Position numbers and translations under genes: made by a program
Part shown: positions 1-32,000 of the stretch, piece by piece
How the letters are laid out: each line of letters begins with the position of its first letter
How positions within the stretch are numbered: position 1 is the first letter of the stretch
The notes under the pieces: model-generated
The model's database searches: none
Told to the model about the DNA's origin: nothing
Seen by the model: the letters and a program-made list of their open reading frames with translations, nothing else
Source of the DNA: Nitrosomonas europaea
GTDB lineage: Bacteria; Pseudomonadota; Gammaproteobacteria; Burkholderiales; Nitrosomonadaceae
NCBI RefSeq assembly: GCF_900167395.1
Contig: NZ_FUWK01000033.1
Coordinates: 864 to 32,863 of the forward strand
DNA: 32,000 nucleotides
Direction: 5' to 3'

Positions 1-185
1 GCTTGGGAGCGGCCTTTACTATCGACCGTGAGTTCATAGGTGACGAGTTCGTTTCCTTCTGGCCGGCGCTGCCGGCTGGAAAACGAGTTGATATGTACAA
101 AGATTTGCTCTCCGCCGCCGTTGGGTGTGACGAAGCCAAAGCCTTTGTCATCCTTCCACGTGGTAATTCGGCCTTGATAACGCAT
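1..185 (-). CDS. Cold-shock-domain (CSD/OB-fold) protein, N-terminal 61 codons only. The gene continues past the left window edge; a CSD+DUF1294-type architecture is likely.
   Basis: Not in the ORF track because it is partial and short. My reverse-complement translation from the ATG at 185-183 is MRYQGRITTWKDDKGFGFVTPNGGGEQIFVHINSFSSRQRRPEGNELVTYELTVDSKGRSQA. It has the KGFGFV (RNP1-like) and FVH (RNP2-like) motifs typical of cold-shock domains. No clear SD. Confidence 0.8.
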   Translation of the reverse strand, partial: MRYQGRITTWKDDKGFGFVTPNGGGEQIFVHINSFSSRQRRPEGNELVTYELTVDSKGRSQ

Positions 186-201
186 ATCGATTTGATGAGA
201 G

Positions 202-276
202 GGCTAACATCTAAATTCACCGGTGCGCCGCCGCAGCGCGTAGCGCGGAGGTGTCCGCCCCAACGGCTGGTTAGAT
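202..276 (-). repeat. attC-like imperfect GC-rich palindrome between the HEPN and CSD genes.
   Basis: Minus strand reads ATCTAAC (276-270, fits RYYYAAC), starting 1 nt after the HEPN stop. A GC-rich imperfect palindrome follows, then TTTAGAT (215-209) and GTTAGCC (208-202, one mismatch to GTTRRRY). ATCTAA can pair with TTAGAT. CAGCCG can pair with CGGTG with a bulged G. Confidence 0.35.
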
Positions 277-277
277 T

Positions 278-817
278 TCATTTTGTGATCTTGGCCTTTT
301 CGGTGGCAGCCACAAGCCCCTTTAGGAATCGGATTCCCTTCTCCAGCTCGTCGCGTTTAACTTTGTGGGGTTCGGCGCTTGCATGAAGAGCGGTGTTTGC
401 CTTATGGGCGGCGTCCCCGCGTTTAGCCACCAGTGAATCCAGCACTTTCTTCGAGGTGCTACTGTCGTAATTCTCCCACACCCAATCCTTGGTGATGTCC
501 ACGTCGAAGTAGTCGATAAAGATACGCCGGGTACGTTCATCATTTGGGTTGAAAAAACGCTTGAGATCTTCCTCAAGACGGCGCCGTACAAATTTTCCTA
601 GAGGGCTCCCTTCTACCGCTTGAAGCCACGTGTCAATCTCTGACTGGAGACGATCCTTAACGTAGGTTTCCCATGCCGCCAGTGCCATGACCAGTCCAGC
701 GCGCTTCAAGACTTCGCCGTTGTGGCCGTTTGGCACTGTCTTCTCCGCGTCGTGCCTCGCGAGGAGATCCTCAGCGTCTCGGATGGCTCTTTCGAATGCG
801 TCGAATGCTTTGGTCAT
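278..817 (-). CDS. HEPN-superfamily protein (possibly RiboL-PSP-HEPN-like), a putative RNase or toxin-type effector.
   Basis: 179-aa ORF. Rx4H motif R133-GDAA-H138 (AKRGDAAHK) lies in the C-terminal third of a predicted all-helical protein. No detectable SD. The ATG is 14 nt downstream of GTTAGAT. Confidence 0.6.
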   Translation of the reverse strand: MTKAFDAFERAIRDAEDLLARHDAEKTVPNGHNGEVLKRAGLVMALAAWETYVKDRLQSEIDTWLQAVEGSPLGKFVRRRLEEDLKRFFNPNDERTRRIFIDYFDVDITKDWVWENYDSSTSKKVLDSLVAKRGDAAHKANTALHASAEPHKVKRDELEKGIRFLKGLVAATEKAKITK

Positions 818-840
818 GGCTGGTAATGAAATCTAACGTT

Positions 841-862
841 TATGCACCGTAAACGGTGCATA
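841..862. repeat. Perfect 9-bp-stem palindrome (TATGCACCG-TAAA-CGGTGCATA) directly upstream of the GTTAGAT core site.
   Basis: Read directly from the sequence. It is followed on the + strand by CTTCTTTG. Function unknown; it could be a weak terminator or a recombination or protein-binding site. Confidence 0.5.
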
Positions 863-1147
863 CTTCTTTGTAAAAGGGTGTATAACAAAACTCATTATTC
901 AGTAAGGTTCTGAGTTAAAAAGAATTTAATAAATTAAATATCGCGATCTTCTGTTTTGATGACACCTTGCTCATTCGATCAGCTTCGCGGCAGCCTGCTA
1001 CTCTGAGCAGGAGAAAATCAGCTCCTTTAAAATTTCAGAAATGAGGTTTCAGGTATTTTGCTGCGTTTGCAGTTGATCTTAATCAGCGAGCAAAGGAGGA
1101 ATTATCTGTTTATTGCGGTGAGAATGAGGGTGACTGATATCCTGCCA

Positions 1148-1504
1148 TCAGCTTTCATCAAACGCGTTTCTGATCCATTCGATTTCATTTTCCCGGTTGC
1201 CACTGATCAGGACTGCATCGAAGCGGCAGGGAAAGTCACCTTCATGTCCCGCCAGATAATGACGGGCGGTGCGTATCAGTCTGGACTGCTTGGCAGCGGT
1301 GATGCTGGCGGCTGCGCCACCAAACCGGTCACTGGAGCGCATCCTGACTTCAACGAACACTACTGTATCGTCCTCCCGCATGATCAGGTCGATTTCACCG
1401 AAGCGGCAGCGGTAATTTTTTTCCAGCAACGTCAGTTTCTGCTGCTGGAGAAAGGCAGCGGCGCACTGCTCGGCATCACTGCCTTTGTTTCCTGCGGATG
1501 ACAT
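1148..1504 (-). CDS. yraN: YraN/UPF0102 family endonuclease-like protein.
   Basis: FGEIDLIMRE...VVFVEVRMR...GGAAASIT...CRFDAVLI matches the E. coli YraN pattern (GEIDLIMRE, VFVEVR, RFDVV). The ATG at 1504 is preferred over the TTG at 1528 used by the track. Confidence 0.85.
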   Translation of the reverse strand: MSSAGNKGSDAEQCAAAFLQQQKLTLLEKNYRCRFGEIDLIMREDDTVVFVEVRMRSSDRFGGAAASITAAKQSRLIRTARHYLAGHEGDFPCRFDAVLISGNRENEIEWIRNAFDES

Positions 1505-1610
1505 GGGAGTGTCAGTAACTATTGGCAAAGGGTTCTGGATTGTTTCATCCTTTCAGGATTCGCAAAGACAGTTTTTTACGGTTACGCACCACATTCGGAA
1601 GAATCCATTT

Positions 1611-3398
1611 TTATCCATGCGCTCTCATCTTTTCTCCGGTTTGTACTTGCCACAGGTTGGTGTACAGACCGTTACGCGCCAGGAGGGCCTCGTGTGTACC
1701 GGTTTCCACTACTTCACCCTTGTCCAGTACATAAATGCAATGGGCATTACGGATGGTGGAAAGACGGTGTGCGATCACAATGGTGGTGCGGCCAACAGTA
1801 ATCCGTTCCAGAGAACGCTGGATGGCTGCTTCTGTTTCATTATCCACTGCTGAAGTAGCTTCATCGAGTACCAGCACCGGCGGATTCTTGAGAACAGCAC
1901 GGGCAATCGAGATGCGCTGTCGCTGGCCGCCGGAGAGTTTCTGCCCGCGTTCGCCTACGATGGTCTGATAATCATCCGGCAGTTCCATGATGAAATCATG
2001 TGCCTCAGCTGTTCTGGCTGCGGCGATGACATCTTCCATATGGGCGCCGGACGAACCATACGCGATATTTTCATACACCGTGCCATGGAACAGATAAACG
2101 TCCTGGCTGACCAGACCGATCGATTTGCGCAGATCATGCAGGCGCAAATCACGGATATCGTGACCATCCAGCAGAATACGTCCTTGTTGCGGCTCGTAGA
2201 AACGGAGCAGCAGTTTGACTATCGTACTCTTGCCGCTGCCGGTAGCCCCGACCAGTGCAATTGTCTGGCCGGCATGAACAGTCAGGGAAAGATGGTTCAG
2301 TGTCGATGCGCGCCGCTCATAGTTGAAGCTGATATCGTCAAAAATGATTTCGCCGCTGACCTGTGCCGCGGGTAGTGTTTGCGGCCCGTCTGTAATGGTC
2401 GGTTGAGCCTGTAATAAATCCAGCACGCGGTGTGTGGAGGCCATCGCGCGCTGGTACAGATCGAGTGTTTCCCCCAGGCGAGTGAGCGGCCACAGCAGGC
2501 GCTGGGTCATGAATACCAGAATGCTGTACGCGCCGACATTCAGTTCGCCGCCAGCAGCCATTAGCCCCGCTGCAATCATGATGGCACTGAAACCGAGTGC
2601 GATCACCATACGGATGATCGGTACAAAGGCAGCACTGAGGGCAATCGCGTGCTGATTCTTTTCCTGATAGATCTGGCTTTCGCGCTCAATCTGGCGTAAT
2701 TCATACGGTTCAGTCGTATAACTTTTGATGGTGGCAATGCCGCCAAGATTATTGGACAGATAGCTGTTCAGAATGCTGACCTGTTCGCGGACGGCCATAT
2801 AGCGCGGAGCAATGCGTTTCTGAAACAGGTAGGAACCGGCCACGACGAATGGCATGGGCAATAACGCCATCCATGCCACGCCAGGTGTCAGGTAGATGAA
2901 CATGCCACCCACTGTGATGACGGTGGTCAGAAGCTGAATGAGGTCATTTGCTCCGACATCCAGAAACCGCTCCAGCTGATTGATGTCATCGTTCAGGATC
3001 GCCATCATCCCGCCGGTGCTGCGTGCCTCGAAGTAGGCCAGCTCCAGTTTCTGAACATGATCATAGGCATCCAGGCGCAACGTATGCTGAATACTCTGCG
3101 CCAGGTTGCGCCAGCAGAGCTTGAGCAGATATTCCCAGATGGATTCGAATCCCCAGACGATGAGGGTGATCGTAGCCAGTATCCAGAGCTGGGTCGAGAC
3201 CTCCGGAAATCCCAGCCGGGCAAATACCGAAGATTGCTGATTGACGACGATGTCTACTGCCATCCCTATCAATACCGGCGGCGCCAGATCGAACAGCTTA
3301 TTGAGAATCGAAAATAATGTAGCCAGCCAGATACGGCCGCGAAAAGCATGGCCGTAGCGCAGCAGGCGAATCAGCGGAGCGGATGAATGATTGGACAT
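1611..3398 (-). CDS. ABC exporter with fused permease and ATPase (MsbA/MdlB-like type I exporter).
   Basis: Six-TM-type N-terminal domain. Walker A GATGSGKST, signature LSGGQRQR, Walker B VLVLDEATSAVD. Start trimmed to MSNHSSAPLIRLL (ATG 3398). The 54-codon upstream extension in the track has no family-like sequence. Confidence 0.9.
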   Translation of the reverse strand: MSNHSSAPLIRLLRYGHAFRGRIWLATLFSILNKLFDLAPPVLIGMAVDIVVNQQSSVFARLGFPEVSTQLWILATITLIVWGFESIWEYLLKLCWRNLAQSIQHTLRLDAYDHVQKLELAYFEARSTGGMMAILNDDINQLERFLDVGANDLIQLLTTVITVGGMFIYLTPGVAWMALLPMPFVVAGSYLFQKRIAPRYMAVREQVSILNSYLSNNLGGIATIKSYTTEPYELRQIERESQIYQEKNQHAIALSAAFVPIIRMVIALGFSAIMIAAGLMAAGGELNVGAYSILVFMTQRLLWPLTRLGETLDLYQRAMASTHRVLDLLQAQPTITDGPQTLPAAQVSGEIIFDDISFNYERRASTLNHLSLTVHAGQTIALVGATGSGKSTIVKLLLRFYEPQQGRILLDGHDIRDLRLHDLRKSIGLVSQDVYLFHGTVYENIAYGSSGAHMEDVIAAARTAEAHDFIMELPDDYQTIVGERGQKLSGGQRQRISIARAVLKNPPVLVLDEATSAVDNETEAAIQRSLERITVGRTTIVIAHRLSTIRNAHCIYVLDKGEVVETGTHEALLARNGLYTNLWQVQTGEKMRAHG

Positions 3399-3580
3399 AA
3401 GAACGGTGGTTGGTTTGAATTGGGATTGAGCAAATCCGAAAGATCGGAAGCGGTATGGAACAGCCTTATCTGTTTTACCGGCAGCATCCGGCACATTGGA
3501 AAAAGCGGGCAACTGCCGTATAGTGCGCCCACACCCGCCGAAAACACCGGGATCAGCCATTTTCAGTCAGGGCCACGAAT

Positions 3581-4459
3581 ATGCCAGCTGCAGCAGGAGT
3601 ATCCAAAGGGACATTATATGTGGTTGGTACCCCCATCGGGAATTTGCGCGACATTACCCTGCGCGCATTGGAAATATTGTCTGCGGTCGACTGTATTGCG
3701 GCTGAACACATTCAGCATGCGCAAAAGCTGCTGGCAGGGCATGCTTTGCATACCACGTCTACCCGTATCATGCCATTACATCAGCATAACGAAGGCAGCG
3801 CGGTGGAGAAAATCATCGAACTGCTGGGGAGCGGCAAATCGGTCGCCCTGATCTCCGATGCGGGCACTCCGGCGATTTCCGATCCAGGCGCCTTGCTGGT
3901 GCAGCAGGTACTGGCGCGAAGCCTCCCGGTCGTGCCCATTCCTGGCGCCAATGCGGCGTTGTGTGCTTTATCCGCATCCGGTCTGATTGCACCGCATTTT
4001 TTCTTTTATGGATTTTTACCGGCAAAAAGCGGGGAGCGTCAGCGCAAGCTGGCCGGTTTGAAAACGCTATACGCCTGTATCCTGGTTTTTTATGAAGCAC
4101 CGCACCGTGTACTCGAATGTGTTGCGGATATGGTTGCCGTATTGGGTACCACCCGTGAAATCACGTTTGCCCGTGAACTGACCAAGCTATTCGAGACGAT
4201 TCATACCTGTGCGCTGGGAGAAGCGCTGGACTGGCTGCAGGCCGATGAAAACCGGCTGAGAGGCGAGTTCGTTCTGTTGCTGGCGCCGGCAGAAGAACCT
4301 GGGCAGGAGGACATCAGCCCGCAAGCTGTACATGCGCTTGCCATCCTGCAAAGAGAACTGCCTTTGAAACAGGCGGTGCAACTGGCTGCAGAAATTACCG
4401 GTGAAGGCAGAAAAAAGCTCTATGCCCGGGCGCTGCTGGAACGAAAAACGGAAACATAG
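3581..4459 (+). CDS. rsmI: 16S rRNA (cytidine1402-2'-O)-methyltransferase RsmI.
   Basis: GTLYVVGTPIGNLRDITLRALEIL and ISDAGTPAISDPG are tetrapyrrole-methylase-fold RsmI hallmarks. 292 aa. Confidence 0.93.
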   Translation: MPAAAGVSKGTLYVVGTPIGNLRDITLRALEILSAVDCIAAEHIQHAQKLLAGHALHTTSTRIMPLHQHNEGSAVEKIIELLGSGKSVALISDAGTPAISDPGALLVQQVLARSLPVVPIPGANAALCALSASGLIAPHFFFYGFLPAKSGERQRKLAGLKTLYACILVFYEAPHRVLECVADMVAVLGTTREITFARELTKLFETIHTCALGEALDWLQADENRLRGEFVLLLAPAEEPGQEDISPQAVHALAILQRELPLKQAVQLAAEITGEGRKKLYARALLERKTET

Positions 4460-4480
4460 ACAATTATCCACTCGCAATGA

Positions 4481-5533
4481 TCATGAGTCACAATCTTTTT
4501 CTTTCCTGCGATTAAACTCGCGATAAATGCTCGGCGCCACGCCGATCCAGCGCTTGAAGGCGAGATTGAACGCCGGGAGTGCCGTATATCCCAGCAGGCC
4601 ACAGATGTTGCTGATGGGAACATCGGTCGTTTCCAGCATCTCGCATGCAAGTGATTCCCTCACCTTGTCCAGGATCGCCGAAAAGCTGGTGTTTTCCTGC
4701 TGCAGCAGGCGCTGCAGCTTCTTTGGACTGAGTCCCAGCGATACCGCGAAGTACTCGAGATTGCACAGGCTGGTATTGAGCACGATCGGGATGCCAGCGG
4801 CGACGGTTGCCGCGACCGACTGATCATAGAGCGGCATCTTGGCAATCCGGTAACGCAGATAGAGATCGAGCAATGGCTCGAGTCCGGCCAGGCGACCATT
4901 GGTCGGTCGATTGAGATATTCATGCGGGAATACGAGCTCGTTGTGCGCAGCTTCGAACTCGACCGGGCAGTCGAAAAGTGCTTCATGCGGTTGCGTGTCA
5001 CAAGGACGGGCATGGCGGAACCGGATGAGATGGGCTTTTTCATCTGTAGCATCGATCACGGTTCTGGCCATTCGGTAGAATGTAGCGACCAGTCCTTCTG
5101 TCTGCTGGCGCGGGGATTTTGCCAGGGGATCCTTCAACAGCCGCACGTATGCGAACGGGCCGCCGTCCCTGATCAGTAACGGAACCCAGGCATTCGTGTA
5201 GTAGCGCGCGTAGCGCTCGCATGCGTCAAGCCATTCTTCAAAGGTGTGCGTGATCTGTGAAAGAAAGATTGCTGCTCCTGCGGTGGGATAAGTATTCGGC
5301 AGCGAAAAAGCATGATCCAGGCCGAAGTTCGGACGTCCTAGTTCCTGCGCCGCTAGTTCGCAGAATATACCCTGGCGGGGCCAGGAGATGAGTATGTCGG
5401 GATTGCTGAACGCTTCCCTTGGCAGCCCTGCCTGGTCGGCCAGGGTATGGAGATCACCACCGGATGAATGGACGAGATCATCGAATCCAAACAGGCAATT
5501 CGGACGGATGTAGGGCTCTCGCCGCCCAATCAT
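4481..5533 (-). CDS. AraC-family transcriptional regulator (N-terminal arabinose-binding-like domain, C-terminal double HTH).
   Basis: C-terminus ISNICGLLGYTALPAFNLAFKRWIGVAPSIYR is the AraC HTH_18 signature. Start trimmed to MIGRREPYIRPN (ATG 5533). Divergent from the autotransporter gene. Confidence 0.85.
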   Translation of the reverse strand: MIGRREPYIRPNCLFGFDDLVHSSGGDLHTLADQAGLPREAFSNPDILISWPRQGIFCELAAQELGRPNFGLDHAFSLPNTYPTAGAAIFLSQITHTFEEWLDACERYARYYTNAWVPLLIRDGGPFAYVRLLKDPLAKSPRQQTEGLVATFYRMARTVIDATDEKAHLIRFRHARPCDTQPHEALFDCPVEFEAAHNELVFPHEYLNRPTNGRLAGLEPLLDLYLRYRIAKMPLYDQSVAATVAAGIPIVLNTSLCNLEYFAVSLGLSPKKLQRLLQQENTSFSAILDKVRESLACEMLETTDVPISNICGLLGYTALPAFNLAFKRWIGVAPSIYREFNRRKEKDCDS

Positions 5534-5812
5534 TCTTTTGTCTGCCAGAAATCTTCTCCTTCTTTTTTGGGCCGCACCTCTACCTGATGGGCGCGAACAA
5601 TCGTGAAGGGAAGAAATATAGCGGATAAAACCTGCATCGGAATCGCAGGTAGCCCCTTGATTGGGCTTCAATGTCTCAAATTATGAAGTATAAGGGGATG
5701 AAAATTAAAGAATCCCGGCGAAGCACTTAATAATCCCGGACCTCATAACGATTAAGAATTCGGTGACAACCGAAAATAGTATCCCGTTTCGTTATGAAAA
5801 AGATGTGCCCGT

Positions 5813-8800
5813 ATGAAATTTTCCACAATCCTTACCTTCCTGAGTGGTACCACCTTCGTATATCCTGCCGCATTTGCGCAAAGTATCATCGCCAGCGGTA
5901 ATATTCTTCCCGGTATCCCGGCGCCGCCTCTTGCGCTATGGCAACCTGCCAATTTACGTGTGGGCGTGAATGCAGCGGGCACGCTTTCCATTACCGATGG
6001 TGGTATGGTTGCCGGTCCGGGTCAGGCGCTCCTCGGCTCTGCCGTTGGTAGTTCTGGCACGGTGATGGTCAGTGGTAATGATTCCCTGTTCTCCACCGTA
6101 TTGCAAATGCACGTGGGTAGTAGTGGCACGGGCACTCTCAAGATTGAGGACAGGGGCACCGCCAATATCGGTACATTCCTTTATATCGGCCGTTTCATTG
6201 GTTCCGATGGCCTCGTGACTGTGAGCGGCGCGGGATCGAGGCTGACCAACGGCAACATGATGCAGGTCGGTAGCGAAGGCACCGGCGCTTTGATCATCGA
6301 AGATGGTGCAACGGTGAACAGCACGAACGTGACCCGGATCGGCTGGAGCTCGACAGGTATAGGTACGGCTATCGTTCAGGGTTCCGGTTCAAGCTGGACA
6401 ACGAACAACTCGATGTCCGTGGGTTTCGGCGGCTCTGGCAGATTGCTGATCGTAGATGGTGGCGCTGTAAGCAATGTCGAAGGCTTTGTCGGCCGCGAGA
6501 CCGGATCGACCGGCGAGGTGACGGTCTCAGGCGCGGGTTCTTCCTGGTCGAACAGCGCGGCCCTTGAGATCGGCAGTTTCGGCATGGGCGAGTTGATGGT
6601 CGAAGACGGTGGTGCACTCAGCAACACGGATGGCCGGATCGGGCGGGAGGCCGGCGCTATCGGTACCGTGACGATCAAGGATGCGGGTTCCACCTGGAGC
6701 AACACGGGTACGCTCTACATCGGCGATCTCGGCAAAGGTACGCTGACTGTTGCCGATGGCGGCAAGGCGAATATCGTGGCCAGCTTCGTGATTGGCCGCC
6801 AGGCGGGCGCCGAAGGTCTCGTGACCTTAAGCGGCGCGGGATCGAGCCTCATCAACACCAGTTCCACGCAGGTCGGCGGCGCGGGCAAGGGTACGCTGAT
6901 CGTCGAGAATGGCGGCGTGGGCCAATCGAACAACCTCTCGGTCGGGGTCTCGTCAGGCAGCACCGGATCGGTCGCGGTTCGCGGCGCCGATTCACGCTGG
7001 ATCGCAGGCAGCATCCTGACCATCGGCGCAAGCGGCCATGGCACGCTGACGATCGAAGACGGCGGCTCGGTCACCAGCACTCTGACCACTATCGGGTCCA
7101 ACACTTCGGGTCTCGGCGAAGCGACCGTCTCAGGCGCGGACTCCACCTGGACCAACAGCGGCGCCCTCATTGTAGGAGCACTGGGCAACGGCACGCTCAC
7201 CGTCTCAGACGGCGGCATGGTTTCGAATGCAACCGCAGGTATTGGCGTCGGTACAGGCCGCCAGGGCGTGGCCCTGGTTTCCGGCGCTGGCGCACGCTGG
7301 ATCAACAGCGGTGATTTAACCGTCGGTACCAACGGCAGCGCCACCCTGACCGTCGCAGACGGTGGCCATGTTAGTGTCGGCGGCGGCAACGGCATTGTTC
7401 ATGTCGCTGAAGCCGCGACAGCAAATGGCGTGGTGAATATCGGGGCTGCGGCGGGTAGTGCGCCGGTCGGGGCCGGCACGCTGGGCGCCGCCGAAGTTCG
7501 TTTTGGCGACGGCACCGGCAGGCTTAATTTCAATCATACCGATAGCGCCTATCTCTTCTCACCCGTCATCACCGGAAACGGGGCGCTCAATCACTATTCC
7601 GGCACGACCATCCTGACCGGCGACAACACCTATAGCGGTTCTACGATGATTGCGGGCGGTGTGCTCCAGCTCGGCAATGGCGGCACGAGCGGCTCGGTCA
7701 CCAGCGACATCCAGATCGACAGCACAGGAACACTGCGCATTGATCGTTCAAATGACTGGACCTATGCAGGTATCCTTTCCGGGACTGGCGTCTTCGATCA
7801 ATTGGGCACCGGTACGACGATGCTCACCGGCAACAGCGCTGCTTTTAACGGTACGACGACGGTTACGAATGGCCGTCTGATCGTTGGCATGGGCGGCGCC
7901 GGGACGCTCGGCGGTATGGTCAATGTGCTGGATGGCGCAACACTTGGCGGTTCGGGCACGGTCGGTAGCGCCGGGGCCGACGTCACCATCCTTGGCGGCG
8001 GTGTGCACGCGCCGGGTAACAGCGTTGGCGTTCAGACCATTGCCGGCAACTACGTCAATTACGGCACACTGCGAATCGACGGTACACCGGCGGGGACGGA
8101 CATGCTCATTGTGCAGGGTGGCGTCGATATTACCGGTGCCACCCTCGATCTCCAGCTTTCTCCTCCCGTGGCGTCGGGCTGGAATATCATCAACGGGCCG
8201 TTCACTATCATCGACAAGCAGAGTGCCGGCGCAGTGGCTGGCAGCTTCGGCGCGGTCAACAACAATCTGTTGTTCCTCGATCCATACGTGAATTATGCTG
8301 GTGGCGATGGCAACGATATCACGCTCGATTTCGTGCGCAATGACGTTGCCTTTGCATCGGTCGCGCTCACTCCGAACCAGATCGCGACGGGCAGGGGAAT
8401 TGGTACGCTGCCTTATGGCCACCCGATATGGAACACGATTGCGCTCATGAGCGATGAGGTCGCCGTGCGCCGGAGCTTCGACTTTCTTTCGGGAGAAATC
8501 CATGCCACTGCATCCAGCGTGCTGCTCGAAGAAAGCCGTTTTCCGCGCAGAGCAGTCAATGACCGGCTTCGATCCGCGTTTGACACAAATACCGACACTG
8601 CATTCTGGGCACATGGCTATGGGGCCTGGGCCGGTTGGCAGAGTGATGGCAACGCTGCCTCCCTCAAACGCGATACTGGCGGGTTGCTCCTGGGCCTCGA
8701 TGGTCAGCTTGGCAACTGGCGGACAGGCGTCATGACCGGCCGTAGCTGGACTGGTGTGACGGTTGCTGACCGGGCCTCGACCGCCGAGGCCGGAACGTGG

Positions 8801-9412
8801 TATGCCGGTCTCTATGGAGGCACCCAATGGGGCGATCTGGGCTTGCGTCTTGGTTTGTTGCATGGCGAGCATGACATCGACACCCGGCGCACGGTTGCCG
8901 TCCCCGGTCTTTCCGGAACTTTGCGCAGTACTCATGGTGCGAGTACGACCCAGGCTTTCGGAGAGCTGGCTCACACCCTCCATTTTGGCATTGTGCGCTA
9001 TGAGCCATTTGCTAACCTCGCCCATATTCACACACGTTCGAACAGGTTTACCGAAACCGGGGGCAGTATGGCTCTGGCCGGCCGACGCAGCACGATGTCT
9101 GCGACTGTCATGACGCTGGGCCAACGCATCGAAGCTGCACATGTTTTCCGCGGGACAGGCATCAGAACCGTTGGCATGATCGGTTGGCAGCATGTTTGGG
9201 GTGATGTGATTCCGCGTTCGACCCATCGCTTTTCCATGGGTGATCCCTTTACCATCGCCGGTACGCCACTCGCACGCAACAATCTGCTGGTCGAGGGCGG
9301 GTTCGAATTGTCACTGGGCAGGCGTGCGGCGATTGGTGCCAGCTATACCGGCCGCTTCGCACATAACGGGCATGATCATGCCGCTACTGCAGTGCTGCGC
9401 ATCGGTTTCTGA
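5813..9412 (+). CDS. Type Va autotransporter: Sec signal, repeat-rich beta-helical passenger, PATR-type repeats, C-terminal beta-barrel.
   Basis: Signal peptide MKFSTILTFLSGTTFVYPAAFAQ. About 10 modules of GTLT(I/V)xDGGxV...VSGAGSxW. GNGALNHYSGTTILTGDNTYSGSTMIAGGVLQLGNGGTSG is a PATR-like repeat. The last ~300 aa show alternating beta-strand patterns and end ...AVLRIGF (terminal aromatic). Confidence 0.9.
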   Translation: MKFSTILTFLSGTTFVYPAAFAQSIIASGNILPGIPAPPLALWQPANLRVGVNAAGTLSITDGGMVAGPGQALLGSAVGSSGTVMVSGNDSLFSTVLQMHVGSSGTGTLKIEDRGTANIGTFLYIGRFIGSDGLVTVSGAGSRLTNGNMMQVGSEGTGALIIEDGATVNSTNVTRIGWSSTGIGTAIVQGSGSSWTTNNSMSVGFGGSGRLLIVDGGAVSNVEGFVGRETGSTGEVTVSGAGSSWSNSAALEIGSFGMGELMVEDGGALSNTDGRIGREAGAIGTVTIKDAGSTWSNTGTLYIGDLGKGTLTVADGGKANIVASFVIGRQAGAEGLVTLSGAGSSLINTSSTQVGGAGKGTLIVENGGVGQSNNLSVGVSSGSTGSVAVRGADSRWIAGSILTIGASGHGTLTIEDGGSVTSTLTTIGSNTSGLGEATVSGADSTWTNSGALIVGALGNGTLTVSDGGMVSNATAGIGVGTGRQGVALVSGAGARWINSGDLTVGTNGSATLTVADGGHVSVGGGNGIVHVAEAATANGVVNIGAAAGSAPVGAGTLGAAEVRFGDGTGRLNFNHTDSAYLFSPVITGNGALNHYSGTTILTGDNTYSGSTMIAGGVLQLGNGGTSGSVTSDIQIDSTGTLRIDRSNDWTYAGILSGTGVFDQLGTGTTMLTGNSAAFNGTTTVTNGRLIVGMGGAGTLGGMVNVLDGATLGGSGTVGSAGADVTILGGGVHAPGNSVGVQTIAGNYVNYGTLRIDGTPAGTDMLIVQGGVDITGATLDLQLSPPVASGWNIINGPFTIIDKQSAGAVAGSFGAVNNNLLFLDPYVNYAGGDGNDITLDFVRNDVAFASVALTPNQIATGRGIGTLPYGHPIWNTIALMSDEVAVRRSFDFLSGEIHATASSVLLEESRFPRRAVNDRLRSAFDTNTDTAFWAHGYGAWAGWQSDGNAASLKRDTGGLLLGLDGQLGNWRTGVMTGRSWTGVTVADRASTAEAGTWYAGLYGGTQWGDLGLRLGLLHGEHDIDTRRTVAVPGLSGTLRSTHGASTTQAFGELAHTLHFGIVRYEPFANLAHIHTRSNRFTETGGSMALAGRRSTMSATVMTLGQRIEAAHVFRGTGIRTVGMIGWQHVWGDVIPRSTHRFSMGDPFTIAGTPLARNNLLVEGGFELSLGRRAAIGASYTGRFAHNGHDHAATAVLRIGF
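5975..7400 (+). repeat. In-frame degenerate tandem repeat, period about 150 nt (about 50 aa), 9-10 copies, inside the autotransporter passenger.
   Basis: V(T/A)VSGAGS(S/R)W-type anchors recur 9 times and GTLT(V/I)xDGG anchors 10 times. I counted 50 and 51 aa between consecutive anchors. Confidence 0.8.
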
Positions 9413-9489
9413 CGATTAGCGACGATAATATGTGCTTTTTTAGCAAGCGATCTGTTGTCACCGCTCGTCATTAGTTTTTGCGCAATTCT

Positions 9490-10953
9490 TCAGAGAACGG
9501 GCGGCATCATGCCGCGATGAAATATCCATGCAACCCCGTAAGCAATCGGGGCAATGATGCCGAACAGCGCAATTGCATAGAGTAATGCCAACTTCCCCAT
9601 TCCTTTGAGCTTGCTGAAGTCAGTTATGATGCCGATGCTGATAAAGGTGAGCATGAACATCATGTTACGCATTGGCCCCTCGACTGCGGCAGCAGCTTTA
9701 TGCAAGGTTTCAGCGGCTTCTGATCCGCTGGAGGCGAGCATGATGTACGAAAACCAGACCAGGAGATAACCCAGTACAAATTTCGGGAACCGGTGCCAGA
9801 TTTCCATCAGTCCGATTTTGGACTGGCCGGGTTTGCGTTCTACTTTATATACCCACACCAGCGCCAGAACGAAGGCCCAGACACCGATAAACATATCGAT
9901 CCAGATTTTCGTGGTCAGTGATGCCATCAAAATCCAGCCTTCTTTCCATACGATGCCCAGGTTGGCCTCGGCATTGGCACGCATCAATTCATCCAGCATG
10001 GCTCCGGCAGCTGCATCGGCACCATCTGTCTTGACTGTCAGCCCCAGAGCGGAGCCGTTGACGATAGGCTGCTCCGGTGCTATTGCCGTATAAAACCCCG
10101 GCAGGATGATGAGTTCGAACATGGCGAAGATCACGACCAGAATCGAGACGAATGCCGGAAGTGCCGGGCGGGCACGAATGGCACCGGCGGTGGCGATGGC
10201 AGCCGATATGCCGCAGATGGAAATGCCGGAAGAAAGGACCGCTGCGGCATCACGTGATAAATGGAATACTCTGCGGCCAAGCGCATAGACGATCGGCCAG
10301 AACAGCATATAGGCGACAAAAGTAGCCGCAACCCCGGTCATGACCAGTTCTGTAATGAAACCGGCTGCTTCGATGGACATGACGCCGATTTTGATACCCA
10401 GGAATACGATTGCCGTTTTGATGAACCATTCCGGTTTTGCTGCTTCGTTGAGAAATCTGGCGGTATTTTTGAAGAAATTGCCGATGACGAGCCCGACCAG
10501 CAACGCCAGCAGGTAAGAAAAACCGCTGCCGAGAGACAATCCCCAGGACAGGCCATATTTGTCCATTTCATAGACAGAGGCTTTGAAATGAGCTTCATTG
10601 CCGATGATCCAGATGACCCAGGTCATGATGAAAAGAATGGTCCAACCGATAAAAAACTGTTTCAGGTCAAATTTCATCGACCATGCTGCCAGACAGGTCA
10701 GGGCGGTAAATACCAGATAAGTCACCAGTAACGACAATGCCGGATGCCATTCCGGCTTGCCACTGGATTTCAGTACGCCTTCGATGGAAAATTTTTCCCA
10801 TACCCAGGTGTCGGGTTTGGCCATCCAGCCGGTCAGCTCCCATCCCCAGAGTGAACTGACGCTCGCCATGAACATGATCAATCCCAGCCAGACTGCCCAC
10901 CAGTCTTCCGTTCTGGCCATACCTGAATACCATTTGTCATTCATTGCATTCAT
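9490..10953 (-). CDS. Polytopic membrane transporter, YeiH/UPF0324 (putative sulfate exporter) family-like.
   Basis: 487 aa with more than 10 hydrophobic segments. LSSGISICGISAAIATAGAI resembles the G-x-x-ICG-x-SA motif of the family. SD GAGGAA lies 11 nt upstream of the ATG. Longer than typical family members (~350 aa). Confidence 0.6.
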   Translation of the reverse strand: MNAMNDKWYSGMARTEDWWAVWLGLIMFMASVSSLWGWELTGWMAKPDTWVWEKFSIEGVLKSSGKPEWHPALSLLVTYLVFTALTCLAAWSMKFDLKQFFIGWTILFIMTWVIWIIGNEAHFKASVYEMDKYGLSWGLSLGSGFSYLLALLVGLVIGNFFKNTARFLNEAAKPEWFIKTAIVFLGIKIGVMSIEAAGFITELVMTGVAATFVAYMLFWPIVYALGRRVFHLSRDAAAVLSSGISICGISAAIATAGAIRARPALPAFVSILVVIFAMFELIILPGFYTAIAPEQPIVNGSALGLTVKTDGADAAAGAMLDELMRANAEANLGIVWKEGWILMASLTTKIWIDMFIGVWAFVLALVWVYKVERKPGQSKIGLMEIWHRFPKFVLGYLLVWFSYIMLASSGSEAAETLHKAAAAVEGPMRNMMFMLTFISIGIITDFSKLKGMGKLALLYAIALFGIIAPIAYGVAWIFHRGMMPPVL

Positions 10954-10974
10954 TTCTTGCTTGTTTCCTCGTTT

Positions 10975-11253
10975 TTATTGCACCACTGATACAGGTGATT
11001 TCAAGTCCAGACGGATGTAACGGTTGAAGTAATGGTAGGCGTATTGGCGTATCCAGGCGGGAATGCAGCTATGATCGAAAATCATGAATACTGTCACGCA
11101 GCTATTTTCCGGAAATAATTGCCTGTCCAGCAGATACCGGATCAGAGCCTGATCCAGTTCCGCCAGGGTTTGTCCGCAAGCTTCGAAGTCCTGATGGTAT
11201 GCGATCCATTTGATCCCATCATGTATCAACCGAACTTCCAGATCAGCTTTCAT
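10975..11253 (-). CDS. Hypothetical 92-aa protein with weak HicB/DUF1902-like fold resemblance.
   Basis: MKADLEVRLIHDGIKWIAYHQDFEACGQTLAELDQALIRYL. Its ATG (11253-11251) overlaps the stop (11252-11250) of the upstream small ORF as ATGA. Start trimmed from the 120-aa track ORF. Confidence 0.45.
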   Translation of the reverse strand: MKADLEVRLIHDGIKWIAYHQDFEACGQTLAELDQALIRYLLDRQLFPENSCVTVFMIFDHSCIPAWIRQYAYHYFNRYIRLDLKSPVSVVQ

Positions 11254-11465
11254 TTTTGTCCCGGAAGGAGGAACCAGTCCACCAGAATACCCAGAATGAC
11301 CAGTGCCGCGATACCGATTCCTATACTCCACAGGCACAGGCTGGTTTCCCAGCTTTCCCAGGGCTCGGGCTCTCCCAGCACGGACTGATCGGGTAATAAT
11401 CTGCTCATGTCATTTTCGAGAGACTGGCTGTAGGTCTCGTTATCTGCATCATTGGGTGTCGTCAT
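11250..11465 (-). CDS. Small (71 aa) acidic protein with a single C-terminal TM helix.
   Basis: ...EPEPWESWETSLCLWSIGIGIAALVILGILVDWFLLPGQK. The ATG at 11465 is preferred over the GTG at 11477. It is translationally coupled to the next ORF. Weak SD. Confidence 0.4.
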   Translation of the reverse strand: MTTPNDADNETYSQSLENDMSRLLPDQSVLGEPEPWESWETSLCLWSIGIGIAALVILGILVDWFLLPGQK

Positions 11466-11698
11466 CGTCGTTCTCACATAGAAAGAGAAAGTATTCCTTT
11501 TCAGAAGGATTCATTTCATTCACATTTGGTCGAGGCAGGCTTCCGGATTTTCCGGGAAGGATGTCATCCTATCCCGCATGATCGGCGTTTGATTCGCACA
11601 ATACGTATCTCGCACTGGCCAAAGATGTAGGGCGAAGTTACCTTTCAACCTTATCATAAATAATCTCGTATCCGGAAACGAAAGAAGCTTGTTTATGG

Positions 11699-11749
11699 AT
11701 CATCCTGTTTCTAAAGCAGTGCAGCTGAATGAGGCTGAAACAGGATGAT
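11699..11749. repeat. 13-bp perfect inverted repeat (ATCATCCTGTTTC / GAAACAGGATGAT) with a 25-nt loop.
   Basis: Arms at 11699-11711 and 11737-11749, read directly. It lies in the long intergenic region. Confidence 0.5.
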
Positions 11750-11856
11750 GACCCTCTGATAGTAGCGTATTACATGAAAATACGAACAAAGTCGGGTGGA
11801 ACCGGAATTTATTCCAATTGATTACCGGAGAAGTTTGTTTAGTCCGGGATGGGTTG

Positions 11857-11886
11857 TTGACAATGATTCTCATTATCTGCTATTTT
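11857..11886 (+). promoter_or_regulatory. Sigma70-type promoter (TTGACA-18 nt-TATTTT) with an embedded near-consensus Fur box.
   Basis: GACAATGATTCTCATTATC (11859-11877) matches the E. coli Fur consensus GATAATGATAATCATTATC at 16 of 19 positions. The -35 TTGACA is at 11857-11862 and the -10 TATTTT at 11881-11886. Confidence 0.6.
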
Positions 11887-12108
11887 TCGAAAAAATCGGA
11901 TTTGCATATAAATGTTTCTTGTTGCAGCCGGCTGATTGGCTGACAGTTTCAAATTTCCGATAAATATTTTTTCACGGCCGGGAAAGCATTCTCTGGTTTT
12001 CTACCCGGCCGACGCTTTCTGCCAGCTTTCGCCTGTTTTTTGCCAAGCCAGCCTCGTATTTCGATATTGCCAGCCAGACCCTGTTTTCGGTCCGCCAGCC
12101 CTTGGGTG

Positions 12109-12378
12109 GGAACCTCTGCACGAATCCCACATGGCCGCACACTGTGTTTTGCGGATGGAATGCAAGGCGAGTGAGGTAGTGAATGGTGACCCCTTCACGA
12201 CGAACTCAACGCTGCAGTCCGTCTGCAAAATCAGTGCCCTCAGGGTTGTGGCAAAATCACGCGCTCGCTGTGTCGTGCGCCTCGGCATCGTAGAATAACT
12301 ACGACCTTCGTTGCGCTCCTTGCGATCATCATGATTTTGCCCGCAATGCGGTTCATGGAGGATTCGTGCAGAGGTTCC
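12109..12378. mobile_element. 270-bp MITE-like element bounded by perfect 19-bp terminal inverted repeats.
   Basis: GGAACCTCTGCACGAATCC at 12109-12127 and its exact reverse complement at 12360-12378. Imperfect complementarity (CATG..CCGCA) extends about 12 nt inward. Nested internal hairpins. No convincing ORF. No obvious target-site duplication. Confidence 0.45.
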
Positions 12379-12434
12379 TTAAAAATCCGTCAGTACATGT
12401 CGTGCTGTCAGTTTAATTTCAGGAGCGTAATCGT

Positions 12435-13133
12435 ATGTTGTCTTTATGCAGAATCATCATCAGTCTCTTGCTGGTCGGCTTGAGTGGTCAGGCTGCTGCC
12501 GATATTTCCAACAGCCCGAATCCTTATGATGCCGGGTATGGTTTCGATACACCGGATGAGGCCGGCTGGGGTGGCTGGATGCGAGGTGGTGCAAGTACGC
12601 TTTATGCCGAGTGGGATACCATTTCCGATGCCAGTTATGGTGGTAGTGGTGATCGGACAGCTGCGCCTGATATAGGTACCCATAACGTGGCTGATGCTTA
12701 TCTTAGTTGGAACCCGGGTGTTTTTGTCACCAGCACGGGTAATCTCATTACCCCTAGTGTAGTGCAAGAATTCTTCATTCGTATATCGCCCGTATCTTTG
12801 TTCAGCGGCCCGCTCGTCGTTGCATTGCAGGTCGAGATGTGGGGAGATGAGCCTGCTGCGCCTCTGCTCAATGGTCTTGCTGCATCCAGCTGGACCAGGA
12901 CTTTCACGGGCACTTCCGTGACCGATCATGATTTGAACCAGTATCTTGGGCTGTGGTATTTTGCCAACACGGTAAATCATTTCGAGTTTGATCTTACAAA
13001 TCAACCGTTTATATCGCTTGCGCAAGTGGCGGTGGATATCGCCCAGGTATCGGAACCGTACATGCTGGCTATCATGCTGACTGGCCTGATTCTGATTGGA
13101 TCGATGACACGGTACCGCAGCAGACCAATCTGA
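12435..13133 (+). CDS. Secreted PEP-CTERM-type sorting-signal protein (SEP variant); N-terminal domain of unknown function.
   Basis: SD AGGAG lies 8 nt upstream. Signal peptide MLSLCRIIISLLLVGLSGQAAA. The C-terminus VSEP-YMLAIMLTGLILIGSMT-RYRSR has the motif, TM helix and basic cluster. Confidence 0.75.
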   Translation: MLSLCRIIISLLLVGLSGQAAADISNSPNPYDAGYGFDTPDEAGWGGWMRGGASTLYAEWDTISDASYGGSGDRTAAPDIGTHNVADAYLSWNPGVFVTSTGNLITPSVVQEFFIRISPVSLFSGPLVVALQVEMWGDEPAAPLLNGLAASSWTRTFTGTSVTDHDLNQYLGLWYFANTVNHFEFDLTNQPFISLAQVAVDIAQVSEPYMLAIMLTGLILIGSMTRYRSRPI

Positions 13134-13195
13134 GGAGCAAAGTCTGCGTGATGTTCCGGATTCCATGACGTATGCCACCCGGATGACATATAGTG

Positions 13196-13218
13196 GCTGA
13201 TTCTTACTTTGAATCAGC
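13196..13218 (+). promoter_or_regulatory. Leader hairpin (8-bp stem GCTGATTC/GAATCAGC, 7-nt loop) abutting the pyrC SD.
   Basis: Read directly. The GAGG SD at 13219-13222 follows immediately and the TTG start is at 13230. Confidence 0.4.
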
Positions 13219-13229
13219 GAGGCAACAAA

Positions 13230-14279
13230 TTGAACGACACAGCAGACAAGCTGACTTTTACCCGTCCGGATGACTGGCACCTGCATTTGCGTGACGGTAA
13301 CGCCATGCGGTCGGTGTTGCCCGATACCGCCCGGCGTTTTGCGCGCGCCATCATCATGCCGAACCTCAAGCCGCCCATCGTGACGACTGAACAGGCAGCT
13401 GCCTATCGTGTCCGTATTCTGTCTGCTTTACCGGCTGAGCTGGCCGGGCGGTTCGAGCCGCTGATGACGCTATACCTGACGGATACGACATCACCCGAAG
13501 AAATTACTCGGGCTCAGGCAAGTGGTATCGTGCAAGGTATCAAGCTCTACCCTGCTGGAGCGACCACACATTCCGATGCGGGTGTCACGGATATTGCACG
13601 CTGCGAGGCTACGCTGGAGAAGATGGAAGAGCTCGACATGCCTTTACTCGTGCATGGAGAAGTGGTCGATCCTGCAGTGGATGTTTTCGACCGGGAAAAA
13701 ATTTTCATTGACCGGGTACTGACGCCGCTACTGCAACGCTTTCCCGGGCTGCGAGTGGTATTCGAACATATCACTACCAGAGAGGCAGTCGAGTTTGTGC
13801 AGACGGCTCCAAACCGGATTGCTGCCACGATTACCGCACACCACCTGATGCTGAACCGGAATGCCCTGTTTACCGGCGGATTGCGTCCGCATCATTACTG
13901 TTTGCCGGTACTGAAACGGGAAATACATCGTCAGGCACTGCTGGAAGCAGCGACCAGCGGTCATTCCAGATTCTTCCTTGGTACCGACAGCGCACCACAT
14001 CCGGTCAGAGACAAAGAATCAGCCTGTGGGTGTGCGGGTATTTACAGTGCTCATGCAGCCATCGAATTTTATGCCGAGGTATTCGAACAGGCTGGCCGGC
14101 TCGATCGACTGGAGGCTTTTACCAGCTTTCACGGCCCCGATTTCTATGGTTTACCACGTAATACCGATCGGATTTCCCTGATCAGGGAAAGCTGGCAGAT
14201 TCCGGAGCAGGTCGAATTGGGTGAAGAAAAATTGATCCCCCTCAGAGCAGGGGAACACGCTCGCTGGAAACTGGCATGA
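13230..14279 (+). CDS. pyrC: Dihydroorotase, class II (E. coli PyrC type).
   Basis: FTRPDDWHLHLRDG matches E. coli RRPDDWHLHLRDG. 349 aa. There is no in-frame ATG. The TTG at 13230 has a GAGG SD. The track's TTG at 13209 lies in the hairpin loop and has no SD. Confidence 0.92.
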   Translation: MNDTADKLTFTRPDDWHLHLRDGNAMRSVLPDTARRFARAIIMPNLKPPIVTTEQAAAYRVRILSALPAELAGRFEPLMTLYLTDTTSPEEITRAQASGIVQGIKLYPAGATTHSDAGVTDIARCEATLEKMEELDMPLLVHGEVVDPAVDVFDREKIFIDRVLTPLLQRFPGLRVVFEHITTREAVEFVQTAPNRIAATITAHHLMLNRNALFTGGLRPHHYCLPVLKREIHRQALLEAATSGHSRFFLGTDSAPHPVRDKESACGCAGIYSAHAAIEFYAEVFEQAGRLDRLEAFTSFHGPDFYGLPRNTDRISLIRESWQIPEQVELGEEKLIPLRAGEHARWKLA

Positions 14280-14306
14280 ACCACTGTCGACCGGATACCG
14301 GGAAGA

Positions 14307-15563
14307 TCAACGGAAGGTGAGTGTGGCTTTGGTGCCACCGGATTCCAGACTGTCGATATCCAGGCGCCAGCCCAGATGAGCGCATGCCCGGGCGATCAGT
14401 TCGAGCCCAATGCCACCGGCTGCAGCGGAGCCAGCACGTGCAAGCTGTGTATAAATACGACTGCGTTCGCTTTCTGAAACACCATGCCCGGAATCCTGAA
14501 CGGTGACACCGGAACCGGTGGTGATCACACGAATCGTACCGTGCTCGCTGTTTTCAATCGCATTGCGGACAAGATTGCCGATGGTGGCACTCACAATCTG
14601 GCGAGGAGCGTGGATTGAACAAGGGGGCGTTGTGATGATGTCGAAAGCCAGTTCCTTTGATCCGGCCAGCAGCCGATGATCCTGGACGATGGAGGGTACC
14701 AGCTCAGCCAGGTCGACCAGTTCCATCATCGACTGCAGGCGTGCAGGGTCTCTGGCAAGAGCGAGGAGAAGTGTGACCAGATTCTGCATTTCGTGAGCCG
14801 TTGCCAGGATGCGGCGCAGGTGTGCTTCGGTTGAATGCGGTGATACCAGGGGGTCGAGTGCCACCTCGGCGGTACTGACGACCACGGCAAGCGGGGTGCG
14901 CAATTCGTGACTGGCCATGCGGATGAATTTGCGCTCGCGCTCCACGAAATCGTCGATCTGCACGAGATAGGAATTGAGCCTTTCAGCGATGACCTGGGCT
15001 TCTTTCGGGGCATGTGGTTCAATTTGTACACGCTGTCCGTTCTGATCGGGTGACAATTCTGCAATTGCTCGTGCAAGGCTGTTCAGCGGTCGTACCAGTC
15101 GTCTGGCACCGAAAATCGTAACCAGAACGAGGATACATACCAGTACAGCAGCGGATCCGAGAATCATCCAGATGAGCTGCCGTTCCACTCTTTCTATGTT
15201 CGTAATGTCCAGTGTCATCACACTGCGATCCGGGCCGATACCACTCGCCAGCACGACGAATTGTTTCTTTTCGACAGATATTCCGTCATGAACTCCTGCT
15301 GGCAGATCGAATTCTGCAGGAATGGGTGTATCGCTGCCTTTTCCAAAGAGTCGCAGCAGCTCCGTGTCATCCCATCGGTAACCGGCTTCGGTGCGCTGGC
15401 ATTCCAGGAAGTATTCGAACTCACTCCGCAGCAGTGACTCCCAGATAAGGTGTTCCACATTTTTGATCACGGTCACGCCGTAGGTTGCTATCCCGAGTGA
15501 AAGCAGCAGTGTGTACGCCAGCATTCCGAGCATGATCTGTCGTCGCAGGCTTTTGGTCGCCAT
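14307..15563 (-). CDS. Sensor histidine kinase (two TM helices, HAMP, HisKA, HATPase_c).
   Basis: H-box FIRMASHELRTPLAVV. N-box NLVRNAIENS. G-boxes QDSGHGV and GGIGLELI. The ATG at 15563 overlaps the response-regulator stop by 1 nt (TGATG). Confidence 0.9.
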   Translation of the reverse strand: MATKSLRRQIMLGMLAYTLLLSLGIATYGVTVIKNVEHLIWESLLRSEFEYFLECQRTEAGYRWDDTELLRLFGKGSDTPIPAEFDLPAGVHDGISVEKKQFVVLASGIGPDRSVMTLDITNIERVERQLIWMILGSAAVLVCILVLVTIFGARRLVRPLNSLARAIAELSPDQNGQRVQIEPHAPKEAQVIAERLNSYLVQIDDFVERERKFIRMASHELRTPLAVVVSTAEVALDPLVSPHSTEAHLRRILATAHEMQNLVTLLLALARDPARLQSMMELVDLAELVPSIVQDHRLLAGSKELAFDIITTPPCSIHAPRQIVSATIGNLVRNAIENSEHGTIRVITTGSGVTVQDSGHGVSESERSRIYTQLARAGSAAAGGIGLELIARACAHLGWRLDIDSLESGGTKATLTFR

Positions 15564-16255
15564 CAGTTTTGCTCCTGCACAGCAAGGCGATAGCCGACAC
15601 ATCGAAGTGTGTGCAGCAGTTTTTCTTCCTGCTCTCCGTCCACAGCTCGCCGGAGTTCATACATATGTGAGCGGAGCACATTGCCTTCCGGTGGCTCGTC
15701 ACCCCAAAGCGTTTCTTCGAGTTCAGGACGAGAAACGACTGACGGGCTTGCGCGCATCAGTACTTCCAGAAGCCGTCGCTCACTTGCGGACAGTTGTATC
15801 TGCCGTGATCCGCGCCATATATGCTGAGTATCCAGATCGAATGAAAGGTCGCCCACAGTGAGCTTGCGCCTTCTGCCACGACTTCGGGCAAGCAGCGCTT
15901 CGATACGCACCTCAAGCTCTGCGAACGCGAATGGTTTAATCAGGTAGTCATCCGCACCTGCTCTGAATCCGGAAATTTTGTCATCGAGATCGTCGCGAGC
16001 GGTCAGCATGAGGATGGGTATATGGCAGTCCCGTGCACGCAGAGCGCGGATGACATCTACTCCTTCCTTCGTTGGCAGCCCCCAATCGATGATCAGCGCA
16101 TGGTAATTCCCCTGCTGTGCAAGCGTAAGACCAGCAAGACCATCCTGGGCTGCATCCAGCAGGTATCCCCGCGGTTCCAGGTAGGCAAAAAGGTTGGCAA
16201 CGAGGCTGGCATTATCCTCGAGGATGAGAATACGGGCTTGAAAAGAAGGATTCAT
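15563..16255 (-). CDS. OmpR/PhoB-family response regulator.
   Basis: Receiver domain ILILEDN...LIIDWGLP...LMLTAR...K. Winged-helix C-terminus with TLRCVGYRL. Confidence 0.93.
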   Translation of the reverse strand: MNPSFQARILILEDNASLVANLFAYLEPRGYLLDAAQDGLAGLTLAQQGNYHALIIDWGLPTKEGVDVIRALRARDCHIPILMLTARDDLDDKISGFRAGADDYLIKPFAFAELEVRIEALLARSRGRRRKLTVGDLSFDLDTQHIWRGSRQIQLSASERRLLEVLMRASPSVVSRPELEETLWGDEPPEGNVLRSHMYELRRAVDGEQEEKLLHTLRCVGYRLAVQEQN

Positions 16256-16403
16256 GGTTTATTTCAGACGTTGCTGACAAAACGACGACATTTCGGTTTG
16301 TATCATAGCAAAAACACGAACGATTTCTGTTTATATTCATAGTGCCATACGGTAGAGAGTGCCGTGGGCTGATTGTACCGTGCGAGTGTGGAGGGGATAA
16401 ATA

Positions 16404-16982
16404 ATGGGTTCCAGAGCGGGTCATCCTTGTTCTTTGAAGTTGCAGGCAGCGGGTTTGCGCTCCACATCCACACGATTGAGCATACTGAAAGTCCTGGAGG
16501 CTGATTCGCAAAGATGGATTGAAGGTGAGGCGATCTTCAGGGAACTGATTGCACGCGGGACGACCATCAGCCTGGCAACTGTATATCGTGCGCTCAAGGA
16601 TCTCGATCATCGCGGGGTGCTGTTACGTGAATGGCGCGTCGGGGCCAGTGGTGGAAAGGCTGTCTACAGGTTGAGCTCGCATGATTTGCAAGATCGTAAA
16701 GGAGCCATCGTATGTCGTCAGTGTGGAGCCAGTGTGCCTATGGACGATTCTGTATTACTGCATGAACACCTGAGACAACTCGCTTCCAGGCATGGTTTTG
16801 TCCTGACGGAACAGCCCGTGACGATTCATATGACCTGTGGTCGTTGTGCAGGGGCGTCAGACAAAAAGGCTCTTCATGAAAAGAATACTTCTCCGACACT
16901 TCAACATTCCATGCCATTACTCCCTGCCAGGCGCCGAAAGAATAAGGCATCTGATGTGACCTGGCCAATTGAGTGCGAGTGA
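16404..16982 (+). CDS. Fur-family metalloregulator paralog, atypical (no HHDH motif, ~45-aa C-terminal extension).
   Basis: N-terminal winged helix LRSTSTRLSILKVLE...ISLATVYRALKDLDHRGVL. Two CxxC pairs (CRQCG, CGRCAG). SHD replaces the canonical HHDH. SD GGAGGGG upstream. Confidence 0.8.
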   Translation: MGSRAGHPCSLKLQAAGLRSTSTRLSILKVLEADSQRWIEGEAIFRELIARGTTISLATVYRALKDLDHRGVLLREWRVGASGGKAVYRLSSHDLQDRKGAIVCRQCGASVPMDDSVLLHEHLRQLASRHGFVLTEQPVTIHMTCGRCAGASDKKALHEKNTSPTLQHSMPLLPARRRKNKASDVTWPIECE

Positions 16983-17109
16983 AATGAACAGCCAAAATGA
17001 AGGGGCGTATGTGCTATACATTTTTCCGGTATTCCCGGCAGCAGGGAGGGGCATCACACCCGATCCAGCGGATGGGCACGATTCAAAAACAGGAGTATTC
17101 AGATGAAAA

Positions 17110-17144
17110 AACAATGATTGTCACCTGATTGATACTCATATTTT
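17110..17144 (+). promoter_or_regulatory. Weak Fur-box-like AT-rich sequence upstream of the TonB-dependent receptor.
   Basis: AACAATGATTGTCACCTGA matches the 19-bp Fur consensus at only about 10 of 19 positions. The adjacent TGATTGATACTCATA is also poor. Confidence 0.2.
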
Positions 17145-17214
17145 CTTTGTATTTACTATTTTTATAACAAAAATTTGGTTTTCAACCAATTATTTAACTT
17201 AAGGGAGATTGAAA

Positions 17215-19434
17215 ATGGCAAAGGTGTCTTCTCGTTCATGGGGGATATTCCCGATCAGGCCGGTTGTATCTGCATTGACACTGGCTTTTGGTGGGATGGC
17301 AGGTGCAAATGCAAGTGAGCCTGTGCCGCTACCTGAAATCAAGGTCAAATCAGGGAAAACCAGTGAAAGAAGCAATGAATACAAGGTAGATAAATCTGCC
17401 AGTCAGAAATTTACCGCTCCGCTCATTGATACACCCAAATCGATCACTGTCATTACCGATGAAGTCATCAAGGATAGCGGTTCGCTGACGTTCCAGGATG
17501 CGCTGCGGACCACACCGGGGATTACTTTCGGTAGTGGTGAAGGGGGTATTGCGTCAGGTGATCGCCCGTTCATTCGTGGATTCGACGTTTTTTCATCGAT
17601 TTATGTGGATGGTTTACGCGATCTCGGTACTCAGACACGTGAAATCTTCGCAGTCGAGCAGATGGAAGTACTGAAAGGCCCGAGCGGTAGTTTTGACGGT
17701 AGAGGTTCTGCAGGGGGTAGTATCAATATCGTCACCAAGCAGGCGCGGGCAGGCAACTTTTTCAAGGGTTCTGCCGGGCTCGGTACCGAAAAATTCAAGC
17801 GCGGGACAATCGATGGTAATTATACGATTGGGGAAAATGTTGCTGTCCGTCTGGTAGGAATGGCACACAAAGCGGATACCCCGGGACGTGATGGCGTCGA
17901 TGTTGAACGCTGGGGGTTGATGCCTTCCATTACTCTGGGACTGAATACCGCGACCAGTGCTACCTTCAGCTGGTATCACTTTGAAACGGATGATAAGTCG
18001 GACTGGGGAATTCCGTTCATTCAGAATACTGCAAATGGCGGCATTCCGGAAGGGAAGCCGGTGGGTTCCAGAAGCGCCTGGTATGGTGTTAAGGGCCGGG
18101 ATTTTCAGGATACTTCAGCCGATATCGGTACATTCAAAATTTCACATGCATTCAGCGATAATCTGGTCGTGCGCAATACTACGCGCTATAGCATCACGAC
18201 CAATGAATTCTTCGTCGGTCGCCCTAACATCAGCAGTGCTGATTTTGCAGCGGGCCTTGTGAACAGGGACGCTACGAGAAACCGTGGCACCAGAACCGAG
18301 ACGGTTGCCAACCTGACGGATGTATCGTTCATCTTTGATACCGGGTTCATCAAACATAGTTTGAATGCCGGTTTCGAAGTCAGTTGGGAAGATTACCGGA
18401 ATCGCACTTATGCCGGTGGTGCGATTATCAACCCGGCTGATCGTCTAACGCCGCTGGGTAATCCTGATTCATCAGTTGCGTTCGATCCCGTCACCCGCAA
18501 CGCGTATCCCAGTGCGGAAATAGAAGCTCATAATAAATCGGCTTATATATTCGATAGTATGGAGCTGACAGAAAAAATACTGTTCAATGCCGGTATTCGA
18601 TTTGATAATTATCAGGTCGATTTACAGAATCGCAATGCCAGTACCGGTGCCAATACGACTTCTTTCAAGCAAAACAAAAGTTTCTTCAATTATCAGGTAG
18701 GGGCTGTTTATAAGATGCAGCCCAATGCGAATATTTATGCAGCCTTTGCCACATCTTCTTCACCTGTCGGTTTGTCCATGGGAGATTTCGGTTATGCGGG
18801 CGGTGATCTAAATGCTAATACAGAAAGTTTGAAGCCAGAACGTACCGAAACTTATGAAGTAGGTACCAAGTGGCATGTATTGCACGATCTGGCGCTGACT
18901 GCCGCAGTGTTCCACACGATCAAAACCAATGCACGCGTCAACGTGGGCCCATCTGTTGAGAATGCAGGTAGAGCTGTAGTGAATGGTTTTGAACTTGGTT
19001 TTGCAGGGAATGTGACTGATAAGTGGAATGTATTCGGGGGGTATACCTTCCTCGATGCGGAACAGACTCGGGTAGGCGACAGCACCGATCAGAATGCAGT
19101 GGGTTCAGCCGGCAGTAAAGGTAAACAGCTGCATGGCACTCCCAAACATGCTGCCAGCTTCTGGTCTACCTACAAGGTGTTGCCACGTGTAACGCTCGGT
19201 GGCGGGTTATTCTATACCGGCAAGGTATATGCTGATCCCAGTAACAATGGCTATCTCCCGTCCTATGTGCGTTTCGACCTGATGGCAAAATATAACATTA
19301 GCCAGAATCTGGACGTGCAGTTGAATGTTCAGAATCTGACGGACAAACGTTATTTCAATACGACCTATTTTCGCCACTATGCTATACCGGCACCGGGACG
19401 TGTTGCGTTTGTCAACCTGAACTTAAAATTCTGA
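17215..19434 (+). CDS. TonB-dependent outer-membrane siderophore receptor, catecholate (Fiu/Cir)-like.
   Basis: SD AAGGGAG lies 7 nt before the ATG at 17215. Signal peptide, then DKSASQKFTAPLIDTPKSITVIT (plug). Beta-barrel ends ...VNLNLKF. No N-terminal FecA-type signalling extension. Confidence 0.92.
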   Translation: MAKVSSRSWGIFPIRPVVSALTLAFGGMAGANASEPVPLPEIKVKSGKTSERSNEYKVDKSASQKFTAPLIDTPKSITVITDEVIKDSGSLTFQDALRTTPGITFGSGEGGIASGDRPFIRGFDVFSSIYVDGLRDLGTQTREIFAVEQMEVLKGPSGSFDGRGSAGGSINIVTKQARAGNFFKGSAGLGTEKFKRGTIDGNYTIGENVAVRLVGMAHKADTPGRDGVDVERWGLMPSITLGLNTATSATFSWYHFETDDKSDWGIPFIQNTANGGIPEGKPVGSRSAWYGVKGRDFQDTSADIGTFKISHAFSDNLVVRNTTRYSITTNEFFVGRPNISSADFAAGLVNRDATRNRGTRTETVANLTDVSFIFDTGFIKHSLNAGFEVSWEDYRNRTYAGGAIINPADRLTPLGNPDSSVAFDPVTRNAYPSAEIEAHNKSAYIFDSMELTEKILFNAGIRFDNYQVDLQNRNASTGANTTSFKQNKSFFNYQVGAVYKMQPNANIYAAFATSSSPVGLSMGDFGYAGGDLNANTESLKPERTETYEVGTKWHVLHDLALTAAVFHTIKTNARVNVGPSVENAGRAVVNGFELGFAGNVTDKWNVFGGYTFLDAEQTRVGDSTDQNAVGSAGSKGKQLHGTPKHAASFWSTYKVLPRVTLGGGLFYTGKVYADPSNNGYLPSYVRFDLMAKYNISQNLDVQLNVQNLTDKRYFNTTYFRHYAIPAPGRVAFVNLNLKF

Positions 19435-19488
19435 TGTTGTATGGCCGGCAGATAAGTATCCTGCCAGTCGGGTGAATACAAACCTGGG

Positions 19489-19527
19489 CAACCTCTGCGG
19501 GAATTTATTTCCGCAGAGGTTGTTTGG
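19489..19527 (+). terminator. Intrinsic-terminator-like hairpin between the convergent receptor and selU genes.
   Basis: 12-bp stem CAACCTCTGCGG/CCGCAGAGGTTG (19489-19500 and 19511-19522), 10-nt loop, then TTTGG. The U-tract is short. Confidence 0.55.
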
Positions 19528-19585
19528 CTGTGACCAGATGTGCCGCTATTGGGCTCAATATTGCGGGACTGCGTAATATAGAGCC

Positions 19586-20743
19586 TTATTTACGAGCCTG
19601 AAGATAATCCATTACGGCCTGCCCCGATCCTTTGAAACAGGGGTTTACGCGACGGCGCTGCAGTGATCCGAGATACAGTGGGTCGTAGTAGTATCTCACC
19701 AGTTTTTCGATCCAGATTTTGTTCGATTGAATTTCATTTTTGTTTTCAAAGTCGGATCGTGCATTTTCCAGATCTTCTGACACTTCCTGAAATCTGTCTC
19801 CTCCCAGTTTCTTACTGATTGCCTGCAAGGCACCGGCGTATTTGTCAAATAGCTGCCTTGCCTGCTGACGCAGTATTTCCCGAGTTTCAACCGTTGAAGC
19901 CAGTGGCGGGATCGCTTGCCGAATCCGTTGTGCCTGGCCGATCGGTGTAGTGAGGATGTAATCCTCAAAAATGTTATCTACTCGGGTGGCAAGGGGTTCA
20001 TCTACCCAGATGATTTCCGAATTGCGCAGATGATGGAAAAAACTGTCAGGCAAATATACTTTGCCGGTATGCCGGCTTTCATCTTCCACGATTACCGGTT
20101 CAGACAGGTTGTTTTGTTCCAGCTTGAGCAGGTTGACGGCCAGGTGGTTTTCGAAATCGATTTGTGAAGGTTGAGGAACAGACATTCCGCCGAAGGCGGA
20201 GCCGCGATGCCGGGCAAGGGCTTCGATGTCGAGGACTGGATGACTGTTGCTGATGTCGTGGATCAGCCGAGTTTTGCCGCTGCCCGTCGGCCCGGTAATC
20301 ACCAGCAGTTTACGATGTTCACTGAACCGGTCGATGGTACTGATTAAAAATTGTCTTGCCCGTTTATAACCGCCGGTGATCAGGGGGCTGTCAATACCGG
20401 TATCCCTCAGCCATTGCTGTGTGATCTGTGAACGCTTGCCCCCACGGAAACAATACAGTATGGCTCGAGGGTGCTGATGGATGAAATCGAGCCACTGCTG
20501 CAGTCGATTTTGTTTGACTGAACCCGAAACCATCTCATAGCCCAGTTTGATGGCCGCTTCAGAGCCTTGTTGCTTGTAGGTGGTGCCGACAAGGGCACGT
20601 TCCTCATCGTTGAGGATGGGCAGATTGACTGCACCGGGCAGAGATCCTTGCGTGAACTCGACGGGTGCACGTACGTCGATCAGCGGCGTATCTGCTATGA
20701 ATAAGGCCGTCAGGTCATCGATGCCGATGTCTGGATTACGCAA
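19586..20743 (-). CDS. selU: tRNA 2-selenouridine synthase (rhodanese domain plus P-loop).
   Basis: LIDVRAPVEFTQGSLPGAVNLPILNDEERALVGTTYKQQG. Rhodanese active-site loop YCFRGGKRS. P-loop GPTGSGKT. Collinear with E. coli SelU/MnmH. Probable TTG start overlapping the selD 3' end by 8 nt. Confidence 0.92.
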   Translation of the reverse strand: MRNPDIGIDDLTALFIADTPLIDVRAPVEFTQGSLPGAVNLPILNDEERALVGTTYKQQGSEAAIKLGYEMVSGSVKQNRLQQWLDFIHQHPRAILYCFRGGKRSQITQQWLRDTGIDSPLITGGYKRARQFLISTIDRFSEHRKLLVITGPTGSGKTRLIHDISNSHPVLDIEALARHRGSAFGGMSVPQPSQIDFENHLAVNLLKLEQNNLSEPVIVEDESRHTGKVYLPDSFFHHLRNSEIIWVDEPLATRVDNIFEDYILTTPIGQAQRIRQAIPPLASTVETREILRQQARQLFDKYAGALQAISKKLGGDRFQEVSEDLENARSDFENKNEIQSNKIWIEKLVRYYYDPLYLGSLQRRRVNPCFKGSGQAVMDYLQARK

Positions 20744-21785
20744 ACTGTACCGCTTTGTCTTGATGGGGGTGAACGGTTCCCACTATGACGGCAGACGGGA
20801 ACCGGGTGTGCAACGCCTGCAGCATGGTCTGACTGGTTTCGGGTGCTACACTCAGCAGCAAACCGCCGCTGGTCTGCGGGTCATGGATCAGTAGTTTATG
20901 CAGCGCATCCAGTGTTGAATCGTCGATGTGTGGTGTGGTGTATTCCGCGTTTGTCCGGTGTGCTTTGGTCAGGCAACCGTTTTCCAGGCAATGGAAAGTC
21001 TTGTCAAACCGGGGGAGGTTGCCGGTTTCGATGCACAGGGTGACATCACTGGCATTCGCCAGTTGCATGGCGTGGCCGGAAAAACCGAATCCCGTGATGT
21101 CGGTGGCAGCGTGAATGGATGCCTGTAAATCCGGCGACATGCAGTCGATAGCGTTATTGATGGCTGTCATGCTATCGAGCGCTTCGATGATGTCTTCCTC
21201 ACGCAGTTGCTGTCGTTTCACTGCGGCTGTCATGGTGCCCGTTCCCAGCGCCTTGGTCAGAATCAGATGATCTCCGGGTCTGGCGCCAGCGTTGGTCCAT
21301 ACCTGACGAGGATTGACAAACCCGGTGACCGACAGGCCAAACTTCAGGGTGTCATCGTCGATCGAATGGCCTCCAACGAAATTGGCACCAGCTTCGGCAA
21401 TCTTGTCGCTGGCGCCTTGCAGAACATCGACGATGACCTGTTCGGGCAGAGCCGCCAGCGGAAATGCCAGAATACCCATGGCTGTCACCGGTCTGCCGCC
21501 CATGGCATAAACATCGCTGAGCGCATTGGCGGCAGCGATTTCACCGAAAAGCTTCGGGGTATCGACGATTGGCGTGAAGAAATCCAACGTCTGTACCAGA
21601 GCAGTTTCTTCATTGACCCGGTAGATGGCAGCATCGTCGAAATACCGGCCATCCACCATCAGTGCGGGGTGCGCAGCTGGAAAACCGACCTGCTGCAAAA
21701 TCCGGCGCAGTTCCGTTGCTGCAACCTTGGCAGCACACCCGCCTTTCTGTACCGTCTGGGTCAGTGCAATTTTTTCTGAGGGCAT
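20736..21785 (-). CDS. selD: Selenide, water dikinase (selenophosphate synthetase), Cys-type.
   Basis: LTQTVQKGGCAAKV N-terminal glycine-rich loop with Cys, on an AIR-synthase-like fold. Start trimmed to MPSEKIALTQ (ATG 21785). Confidence 0.93.
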   Translation of the reverse strand: MPSEKIALTQTVQKGGCAAKVAATELRRILQQVGFPAAHPALMVDGRYFDDAAIYRVNEETALVQTLDFFTPIVDTPKLFGEIAAANALSDVYAMGGRPVTAMGILAFPLAALPEQVIVDVLQGASDKIAEAGANFVGGHSIDDDTLKFGLSVTGFVNPRQVWTNAGARPGDHLILTKALGTGTMTAAVKRQQLREEDIIEALDSMTAINNAIDCMSPDLQASIHAATDITGFGFSGHAMQLANASDVTLCIETGNLPRFDKTFHCLENGCLTKAHRTNAEYTTPHIDDSTLDALHKLLIHDPQTSGGLLLSVAPETSQTMLQALHTRFPSAVIVGTVHPHQDKAVQFA

Positions 21786-21982
21786 GATTGTTCGAAAGAG
21801 AAAGCGTTCTTGAGAGGAAGAAGGTATAGGGAATGAGGTTGATGTGTCAAATACTCCGGCAGTACCGGCCCATGGCAAATTCAGTGGAATTGCGGTTGTC
21901 TGCTGGCGGACTGAAACCCCATGGTCGGTGACGGTATATAATAGCGCCAGGGTTAACCTGTCTCGTTATCAATAATTCTGCC

Positions 21983-23923
21983 ATGCCACTTCTTACGCTC
22001 GACAACGCCTGCCTGGCTTTTGGTCATCATGCTTTACTCGATCATGCCGCGCTTCAACTCGACCCGGGTGAACGGATCGGGCTGATCGGGCGCAATGGTG
22101 CCGGTAAATCCAGCCTGTTACGCGTTCTGGCAGGTGAGATCAAGCTGGATGATGGACAACTGTGGGTGGCGCCAGGGATGAATGTCGCCTACATCCCGCA
22201 GGAACCGACGCTGGATGAGAGCGCATCCGTATTTGCCGAAGTGGCGCGCGGCCTGGGTACGCTGGCGCAGACTCTGCTGGATTATCATGAAGTTTCTCAC
22301 GCACTGGGAGAGGAGGGGGCGGATACCAAAGCACTGCTCGATCGCATGCAGCATTTGCAGGGAGTGCTGGAAGCCCAAAATGGCTGGAGTCTGCATCATA
22401 AGGTGGAAACAGTGATCAACCGGCTCGAACTGCCGGAAGATGCCATTGCGGGCACATTGTCAGGGGGGGCCAGAAAACGGGTGGCGCTGGCACGGGCACT
22501 GGTTGTATCGCCAAACGTGCTGTTGCTGGATGAACCCACTAATCATCTGGATTTTTCCTCCATCGAATGGCTGGAAGAAACATTGCAGAATTTTCCCGGC
22601 AGCGTGATTTTCATTACCCATGACCGGCGTTTTCTGGATAACGTGGCGACCCGTATCATTGAACTGGATCGCGGTGAGCTGAAAAGTTTTGCTGGTAATT
22701 TCTCTGCATATCAGCAAAAGAAAGCTGAATTGATGGAAGTCGAATCGGTTCATAACAGAAAGTTCGATAAGGTACTGGATCAGGAGGAAGTCTGGATACG
22801 CAAAGGCATTCAGGCCAGACGCACCCGCAACGAGGGCAGGGTAAGAAGGCTGGAAGCACTGAGATTGGAACGTGCTGCCCGGCGGGAGCGGATCGGTAAT
22901 GTCAATTTCCGGGTGGATGCCGGGCAGCATTCCGGGCAGCTGGTCGCGGAACTGGAGCATGTGACCAAAAGTTTTGGAGATAAGACCATCATTCAGGATT
23001 TTTCCTGTCGCATCATGCGGGGTGATCGTATCGGATTGCTGGGCCCCAATGGTGCTGGTAAATCTACCCTGCTGAAACTGATACTGGGCGAATTGCAGCC
23101 GGATAGCGGGATGGTTCGGCTGGGTACCCGCTTGTCCGTTGCCTATTTTGATCAGTTGCGAGAGCAGCTGAATGAAGATATGACGCTGGTCGATTCCATC
23201 AGCCAGGGCTCGGAGTTTATTGAAATCGATGGTAAGCGTAGGCATGTCATCAGTTATCTGGAGGATTTCCTGTTTCCGCCTCAGCGTGCCCGCTCACCCG
23301 TGAAATCTCTGTCCGGTGGTGAACGCAACCGGTTGTTGCTCGCTCGCCTGTTTACGCGTCCGGCCAATGTGCTGATTCTGGATGAGCCTACCAATGATCT
23401 CGATATCGAGACGCTCGAATTACTGGAAACGTTATTGCAGGACTATACCGGCACACTTTTTCTGGTCAGCCATGATCGTGCCTTCATTGATAATGTGGTT
23501 ACTCAGGCCATCGTATTTGAAGGAAACGGGCATTTGCGTGAATATGCCGGCGGCTATCAGGAATGGCTGCAATCCAGATCAGCTACGAAAGCCATCCGAA
23601 AAGAGAACAGTGATTCTCCCGTGCCGGTAGCCGGACTCGGCCAGATCAGGAAAGACAAGTCATCCCTTCCTGCCGGTTTGAGTTATCAGGAGACAAATGA
23701 GCTTGCAGCGCTGCCGGGGAAAATCGATGTACTCGAACAAGAGCAGATAGTGGTTACCCGGAAACTGAGTGATCCTGCCCTTTACAAGAATAACCATAAT
23801 GAAGCAATGGAATTGCAGGCGCGTGCTGCAGCACTGGAAAAGGAGCTTTCCCTATACTATACTCGCTGGGAGGCGCTGGAACATAAGCAGACCATGGCAG
23901 AATCAGCCCGCAAGAAGAACTAG
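21983..23923 (+). CDS. uup: ABC-F family ATPase with a C-terminal coiled-coil (Uup-like).
   Basis: Two NBDs (GRNGAGKSS and GPNGAGKST; LSGGARKR and LSGGERNR), no TM segments, charged helical C-terminus. 646 aa. Confidence 0.9.
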   Translation: MPLLTLDNACLAFGHHALLDHAALQLDPGERIGLIGRNGAGKSSLLRVLAGEIKLDDGQLWVAPGMNVAYIPQEPTLDESASVFAEVARGLGTLAQTLLDYHEVSHALGEEGADTKALLDRMQHLQGVLEAQNGWSLHHKVETVINRLELPEDAIAGTLSGGARKRVALARALVVSPNVLLLDEPTNHLDFSSIEWLEETLQNFPGSVIFITHDRRFLDNVATRIIELDRGELKSFAGNFSAYQQKKAELMEVESVHNRKFDKVLDQEEVWIRKGIQARRTRNEGRVRRLEALRLERAARRERIGNVNFRVDAGQHSGQLVAELEHVTKSFGDKTIIQDFSCRIMRGDRIGLLGPNGAGKSTLLKLILGELQPDSGMVRLGTRLSVAYFDQLREQLNEDMTLVDSISQGSEFIEIDGKRRHVISYLEDFLFPPQRARSPVKSLSGGERNRLLLARLFTRPANVLILDEPTNDLDIETLELLETLLQDYTGTLFLVSHDRAFIDNVVTQAIVFEGNGHLREYAGGYQEWLQSRSATKAIRKENSDSPVPVAGLGQIRKDKSSLPAGLSYQETNELAALPGKIDVLEQEQIVVTRKLSDPALYKNNHNEAMELQARAAALEKELSLYYTRWEALEHKQTMAESARKKN

Positions 23924-23975
23924 AAAAATAAATTTCCTTATACACAACAGGGACATAGCGATAGGCTTCATTGAC

Positions 23976-24010
23976 TAAACGACCCCCATCGTTTAAAGTT
24001 CGCTTTTTTT
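23976..24010 (+). terminator. Candidate uup terminator.
   Basis: 7-bp stem TAAACGA/TCGTTTA (23976-23982 and 23989-23995), nested within AGCGA...TCGCT, then T7 at 24004-24010. Confidence 0.45.
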
Positions 24011-24027
24011 GAGAGGAGGATGCAAAA

Positions 24028-24354
24028 GTGAAAAAGGCAGCAGCCATTAAACTACTTATCGCTTCTGGCATGATTCTGTCGTTTTCCGGCATGGCAAGTG
24101 CAGCCGGGAATACTGATTCGGTCCAGAGCAAAATTGTCATGTGCCAAGGCTGTCATGGTATAGAGGGATATCGTACTGCGTACCCACATGTTTATCATGT
24201 GCCAAAACTGGGTGGACAGCATTCAGCTTACCTGGTCAAAGCACTGAAAGATTACAGATCCGGAGAGCGTAACCATCCAACCATGGTTGGTATTGCAGGG
24301 ACACTTTCCGATGAGGATATCGATGCGTTGGCTGCTTATTACGCCGGTAATTGA
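24028..24354 (+). CDS. Monohaem class I cytochrome c (cytochrome c4 half-like).
   Basis: GTG start with SD GAGGAGG. Signal peptide ...GMASAAG. CQGCH haem site. LGGQHSAYLVKALKDYRSGER...M axial-Met region. Confidence 0.85.
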   Translation: MKKAAAIKLLIASGMILSFSGMASAAGNTDSVQSKIVMCQGCHGIEGYRTAYPHVYHVPKLGGQHSAYLVKALKDYRSGERNHPTMVGIAGTLSDEDIDALAAYYAGN

Positions 24355-24387
24355 TTACTCTTCTTAATCCAGGGGGATATAAACAAC

Positions 24388-24714
24388 ATGAAAAGCTATT
24401 TGGTGGCCGCAGTCAGCGGGTTGATATTTTTTTTATCGGGACAGGTAAGCGCAGCAGATATTGAAGCCGGGAAAAAGAAAGCAGAGGAGATATGCTCATC
24501 CTGTCACGGTCTGGATGGCAACAGTCCGGTGCCAATGTTTCCGAAAATTGGCGGCCAGCCCAGAACCTACATCGAGAAAGTATTGAAAGATTACAAATCA
24601 GGGGTACGTAAGGATCCGGTCATGGCTGGTATGGCAGCTGCCTTGAGTGCGGAAGATATCGACAATCTGGCGTTTTACTATTCCAGCCAGTCAGGATTAC
24701 AAGTCAAGCGGTAA
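24388..24714 (+). CDS. Monohaem class I cytochrome c (cytochrome c4 half-like), paralog of the preceding gene.
   Basis: Signal peptide ...SGQVSAAD. CSSCH. IGGQPRTYIEKVLKDYKSGVRKDPVM. Same 108-aa length as the preceding gene. Confidence 0.85.
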   Translation: MKSYLVAAVSGLIFFLSGQVSAADIEAGKKKAEEICSSCHGLDGNSPVPMFPKIGGQPRTYIEKVLKDYKSGVRKDPVMAGMAAALSAEDIDNLAFYYSSQSGLQVKR

Positions 24715-24745
24715 AACCGCTTCCGTTATTTATACGGAGGCTGAG

Positions 24746-24790
24746 AAGCGGAGTGTGTCCCGGGGTCGGGTACATTCCGCTTTTTTATTT
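24746..24790 (+). terminator. Intrinsic terminator after the cytochrome pair. It overlaps the 3' end of the convergent DUF1841 gene.
   Basis: 11-bp stem AAGCGGAGTGT/ACATTCCGCTT (one G-T pair), GC-rich loop, then TTTTTATTTGTTT. Confidence 0.6.
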
Positions 24791-25222
24791 GTTTCCAATG
24801 CGTTTATCCATACATTCAAGATAAATTCCAGCATCAGGCGCAGTCTGGTTGCGCTGTGAATGCCAGAGCATCTCTGCAAGGCATTCCATTACGTGATGCA
24901 TCGCTTCGTGTTCATCTCCCTGCAATCTGGTTTTCAGTTGCTCAAAACGCTGCAAGATACCAGCCGGCTGATCAATGGCAAGCTGCTCGCGGATAGCGAC
25001 ATGCATACTCATGTGCAGAAAGGGATTCGTCTCACCCAGTTCAGGCGGGAAGTCTTTGTCGAGATAACGTTCCACGTCCTGCAGCATGGAATGATATTCC
25101 GGGTGCTGCAGAATGACTTCCAGCGCAATGGTTTCCATGCCGGATAACGGTTCTTTTCGATGATATTTCTGCCAGGTATCAAAAAACAGCCGGCGTGCTT
25201 GATCTCTCGATGGGTTGAACAT
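24785..25222 (-). CDS. DUF1841-family protein.
   Basis: MFNPSRDQARRLFFDTWQKY...ILQHPEYH matches my recollection of the DUF1841 N-terminus. Start trimmed to ATG 25222. Confidence 0.75.
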   Translation of the reverse strand: MFNPSRDQARRLFFDTWQKYHRKEPLSGMETIALEVILQHPEYHSMLQDVERYLDKDFPPELGETNPFLHMSMHVAIREQLAIDQPAGILQRFEQLKTRLQGDEHEAMHHVMECLAEMLWHSQRNQTAPDAGIYLECMDKRIGNK

Positions 25223-25464
25223 TACCGCAGATTTTGTAAAGGGTGATACCAGAAGATGACAGGATAATTCTGCTGTCATCATACACCGAAGAAAACATGA
25301 TTTCCGGTAAAGGTGGAACTGCGCAATTTCAACCTGATTCATGACGGGTGCATGAATATCCCTGCCCTGATTTGATCGGGTAGGTTTGAAGTGCTTACCT
25401 TTCCTGATCGATGGAGTACACTAGACTGGCAACACTCGTGTTTTCTGTCAACGGATGTTTTTTA

Positions 25465-26286
25465 ATGATGAGTCGGGTATCACAAGCGCTTGCGCCCGTT
25501 TTATTTTTACCGCACGGTGGCGGGCCGTTACCTGTTCTGGGTGACAAAGAGCATGAGAAGATGGTCTCCTTTCTGAGAGAAATCGCGACCGAGCTGGGTG
25601 AACCGCCAGCAATTCTGATTATCAGTGCCCACTGGGAAGAGGAACAGGCGACGATAACGAGCAATAGTCAACCTGGAATAATTTATGATTATTATGGATT
25701 TCCTGCTGCGGCTTACGAAATTCAATATGCAGCGCCTGGTCATCCCGGGCTGGCGAATGAAATTTATACCCTGTTGACAGCAAACGGTATTCCGGCGAGA
25801 CTCGATGAACAACGCGGTTTCGATCACGGGATGTTTGTACCGCTCAAGCTGATGTTTCCACAAGCCCGGATTCCTTGTGTCCAGTTGTCGTTGTTGAATA
25901 ACCTGAATCCTCGAATGCATATTGCGCTTGGCAAAGCCATTACCGCTTTGCGAAGCAGAAATATTCTGATCGTCGGTTCAGGCATGTCATTTCACAATTT
26001 GAAAGCATTTTTCTCGAGCACGGTTGATGGCCGCGGAGAAAATGAGGCATTTGACAACTGGCTGATTGAAACATGCACCCATCCGGCAATTGCGCCCGAA
26101 ATGCGTGAACAGCGGTTGATCGAGTGGGAAAAGGCGCCTTTTGCCCGATTCTGTCATCCAAGAGAAGAACACTTGTTGCCATTGCATGTCTGCTATGGTG
26201 TCGCTTGTGTCGATACCCCGACAGCACGGACTGTATTCAACGGAGAAATCATGGGCAGGAAAGTAACGAGCTTTCTCTGGCAGTAG
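25465..26286 (+). CDS. Class III (LigB-superfamily) extradiol dioxygenase, DODA/YgiD type.
   Basis: PVLFLPHGGGP, ISAHWE, DYYGFP, YAAPG, GFDHGMFVPL, PCVQLSL and GSGMSFHNL are collinear with E. coli YgiD. Start trimmed to MMSRV (25465). Confidence 0.85.
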   Translation: MMSRVSQALAPVLFLPHGGGPLPVLGDKEHEKMVSFLREIATELGEPPAILIISAHWEEEQATITSNSQPGIIYDYYGFPAAAYEIQYAAPGHPGLANEIYTLLTANGIPARLDEQRGFDHGMFVPLKLMFPQARIPCVQLSLLNNLNPRMHIALGKAITALRSRNILIVGSGMSFHNLKAFFSSTVDGRGENEAFDNWLIETCTHPAIAPEMREQRLIEWEKAPFARFCHPREEHLLPLHVCYGVACVDTPTARTVFNGEIMGRKVTSFLWQ

Positions 26287-26365
26287 GCTGCTGACGGAAT
26301 ATGCGAATTCAGTATCATCGGCCTGGAACATTTGGAATCGTGATGAAACTCAGTGGAGAATCCGT

Positions 26366-26692
26366 ATGAAAAAACTGAAATTAAAAGCCGCGGTATCTGG
26401 TTTCCTGTTTACTGCCATATTAATGAACAGTGCATGGTCGGCACAAGAAGAGAAGCCCGGTACCGGTTTCGCGTGGAAGGATGGTGCAGAAATTTACGCC
26501 AAAATCTGTGCTTATTGTCATGAGGCCAATGTCGGGCCGCAAATTCGTAACCGTGAACTTCCTGCAATCTATATCCGTGCGATCGTTCGTAATGGAAGCC
26601 GGGCCATGCCCGCTTTTCGCTCTTCTGAAATCGACGATGAATCACTGGCAAAAGTGGCAGATTTCATTTCTCAGAAAGCATCTCAGTATTGA
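26366..26692 (+). CDS. pchC: Cytochrome c subunit of p-cresol methylhydroxylase (PchC-like).
   Basis: Sec signal. CAYCHE haem site. IVRNGSRAMPAF...DDESLAKVADF closely parallels P. putida PchC (IVRNGFRAMPAF...DDESL) as I recall it. Confidence 0.8.
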   Translation: MKKLKLKAAVSGFLFTAILMNSAWSAQEEKPGTGFAWKDGAEIYAKICAYCHEANVGPQIRNRELPAIYIRAIVRNGSRAMPAFRSSEIDDESLAKVADFISQKASQY

Positions 26693-26707
26693 AGGAGGTC
26701 CTGCTCC

Positions 26708-27655
26708 ATGGATGAAACCCGACGTGACTTCATCAAAGGTATGTTTGCCAGTGGAACTTTCCTGGCTCTTGGTGTGCCCGGAATTGCTCGAGCGGCATCG
26801 GTTGGGCCGCTTTTCGACAGCACACGAAATTGCCGGCTATTATTGGGAAATACCACCGGTGCCGAATCATTTGCAAAAGGTGTGCAGTCTGCCTGTTTCA
26901 ACCATGGCAGCCGCCATCATGGTGCGTTACCGGTATTCCGGTTCGAAAGTGAGTTATCAACCGGTTTTTTGCATTTGGTCGATTTGTTGATGCAATCGCG
27001 GAATACGCGCTGGATTGCTGTCATGGATCATGCCGATGCAGCCATATTTACTGAGCTGATACGAAATTCCGCCGCTCATCTGCTGGCATCAGGCTCACAT
27101 ACTTTTGCAGCCGGTGATCATGCGGCTCTGCCGTTGCGTCATGTATGGGCTGCGGCATCACCAGCCTACAGTACAGGAGGGTTACTGGCATCGATGCTGG
27201 CTCGCGAGCAGTACAGTTTCTCGATTGTCGAACGTTTTCTCACGCAATCAGCGGGGGAAAGTATAGAAAATGCTGCACTATCTCTCCCGGAATTTTTGCC
27301 GTATCACCGGGCTGATCAGCCTGTAACCCGTTTGTATTGTGCTGGTGTACCGCTTCCGGAAGCCGGCCGGCTGCTCGGCTGGGAAACATCAAAAAATCAG
27401 GAATCCTTATTTTCCCGGACCATTGCCTCTACTGCCAGCCGGAATGAAACAGCAGGTAGTACGACAGTTGAATATCCGCAATCCGGTGACTGGGTTGAAG
27501 CTACCGGTTATGCAGTTGCAGCAGCTGCACTGGGGATGAAAATAAACCGGGAATCATGTTCTGAGCGCGCATTCGTATATCGGTCAGGCCAGGGTCATCC
27601 GGATCATAAAGGGTTGTCGGGAGTAAATTTCGCCTCATTTGTAATCGACGTGTAG
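26708..27655 (+). CDS. Tat-signal protein of unknown function in the pchX position.
   Basis: MDETRRDFIKGMFASGTFLALGVPGIARA has a twin-arginine motif, h-region and AxA site. No recognisable cofactor motif. 13-16 nt gaps to both neighbours imply co-transcription. Confidence 0.7.
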   Translation: MDETRRDFIKGMFASGTFLALGVPGIARAASVGPLFDSTRNCRLLLGNTTGAESFAKGVQSACFNHGSRHHGALPVFRFESELSTGFLHLVDLLMQSRNTRWIAVMDHADAAIFTELIRNSAAHLLASGSHTFAAGDHAALPLRHVWAAASPAYSTGGLLASMLAREQYSFSIVERFLTQSAGESIENAALSLPEFLPYHRADQPVTRLYCAGVPLPEAGRLLGWETSKNQESLFSRTIASTASRNETAGSTTVEYPQSGDWVEATGYAVAAAALGMKINRESCSERAFVYRSGQGHPDHKGLSGVNFASFVIDV

Positions 27656-27667
27656 GGAGAATACAGT

Positions 27668-29212
27668 ATGGCCAGTAAATATATTGCATTGCCGAAAGGA
27701 GTATCAGAAAAAGATTTCGAGGCGGCTGTCGGTCATTTTCGCGGAATATTGGGCGATGACGCCGTACTCACCAGTGCGGAACAGCTTATACCCTATACCA
27801 AGACCATGATGCCGGTTCCTGATGCCGAGCATACGCCCTCCATCGCATTGCTGGCGACAACGGTTGAACAGATCCAGAAAATCGTTGCGGTTTGTAATCA
27901 GTACAAGATACCGGTCTGGACGATTTCCACCGGCAAAAATTTAGGTTATGGTTCGGCAGCTCCGGCGGAGCGCGGTCAGATAGTGCTCGATCTCAAACGT
28001 ATGAATCGTATCCTCGAAGTGGATAAGGATCTGGCCTTTGCCCTGGTTGAGCCCGGGGTGACGTACCAGCAGCTCTACGATTACATCAAAGAACATAAAC
28101 TGGGTCTGTGGTTATCCATGCCTGCGCCTTCAGCCATTGCCGGGCCGGTTGGTAATACGCTGGATCGTGGTGTCGGGTATACACCCTATGGAGAACATTT
28201 TCTGTTCGCTTGCGGTATGGAAGTGGTGCTTGCCAATGGTGAAGTGCTGCGCACGGGGATGGGATCGATGCCTAACTCTAATACCTGGCAGGTATTCAAA
28301 TGGGGGTATGGCCCCTATCTGGATGGTATTTTTACGCAGTCCAACTATGGCATCGTTACCAAATTCGGATTCTGGCTGATGCCTGAACCCCCGGCGTTCA
28401 AGCCATTCGTGATTCAATACGAACATGAAGAAGACATCGTGGAAATCGTGGAAACGATCCGCCCGCTGCGTATCAGTGGAGTCATTCCAAATGCAGTCGT
28501 TATTGCACATGCGCTGTATGAAGCACCTGTGAAAGCGCGGCGGGGTGATTATGTGAGCGGACCGGGTTCGATTCCGGATGAGGCCGTTTACCGGATTATG
28601 AAAGATCATAAACTCGGGATCTGGAATGTGTATGCGGCGCTCTATGGCACGCAGGAACAGATTGATGTGAACTGGAAGATCGTGACACAGGCATTTGGTC
28701 AGTCGGGCAAGGCCAAAATCCTGACAGAGCAGGAAGCGGCAAATGATCCTGCATTTGCTTATCGCACCAAGCTCATGCGTGGAGAAATGACATTGACAGA
28801 ATTTTCGCTGTATAACTGGCGTGGAGGTGGCGGGTCGATGTGGTTCGCACCTGTTTCCCAGGCGCGAGGAAGCGAAACACTCAAGCAGATGGCGCTGACC
28901 AAGCAGATTCTTGCCAAGTACGGGCTGGATTATTCCGGTGAATTTATCGTCGGGATGCGTGATATGCACCATATCGTCGATGTCTTGTACGACAAGACCG
29001 ATGCAGAGCAAACGAAAGCAGCCTATCAGTGTTTTGACGAGTTACTGACCGAATTTTCTGCACGAGGGTATGGAATTTATCGTGTCAATACGGCGTTCAT
29101 GGATAAGGTGGCTGAAACCTATGGCCCGGTACAGAGAAATATTCACAGAACACTTAAAAAGGCGCTGGATCCTAACGGGATCCTGGCACCGGGAAAATCA
29201 GGCATTCGTTGA
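27668..29212 (+). CDS. pchF: p-Cresol methylhydroxylase flavoprotein subunit (PchF-like; VAO/PCMH FAD-binding family).
   Basis: Collinear with P. putida PchF over its whole length as I recall it: LPKGV..., KIPVWTISTGKNLGYGSAAP, PSAIAGPVGNTLDRGVGYTPYGEHF, LYNWRGGGGSMWFAPVS (with the Tyr for 8-alpha-O-tyrosyl-FAD), ILAPGKSGI. No signal peptide. Confidence 0.93.
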   Translation: MASKYIALPKGVSEKDFEAAVGHFRGILGDDAVLTSAEQLIPYTKTMMPVPDAEHTPSIALLATTVEQIQKIVAVCNQYKIPVWTISTGKNLGYGSAAPAERGQIVLDLKRMNRILEVDKDLAFALVEPGVTYQQLYDYIKEHKLGLWLSMPAPSAIAGPVGNTLDRGVGYTPYGEHFLFACGMEVVLANGEVLRTGMGSMPNSNTWQVFKWGYGPYLDGIFTQSNYGIVTKFGFWLMPEPPAFKPFVIQYEHEEDIVEIVETIRPLRISGVIPNAVVIAHALYEAPVKARRGDYVSGPGSIPDEAVYRIMKDHKLGIWNVYAALYGTQEQIDVNWKIVTQAFGQSGKAKILTEQEAANDPAFAYRTKLMRGEMTLTEFSLYNWRGGGGSMWFAPVSQARGSETLKQMALTKQILAKYGLDYSGEFIVGMRDMHHIVDVLYDKTDAEQTKAAYQCFDELLTEFSARGYGIYRVNTAFMDKVAETYGPVQRNIHRTLKKALDPNGILAPGKSGIR

Positions 29213-29263
29213 CTGTATTTGTTCTTTGTACAAGAAATGACCATCTCAAAGCGAGGAGTACAG

Positions 29264-30379
29264 ATGAGACGAATCAGGGCTGCAGTGGTTTACCAGAAAG
29301 GCGGGCCTTTTCAGATCGAAGATCTGAGGCTGGAAGCGCCGCGTACCGATGAGGTGCTGGTACGCATCGTAGCGACCGGGATGTGTCATACCGACATGGT
29401 GGCTCGTGACCAGCTTTATGATGTACCGCTACCGGTAGTCCTCGGGCATGAAGGTTCAGGTATCGTTGAACAGATCGGTGATGGTGTAAGAAAAGTGGCA
29501 GTTGGTAACCATGTTGTACTTACCTATATGTGGTGCGGTCATTGCAAACCCTGCCTGCGTGGCGATCTGACCTACTGCGAGCATTTTTATGCGCTGAATT
29601 TCGGGGGAGTACGTGAAGACGGCAGTACTTCGACCTGTCTGGCAAACGACACCCGGAGACCGATTCACGATCATTTTTTTGGACAATCATCATTTGGCAC
29701 ATTTGCTCTGGTGCATGAACGCAATGTGATCAAAGTACCCGAAACTGCACCACTGGAACTACTTGGGCCATTGGGTTGCGGCATTCAGACGGGTGCCGGG
29801 GCGGTCATTAATACACTTAAAGTCAGCCCGGGCAGCAGTTTTGTAGCATTCGGCGGGGGTGCGGTAGGATTGAGTGCGGTGATGGCGGCACATGCTGCCG
29901 GTGCTACGACAATCATTTCTGTCGATGTAGTTCCTTCACGCTTGGCGCTGGCAATGGAACTTGGCGCGACCCATACCATCAACAGTCGTGAAACGGATCC
30001 TGTTGAAGCGGTTCACAAGATTATTAATGGAGGGGCTGATTTCACTTTGGAATCGAGTGGACGCCCGGCCGTATTGCGCCAGGCCATCGATGCACTGGCG
30101 ATCCGGGGGACATGCGGTATCGTCGGCGCGCCTGCACTGGGTACTGAGGCGAGTTTCGATGTTAACGGCGTAATGACGACAGGCAAGCGCATCATCGGGA
30201 TCGTCGAAGGGGACAGTAAGCCGGACCTTTTCATCCCGGCACTGGTCGAGCTCTACCAGCAAGGGAAATTTCCTTTCGACAGGCTGGTGAAGTTTTATTC
30301 CCTCGATCAGATCAATCAGGCTGCCGAGGATAGTGAAAAGGGCATCACGATCAAGCCGATCATCCGGTTGCAGTCATAG
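29264..30379 (+). CDS. Zn-dependent aryl-alcohol (benzyl-alcohol, XylB-like) dehydrogenase.
   Basis: GMCHTDM, VLGHEGSGIV, structural-Zn Cys cluster CGHCKPCLRGDLTYC, and Rossmann motif GGGAVGLS. SD GAGGAG lies before ATG 29264. Confidence 0.9.
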   Translation: MRRIRAAVVYQKGGPFQIEDLRLEAPRTDEVLVRIVATGMCHTDMVARDQLYDVPLPVVLGHEGSGIVEQIGDGVRKVAVGNHVVLTYMWCGHCKPCLRGDLTYCEHFYALNFGGVREDGSTSTCLANDTRRPIHDHFFGQSSFGTFALVHERNVIKVPETAPLELLGPLGCGIQTGAGAVINTLKVSPGSSFVAFGGGAVGLSAVMAAHAAGATTIISVDVVPSRLALAMELGATHTINSRETDPVEAVHKIINGGADFTLESSGRPAVLRQAIDALAIRGTCGIVGAPALGTEASFDVNGVMTTGKRIIGIVEGDSKPDLFIPALVELYQQGKFPFDRLVKFYSLDQINQAAEDSEKGITIKPIIRLQS

Positions 30380-31460
30380 ATTTTATACTTCACCTCCTGC
30401 CTCGTAAATCTGCACGAAATCTGGAAATCGACGCCTTTGCGGCGTGTTTCTCCCAGGTTCTGCGTTGCATTGGCGCTCGGCAGGTTGGCGACCTCGGCAG
30501 TGGCATCCTGCTGCCAGAGCGCGATTCGGGCTTCTGTCCGCTTAGTCAGACGGAACTTGGTGCCCAGTTCGATGCCGGTATTGATTGACGGCTTGATTTC
30601 AGCAGTACCAGTAGTCAGGTAGGCCGGTGAGCGGGATCCGGTGACGATCTGGAAGGTACGTCCCCAGTTGCCATAGACGCTGAAGGCTGCCGACGGACTA
30701 TATACGATGCTCAGCTTGGGCTGGTTGATCCAGTCGTAATCTTGCAAGGGATAGGTCTGTCCGGTCGCGTTGAGCGTGGTGTGTCCCTTGAACGTGTCAG
30801 TTCGGATCGCTGGTACGATCTTCCAGGATCTACCCGGTTTGATGACTGCCTGAACGTAGGCGCCGAAGTTGTCGAGGGTATAGCTGTCGTCGTTGGCTGT
30901 CGAGGCAGGTGTGGAGAAATTTATCGGCTCGGCATAGGCGTAACGATAGCGACGATAGCGGTTGTTCTGGTGTTCGTAGTTGAAGCCGCCCTCGATGGCG
31001 ATTTGCTCGTTAGCCTGCCAAGTCAGTGTGTTGATCCAGCCCAGGTGTTTCTCGTTCCATAGGCGGCGTTGGCGTGGCAGGGTACTGCCTGAGTAGCTGC
31101 TGTAGGTGACATGACGATCATCATTGATGCTGTTGTAATACAGTTGGCTACTGTAGGCCAGGTTCTGGCTGAGTTGATAATCCAGATGGCCGCTCAACTG
31201 CTGCATGTCGCGGCTGTCGTGGTCGTTGGCATTGCGGGGGGCGGACTGCCAGCAGTCAGCGGCGAGTTCGCTGGCAGTCATGTAGCCAGGGGATTTCGCC
31301 TCATGGCTGTAAATGCGAGCAATCAGGCCGGCCTTCAGGCCGCCGGCATCCGAGGTGTAGAACCATTTGCCGCCGATGTTGTGCAGACCGTAACGTGGAT
31401 CGTTGGTGCCACGGACGACTTCGATATACTCGATATCTGTCATTTTCAGAAGACGACTGC
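30380..31460 (-). pseudogene. TonB-dependent receptor remnant, truncated at both ends.
   Basis: Starts at the tail of the plug (DIEYIEVVRGTNDPRYG). The barrel strands run to ...NLGETRRKGVDFQIS. The frame then runs antisense into the ADH gene instead of ending in a terminal aromatic. No signal peptide, TonB box or plug. Confidence 0.75.
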
Positions 31461-31464
31461 ACTA

Positions 31465-32000
31465 AATGTCAGAAGTCGGTAACACATATGATATTTACCG
31501 ATGTATCTTGGTATAGCGCATGCTCCCATGCCTGTTCTGGCAGAATGGCCACGCCATGCTCGGTAATCGGTGCGGTATCGATCGCCATGTTTACCTCGCT
31601 TTGGTGCAGTCGCCTTCTGAAAATAACACCCATCCCGCTCTGACCTTCCTTTTCAGGTATTAGAAAGGCTATGTATTCGTTAACAGTTGAAACTGATTTT
31701 CCCGGCCGAGAGCGGCTTGCAGTGGGACAATAGGTGAACTGAGATTTTCCTGTTGATCGAGCCACCTGAACCATCCGAGGTAATTTTCCAGATACCGGGT
31801 AGCAACGCCATGGAATCGTTTCATCCATTGTTTGAGCCGGCTGTGGTAAGCGTTAACGTTCTGAATATGATAGACACCAGCGATGACTCGAACCCCGGCA
31901 GCAAGATTGACGGGACGATGGGTGATTCCAAGACTGCGGGCCACGGATCGATAAACAGCCGCACCATCGCTGCAGAAAATGACATCTTTTTCCAGAACAG
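31465..32000 (-). mobile_element. IS1595-family insertion sequence, 3' part. The inner end is approximate and the element continues past the window edge.
   Basis: Contains the transposase C-terminus. TonB-receptor homology stops near 31460. I could not identify the terminal IR. Confidence 0.5.
31669..32000 (-). CDS. IS1595-family (ISXO2-like DDE) transposase, C-terminal ~110 aa. The 5' part lies outside the window.
   Basis: Translation continues upstream of the track ORF to the window edge: ...VIFCSDGAAVYRSVARSLGITHRPVNLAAG..HIQNVNAYHSRLKQWMKRFHGVATRYLENYLGWFRWLD. This is the characteristic N-x-x-E/H...K...GV..KYL..YL.EF/WFR tail. Confidence 0.85.
   Translation of the reverse strand, partial: VLEKDVIFCSDGAAVYRSVARSLGITHRPVNLAAGVRVIAGVYHIQNVNAYHSRLKQWMKRFHGVATRYLENYLGWFRWLDQQENLSSPIVPLQAALGRENQFQLLTNT

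What the first reader, a model, noticed from the sequence alone, without database searches (positions are those of the whole stretch)
186..862. HEPN gene sits in an integron-cassette-like unit with no integrase in view
On the coding (minus) strand, GTTAGAT (838-832, a perfect GTTRRRY core site) lies 14 nt before the HEPN ATG. ATCTAAC (276-270, a perfect RYYYAAC inverse core) starts 1 nt after its stop. It opens a 75-nt GC-rich imperfect palindrome that ends TTTAGAT-GTTAGCC (215-202). The next minus-strand gene (cold-shock domain) then starts 16 nt later. So two consecutive SD-less genes each begin just after a GTTAG core, separated by an attC-like site, which is the layout of an integron cassette array. 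The two boundaries of the HEPN unit form a perfect 13-nt inverted repeat: GTTAGATTTCATT at 270-282 and AATGAAATCTAAC at 825-837, each next to GGCTGG. The 300 bp upstream (841-1147) are AT-rich and non-coding and run straight into yraN. This would therefore be an integrase-less attC cluster (CALIN) or the decayed proximal end of a chromosomal integron.
Basis: partly seen in the sequence, partly recalled or inferred. Interest (0 to 1): 0.7.

Follow-up and report, generated by a model that had tools for sequence, protein, structure and literature searches.

The report
Integron cassette array lacking nearby integrase
The HEPN gene is a genuine mobile integron gene cassette. It sits at a conserved, integrase-less insertion site just downstream of yraN in Nitrosomonas europaea, and related strains carry a different cassette at that same site.

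Summary
The window is Nitrosomonas europaea ATCC 19718.

- **HEPN unit.** The HEPN (RiboL-PSP) gene at 278-817(-) lies in a 629-nt unit. The unit starts (G)TTAGAT and ends in a 75-nt element at 202-276(-).
- **attC test.** An attC covariance model built only from class 1 integron attC sites places a hit at exactly those coordinates. The score is weak (13.9 bits). A broader model that excludes the target gives 22.4 bits (E 0.0012), the only hit with E<1 in the window.
- **Neighbouring cassettes.** The next unit (CSD-DUF1294) starts TTAGCCC and has the complementary GGGCTAAC after its stop. A third cassette 4.7 kb to the left has a strong attC (39-58 bits).
- **The AT-rich spacer.** The 300 bp after yraN is a conserved module of about 300 bp found in several Nitrosomonas genomes and metagenome contigs. 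It always ends ...CGGTGCATA(C)-N3-5-GTTA. After that point 12 different sequences follow. In 9 of 12 cassettes next to this site, the attC R'' box is the exact reverse complement of the cassette's first seven bases. The module therefore behaves as an attI site.
- **Integrase.** No integrase lies within the 32-kb window or the 10 kb to its left.

Verdict: a CALIN-type cassette array with a preserved attI-like platform. It is a known kind of element with an interesting twist.

The parts
1148..1504 (-). yraN (UPF0102, 118 aa). This is the native chromosomal gene, next to the ABC transporter and rsmI. The cassette platform follows it.
   Evidence: Pfam PF02021, E 8e-30. The ABC-transporter-yraN synteny is kept in related Nitrosomonas loci.
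838..1140 (-). Conserved AT-rich attI-like module of about 300 bp, running from ATATCAGTCACC to ...CGGTGCATAAAC. Its left side is conserved across genomes and everything after its 3' end is variable.
   Evidence: It is 84-95% identical in a second N. europaea copy (L002 14164-14881), in L012, L013 and L014, and in metagenome loci L101-L107 and L112. Its left neighbours differ: yraN, a DUF853/yjgR-like gene, or IS remnants. Neither attC model scores it as an attC.
841..862 (.). Perfect 9-10-bp hairpin (GTATGCACCG TTTA CGGTGCATA on the minus strand), 3-5 nt before the crossover. The arm next to the crossover (CGGTGCATA) is invariant. The other arm mutates without compensation in L014.
   Evidence: It reads as terminator-like only on the + strand, that is, against the direction of the cassettes.
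831..837 (-). Core site GTTAGAT. G837 ends the attI-like module, and TTAGAT (836-831) is the first six bases of the HEPN cassette. This is the inferred G|TT crossover.
   Evidence: In 12 junctions the sequence is conserved up to GTTA and diverges afterwards. It is the exact reverse complement of the R'' box at 270-276.
208..836 (-). HEPN gene cassette, 629 nt: TTAGAT, a 13-nt leader, the ORF, then the attC up to the G of R'.
   Evidence: The boundaries come from the junction comparison and the attC hit. Homologues that are 74-78% identical at the DNA level in Methylomonas and Verrucomicrobiales keep the leader and the R'' core.
278..817 (-). HEPN_RiboL-PSP gene (179 aa), a predicted HEPN RNase. 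It has no Shine-Dalgarno sequence and no promoter of its own.
   Evidence: Pfam PF18735, 79 bits. The Rx4H motif is invariant. Homologues that are 56-89% identical occur across phyla. No sigma-70-like promoter was found.
202..276 (-). attC site of the HEPN cassette, 75 nt.
- R'' is ATCTAAC.
- The L box is GTT(G)GGGCGG / CCGGTGAAT, with one extrahelical base and two mismatches.
- R' is GTTAGCC, a hybrid whose TTAGCC belongs to the next cassette.

It is a weak, partly degenerate site.
   Evidence: R1 gives 13.9 bits and R2 gives 22.4 bits (E 0.0012) at exactly these coordinates and on this strand. It is not a dispersed repeat.
1..207 (-). Start of the second cassette (TTAGCCC...), encoding a CSD-DUF1294 protein. 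The coding sequence starts at 185 and runs off the window. The full gene is 204 aa, at L002 10633-11247.
   Evidence: Pfam CSD and CSD+DUF1294. GGGCTAAC, complementary to the start GTTAGCCC, lies directly after its stop at L002 11248. The element at its 3' end is not recognised by either attC model.

Best explanation
**What it is.** The HEPN gene is an integron gene cassette. It is the first cassette of a small chromosomal array in Nitrosomonas europaea that has no adjacent integrase (a CALIN-type array).

**Shown.**
- The roughly 300-bp AT-rich segment after yraN is a conserved module that behaves as an attI site.
- Different promoterless units have been joined to it at the same G|TTA position in different strains and species.
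- Most of these units end in an attC site whose R'' box is the reverse complement of the unit's first seven bases.

**Inferred.**
- Each unit was a circular cassette. An integron integrase (IntI) acting in trans recombined the folded bottom strand of its attC with this attI-like site. N. europaea is reported to encode an active IntI elsewhere in its genome.
- The cassettes lack their own promoter and Shine-Dalgarno sequence. They are probably transcribed from the module or by read-through from yraN.
- The HEPN protein keeps the Rx4H RNase motif and is probably a toxin or defence-type RNase.
- The HEPN attC is partly decayed, and the 3' element of the CSD cassette more so. These two cassettes may therefore now move rarely or not at all.
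For: 1. **attC model on the target.** The model R1 was built from 8 class 1 attC sites only. It hits window 202-276(-) at exactly the predicted coordinates and strand. The score is 13.9 bits (E 0.044 in a 5.9-kb region with filters off). In 1.09 Mb of other yraN loci only 2 hits score at least as high. Model R2 (22 sites, target excluded) gives 22.4 bits, E 0.0012, the only hit with E<1 in the window.
2. **Strong attCs in the same arrays.** Examples are L002 15353-15410 (39 and 58 bits), L013 11161-11218, L014 18522-18581, L101 2760-2819 and L112 12117-12175 (60-71 bits).
3. **Junction signature.** The conserved module ends ...CGGTGCATA(C)N3-5GTTA and is followed by 12 unrelated sequences.
4. 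**Covariation.** R'' equals the reverse complement of the cassette's starting core at 7 of 7 positions in 9 of 12 cassettes. The variable positions differ between cassettes (GAT, GGT, GGC, GGA, GCC, GAC, TGC).
5. **Cassette mobility.** HEPN homologues that are 75-89% identical occur in Methylomonas, Verrucomicrobiales, Zhongshania and Mucilaginibacter. In Methylomonas the gene sits just before an attC of 35.7 bits. DNA similarity to the N. europaea cassette runs from the 13-nt leader to the R'' core.
6. **No integrase nearby.** No IntI or other tyrosine recombinase lies in the window, in L002 or in the related Nitrosomonas loci.
Against: - The HEPN attC is a weak match: two L-box mismatches, a branched fold rather than a simple hairpin, and z only -1.6 as it stands in the array.
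- Neither model recognises the 3' element of the CSD cassette as an attC, even in the IS-free version in L109.
- No promoter-like site was found in the module.
- IntI binding or recombination at the module has not been tested.
- The position of intI in this genome, and any similarity between its own attI and this module, could not be examined.
- The two model-supported attC sites are 4.7 kb apart in ATCC 19718. That exceeds the 4-kb clustering rule used to call a CALIN. The gap is about 2.9 kb without the two IS elements.
Confidence: 0.85

Rival explanations
1. The array is a dead relic. An ancestral integron next to yraN lost its intI, and the cassettes seen today are frozen remnants. The attI-like module is no longer used.
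For: No intI lies within 10 kb in any locus. The HEPN attC and the CSD 3' element are degenerate. IS elements have inserted into the array. L072 shows that an intI can sit directly beside yraN in another lineage.
Against: Twelve different first cassettes sit at one junction, in genomes whose module copies are still 84-95% identical. This implies repeated recent insertions. Many neighbouring attCs are intact at 45-71 bits. The species is reported to have an active IntI (title cited).
Confidence: 0.25
2. The cassettes were inserted by IntI at an accidental secondary site (a simple GTT/GWT site) in ordinary intergenic DNA after yraN, not at a dedicated attI.
For: IntI-mediated insertion at secondary sites is one recognised origin of CALINs (Cury et al. 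2016). The only shared core is GTTA.
Against: At least 12 different cassettes use the same base position. The 300-bp left flank is conserved about as well as the yraN coding sequence. It has also been copied to other places, with yraN copy 2, yjgR or IS remnants as left neighbour, and cassettes follow it each time.
Confidence: 0.07
3. yraN plus the spacer is itself a large cassette. The hairpin-GTTAG end would be its unusual attC, which would explain why different cassettes follow it.
For: In N. europaea copy 2 and in L112 and L104 the module lies inside arrays, with attC sites upstream as well. The module ends in a hairpin next to GTTAG.
Against: Both attC models score the module end at noise level (at most 7 bits, and no hit with E<=10 in R2). 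No R'' partner or cassette-type left boundary is visible. The hairpin's left arm mutates without compensation in L014. The module occurs without yraN (L014, L101, L103, L104, L107). yraN copy 1 is in its native chromosomal context.
Confidence: 0.05
4. There is nothing special here. The 75-nt GC-rich element is an ordinary intergenic palindrome or terminator, and the core-site matches are chance.
For: The fold is weak in place (z -1.6 and -0.27). Rfam has no match.
Against: The model hits at exactly the predicted coordinates. There is a 13-nt perfect complement between the unit's start and its R''. The same rule holds in 9 of 12 neighbouring cassettes. The locus is variable among relatives. The element is not a dispersed repeat.
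Confidence: 0.02

Closest known systems
CALIN (cluster of attC sites lacking integron integrase; Cury et al. 2016, PMC4889954)
   Same: It is an array of promoterless cassettes with attC sites, all in one orientation. No intI or intI pseudogene lies within 10 kb. IS elements sit in the array. The genome is reported to encode an IntI elsewhere.
   Different: This array keeps a conserved, duplicated attI-like platform at its head, with a different first cassette in different strains. The two model-supported attCs are 4.7 kb apart in ATCC 19718, just over the 4-kb clustering rule, because two IS elements lie between them.
attI site of a complete integron (for example attI1 of class 1 integrons)
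   Same: The left side is conserved and the right side variable, joined at G|TTRRRY. The first cassette's six leading bases complement its own R''. A GTTA-containing repeat (GTTATAC) lies about 50 nt upstream of the crossover, in the position where attI1 has its direct repeats. That comparison is from memory and was not tested.
   Different: No divergently transcribed intI is adjacent. There is no detectable sequence similarity to attI1. The site occurs in two copies per genome in N. europaea and in contig WBZY01000054.1. A perfect hairpin abuts the crossover.
Class 1 integron cassettes (aadA1, aadB, blaVIM-2 and others)
   Same: The attC architecture (R''-spacer-L''...L'-spacer-R') is shared. 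Related Nitrosomonas cassettes score 40-60 bits with a model built only from class 1 sites. For example, L014 TCCTAACAATTCAATTCAGCCGAC...CGGCTGATTTCAAGCGTTAGAT closely resembles the aadA1 attC.
   Different: The cargo is not antibiotic resistance. It is HEPN, CSD-DUF1294, toxin-antitoxin pairs and unknown ORFs. The HEPN attC itself is a weak member.
Chromosomal integron of Nitrosomonas europaea (Leon & Roy 2003, J Bacteriol 185:2036; known to me by title and citations only)
   Same: Same organism. It would be the source of the integrase that could service this array in trans.
   Different: That intI is not within the 42 kb examined here. A group IIC-attC intron of this genome is listed next to NP_842195 (ampG). 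From the accession number I infer that this lies far from this locus. Whether this yraN-linked array was described in that paper could not be checked.
RiboL-PSP HEPN proteins (Pfam PF18735)
   Same: Full-length match (79 bits) and a conserved Rx4H motif.
   Different: It is a stand-alone cassette gene with no adjacent antitoxin-like partner. It has no match in PADLOC defence models.

Membership tests
Integron attC site | R'' (RYYYAAC) at the 5' end and R' (GTTRRRY) at the 3' end on the cassette's coding strand, 50-150 nt apart | tested here: met
   ATCTAAC at 276-270 and GTTAGCC at 208-202, spanning 75 nt. R' departs from the consensus at one base (C at position 6).
Integron attC site | Match to an attC covariance model that scores sequence and R/L-box pairing together | tested here: met
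   The class-1-only model R1 gives 13.9 bits (E 0.044 in 5.9 kb; E 1.5 in 195 kb). This is weak, but it falls at the exact coordinates. Model R2, with the target excluded, gives 22.4 bits, E 0.0012. The IntegronFinder model itself was not available.
Integron attC site | L box with an extrahelical base, and an imperfect single hairpin on the bottom strand | tested here: inconclusive
   The model alignment gives GTT(G)GGGCGG/CCGGTGAAT, with one bulged G and two non-pairs. The minimum-energy folds are branched. z is -1.6 and -0.27 in place, and -4.8 and -3.5 with the cassette's own R' restored.
Integron gene cassette | The first bases of the cassette (TTRRRY) complement its own R''. This is the signature of G|TT recombination of a circular cassette. 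| tested here: met
   HEPN: a 13-nt perfect complement. CSD: GTTAGCCC/GGGCTAAC. The match is 7 of 7 in 9 of 12 cassettes at this platform.
Integron gene cassette | A single promoterless ORF followed directly by the attC | tested here: met
   A 13-nt leader without a Shine-Dalgarno sequence. The attC starts 2 nt after the stop. No promoter-like site was found.
Integron gene cassette | Excision and integration by IntI | not testable with these tools
   This needs a recombination assay, or PCR for circular cassettes.
CALIN | At least two attC sites clustered (within 4 kb) and no intI nearby | tested here: inconclusive
   Two model-supported attCs lie at L002 10542-10616 and 15353-15410. They are 4.7 kb apart in ATCC 19718, and about 2.9 kb apart without the two IS elements, as in L109. 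No IntI lies in the window or in L002.
Complete integron | An intI gene adjacent to attI and the cassette array | tested here: not met
   tblastn with IntI1 found nothing in the window, L001-L014 or L100-L113. The query was verified as 100% identical to plasmid intI1.
attI site | A conserved sequence on the integrase side and variable cassettes on the other, joined at G|TTRRRY | tested here: met
   Twelve distinct right-hand sequences follow the conserved ...CGGTGCATA(C)N3-5GTTA.
attI site | Bound and recombined by its cognate IntI | not testable with these tools
The N. europaea intI locus could not be fetched for comparison.
HEPN (RiboL-PSP) RNase | Pfam PF18735 match above the curated cut-off, and the Rx4-6H motif | tested here: met
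   79 bits against a cut-off of 28.4. R133-x4-H138 is invariant in 9 aligned homologues.

The most novel reading that the evidence does not exclude
Nitrosomonas of the europaea/eutropha group carry a self-contained, integrase-less 'attI platform'. It is a module of about 300 bp that has been copied to several chromosomal places: after yraN, after a second yraN copy inside the array, and after yjgR. It keeps acquiring cassettes through an IntI encoded far away. In effect this would be a split integron with several attI sites.

A more speculative extension concerns YraN. It is a predicted Holliday-junction-resolvase-like nuclease. It is linked to the platform here and lies directly beside intI in an unrelated MAG (L072). 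It might take part in processing cassette recombination intermediates.
Probability: 0.4. Interest if true: 0.65.

Novelty: new member of a known kind. Interest (0 to 1): 0.5.

Why it matters
**Value of the locus.**
- It is a clean natural example of integron cassettes being collected at a site with no integrase beside it. The origin and activity of CALINs are open questions (Cury et al. 2016).
- One conserved module carries a dozen different first cassettes across closely related strains. It therefore offers a directly testable case of trans-acting cassette capture and of attI duplication.

**Annotation consequences.**
- The HEPN RNase and the CSD-DUF1294 protein should be regarded as horizontally mobile cargo, not core genes of an ammonia oxidiser that is widely used as a model.

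**Limits on the claim.**
- The cassette itself is ordinary integron biology.
- N. europaea is already known to have an integron integrase.

Tried and rejected
- **Rfam.** An E-value-mode scan of 1-1600 gave only noise. Rfam seems to hold no attC family.
- **Folding alone.** Folding 195-285 on its own is not convincing. I did not rely on it.
- **Promoter scan.** No sigma-70-like site was found in 150-1600, so the promoter driving the cassettes remains unidentified.
- **PADLOC.** No defence-system match for the HEPN protein.
- **CSD cassette 3' element.** The element (L002 11248-11336) was not detected by either attC model, even in the IS-free contig L109. I call it a probable decayed attC only because of the R''/start complement.
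- **Contig L005.** It seemed to show the HEPN cassette behind yraN copy 2. It is a copy-2/copy-1 recombinant or an assembly chimera that switches inside a 55-nt identical stretch. I treated it as uninformative.
- **Literature.** The Leon & Roy 2003 and 2009 papers are not held. The supplements of the IntegronFinder paper are not held either. I could not learn where intI lies in this genome, or whether this array was reported before.
- **N. europaea in the genome collection.** The species itself did not appear among the genome-contig hits. Its intI locus could not be fetched.
- **IntI protein search.** I judged a homologue search with IntI1 unlikely to surface the N. europaea protein among the 120 best hits, so I did not spend it.
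- **Other HEPN contexts.** The Zhongshania (L117) and Vibrio (L118) loci show no attC, so not every homologue is still in a cassette.

Full report
**Where the window comes from.** The 179-aa HEPN protein is encoded with an identical sequence on AL954747.1, the Nitrosomonas europaea ATCC 19718 chromosome. Locus L002 is 763,820-784,359 of that record, reversed, and window position x equals L002 position 10,818 - x. I infer that the window is about 773,543-805,542 of that record.

**Checking the observation.**
- The sequence and Pfam confirm three genes on the minus strand: HEPN_RiboL-PSP at 278-817, a cold-shock-domain gene starting at 185, and yraN at 1148-1504.
- ATCTAAC lies at 276-270, 2 nt after the HEPN stop. 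TTTAGAT-GTTAGCC lies at 215-202. The CSD ATG is 16 nt further on.
- The 13-nt perfect inverted repeat 270-282/825-837 exists, and such repeats are rare in this window.
- Slips: the upstream GTTAGAT is at 837-831, not 838-832, and it is 13 nt, not 14 nt, from the ATG. GTTAGCC is one base off GTTRRRY.
- As a free-standing hairpin the 75-nt element is unimpressive (z -1.6 and -0.27). Rfam has nothing for it.

**The wider locus.** In the direction of the cassettes, to the left of the window, L002 reads as follows:
- ABC transporter, then yraN-1, then a 300-bp AT-rich spacer
- the HEPN unit, then the CSD-DUF1294 unit
- an IS5-like element, then an IS481-like element
- YoeB-YefM (reverse strand), then an 84-aa fragment
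- yraN-2, then a second copy of the spacer
- a 165-aa ORF, then an IS, then type II secretion genes

The yraN+spacer segment is duplicated: L002 9257-9977 against 14164-14881, 90-95% identical. Both copies end at a perfect hairpin, then 3-5 nt, then GTTAG. After that point the two copies are unrelated.

A metagenome contig (L109) is the IS-free form of the same array. It shows that both IS elements of ATCC 19718 sit in a single CTAG.

**An independent attC test.**
- I recovered nine class 1 integron attC sites from plasmids.
- Eight of these sites were used to build covariance model R1, with the R-box and L-box pairs specified.
- In 195 kb R1 found four sites: L014 18522-18581 (44.6 bits), L002 15353-15410 (39.2 bits, the 165-aa cassette), L013 11161-11218 (31.9 bits), and window 202-276(-) (13.9 bits).
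- With filters off over 5.9 kb the window hit has E 0.044. In 1.09 Mb of 71 other yraN loci only two hits reach 13.9 bits.
- Model R2 was rebuilt from the 22 sites with E<=0.001, none of them the target. It scores the HEPN site at 22.4 bits, E 0.0012 in 52.5 kb with filters off. That is the only hit with E<1 in the window.
- The site is therefore a recognisable but weak attC, with two L-box mismatches and a hybrid R'.
- The element after CSD-DUF1294 (L002 11248-11336) is not detected by either model, even uninterrupted in L109. It does begin GGGCTAAC, the complement of that cassette's start GTTAGCCC.

**The AT-rich 300 bp is a conserved insertion platform.**
- Relatives fetched through YraN show that the spacer is about 84% identical in an uncultured Nitrosomonas (L012) and in N. 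eutropha Nm24 (L013).
- In Nitrosomonas sp. HPC101 (L014) it lies 7.4 kb away from yraN. In L011 it follows a yraN fragment and is truncated.
- A metagenome scan for the hairpin added L101-L105, L107 and L112.
- In the copies that reach the junction (L011 stops before the hairpin), the sequence is conserved up to ...CGGTGCATA(C)-TRAAC-GTTA and then diverges completely. Twelve different continuations were seen.
- Downstream lie attC sites of 25-71 bits.
- In 9 of 12 cassettes the R'' box is the exact reverse complement of the seven bases at the cassette's start, and the variable positions differ from cassette to cassette. This covariation is the expected product of G|TT recombination between a circular cassette and an attI site.
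- The module's left neighbour varies: native yraN, yraN copy 2, a DUF853/yjgR-like gene, or IS remnants. The module, not yraN, is therefore the constant partner of the cassettes.
- The hairpin arm next to the crossover is invariant. The other arm mutates without compensation in L014. This points to a protein-binding sequence more than to a required hairpin. That is an inference.
- The module end does not score as an attC.

**No integrase.** tblastn with IntI1 finds no homologue in the window, in L001-L014, or in the metagenome loci that carry the module. The one IntI found (L072, 59% identical to IntI1) is in an unrelated MAG. There it lies 11 nt upstream of that organism's native yraN-diaA-BON operon, and no attC follows it. 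The existence of an active IntI in N. europaea rests on the title of Leon & Roy 2003 as cited. The paper itself is not held.

**The cargo.**
- The HEPN protein keeps an invariant R133-x4-H138 motif and has no PADLOC match.
- Homologues that are 75-89% identical occur in Methylomonas, Verrucomicrobiales, Methylobacter, Zhongshania and Mucilaginibacter. This patchy spread is typical of cassette genes.
- In Methylomonas (L115) the gene is followed, after a 30-nt gap, by an alpha/beta-hydrolase gene and then an attC of 35.7 bits. DNA similarity to the N. europaea cassette starts in the 13-nt leader and runs to the R'' core after the stop.
- In the Verrucomicrobiales MAG the similarity continues through R'' and the CAGCC spacer.
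- Other homologues (Zhongshania, Vibrio) have no attC nearby.

**Interpretation.**
- Shown: cassette-type boundaries, an attC at the predicted place, further cassettes, a conserved attI-like junction with many different first cassettes, and no integrase nearby.
- Inferred: IntI supplied in trans performs the insertions. The cassettes are expressed from the module or from yraN. The HEPN and CSD cassettes are partly decayed.
- The main rival is a dead relic of an integron that lost its intI. It fits the degenerate sites and the IS elements, but not the diversity of first cassettes behind nearly identical modules.
- The secondary-site, 'yraN is itself a cassette' and chance explanations are each contradicted by specific results.

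**Comparison with known systems and novelty.** In the terms of Cury et al. 2016 this is a CALIN in a genome that encodes IntI elsewhere. It is a known and common kind of element. The less usual part is the preserved, duplicated attI-like platform without an adjacent integrase. I could not establish whether the array was described in the 2003 paper. I score it as a new member of a known kind, interest 0.5. The split, multi-attI reading is the most novel case not excluded.

Noticed in passing
L002 9257-9977 and 14164-14881 (window 841-1561 is copy 1): yraN plus the attI-like spacer is duplicated within 5 kb at 90-95% identity. Each copy heads a different cassette. Contig WBZY01000054.1 (L101, L102) also has two module copies.
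   Followed up: partly
L072 246-1573: In an unrelated Pseudomonadota MAG, an integron integrase (59% identical to IntI1) lies 11 nt upstream of the native yraN-diaA-BON operon, on the same strand. This is a second, independent yraN-integron adjacency. No attC was found downstream.
   Followed up: partly
L002 11333-13158 (left of the window); IS-free form in L109: Two IS elements, one IS5-like with DDE_Tnp_1 and one IS481-like with rve, are inserted back to back in a single CTAG at the R' end of the CSD cassette's 3' element. L109 shows the uninterrupted GGTTAACTAGCACG.
   Followed up: yes
window 841-862: The perfect hairpin next to the crossover reads as a terminator-like site only on the + strand, that is, against cassette transcription. 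Its crossover-side arm is invariant. The other arm changes without compensation in L014.
   Followed up: partly
window 12108-12379: An intergenic element of about 270 nt is bounded by perfect 19-20-nt inverted repeats (GGGAACCTCTGCACGAATCC / GGATTCGTGCAGAGGTTCC) and looks MITE-like. The same repeat pair occurs 38 nt apart in L011 4403-4459.
   Followed up: no
L115 6001-7521 (Methylomonas methanica): An HEPN homologue (89% identical) and an alpha/beta-hydrolase gene are separated by 30 nt and share one attC (35.7 bits). This looks like a fused two-gene cassette in which the HEPN attC was lost, leaving only GTCTAAT.
   Followed up: partly
L112 5400-10900 and L104 1-2650: Upstream of the module these contigs carry runs of toxin-antitoxin pairs (Phd/ParE-like, MazEF-like, RES-Xre-like, BrnT/BrnA-like, YoeB-YefM), some followed by attC sites. 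The family names are my reading of the ORF translations and were not tested. The platform can lie inside a larger, TA-rich array.
   Followed up: no
L005: A metagenome contig joins the yraN copy-2 left flank to the copy-1 spacer and the HEPN cassette. The switch falls in a 55-nt identical stretch. It is either homologous recombination between the two copies or an assembly chimera.
   Followed up: yes

What the first reader, a model, noticed from the sequence alone, without database searches (positions are those of the whole stretch)
11857..11950. Near-consensus Fur box inside a strong promoter about 550 nt from the next ORF: a possible Fur-repressed sRNA or long iron-regulated leader
GACAATGATTCTCATTATC matches the 19-bp Fur consensus at 16 of 19 positions. 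It occupies the -35/spacer of TTGACA-18 nt-TATTTT on the + strand, the classic geometry for Fur repression. The first credible downstream CDS (the PEP-CTERM protein) starts at 12435. Within about 60 nt of the predicted start site there is a CAGCC-N8-GGCTG hairpin followed by a T-containing stretch (about 11925-11955). That could end a short RyhB/PrrF/NrrF-type iron-sparing sRNA. Otherwise the transcript reads through a highly structured leader.
Basis: partly seen in the sequence, partly recalled or inferred. Interest (0 to 1): 0.6.

Follow-up and report, generated by a model that had tools for sequence, protein, structure and literature searches.

The report
Fur-controlled promoter with long conserved leader
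The iron-repressor (Fur) binding site is real and conserved, but it most likely switches on the downstream surface-protein gene NE0726 through a long structured leader when iron is scarce; a free-standing small RNA is not supported.

Summary
The window is Nitrosomonas europaea, genes NE0724 to NE0731. GACAATGATTCTCATTATC (11859-11877) matches the Fur consensus at 16/19 (17/19 on the other strand). It is the only such site in 32 kb and overlaps TTGACA-18-TATTTT. The promoter and box are almost unchanged upstream of NE0726 orthologues in nine lineages. Two of these have a different genomic neighbourhood, so the box belongs to NE0726 and not to the divergent NE0725 operon. Distant NE0726 homologues almost always lie inside TonB-receptor/haem-uptake operons, which explains iron control. 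The sRNA reading is not supported. No terminator is predicted, the CAGCC-N8-GGCTG hairpin folds no better than shuffles, that stretch is deleted in some relatives, and Rfam finds nothing. About 270 nt of the 540-nt leader is a polymorphic hairpin insertion flanked by inverted repeats (12109-12378). The rest holds a conserved array of GCCAGC hexamers flanking hairpins. Thiobacillus-like relatives have the same operator type and the same GCCAGC leader upstream of PEP-CTERM genes. This may be a translational control element, but that is not proven. Verdict: a genuine Fur-regulated promoter of an iron/haem-uptake-associated PEP-CTERM gene, with an uncharacterised conserved leader.

The parts
11857..11862 (+). 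-35 hexamer TTGACA
   Evidence: Found by the promoter scan. Invariant in 8 aligned orthologous lineages.
11859..11877 (.). Fur box GACAATGATTCTCATTATC. Its 7-1-7 core is TGACAATGATTCTCA at 11858-11872.
   Evidence: Matches the consensus at 16/19 on + and 17/19 on -, with 0.02 expected by chance. It is the only site in the window at <=5 mismatches. It is conserved upstream of NE0726 orthologues in 9 lineages. The 7-1-7 core has 2/14 mismatches.
11878..11886 (+). Extended -10 element, TGC-TATTTT
   Evidence: TG before the second hexamer: yes. TGnTAnTTT is kept in all orthologues.
11893..11975 (+). 5' part of the leader, variable between lineages. The start at about 11893 is inferred from the -10 position.
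   Evidence: Fold z = -0.5 to -0.9. Deleted or rearranged in L013, L009, L015 and L011. No terminator predicted.
11976..12010 (+). GGCCGGG...CCCGGCC hairpin. It looks like a degenerate copy of the GCCAGC repeat unit.
   Evidence: Strong in this strain. The pairing is not kept in L008, L020, L015 or L011, where the arms read GCCAGG or CCAGCC.
12020..12108 (+). Conserved leader core. GCCAGC hexamers start at 12021, 12047, 12069 and 12094. A covarying hairpin runs GACC 12077-12080 / GGTC 12089-12092. A C/U-rich stretch at 12100-12106 can pair with the ribosome-binding site.
   Evidence: GCCAG is enriched (5 copies in 260 nt; 0 of 2000 shuffles reach this). It is the only GCCAGC cluster in the 32 kb. 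Consensus structure from RNAalifold with 3 compensatory pairs in the hairpin. The same motif array is seen in Thiobacillus-type leaders.
12109..12378 (.). Insertion flanked by inverted repeats and resembling a MITE (small non-autonomous mobile element). It has 25-nt arms at 12109-12133 and 12354-12378 and folds into a very stable hairpin.
   Evidence: Arms. Fold -138.9 kcal/mol, z = -9.3. Full length in the window and L022, arms only in L008/L023/L024/L025, intermediate in L009, absent in L021/L049/L013/L015/L011.
12379..12434 (+). 3' end of the leader. Hairpin CAGTAC 12391-12396 / GTGCTG 12402-12407, and ribosome-binding site AGGAG at 12421-12425.
   Evidence: Conserved block. The site pairs with 12100-12102 in the minimum-energy fold.
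12435..13133 (+). NE0726: 232-aa protein with a signal peptide and a PEP-CTERM-type sorting tail. This is the gene served by the promoter.
   Evidence: Identity to CAD84637. Locus tag order from the supplement. Homologues lie in TonB/haem operons. Alignment A4.

Best explanation
11857-11886 is a sigma-70 promoter whose -35 element and spacer are covered by a near-consensus Fur operator. When iron is plentiful, Fe-Fur (NE0616 in N. europaea) blocks RNA polymerase. When iron is scarce, transcription starts near 11893 and runs through a roughly 540-nt 5' leader into NE0726 (12435-13133). NE0726 encodes a secreted protein sorted by exosortase. Its relatives in other Betaproteobacteria are built into TonB-dependent receptor/haem-utilisation operons.

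The leader is not filler. About 270 nt is a self-folding insertion flanked by inverted repeats, present in only some strains. The ancestral roughly 190-330 nt carries a conserved array of GCCAGC hexamers flanking hairpins. It ends in a stretch that can pair with the ribosome-binding site, which suggests a second, post-transcriptional layer of control.

Shown here:
- the sequence features
- their conservation
- linkage of the operator to the gene
- the iron/haem genomic context of the family

Inferred, not shown:
- Fur binding
- the transcription start site
- read-through to the gene
- any function of the leader
For: Fur box statistics and promoter geometry.

Conservation: the 30-nt promoter/operator block is nearly invariant in 9 lineages whose NE0726 proteins are 67-100% identical, while the flanks diverge.

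Linkage to NE0726: in L011/L012 (efp upstream, a phosphonate-type ABC transporter downstream) and L015 (a DJ-1/PfpI gene upstream), the neighbours differ and the upstream gene is co-directional. The box still sits 309-324 nt before the NE0726 orthologue.

No competing promoter: nothing better lies nearer the gene, and there is no sigma-54 site or TTTACA motif.

Iron/haem context of the family: of the loci with 35-50% identical homologues that have enough flanking DNA for a neighbour to show, 24 of 27 show one of two contexts; L050, L052 and L026 do not fit either order. One is TonB receptor, 75-aa gene, homologue, HemS/ChuX, PNPOx, periplasmic binding protein. The other is PNPOx, PEP-CTERM gene, 314-aa gene, homologue, TonB receptor.

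Thiobacillus-type operons start with the same operator type, ATTGACAATCGTTCTCATTTAT, followed by a GCCAGC/hairpin leader.

Literature: N. europaea Fur (NE0616) acts on E. coli-type Fur boxes, and iron-repressible N. europaea genes carry such boxes (PMC3050691).

Expression: NE0726 is low, about 21-25 units against 98-314 for NE0731, in chemostat RNA-seq that did not test iron (PMC6967387 supplement). This is compatible with repression but does not prove it.
Against: There is no direct evidence here for Fur binding, the start site, or read-through.

A leader of 190-540 nt is long for a Fur-regulated gene.

One orthologous locus (L007) has lost the -35/Fur box but keeps the leader and gene, so another promoter may exist in some lineages.

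The pairing with the ribosome-binding site has no compensatory changes. The pairing stretch is missing in L021, L049 and L013. Single-sequence folds are not significantly stable.

The Fur paralogue NE0730 is encoded 4 kb away and could in principle be the regulator instead of NE0616.
Confidence: 0.72

Rival explanations
1. The promoter makes a short Fur-repressed trans-acting sRNA of the RyhB/PrrF/NrrF type. It would end within about 60-130 nt of the start, and NE0726 would be transcribed separately.
For: The Fur box and promoter are real. Hairpins lie at 11925-11942 and 11976-12010. Window, L008, L021 and L009 keep the first hairpin with one C-G to U-A change. From memory, and not checkable here: Gvakharia et al. 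2010 (PMID 20840601, not held) reported an iron/Fur-responsive candidate sRNA, psRNA11, in N. europaea. I do not know where it maps.
Against: No terminator-like site is found in 11400-12500. The hairpins lack U-tracts, and the fold z-score is -0.5 to -0.9. The 5' 80 nt is deleted or replaced in L013, L009, L015 and L011, while the promoter and the 3' leader are kept. The promoter always travels with the same CDS. There is no Rfam match, and no other promoter for NE0726.
Confidence: 0.12
2. The Fur box regulates the divergent operon NE0725 / DUF5395 gene / NE0724 on the minus strand.
For: The box lies in the shared 970-nt intergenic region, 394 nt from the NE0725 start. Fur boxes can act on divergent promoters.
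Against: No minus-strand promoter overlaps the box. In L011/L012 and L015 that operon is absent from the neighbourhood, yet the box is retained next to the NE0726 orthologue. The DNA between the box and NE0725 is conserved only near NE0725 (11478 to about 11710) and is variable or deleted next to the box.
Confidence: 0.05
3. The leader, not the promoter, is the main point of control. The GCCAGC/hairpin array would be a cis-regulatory RNA bound by a protein, an sRNA or a small ligand such as haem, and it would open or close the ribosome-binding site. Fur would only provide coarse control.
For: The motif array is conserved and unique to these leaders. Hairpins show compensatory changes. In both the Nitrosomonas and Thiobacillus types, a stretch complementary to the ribosome-binding site follows directly after a GCCAGC(C) copy. 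The insertion sits in a loop and leaves the helix intact.
Against: There are few independent sequences (8 + 4). The structure was derived from the same sequences on which it was counted. The pairing stretch is absent in three lineages. The GCCAGC copies never vary, so they could equally be DNA sites for a transcription factor. Folding energies are not exceptional.
Confidence: 0.3

Closest known systems
Classical Fur-repressed promoters of iron-uptake genes (E. coli fiu, fhuA, fepA; N. europaea NE0616 fur promoter, PMC3050691)
   Same: A 19-bp Fur box overlaps the -35 and spacer of a strong sigma-70 promoter. The target belongs to an iron/haem acquisition gene family. The operator is conserved across species.
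   Different: The regulated gene is a stand-alone PEP-CTERM protein of unknown function. It is separated from the promoter by a leader of 190-540 nt that carries conserved repeats.
Fur-regulated iron-sparing sRNAs: RyhB (RF00057), PrrF (RF00444), NrrF (RF01416), and the N. europaea candidate psRNA11 (Gvakharia 2010, from memory)
   Same: A Fur box sits in the promoter, and a non-coding transcript starts far from any CDS.
   Different: There is no terminator and no sequence or structure match. The proximal transcribed part is not conserved, and the promoter is always coupled to the same downstream CDS.
PEP-CTERM genes with long upstream regions carrying the PrsR enhancer / sigma-54 box (Haft et al. 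2006, PMC1569441)
   Same: A single-gene PEP-CTERM unit is preceded by an unusually long non-coding region that holds a family-specific repeated motif.
   Different: Motif 1 (…TTTACA) and the -24 GG / -12 GC sigma-54 motif are absent. A sigma-70/Fur promoter and GCCAGC repeats are found instead.
Correia/NEMIS-type MITEs of Neisseria (co-transcribed hairpin insertions in 5' UTRs; from general knowledge)
   Same: The element at 12109-12378 has terminal inverted repeats and folds into a long hairpin. It sits inside a transcribed leader and varies between strains in presence and length.
   Different: There is no sequence similarity. Multi-copy status was not shown (one copy in this window, none in plasmids). 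The target-site duplication is unclear.

Membership tests
Fur-repressed sigma-70 promoter | Match to the 19-bp Fur consensus (or 7-1-7 core) beyond chance | tested here: met
   16/19 and 17/19 matches with 0.02 expected per window. The 7-1-7 core has 2/14 mismatches.
Fur-repressed sigma-70 promoter | The operator overlaps the -35/-10 elements of a promoter facing a gene | tested here: met
   TTGACA-18-TATTTT at 11857-11886, with the box at 11859-11877.
Fur-repressed sigma-70 promoter | The operator is conserved with the target gene in related genomes | tested here: met
   9 lineages in 3 genomic contexts, with one exception, L007.
Fur-repressed sigma-70 promoter | The target is functionally linked to iron homeostasis | tested here: met
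   By genomic context only: homologues lie in TonB receptor / HemS / PNPOx / binding-protein operons.
Fur-repressed sigma-70 promoter | Fur binds the site, and transcription is derepressed by iron limitation or in a fur mutant | not testable with these tools
   Needs EMSA or footprinting and RNA measurements. The only indirect point is low NE0726 expression in an experiment that did not vary iron.
Fur-regulated trans-acting sRNA (RyhB/PrrF/NrrF type) | An intrinsic terminator defines a short transcript | tested here: not met
   0 terminator-like sites in 11400-12500. The hairpins lack U-tracts.
Fur-regulated trans-acting sRNA (RyhB/PrrF/NrrF type) | Sequence or structure of the sRNA body is conserved | tested here: not met
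   11893-11975 is deleted or replaced in L013, L009, L015 and L011. Fold z = -0.5 to -0.9.
Fur-regulated trans-acting sRNA (RyhB/PrrF/NrrF type) | Match to a described family | tested here: not met
   No Rfam match at gathering score. At E <= 10 there is only a spurious Methylosinus-1 hit at 12 bits.
Fur-regulated trans-acting sRNA (RyhB/PrrF/NrrF type) | A discrete short RNA is detectable and acts on target mRNAs | not testable with these tools
   Needs Northern blot or RNA-seq. The psRNA11 paper is not held.
PrsR / sigma-54 PEP-CTERM box (Haft 2006) | A 17-nt motif ending in TTTACA, followed about 63 nt later by a -24 GG / -12 GC sigma-54 site about 71 nt before the ATG | tested here: not met
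   No TTTACA on either strand. The best GG-N10-GC site scores 5/11. Definition taken from PMC1569441.
MITE (for 12109-12378) | Terminal inverted repeats and presence/absence polymorphism at an otherwise conserved site | tested here: met
   25-nt arms, 92% complementary. Empty, short, intermediate and full forms are seen.
MITE (for 12109-12378) | Multiple dispersed copies and a target-site duplication | tested here: inconclusive
   There is only one copy in the 32-kb window and none in plasmids. The flanks do not show a clear duplication.
Leader RNA that sequesters the ribosome-binding site (riboswitch or attenuator-like) | A conserved helix pairs the ribosome-binding site, supported by covariation | tested here: inconclusive
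   The helix is predicted and 93% of cells are paired, but there are no compensatory changes. It is missing in L021, L049 and L013.

The most novel reading that the evidence does not exclude
The 5' leader of NE0726 and the leaders of PEP-CTERM genes in Thiobacillus-like iron/haem loci may be an undescribed class of cis-regulatory RNA. It would consist of tandem units in which two GCCAGC hexamers bracket a covarying hairpin (able to pair GC/GC around a CA·CA internal loop). The array would end in a stretch that masks the ribosome-binding site. It would be read by an unknown protein, sRNA or ligand (haem or iron status). That would add a post-transcriptional switch to Fur control of surface proteins sorted by exosortase.
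Probability: 0.25. Interest if true: 0.65.

Novelty: new variant of a known kind. Interest (0 to 1): 0.42.

Why it matters
N. europaea makes no siderophores and depends on scavenging iron, yet much of its Fur regulon is undefined. This result adds a well-supported Fur target. It also links an uncharacterised family of exosortase-sorted (PEP-CTERM) surface proteins to TonB-dependent haem/iron uptake, a connection not described for the PEP-CTERM system. Finally, it points to a conserved leader motif, not in Rfam, that can be tested directly with reporter fusions. It also removes a false lead: this site is not good evidence for a RyhB-like sRNA.

Tried and rejected
- Rfam on the whole window, on 11800-12480 at E <= 10, and on 11 related loci: nothing.
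- Terminator scan: none.
- Sigma-54 / PrsR box search: absent.
- Small ORFs in the leader (for example 11936-12298, 120 aa): no family hits, and the ORF spans the polymorphic insertion, so it was rejected as coding.
- Alternative promoters at 11940 and 12040 (9/12 each): their hexamers are not conserved in relatives.
- Literature: the psRNA11 paper (PMID 20840601) is not held, and no held paper mentions psRNA11 or NE0726 in its main text.
- AlphaFold model of NE0726: poor, pLDDT 58. Foldseek against the PDB gave only generic jelly-roll matches with E > 6e-3, so no functional inference was drawn.
- The inverted-repeat element against plasmids: no match.
- A single covariance model for the GCCAGC-hairpin unit: abandoned, because MAFFT placed the stems in different registers.
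- The genome-contig scan returned only two MAG loci and not the N. europaea reference itself.

Full report
**Identity of the window.** The proteins encoded around the finding are identical to N. europaea ATCC 19718 entries:
- CAD84635 = NE0724, a YeiH-like membrane protein (9490-10953, minus strand)
- CAD84636 = NE0725, 71 aa
- CAD84637 = the 232-aa PEP-CTERM protein (12435-13133)
- CAD84641 = the Fur paralogue NE0730 (16404-16982)

A published expression table lists NE0727 as pyrC, which fixes the PEP-CTERM gene as NE0726. The gene order is: autotransporter, NE0724 (-), an unannotated DUF5395 gene (-), NE0725 (-), a 970-nt gap, NE0726 (+), pyrC (+), histidine kinase (-), response regulator (-), NE0730 (+), TonB siderophore receptor NE0731 (+).

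**The observation.**
- The Fur box at 11859-11877 has 3 mismatches on the plus strand and 2 on the minus strand. About 0.02 such matches are expected in 32 kb. It remains the only site in the window when 5 mismatches are allowed.
- It lies inside TTGACA-18-TATTTT, with a TG extension before the -10 (10/12).
- The next gene starts at 12435.
Folding 11893-11960 gives -14.4 kcal/mol, z = -0.54, with 59 of 200 shuffles folding as well.
- The scan finds no terminator-like site in 11400-12500.

**Which gene owns the box.** I collected orthologous loci through exact-protein look-ups and two collection scans.
- A Fur box with 2-4 mismatches, embedded in the same TTGACA…TAnTTT promoter, lies 224-589 nt upstream of the NE0726 orthologue in nine lineages. 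Their proteins are 67-100% identical to NE0726.
- Two lineages have a different neighbourhood. In L011/L012 the upstream gene is efp and an ABC transporter lies downstream. In L015 a DJ-1/PfpI gene lies upstream. In both, the upstream gene is co-directional, so only the PEP-CTERM gene, or an RNA made in front of it, can be the target.
- This rules out the divergent NE0725 operon as the main target. In addition, the DNA next to the box on that side is variable or deleted in relatives.
- One locus (L007) has lost the -35 and the box but keeps the rest of the leader.

**Why iron.** More distant homologues (35-50% identity; alignment A4) were found in 28 further loci. I annotated these with a local tblastn panel. 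27 of them have enough flanking DNA for a neighbour to show, and 24 of those 27 show one of two orders; L050, L052 and L026 do not fit either:
- TonB-dependent receptor, 75-aa gene, homologue, HemS/ChuX, PNPOx-type protein, periplasmic binding protein, FecCD permease. This is a haem-uptake operon.
- PNPOx, another PEP-CTERM gene, a 314-aa gene, homologue, TonB receptor, next to ferritin.

The family therefore belongs to TonB-dependent iron/haem acquisition. In the N. europaea lineage the gene stands alone and has kept its own Fur promoter. Published work shows that N. europaea Fur (NE0616) represses through E. coli-type boxes and that iron-repressible genes of this organism carry them. NE0730 did not complement an E. 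coli fur mutant, and no box was found for NE0730 (PMC3050691). This agrees with the absence of other boxes in the window.

**The sRNA alternative.**
- No terminator is predicted, and no Rfam family matches, including at E <= 10.
- The first 80 nt downstream of the presumed start are the least conserved part of the transcribed region. They are missing in L013, largely missing in L009, and different in L015 and L011.
- The close relatives keep the 11925-11942 hairpin with one compensatory change. It looks like one of several leader hairpins and not a terminator.
- I recall that Gvakharia et al. 2010 described an iron/Fur-responsive candidate sRNA (psRNA11) in this organism. The paper is not held and I could not check its location. 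This is the one published item that could change the verdict.

**Anatomy of the leader.**
1. 12109-12378 is an element with 25-nt inverted terminal arms. It folds to -138.9 kcal/mol, z = -9.3.
 - It is full length in the window and L022.
 - It is reduced to arms plus a 13-15-nt loop in L008, L023, L024 and L025. L023 encodes a 99.5% identical protein.
 - It is intermediate in L009, absent in L021, L049, L013, L015 and L011, and leaves a GGTTTC remnant in L020.
 - It explains the 'highly structured' impression and about half of the 550 nt.
2. 12020-12108 is the conserved core.
 - GCCAG occurs five times in 260 nt, which 0 of 2000 shuffles reach, at 21-26-nt spacing. It forms part of a 48-nt higher-order repeat (D2).
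 - In the window and in every Nitrosomonas locus, this is the only cluster of three or more GCCAGC within 110 nt, always on the coding strand.
3. RNAalifold was run on eight leaders with the insertion removed.
 - It predicts a hairpin bracketed by two GCCAGC copies, with three pairs showing compensatory changes.
 - It then predicts a helix between CYCUGAG (CCCUUGGG in this strain) and the UUUCAGGAG ribosome-binding region. That helix encloses the insertion point and a small hairpin.
 - In the N. europaea minimum-energy fold, the CCU at 12100-12102 pairs with the AGG of the ribosome-binding site, with or without the insertion.
 - Support is limited. This helix has no compensatory changes, the pairing stretch is absent in L021, L049 and L013, and the energies are ordinary.

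**The same module in a second lineage.** Thiobacillus-type operons (L017, L028, L039, L048) start with ATTGACAATCGTTCTCATTTAT. This has the same -35 and a 7-1-7 Fur core with 3/14 mismatches. A leader of about 200 nt follows. It is built from hairpins flanked by GCCAGC and contains an AAUCCCC stretch that can pair with either GGGAU or the GGGGAU ribosome-binding site. Five compensatory pairs appear among four sequences. A short version with two GCCAGCCAG copies sits directly before the NE0726 homologue in the same operons, where UCCCY pairs with the ribosome-binding site. L026 shows a comparable layout. The long leader is therefore an inherited, family-specific feature and not an accident of this strain. 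Haft et al. 2006 noted that PEP-CTERM genes typically have long upstream regions with a PrsR/sigma-54 box. That box is absent here.

**Conclusion.** The finding is a genuine, conserved Fur-controlled promoter. Its most probable product is the NE0726 mRNA with a long leader (confidence about 0.7). A stand-alone sRNA is unlikely (about 0.1). The unexpected part is the conserved GCCAGC/hairpin leader shared with distant relatives. Its function is unknown. My preferred reading is post-transcriptional control of ribosome access, held with low confidence. The protein itself remains uncharacterised: it has no Pfam or NCBIfam family, the model is poor, and there is no structural match.

Noticed in passing
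window 12109-12378: A 270-nt element with 25-nt terminal inverted repeats and nested internal palindromes. It folds to -138.9 kcal/mol (z = -9.3). Its length varies between near-identical strains (full, arms only, intermediate, absent). It has no Rfam or plasmid match, and this is its only copy in the window.
   Followed up: partly
L018 2864-3000; L037, L042 and L044 about 4810-5000; also L029, L031, L035, L038, L030, L027, L047: In haem-uptake operons, the 140-250-nt gap between the 75-aa gene and the NE0726 homologue holds a different, strongly conserved structured element: CCGCCACCGC…GCGGA.AGCCGGC.UGGGGCCGAAACGGCGG … CGUCUUCGCGGYGAAGAG. Seven pairs show compensatory changes, and there is no Rfam hit at gathering score. 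It could be an undescribed cis-regulatory RNA.
   Followed up: partly
L017 780-1011; L028 1650-1948; L039 1655-1875; L048 1640-1868: Thiobacillus-type iron loci carry the same TTGACA / Fur-core operator and a GCCAGC-hairpin leader in front of a second, unrelated PEP-CTERM gene (247 aa).
   Followed up: partly
window 11699-11749: A perfect 13-bp inverted repeat (ATCATCCTGTTTC / GAAACAGGATGAT) with a 25-nt loop lies between NE0725 and the Fur box. It is kept in L008 and L009, half-deleted in L021, and absent in L013. Its function is unknown.
   Followed up: partly
window 10975-11253 (or to 11337), minus strand: A DUF5395 gene (92 aa as called in other assemblies; the ORF extends to 120 aa) lies between NE0724 and NE0725. 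The look-up returned no ATCC 19718 (CAD) protein accession for it, unlike the four flanking genes looked up in the same call. It overlaps the end of NE0725.
   Followed up: no
L007 1-130: One Nitrosomonas MAG has the -35 and Fur box replaced by unrelated sequence, while the -10, leader and gene are nearly identical to L015. This is a natural operator-loss variant.
   Followed up: partly
window 16404-19434: No Fur box (<=5 mismatches) precedes the Fur paralogue NE0730 or the siderophore receptor NE0731, even though these are iron-related genes. For NE0730 this is consistent with PMC3050691.
   Followed up: partly
proteins P0011 / P0026 (N. europaea strain with a 2,892,991-bp contig): In another N. 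europaea assembly, NE0726 is annotated as two fragments (108 and 130 aa; locus tags ABHF54_05855 and ABHF54_05865). This suggests the gene is disrupted in that strain.
   Followed up: no

What the first reader, a model, noticed from the sequence alone, without database searches (positions are those of the whole stretch)
12109..12378. 270-bp element with perfect 19-bp terminal inverted repeats between the Fur promoter and the PEP-CTERM gene
GGAACCTCTGCACGAATCC (12109-12127) is exactly reverse-complemented at 12360-12378. Imperfect pairing continues inward (CATG..CCGCA on both arms). The interior has no credible ORF but is packed with nested dyads: GTGAATGG-TGA-CCCTTCAC near 12177-12199, TGCAG-N5-CTGCA near 12212-12226, and TCGTAG-AATAA-CTACGA near 12287-12303. 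It also has three copies of GCAAAATCA (12225-12233 and 12251-12259 direct; 12332-12340 inverted). This is the anatomy of a MITE or internally deleted IS. Alternatively it is a large clamp-closed RNA domain in the 5' leader of the PEP-CTERM gene. I could not find a target-site duplication.
Basis: seen in the sequence. Interest (0 to 1): 0.6.

Follow-up and report, generated by a model that had tools for sequence, protein, structure and literature searches.

The report
Nitrosomonas MITE with IS5-type ends
The 270-bp palindromic element is a small non-coding transposon remnant (a MITE) that borrows the end sequences of an IS5-family insertion sequence and sits in the leader of an iron-regulated surface-protein gene of Nitrosomonas europaea; it is a new example of a well-known kind of element.

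Summary
GGAACCTCTGCACGAATCC (12109-12127) is exactly reverse-complemented at 12360-12378, against 0 expected by chance. The nested dyads and the three GCAAAATCA copies are also real.

The element is a MITE, not a native RNA domain of the leader.
- Its 19-mer is the terminal repeat of full-length IS5-family insertion sequences (1.2 kb, 322-aa transposase, TTAG duplication).
- Copies of the same 270-bp sequence, 86-99% identical to one another, lie at seven or more unrelated Nitrosomonas sites.
- At a second locus, some genomes carry CTAA-element-CTAA and a sister genome carries a single CTAA. This proves insertion with a 4-bp duplication.
- At the window's own site, relatives carry the full element, a 150-bp version, a 57-bp version, a 5-nt scar, or nothing.
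- The element has flipped in place between strains, as reported for Neisseria Correia elements.

Only the ends resemble the IS, which makes it a "type II" MITE. The window copy has no target-site duplication, and I found no autonomous partner in Nitrosomonas.

The stems show more compensatory changes than shuffles give. These concentrate in the terminal repeats and fit arm-to-arm conversion. Any regulatory effect, such as a 32-pair dsRNA clamp in a Fur-box-driven leader, is inferred and untested.

Verdict: new member of a known kind, modest interest.

The parts
12109..12378 (.). Whole 270-bp non-coding element (type II MITE), in 'A-to-B' orientation on the + strand
   Evidence: Bounded by perfect 19-bp terminal inverted repeats. 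88-95% identical to copies at other Nitrosomonas loci. No reading frame is conserved between copies.
12109..12127 (+). Left terminal inverted repeat GGAACCTCTGCACGAATCC
   Evidence: Identical to the left end of the IS5-family element in L008 and L018, and 18/19 to the one on pADP-1 (L009).
12360..12378 (-). Right terminal inverted repeat, the exact reverse complement of the left one
12128..12139 (+). Sub-terminal imperfect continuation of the outer stem (CACATGGCCGCA); pairs with 12347-12359
   Evidence: 25 nt, 92%; fold. The two sub-terminal sequences differ (CACATGG vs TCCATGA), which gives the element a readable orientation.
12347..12359 (+). Partner of the sub-terminal stem (TGCGGTTCATGGA)
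12140..12236 (+). Internal long hairpin 1. Its base is formed by a degenerate inverted GCAAAATCA motif pairing with the 12225-12233 copy. The apex is the GTGAATGG/CCCTTCAC dyad.
   Evidence: Folds. Deleted as a unit in the orthologous copy L028.
12237..12245 (+). Three-pair mini hairpin CCCTCAGGG between the two long hairpins
12246..12346 (+). Internal long hairpin 2. Its base is GGCAAAATCA (12250-12259) pairing with TGATTTTGCC (12332-12341). The apex is TCGTAG-AATAA-CTACGA.
   Evidence: I2, 10 nt, 100%; folds.
12379..12382 (+). TTAA on the right flank: the expected YTAR-type half of a 4-bp target duplication. The left-hand copy is missing (left flank GGGTG).
   Evidence: Other copies have CTAA/CTAA, TTAA/TTAA and TTAG/TTAG. 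Empty sites read GAGTG|TTTAAAAC or GAGTG|TTTAGAAAT.
11857..11886 (+). Promoter-like site TTGACA-18-TATTTT overlapping a Fur box at 11859-11877. It is context and not part of the element. It is conserved in all six orthologous leaders aligned across it, with or without the element.
12435..13133 (+). Downstream gene (232 aa, PEP-CTERM-type sorting signal). The element ends 56 nt before its ATG. The Shine-Dalgarno AGGAG at 12421-12425 lies outside the element.

Best explanation
The element is a non-autonomous transposable element, a type II MITE. Its 19-bp ends are the binding and cleavage sites of a DDE transposase of the IS5 family (NCBIfam model transpos_IS5_4). Its 230-bp interior is unrelated to that IS and codes for nothing.

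A transposase supplied in trans by a full-length IS with the same ends inserted copies at YTAR-like targets such as CTAA, TTAA and TTAG, duplicating 4 bp. One such copy landed in the long 5' leader of a Fur-box-controlled PEP-CTERM gene, in an ancestor of N. europaea and its close relatives. It has been inherited vertically since.

Because it is a large composite palindrome, it is unstable in two ways. Hairpin-sized internal deletions shrink it (270 to about 150, to 57, to a 5-nt scar). Recombination between the two identical arms flips it in place and keeps the arms identical.

Shown here: the end identity with autonomous IS5 elements, multiple copies at unrelated sites, filled-versus-empty sites with a 4-bp duplication, the deletion series, and the in-place inversion.

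Inferred: trans-mobilisation by an IS5 transposase, arm-to-arm conversion as the source of the mirrored changes, and any effect on expression. The likely effect is a dsRNA clamp of about 32 pairs in the leader that RNase III could cut, as shown for Correia elements in Neisseria.
For: 1. Ends. The 19-mer is immediately followed by a 322-aa transposase ORF in Ottowia L008. That ORF scores 327 bits against NF033581 IS5 family (cut-off 140). Complete 1205-bp relatives exist on pADP-1 (L009; IRL 18/19; TTAG/TTAG duplication) and in a metagenome (L018).

2. Copies. The 270-bp family occurs at:
- the window (identical in L011 and L022-24);
- L046, the orthologous site in a relative;
- L005;
- L010 (TTAA/TTAA);
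- L014;
- L015, twice;
- L020, truncated;
- the carbonic-anhydrase locus in L038-L042.
Pairwise identity is 86-99%. L015 and L010 are Nitrosomonas. L005 and L007 come from one Nitrosomonas MAG.

3. Empty site. At the carbonic-anhydrase locus, L039-41 read CTAA-element-CTAA and L037 has one CTAA and no element.

4. The window's own site. L046 has the full element with the same flanks. L028 has about 150 bp with diverged ends. L007, L017 and L021 have 57 bp. L043 has GAGTG-GTTTC-TTAAAA. L036, L033, L044 and L030 have nothing. The Fur-box promoter is conserved in all six leaders aligned across it, and the sequence next to the RBS in all nine.

5. Inversion. L015/L038 and L039-41 carry the element at the same site in opposite orientations. 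They share interior substitutions found only at this locus and partly in L046 (GCCGTGTCACGCG).

6. Non-coding and not a known RNA. No frame is conserved and Rfam finds nothing.

7. Divergence is ordinary. Against L046 the element is 93.7% identical, pyrC 92.3% and the upstream leader 87.6%.

8. Precedents. IS5-TIR type II MITEs are known (PMC4596501). Correia inversion and RNase III cleavage are reviewed in PMC10969869 and PMC2649163.
Against: - The window copy has no target-site duplication. The left flank is GGGTG (GAGTG in most relatives) and the right is TTAA, and this holds in every lineage that carries it.
- I found no full-length IS with these ends in any Nitrosomonas DNA I could read. 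None of the 120 best relatives of the transposase is named Nitrosomonas. The resident 850-bp IS5-family element in L042 has only a loosely similar end, AGAACCTGTTTACGATC.
- Stems show more compensatory double changes than shuffles give: 8 pairs against 1.8, and 0 in slid controls. Three of these lie in the interior hairpins, where arm-to-arm conversion is a less obvious explanation.
- G-U outnumbers A-C 17 to 8 positions on the window's + strand. That is roughly 1 chance in 20 on a 50:50 expectation by my own estimate, so it is a weak hint of strand-specific constraint.
Confidence: 0.9

Rival explanations
1. A MITE that has been co-opted. The copy in the leader acts as a regulatory module for the PEP-CTERM gene, and the copy upstream of carbonic anhydrase does the same there. 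It would work through RNase III cleavage or protection of the long dsRNA clamp, or as a switch whose two orientations give different leader RNAs.
For: - It lies between a conserved Fur-box promoter and the RBS with no intrinsic terminator, so it should be transcribed.
- Both strands fold very strongly.
- It is retained intact, with perfect ends, in two lineages that differ by about 8% in pyrC.
- Both orientations exist at one locus.
- In four of six copies the same end faces the start of a co-directional gene.
- There is an excess of compensatory changes.
- Correia elements do all of this in Neisseria (PMC2649163, PMC10969869).
Against: - Relatives work without it, or with 57-bp and 150-bp remnants, and keep the promoter and RBS.
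- Its divergence equals that of neighbouring DNA.
- No promoter-like or terminator-like site lies inside it on either strand.
- No recombinase gene lies nearby among the ORFs checked.
- The orientation bias rests on six cases, and orientation flips between strains anyway.
Confidence: 0.07
2. A structured cis-regulatory RNA domain that belongs to the leader of the PEP-CTERM gene, riboswitch-like or thermosensor-like. On this reading, the resemblance of its clamp to IS ends is coincidental.
For: - Extreme predicted stability (z = -8.6).
- A three-way architecture with 98% of cells paired across copies, and some covariation.
Against: - No Rfam family matches.
- It is absent from orthologous leaders L036, L033, L044 and L030, and truncated in L007, L028 and L043.
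- The same sequence sits at unrelated loci: next to a CcdB-like gene, inside the start of another gene, and upstream of carbonic anhydrase.
- It occurs in both orientations at one site.
- Its 19-mer matches IS ends exactly in other genera.
Confidence: 0.02
3. An internally deleted IS (type I MITE): the two ends of a full-length IS joined after loss of the transposase gene.
For: The terminal 19-20 bases are identical to those of full-length IS5-family elements.
Against: - Beyond position 20 there is no similarity to either end of the IS in L008, L009 or L018 (blastn; sequences).
- There is no transposase remnant (tblastn; frames).
- A closer parent IS in Nitrosomonas cannot be excluded, because whole genomes could not be searched.
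Confidence: 0.04

Closest known systems
Type II MITEs that share only their terminal repeats with IS5-family elements, e.g. BrickBuilt of Porphyromonas gingivalis and ATR of Neisseria meningitidis (ISNme1) (PMC4596501; definition in PMC10969869)
   Same: - Short and non-coding.
- Ends identical or nearly identical to IS5-family ends, with an interior unrelated to the IS.
- Several copies per genome, mostly intergenic.
- Duplications are sometimes absent or degraded.
   Different: - Different end sequence (GGAACCTCTGCACGAATCC) and different host (Nitrosomonas).
- The interior is two long hairpins that make a three-way palindrome. It is not a minisatellite or an AT-rich core.
Correia repeat-enclosed elements (CREE/NEMIS) of Neisseria (PMC2649163; PMC10969869, citing Elbeyioglu et al. 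2017 for inversion)
   Same: - A palindromic MITE often placed just upstream of genes and co-transcribed, where it forms a dsRNA stem.
- In-place inversion between strains is documented for both.
- Presence/absence differences occur between close strains.
   Different: Points about Correia marked (K) are from my general knowledge, not from a paper read here.
- Correia is 100-155 bp with 26-bp ends and a TA duplication (K). It has no known parent IS (K). It carries promoters and an IHF site.
- This element is 270 bp with a 4-bp YTAR-type duplication and a clear IS5-family source of ends. No promoter-like site was detected inside it.
- RNase III cleavage is shown for Correia and only inferred here.
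Full-length IS5-family insertion sequences of the NF033581 type: pADP-1 68985-70189 next to atzC; Ottowia L008; metagenome L018
   Same: The terminal 19 bases match (18/19 to 19/19), and the 4-bp duplications are of the same YTAR kind (TTAG at pADP-1).
   Different: Those are 1.2 kb and encode a 322-aa DDE transposase. This element encodes nothing and shares no sequence with them beyond the ends. They were found in Burkholderiales, Pseudomonas and Paenarthrobacter plasmids, not in Nitrosomonas.
Invertons: promoter-bearing segments flipped by site-specific recombinases, such as fimS, or the Bacteroides loci that share one inverted-repeat consensus (my general knowledge)
   Same: - A short segment bounded by inverted repeats upstream of surface-protein genes.
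- Found in both orientations in close relatives.
- The same repeats occur at several loci.
   Different: - No internal promoter was detected and no invertase gene was seen nearby.
- The repeats are transposon ends with target duplications.
- Inversion can be explained by ordinary recombination between 19-25-bp arms.

Membership tests
[quoted passage not shown] | Short (about 50-1000 bp), with no transposase or other conserved coding capacity | tested here: met
   The element is 270 bp. The six-frame translations of seven copies share no open frame, because indels shift frames. tblastn with the IS5 transposase finds nothing in it.
[quoted passage not shown] | Terminal inverted repeats | tested here: met
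   19/19 perfect and 23/25 extended. The repeats are perfect or nearly so in all full copies.
[quoted passage not shown] | Ends match those of an autonomous IS | tested here: met
   19/19 to L008 and L018 and 18/19 to the pADP-1 element, each followed by an IS5-family transposase gene.
[quoted passage not shown] | Several copies at unrelated genomic sites | tested here: met
   At least seven distinct flanking contexts in Nitrosomonas DNA. There are two copies on one contig (L015) and two loci in one MAG (L005, L007). The per-genome number in N. europaea could not be counted.
[quoted passage not shown] | Target-site duplication, with filled versus empty sites in relatives | tested here: met
   For the family: CTAA-element-CTAA in L039-41 against a single CTAA in L037, and TTAA/TTAA in L010. 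Not met for the window copy itself (GGGTG / TTAA), although empty orthologous sites exist (L044, L030, L036, L033).
[quoted passage not shown] | An autonomous partner in the same host that can move it in trans | tested here: inconclusive
   None was found in the Nitrosomonas loci held or among the top 120 transposase relatives.
IS5-family-mobilised element (IS5 group) | 4-bp duplication of a YTAR-like target (a property of the IS5 group, from my knowledge of ISfinder descriptions) | tested here: met
   CTAA, TTAA and TTAG, plus one TTTG in another short element sharing these ends. Some pairs are imperfect (TTAA/TTAG in L005, TCAA/TCAT in L014).
Conserved cis-regulatory leader RNA (riboswitch-like) | Present and conserved at the orthologous position in relatives that keep the gene and promoter | tested here: not met
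   Absent in four orthologous leaders. Reduced to 150 bp, 57 bp or a 5-nt scar in three others.
Conserved cis-regulatory leader RNA (riboswitch-like) | Match to a described RNA family | tested here: not met
   Rfam 15 finds nothing at gathering score. At E up to 10 the only overlap is an insignificant partial hit.
Conserved cis-regulatory leader RNA (riboswitch-like) | Covariation supporting the structure | tested here: inconclusive
   8 pairs show double changes against 1.8 in shuffles and 0 in slid controls. Five of them are in the transposon ends. The copies are related, and the element flips strand in place, so DNA-level arm conversion explains most of the signal.
Inverton (recombinase-driven invertible promoter) | Both orientations occur at one site | tested here: met
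   Carbonic-anhydrase locus: L015/L038 against L039-41, with shared locus-specific substitutions.
Inverton (recombinase-driven invertible promoter) | A promoter inside the invertible segment | tested here: not met
   The consensus scan finds no sigma-70-like site inside 12109-12378 on either strand. This is a consensus scan only.
Inverton (recombinase-driven invertible promoter) | A dedicated invertase gene | tested here: inconclusive
   None appears among the window ORFs near the element or the ten scanned with Pfam. A distant master recombinase cannot be excluded.

The most novel reading that the evidence does not exclude
The Nitrosomonas element family has been co-opted as a set of flip-able, RNase III-sensitive leader modules. 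A shared pair of transposon ends would let one enzyme, a transposase or a host recombinase, invert copies upstream of several genes, here a Fur-controlled PEP-CTERM surface protein and a carbonic anhydrase. That would give an ammonia oxidiser heritable, reversible variation in expression. On this reading, selection on the transcribed RNA keeps the conserved three-way fold of the interior.
Probability: 0.07. Interest if true: 0.6.

Novelty: new member of a known kind. Interest (0 to 1): 0.3.

Why it matters
It explains an odd 270-bp palindrome in the N. europaea genome as ordinary mobile DNA. It also defines a Nitrosomonas MITE family that I could not find described in the searchable literature.

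Practical consequences:
- The family breaks short-read assemblies. Three Logan contigs end inside it.
- It marks sites of rearrangement, as at L042 and L037.
- It places a very stable dsRNA clamp in the leader of an iron-regulated gene, which should be kept in mind when reading transcriptomes or engineering that promoter.
- The locus gives a clean natural series for studying how large palindromes decay in bacteria: full, 150 bp, 57 bp, 5-nt scar, empty, and flipped.

Nothing here changes how MITEs are understood.

Tried and rejected
- **Rfam.** Searched at gathering score over the whole window and at E up to 10 over 11700-12600. Nothing relevant came up.
- **Protein search with the element's open frame.** I used the 90-codon minus-strand frame to count copies through spurious ORFs. 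There were no candidates, so one capped search was wasted.
- **Other collections.** The viral scan of the 19-mer and of the variant end found nothing. The plasmid collection searched with the whole element in distant mode also gave no match.
- **Naming the pADP-1 IS.** I first recalled it as ISPps1. A paper states that ISPps1 is an IS91-family element (PMC1713258), so I dropped the name.
- **Length of the duplication.** From the first few copies I considered a 2-bp (TA) or 3-bp (TNA) duplication. The empty site with a single CTAA, together with TTAG/TTAG on pADP-1, settles it at 4 bp.
- **Strand-specific RNA selection.** G-U against A-C positions are 17 to 8. Paired columns vary in 41 of 196 cases and unpaired columns in 24 of 77 (p = 0.08). 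Neither result is convincing.
- **Resident Nitrosomonas IS as parent.** The 850-bp IS in L042 has the end AGAACCTGTTTACGATC, only loosely similar.
- **The N. europaea genome paper** is not held in the library.

Full report
**1. The observation**

The window reads GGAACCTCTGCACGAATCC at 12109-12127 and its exact reverse complement at 12360-12378. With up to three mismatches allowed, these are the only two matches in 32 kb, and 100 shuffles gave none.

The repeat continues imperfectly to 25 nt (92%). In the predicted fold it becomes a stem pairing 12108-12139 with 12347-12379. Inside lie two long hairpins (12140-12236 and 12246-12346) and a three-pair mini hairpin.

Predicted stability is far beyond that of shuffles: RNA z = -8.6 on the + strand and -7.8 on the - strand, and DNA z = -9.0.

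The context is as described. A TTGACA-18-TATTTT promoter-like site at 11857-11886 overlaps a Fur-box match. The gene at 12435 is a PEP-CTERM-type protein. The window is from a Nitrosomonas europaea-type genome. The protein is listed as "MULTISPECIES [Nitrosomonas]" and occurs on a 2,812,094-bp contig. Identical loci exist in three assemblies.

**2. Where the ends come from**

An exact-match scan of one genome per species found the 19-mer in Halothiobacillus, Acidovorax, Guyparkeria, Ottowia, a Dehalococcoidia MAG and a Nitrosomonas MAG. A metagenome scan added twelve contigs.

In Ottowia (L008) the 19-mer is followed 50 bp later by a 322-aa ORF. That ORF scores 327 bits against NCBIfam NF033581, IS5 family transposase.

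An 89%-identical element on plasmid pADP-1 is complete:
- length 1205 bp;
- left end GGAATCTCTGCACGAATCC;
- right end, reverse-complemented, GGATGGTCTGCACGAATCA;
- flanked by TTAG on both sides.

A second complete copy is in metagenome contig L018.

Other short elements of 150-270 bp use the same ends in Halothiobacillus, Acidovorax and metagenomes. They share nothing else with the window's element.

**3. The 270-bp sequence is multi-copy and mobile**

Full-length relatives of the whole element occur at the following places:

| Locus | Position | Note |
|---|---|---|
| L005 | 4636-4907 | second locus of the same MAG that holds the orthologous site |
| L010 | 10857-11128 | flanked by TTAA/TTAA |
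| L014 | 559-830 | |
| L015 | 7559-7828 and 5439-5710 | two copies on one contig |
| L020 | from 2524 | truncated after 66 bp |
| L038-L042 | 3012-3283 | upstream of carbonic anhydrase |
| L046 | 239-509 | the window's own site in a relative |

Pairwise identity among the ten aligned copies is 86-99%. L046 is 93.7% identical to the window copy. L015 and L010 carry Nitrosomonas proteins. No reading frame survives across copies.

The decisive comparison is at the carbonic-anhydrase locus. L039, L040 and L041 read ...GCT CTAA [element] CTAA CCCGATC.... L037, which encodes the identical enzyme, reads ...GCT CTAA CCCGGTC... with no element. That is a filled site and an empty site with a 4-bp duplication of a YTAR-type target. 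It is the same kind as the TTAG of the full-length IS.

**4. The window's own site**

I fetched nine orthologous leaders through homologues of the PEP-CTERM protein and aligned them. The Fur-box promoter is conserved in all six that were aligned across it. The 50 nt before the start codon are conserved in all nine. At the insertion point they differ:

| Locus | Protein identity to window | State at the insertion point |
|---|---|---|
| L046 | 77% | full 271-bp element, same flanks, same orientation, perfect ends |
| L028 | 79% | about 150 bp; hairpin 1 deleted; ends diverged (GGAAACTCTGCAAGAATC) |
| L007, L017, L021 | 90% | 57 bp: two perfect ends around 19 nt |
| L043 | 81% | GAGTG-GTTTC-TTAAAAATCC, which reads as a scar of the last bases of the right end |
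| L044 | 76% | empty: GAGTG\|TTTAAAAC |
| L030 | 67% | empty: GAGTG\|TTTAGAAAT |
| L036 | 87% | empty; nearby bases also altered |
| L033 | 81% | empty; nearby bases also altered |

The insertion is therefore old and vertically inherited. It is decaying by deletions that remove whole hairpins, and the gene does without it in several relatives.

Its divergence from L046 (6.3%) matches that of pyrC (7.7%) and is lower than that of the upstream leader (12.4%). There is no sign of special conservation.

This copy has no duplication. All carriers share the left junction GAGTG/GGGTG|GGAACC. The empty sites suggest that a "T-TTAA" is missing on the left. I cannot tell whether a small deletion followed the insertion.

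**5. Inversion in place**

At the carbonic-anhydrase locus, L015 and L038 carry the element in one orientation and L039-41 carry it in the other, at the same nucleotide position. Both groups share the interior substitution block GCCGTGTCACGCG. No copy from another locus carries the whole block, and L046 shares one of its two substitutions. This is therefore one insertion that later flipped, not two separate insertions.

The 57-bp remnant in L007 also reads slightly better as flipped relative to the window: 56/59 matches against 54/61. This is weak evidence.

Inversion of Correia elements is already reported in Neisseria (review PMC10969869, citing Elbeyioglu et al. 2017).

**6. Structure and covariation**

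Across ten copies, 98.4% of pair cells are standard pairs. Eight pairs show changes on both sides, against 1.8 +/- 1.0 in shuffles and none when partners are slid.

Five of the eight are in the terminal repeats and reflect two events:
- L015 5439-5710 has four mirrored substitutions (GGAACCTCTGATTGAGTCC on both arms).
- The flipped carbonic-anhydrase copies have A-to-C mirrored on both arms.

Repeated recombination between the arms, which is the process that flips the element, would homogenise them. I take that as the likeliest cause. The three interior cases, all in L014, are not explained as easily.

G-U positions outnumber A-C 17 to 8 on the window's + strand. Unpaired columns vary slightly more than paired ones (31% against 21%, p = 0.08). 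Neither figure is strong. An element that changes strand in place is also a poor candidate for strand-specific RNA selection.

**7. How it most likely works**

Shown:
- the ends equal IS5-family ends;
- copies are dispersed with 4-bp YTAR duplications;
- filled and empty sites exist;
- a deletion series exists;
- the element flips in place.

Inferred:
- An IS5-family DDE transposase supplied in trans recognised the 19-bp ends and moved the element.
- The palindrome promotes its own deletion and inversion.
- If the Fur-box promoter drives the PEP-CTERM gene, the leader RNA contains a clamp of about 32 pairs plus two 100-nt hairpins, with no terminator. It ends 56 nt before the ATG and leaves the Shine-Dalgarno sequence free.
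- By analogy with Correia elements (PMC2649163), RNase III could cut this clamp and change mRNA stability. This is untested.

**8. What is not settled**

- I found no full-length IS with these ends in Nitrosomonas. The resident 850-bp IS5-family element in L042 has only a loosely similar end. Whole Nitrosomonas genomes could not be scanned, so the copy number per genome and the existence of a partner are both open.
- The origin of the interior is unknown. It matches nothing outside Nitrosomonas.

**9. Verdict**

This is a type II MITE with IS5-family ends, and a new member of a known kind. The RNA-domain alternative fails as a native feature of the leader. Interest is modest. The most novel reading still open is a co-opted, flip-able regulatory module, which I put at about 7%.

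Noticed in passing
window 11857-11886 and 16404-19434: The Fur-box promoter upstream of the element is conserved in all six orthologous leaders aligned across it. About 4 kb downstream, the window encodes a FUR-family protein (16404-16982) followed by a TonB-dependent receptor (17209-19434). The neighbourhood looks iron-related.
   Followed up: partly
window 12020-12105: The native leader just upstream of the element is built from repeated TGCCAGC(C) motifs, for example TGCCAGCTTTCGCCTGTTTT and TGCCAGCCAGACCCTGTTTT, 48 bp apart (D1). The last unit, TTGCCAGCCAGACCCTGTTTTCGGTCCGCCAGC, is conserved in the orthologues, including those without the element. Its function is unknown. It could be a regulator binding array.
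   Followed up: no
L015 5439-5710: One copy of the element has four substitutions in its terminal repeat that are mirrored on both arms (GGAACCTCTGATTGAGTCC / GGGACCTCTGATTGAGTCC). This variant end occurs nowhere else in the 46 loci held or in the viral collection. It could come from arm-to-arm conversion or from capture of the ends of a different IS. This is unresolved.
   Followed up: partly
L042 2972-3283 and L037 2940-3300: At the carbonic-anhydrase locus, L042 has a different left flank (...GGCTGTAGTA CTAA|element) and a 16-bp internal deletion. L037 has that same left flank joined to only 44 bp of the element, inside the DUF2807 gene, and has the empty CTAA site 250 bp further on. This looks like recombination or deletion between two copies of the element.
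   Followed up: partly
L005 4600-4925: This copy appears to be inserted after the third codon of a gene. ATGACCCCTAA|element|CTACCGCTGG would restore an in-frame M-T-P-N-Y-R-W. The terminal repeat supplies an in-frame GTG for the downstream part. This was read by eye, and the true start codon was not verified.
   Followed up: no
L001 6093-6244, L002 868-1028, L006 7137-7310, L013 1015-1280, L016, L019 8940-9099: Other short elements of 150-270 bp in Halothiobacillus, Acidovorax and metagenomes use the same 19-bp ends but have unrelated interiors. L019 has a perfect TTTG/TTTG duplication. These IS5-type ends seem to have seeded several independent MITE families.
   Followed up: partly
L025 1, L026 1, L027 1: Three short-read (Logan) contigs carrying the identical PEP-CTERM gene stop inside the element, at element positions 31 and 204. 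This is expected if the repeat breaks assemblies.
   Followed up: no
L008 4495-6292: In Ottowia, the IS5-family element that carries the 19-mer has lost its right end. An IS6-family-like transposase gene (5591-6292, minus strand) abuts the end of its transposase ORF. The IS6 assignment is by eye, from the sequence.
   Followed up: no
L010 10539-10860: The TTAA duplication of this copy overlaps the stop codon of a CcdB-like toxin ORF that ends at 10856. The CcdB assignment is by eye, from the N-terminal sequence.
   Followed up: no
L042 785-1634: A resident 850-bp Nitrosomonas IS (DUF4096 + DDE_Tnp_1 product) has perfect 21-bp ends AGAACCTGTTTACGATCTTTT. These loosely resemble the element's ends ((A/G)GAACCT.T..ACGA.TC). 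It could be a distant candidate for a mobilising partner.
   Followed up: no

What the first reader, a model, noticed from the sequence alone, without database searches (positions are those of the whole stretch)
26708..27655. PchX-position protein carries a Tat signal while the flavoprotein has none: a possible hitchhiker-export or assembly factor
The 315-aa ORF wedged between the cytochrome and flavoprotein genes starts MDETRRDFIKGMFASGTFLALGVPGIARA, a textbook twin-arginine signal. The cytochrome subunit has a Sec-type signal and must meet the flavoprotein in the periplasm. The PchF-like protein folds around covalently bound FAD yet has no signal peptide. One explanation is that this protein escorts folded, flavinylated PchF through Tat, as signal-bearing partners do for some hydrogenase and DMSO-reductase subunits. 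It could also be a periplasmic or membrane-side accessory subunit. The function of the pchX-type ORF is, to my knowledge, unassigned.
Basis: inference. Interest (0 to 1): 0.6.

Follow-up and report, generated by a model that had tools for sequence, protein, structure and literature searches.

The report
Tat-signal escort for signal-less PchF
A small, uncharacterised protein encoded between the two subunit genes of a periplasmic flavocytochrome always carries a twin-arginine export signal that the flavoprotein lacks, so it most likely ferries the folded flavoprotein across the membrane, which would explain what the long-unassigned pchX gene does.

Summary
ORF 26708-27655 (+, 315 aa) starts MDETRRDFIKG. 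It lies between a Sec-signal cytochrome c gene and a signal-less PchF (E 8e-233 to P. putida p-cresol methylhydroxylase).

The protein has no Pfam, NCBIfam or PDB match, and its AF2 model (pTM 0.79) has no significant Foldseek match in the PDB. It is nevertheless a true homologue of the Pseudomonas pchX-position ORF.

In the family, 246 of 247 N-terminally complete members keep RR. Across the wide family the two arginines are the only invariant residues.

Among 87 loci found through PchF alone:
- 69 have an X-type RR protein next to a signal-less PchF.
- 10 have no X, and there PchF carries its own Tat signal.
- None has both.
- 5 have neither.
- 3 could not be assessed.

This signal in trans or in cis pattern supports hitchhiker export, as with MelC1/MelC2 tyrosinase. 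No paper in the searchable library states this role, but older subscription papers could not be read.

Verdict: a well-supported, untested new variant of Tat hitchhiking; interest about 0.62.

The parts
26366..26692 (+). PchC-like c-type cytochrome subunit with a Sec-type signal peptide (MKKLKLKAAVSGFLFTAILMNSAWSA) and a CAYCH haem site
   Evidence: PF13442, E 1.6e-19. Sequence read. Conserved directly upstream of X in the related loci.
26691..26698 (+). Shine-Dalgarno-like GAAGGAGG, 9 nt before the X start codon. It overlaps the cytochrome stop codon, which suggests tight operon coupling.
   Evidence: Sequence read directly.
26708..27655 (+). PchX-family protein, 315 aa: the proposed Tat-signal-bearing escort of PchF
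   Evidence: ORF. No Pfam, NCBIfam or PDB sequence match. 136 close homologues. 222 representatives in 1.84 billion proteins. Homologous to the Pseudomonas pchX-position ORF: 51.8 bits, and 28 bits without the signal.
26708..26794 (+). Predicted Tat signal peptide (aa 1-29): n-region MDETRRDFIK, h-region GMFASGTFLALGV, c-region PGIARA with an A-x-A site
   Evidence: Sequence. P24 and A29 are at least 90% conserved in the nitrifier alignment. This region has low confidence in the AF2 model, with DSSP helix 3-20.
26720..26725 (+). The twin-arginine codons (CGA CGT; R5 R6)
   Evidence: The only invariant columns in the 66-sequence wide-family alignment. RR is present in 246 of 247 N-terminally complete members.
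26795..27652 (+). Mature alpha/beta domain of X (aa 30-315). The conserved core lies around aa 74-135 (RWIAVMDxADAAIFTELxRN...GSH), and the C-terminal strand ends ...FASFVIDV.
   Evidence: AF2 model with pTM 0.79. No PDB fold match: best E 0.06, TM at most 0.21. The core is shared with divergent RR partners by hhalign, probability 92-93%. The C-terminal motif occurs in 214 of 283 family members.
27656..27667 (+). 12-nt spacer GGAGAATACAGT carrying the ribosome-binding site for pchF. X and PchF are in the same reading frame here.
   Evidence: Sequence. The upstream in-frame extension 'GEYS' or 'GEHS' recurs in many Nitrosomonas loci.
27668..29212 (+). PchF-like flavoprotein, 514 aa, with no signal peptide: the proposed cargo
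   Evidence: 1dii_A E 8e-233, aligned from residue 7. PF01565 and PF02913. All orthologues start M[AT]SKYIALPKGVSE with no usable upstream extension.
29219..30379 (+). Zn-dependent alcohol dehydrogenase, a conserved fourth gene of the cassette in nitrifiers. The true start is probably an internal ATG.
   Evidence: PF00107 and PF08240. Present downstream of PchF in most of the 72 genome loci.
25411..26286 (+). LigB-type extradiol dioxygenase, conserved upstream neighbour in Nitrosomonas loci
   Evidence: PF02900, E 1e-31. NF007914, E 1.6e-41, which is below its curated cut-off. Synteny.

Best explanation
The 315-aa protein belongs to the PchX family. It is a dedicated carrier that supplies a twin-arginine signal in trans.

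Proposed sequence of events:
1. PchF folds in the cytoplasm and takes up FAD.
2. PchX binds PchF through its conserved alpha/beta core.
3. The PchX signal peptide (TRRDFIK, h-region, A-R-A) targets the complex to the Tat translocase.
4. After transport, signal peptidase cuts PchX after Ala29.
5. PchX is exchanged for the Sec-exported, haem-loaded cytochrome PchC.
6. The mature flavocytochrome then forms and completes covalent flavinylation.

Shown here: the signal and its near-universal conservation, the strict gene adjacency, the absence of any signal on PchF, and the complementary distribution with PchF relatives that carry their own Tat signal.

Inferred: X-PchF binding, co-transport, signal cleavage, and release or hand-over to PchC.
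For: 1. Conservation of the signal. RR is kept in 246 of 247 N-complete family members with the Tat consensus RR-x-[LFV]-[ILM]-K. R5 and R6 are the only invariant columns in the wide family.

2. Synteny. The order cytC-X-PchF is found across 72 nitrifier genome loci. It is also found in distant members: unnamed gammaproteobacterial contigs, Colwellia, a classic XylR/Aldedh/cytC/X/PchF locus, Pseudomonas CP116775.1, Massilia and Sulfuricurvum.

3. PchF never has a signal where X is present, and no in-frame upstream extension could supply one.

4. Complementary distribution in 87 loci found through PchF alone:
- 56 have an X-family HMM hit.
- 13 have a divergent RR protein that hhalign links to the X core, probability 92-93%, outside the signal.
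- 10 have no X, and PchF itself has a Tat signal.
- None has both.
- 5 have neither.
- 3 could not be assessed.

5. X has no recognisable cofactor motif or family. A cofactor of its own therefore does not explain the need for Tat.

6. X evolves much faster than PchF in the same loci: 32-75% identity against 73-95%. That fits an adaptor better than a catalytic subunit.

7. Established knowledge. PCMH is periplasmic (Hopper 1985, as cited in 10.1101/2025.09.08.674859). From memory, the crystallised enzyme holds only PchF and PchC.

8. Precedent. MelC1 carries signal-less tyrosinase MelC2 through Tat (PMC2758597).
Against: - There is no direct evidence that X binds PchF.
- The curated Tat-signal HMMs did not report the window protein at E <= 0.1.
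- Five PchF-plus-cytochrome loci show no RR partner within about 3.5 kb and no signal on PchF (L123, L150, L153, L156, L160). Some other route or a distant partner must therefore exist.
- The nitrifier X (about 286 mature residues) is much larger than the smallest partners (about 95 mature residues). Its extra C-terminal part may do something else.
- Thirteen of the partner calls rest on manual reading, because the automatic RR detector had a high false-positive rate: 39 of 160 on the opposite-strand control.
- The 72 genome loci were found through X itself, so they are not an independent sample.
Confidence: 0.66

Rival explanations
1. PchX is an independently exported periplasmic accessory factor. 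It might assemble PchF with PchC, promote flavinylation, or dock the enzyme to its electron acceptor. It would not carry PchF across the membrane, and PchF would get out by some other, unknown route.
For: The Tat signal and the synteny fit any periplasmic partner. The large, fast-evolving C-terminal part of the nitrifier proteins suggests functions beyond signal delivery.
Against: This leaves PchF export unexplained, since PchF has no signal in any of these loci. It does not predict the finding that PchF acquires its own Tat signal exactly where X is missing. From memory, PchF and PchC assemble and flavinylate in vitro without PchX (Kim et al. 1995; Engst et al. 1999; not readable here).
Confidence: 0.17
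2. PchX is a permanent third subunit of the enzyme in these organisms, either soluble or anchored by an uncleaved signal. In that case the nitrifier enzyme is a three-component complex. This could coexist with co-export.
For: Stoichiometric-looking operon coupling, with a 12-15 nt spacer on each side of the X gene. Strict co-occurrence. Hydrogenase and DMSO reductase hitchhiking partners are permanent subunits.
Against: From memory of entries 1DII and 1DIQ, mature P. putida PCMH contains only the flavoprotein and the cytochrome. The A-x-A site with conserved A29 and P24 predicts cleavage rather than anchoring. There is no cofactor motif and no second hydrophobic segment. PchF is 73-95% conserved while X drifts to 32%.
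Confidence: 0.1
3. PchX is a Tat-exported periplasmic ligand-binding or sensor protein for phenolic substrates. It would be only loosely connected with PchF.
For: The best, non-significant Foldseek matches include periplasmic solute-binding proteins (SiaP, OpuBC, ribose-binding protein). These have E 0.07-0.8 and TM about 0.17-0.22.
Against: None of those matches is significant. The smallest family members, 124-132 aa, are too small for a binding-protein fold yet keep the signal and the core. This reading does not explain the in-cis versus in-trans signal pattern.
Confidence: 0.04

Closest known systems
pchX of the Pseudomonas putida pchACXF p-cresol operon (plasmids pRA4000/pRA500), function unassigned
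   Same: Same gene position between the cytochrome and flavoprotein genes. The pchX-position ORF of a Pseudomonas chromosome with the XylR/Aldedh/cytC/ORF/PchF layout starts MNLERRSLLKG and ends HFVSFSIQA. It scores 51.8 bits against an HMM built only from nitrifier proteins, and 28 bits without its signal.
   Different: The nitrifier protein is longer (315 against 228 aa), with an extended, variable C-terminal half. It sits in chemolithoautotrophs next to an alcohol dehydrogenase rather than an aldehyde dehydrogenase. The pRA4000 sequence itself was not in the collections I could search.
MelC1/MelC2 of Streptomyces (Tat-signal helper protein that carries signal-less tyrosinase out and is not part of the final enzyme)
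   Same: Adjacent genes, a signal only on the small helper, a cofactor enzyme as the signal-less cargo, and a helper released after export (PMC2758597).
   Different: No sequence or detectable fold relationship. The cargo is a flavoprotein rather than a copper enzyme. A cofactor-loading role like that of MelC1 is not indicated for PchX.
Hydrogenase-2 HybO/HybC and DMSO reductase DmsA/DmsB hitchhiker export in E. coli
   Same: A folded, cofactor-loaded subunit without a signal crosses with a partner that carries the twin-arginine signal (established knowledge of the Tat pathway).
   Different: In those systems the signal-bearing partner is itself a redox subunit and stays in the enzyme. PchX has no cofactor motif. 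From memory of 1DII, it is absent from mature PCMH.
PchF-like flavoproteins with their own Tat signal (e.g. Novosphingobium sp. ES2-1 plasmid p1; also flavocytochrome c sulfide dehydrogenase FccB)
   Same: The same periplasmic flavocytochrome design: a Sec-exported cytochrome plus a Tat-exported flavoprotein.
   Different: The signal is in cis on the flavoprotein and no X gene is present. The window has the in-trans solution.
Cytoplasmic Tat proofreading chaperones (TorD, DmsD, NapD)
   Same: Small operon-encoded proteins dedicated to the export of one redox enzyme.
   Different: Those chaperones have no signal peptide, stay in the cytoplasm and bind the substrate's signal. PchX carries the signal itself and matches none of their families.

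Membership tests
PchX family (pchX-position ORFs of pchC-pchX-pchF clusters) | Gene lies between, or directly beside, the cytochrome c and flavoprotein genes of a PCMH-type flavocytochrome | tested here: met
   Window order: cytC 26366-26692, X 26708-27655, PchF 27668-29212. The same order occurs across the genome loci and in Pseudomonas.
PchX family (pchX-position ORFs of pchC-pchX-pchF clusters) | Sequence homology to the Pseudomonas-type pchX product beyond the signal peptide | tested here: met
   The nitrifier-only HMM scores the Pseudomonas 228-aa ORF at 51.8 bits, and at 28.0 bits after removing its first 35 residues. The classic-layout member P0195/P0291 has E 7.6e-12 in the whole-library search.
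Twin-arginine (Tat) signal peptide | Consensus (S/T)-R-R-x-F-L-K in the n-region | tested here: met
   T-R-R-D-F-I-K at residues 4-10. Family-wide the pattern is RR-x-[LFV]-[ILM]-K, with K in 210 of 246.
Twin-arginine (Tat) signal peptide | Uncharged h-region followed by a helix breaker and an A-x-A type cleavage site | tested here: met
   GMFASGTFLALGV-P-GI-ARA|A. P24 and A29 are at least 90% conserved.
Twin-arginine (Tat) signal peptide | Recognised by curated signal models (Pfam PF10518, TIGR01409) | tested here: not met
   No family was reported for the window protein at E <= 0.1. A few short relatives carry precomputed PF10518, and several homologues are named Tat-signal proteins by NCBI.
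Twin-arginine (Tat) signal peptide | Export depends on tatABC and on the RR pair | not testable with these tools
   Needs genetics and cell fractionation.
Tat hitchhiker escort (MelC1-like: signal in trans) | A signal-bearing partner and a signal-less cargo are encoded side by side | tested here: met
Tat hitchhiker escort (MelC1-like: signal in trans) | The cargo is extracytoplasmic in vivo | not tested
   Known for P. putida PCMH (Hopper 1985, cited). Here it is implied only by the adjacent Sec-signal cytochrome.
Tat hitchhiker escort (MelC1-like: signal in trans) | Partner and cargo form a complex before transport | not testable with these tools
No multimer tool is available.
Tat hitchhiker escort (MelC1-like: signal in trans) | Relatives of the cargo that lack the partner carry the signal themselves (in cis or in trans, never both) | tested here: met
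   Of 87 PchF-seeded loci, 10 have a Tat signal on PchF and no X, 69 have an X-type partner and a signal-less PchF, and none has both.
Cytoplasmic redox-enzyme maturation chaperones (TorD/DmsD/NapD) | No signal peptide; membership of the TorD/DmsD or NapD families | tested here: not met
   The protein has a signal peptide and matches no Pfam or NCBIfam family.

The most novel reading that the evidence does not exclude
PchX founds a previously undescribed fold family of dedicated signal-in-trans Tat carriers for covalent flavoproteins. It occupies the PchC docking surface of PchF. This keeps FAD non-covalently bound and the enzyme silent in the cytoplasm. PchX then hands PchF to the cytochrome in the periplasm, where covalent flavinylation is completed. 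In nitrifiers the very highly conserved cytC-X-PchF-ADH cassette would be a periplasmic defence against phenolic nitrification inhibitors.
Probability: 0.2. Interest if true: 0.8.

Novelty: new variant of a known kind. Interest (0 to 1): 0.62.

Why it matters
It would settle two linked questions about a textbook flavocytochrome. The first is how a flavoprotein with no signal peptide reaches the periplasm. The second is what the conserved pchX gene is for.

It would add a second clear example, after MelC1, of a protein whose main job is to lend a Tat signal to another enzyme. It would be the first such example for a flavoprotein.

It also gives a practical rule for expressing PCMH-type and related 4-alkylphenol and bisphenol hydroxylases. 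Either co-express the X gene or graft a Tat signal onto the flavoprotein.

The in-cis or in-trans pattern makes the idea directly testable with three simple mutants.

Finally, it flags an unexplained and very strongly conserved periplasmic phenol-oxidising cassette in ammonia and nitrite oxidisers.

Tried and rejected
1. Structure of the X-PchF pair. A block alignment with 42 PchF rows misplaced the X rows. It was corrected by using 21 diverse PchF rows.

2. Fold assignment. Foldseek against the PDB gave nothing at E <= 0.001, with best TM 0.21. PDB sequence search gave only a chance hit at E 0.13.

3. Finding pRA4000 pchX itself. The X protein has no tblastn match in PLSDB. A Pseudomonas chromosome with the same layout was used instead.

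4. The word-index search with the wide alignment returned almost only nitrifier proteins and gave no names for the distant members. Their contexts were recovered through cluster and contig look-ups.

5. Literature. Searches for pchX, p-cresol methylhydroxylase with twin-arginine, hitchhiking with cresol, pchCXF and similar terms found no paper that links PchX to Tat. Kim et al. 1994 and the two Geobacter PCMH papers could not be opened. Cronin et al. 1999 and Berks 1996 were not looked up. An earlier statement of the idea cannot be excluded.

6. The automatic detector of RR-signal ORFs had too many false positives: 39 of 160 on the opposite strand. It was replaced by manual reading plus hhalign.

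7. The promoter and terminator scan gave nothing above the shuffled expectation.

8. The idea that X is a cytoplasmic TorD-like chaperone was rejected, because it carries the signal itself and matches no such family.

Full report
**What is there**

The ORF at 26708-27655 (+) exists as described. It has an ATG start, 315 codons and a TAG stop. GAAGGAGG lies 9 nt upstream, overlapping the stop codon of the preceding gene.

The product starts MDETRRDFIKGMFASGTFLALGVPGIARA. T-R-R-D-F-I-K fits the twin-arginine consensus. An uncharged h-region follows, then a proline and an A-R-A site.

The upstream gene (26366-26692) encodes a 108-aa c-type cytochrome (PF13442, E 1.6e-19). Its N-terminus is lysine-rich and hydrophobic with no RR, so it looks Sec-type.

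The downstream gene (27668-29212) encodes a 514-aa flavoprotein. It aligns with the P. putida p-cresol methylhydroxylase flavoprotein (1dii_A) from residue 7 to 513 at E 8e-233. There is therefore no N-terminal extension. The tyrosine context of the covalent FAD link (LYNWRGGGG) is kept.

A Zn-dependent alcohol dehydrogenase follows and a LigB-type dioxygenase precedes the cluster. The nearest relatives are Nitrosomonas proteins, at 98% identity to a Nitrosomonas sp. MAG. The flavoprotein gene is 100% identical to metagenome contig WBZY01000054.1.

**What the protein is not**

It matches no Pfam or NCBIfam model at E <= 0.1 and no PDB sequence. An AlphaFold2 model from 51 homologues is reasonably confident, with mean pLDDT 75.5 and pTM 0.79. 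It shows a low-confidence N-terminal signal region and a mixed alpha/beta body. Foldseek against the PDB finds nothing at E <= 0.001, and the best TM-score is 0.21.

No cysteine or histidine pattern is conserved across the wide family. Apart from the two arginines, only F55, R119 and H131 reach 90% conservation. I see no sign of a cofactor of its own.

**How big the family is and whether the signal is universal**

A profile search of 1.84 billion representative proteins finds only 222 at E <= 0.001. Members range from about 130 to 360 aa. They share an N-terminus of the form M-x3-RR-x-L-[ILM]-K-G and a C-terminal strand ending ...VSFV[IM][DE][VIL].

Of 247 members whose match reaches the N-terminus, 246 have RR at the aligned position. 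The exception is a 143-aa fragment with QR. In a 66-sequence alignment of the wide family, with mean identity 23%, R5 and R6 are the only invariant columns. In the nitrifier subgroup, P24 and A29 of the predicted cleavage region are also at least 90% conserved.

**Is it PchX?**

A Pseudomonas chromosome (CP116775.1) has the classic layout: a XylR-type regulator, aldehyde dehydrogenase, a 111-aa cytochrome c, a 228-aa ORF and a 522-aa PchF. That ORF starts MNLERRSLLKG and ends HFVSFSIQA.

An HMM built only from nitrifier proteins scores it at 51.8 bits. It still scores 28 bits after the first 35 residues are removed, so the similarity is not just the signal. The window ORF is a genuine, enlarged PchX homologue.

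**Co-occurrence with a signal-less PchF**

In 72 genome loci found through X (Nitrosomonas, Nitrosospira, Nitrosovibrio, Nitrotoga, Nitrospira), the order cytC-X-PchF, usually followed by the ADH, is kept almost everywhere. Two Nitrospira-like contigs have cytC-PchF-X-ADH instead.

Every PchF starts M[AT]SKYIALPKGVSE, and no in-frame upstream stretch could supply a signal.

Distant family members show the same arrangement. These come from unnamed gammaproteobacterial contigs, Colwellia, Massilia, a Sulfuricurvum plasmid and a pchACXF-type contig.

Within the same loci PchF is 73-95% identical to the window protein, whereas X is only 32-75% identical.

**The complementary pattern**

To remove the bias of searching with X, I collected loci through PchF alone. 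Seven came from plasmid records and 80 from metagenome contigs. I classified them with an X-family HMM, inspection of the PchF N-terminus and reading of neighbouring ORFs.

| Class | Loci (of 87) |
|---|---|
| X-family HMM hit directly beside a signal-less PchF | 56 |
| Divergent small RR-signal protein beside PchF or beside cytC-PchF | 13 |
| No X, and PchF itself carries a Tat signal | 10 |
| Neither | 5 |
| Cut too close to the contig end to judge | 3 |
| Both an X and an own signal | 0 |

The 13 divergent partners form two groups. Both align to the X core (residues about 74-135) by profile-profile comparison, at probability 92-93% and E about 5e-7, outside the signal peptide.

Examples of the own-signal class are Novosphingobium sp. 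ES2-1, MSDLNLDRRGLLGAGIIGAASLGLG, and L146, MSLDMNRRTMLGTAVVGAAAALVA. Most of these loci still have the Sec-type cytochrome next door.

So 79 of 84 assessable loci have a Tat signal either in trans or in cis. This is the result I weigh most. It is what co-export predicts, and a mere periplasmic accessory role does not predict it.

**Mechanism proposed**

PchF folds and takes up FAD in the cytoplasm. PchX binds it. The PchX signal takes the pair through Tat. PchX is cleaved at A-R-A and replaced by PchC, which arrives through Sec and haem attachment.

Two further points rest on knowledge I could not re-read here:
- The crystallised P. putida enzyme contains only PchF and PchC, so X must leave.
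- The covalent tyrosyl-FAD bond forms only on PchC binding (Kim et al. 1995). The cargo would then carry FAD non-covalently, and flavinylation would be completed in the periplasm.

The periplasmic location of PCMH is cited. That paper also notes that PchF, BpfA and PcmI lack signals, and it supposes that the cytochrome's signal guides the complex. Sec could not do this for a folded flavoprotein.

The closest working precedent is MelC1. It carries signal-less tyrosinase MelC2 through Tat and is not part of the final enzyme.

**What remains weak**

- The curated Tat HMMs did not report the window protein.
- Five loci have no partner in view.
- Class 2 rests on manual reading, because my automatic detector was noisy.
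- The nitrifier protein is three times the size of the smallest partners, so its C-terminal half may have another role.
- In the searchable library no paper links PchX to Tat, and recent papers still call it a hypothetical protein or omit it. Kim 1994 and the two Geobacter papers could not be opened, and Cronin 1999 and Berks 1996 were not looked up. An earlier statement of the idea cannot be excluded.

**Verdict**

The hitchhiker reading is supported by every comparative test available, at a confidence of about 0.66. It is a new variant of a known kind of system, Tat export with the signal supplied by a partner, carried out by an uncharacterised protein family with no detectable fold relative. 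It is directly testable.

Noticed in passing
window 26366-30379; loci L001-L072: The cytC-X-PchF-ADH cassette is shared by ammonia oxidisers (Nitrosomonas, Nitrosospira, Nitrosovibrio) and nitrite oxidisers (Nitrotoga, Nitrospira, a different phylum). PchF is 73-95% identical across them, while X and the cytochrome drift to 32-50%. Why chemolithoautotrophs keep a p-cresol-methylhydroxylase-type enzyme so tightly is unexplained. Detoxifying phenolic nitrification inhibitors is only my guess. No paper in the library pairs Nitrosomonas with this enzyme.
   Followed up: partly
L081 (Novosphingobium sp. ES2-1 plasmid p1, 2884-4512); L143-L147, L149, L157, L158, L164: A clade of PchF-like flavoproteins, about 50% identical to the window protein, has its own N-terminal twin-arginine signal and no X gene. 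Most still sit next to a Sec-type cytochrome c.
   Followed up: yes
L073 3216-3587 (N. aromaticivorans pNL2); L131, L100, L103, L104, L108, L117: Minimal RR-signal proteins of 124-132 aa lie upstream of cytC-PchF, in the order RR-protein, cytochrome, flavoprotein. They share only the central core of X (hhalign probability 92.7%). They may mark the smallest unit that can do the job.
   Followed up: partly
L045, L051 (uncultured nitrite-oxidiser bins): The gene order is permuted to cytC-PchF-X-ADH, so X need not precede PchF.
   Followed up: no
window 27653-27670: X and PchF are in the same reading frame, separated only by TAG plus 12 nt (GGAGAATACAGT). The same in-frame spacing, read as GEHS or GEYS, recurs in many Nitrosomonas loci but not in Nitrosospira or Nitrospira. 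It probably reflects conserved ribosome-binding-site spacing. Stop-codon read-through would make an X-PchF fusion, but I did not test this.
   Followed up: no
window 25411-26286: A LigB-type extradiol dioxygenase lies directly upstream. It is closest to 4,5-DOPA dioxygenase NF007914 (E 1.6e-41, below the curated cut-off). It is conserved in that position in most Nitrosomonas loci but not in Nitrosospira or Nitrospira.
   Followed up: partly
window 24028-24354 and 24388-24714: Two tandem 108-aa c-type cytochromes with signal peptides lie about 1.7 kb upstream of the cassette. They are also present in Nitrosomonas sp. HPC101. They might be electron acceptors for the flavocytochrome; this was not examined.
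   Followed up: no
window 30316-31443 (-) and 31669-31944 (-): A TonB-dependent receptor ORF has only the beta-barrel part and no plug domain. It lies next to a fragment of an IS1595/ISXO2-type transposase. This looks like a gene broken by an insertion element.
   Followed up: no
L123, L150, L153, L156, L160: In these PchF-like loci the cytochrome gene is adjacent (downstream in four of them). No RR partner is seen within about 3.5 kb, and PchF has no signal. They are exceptions to the in-cis or in-trans rule.
   Followed up: partly
window 278-817 (-), 5813-9412 (+): Unrelated genes elsewhere in the window include a RiboL-PSP HEPN-domain protein and a 1199-aa autotransporter.
   Followed up: no
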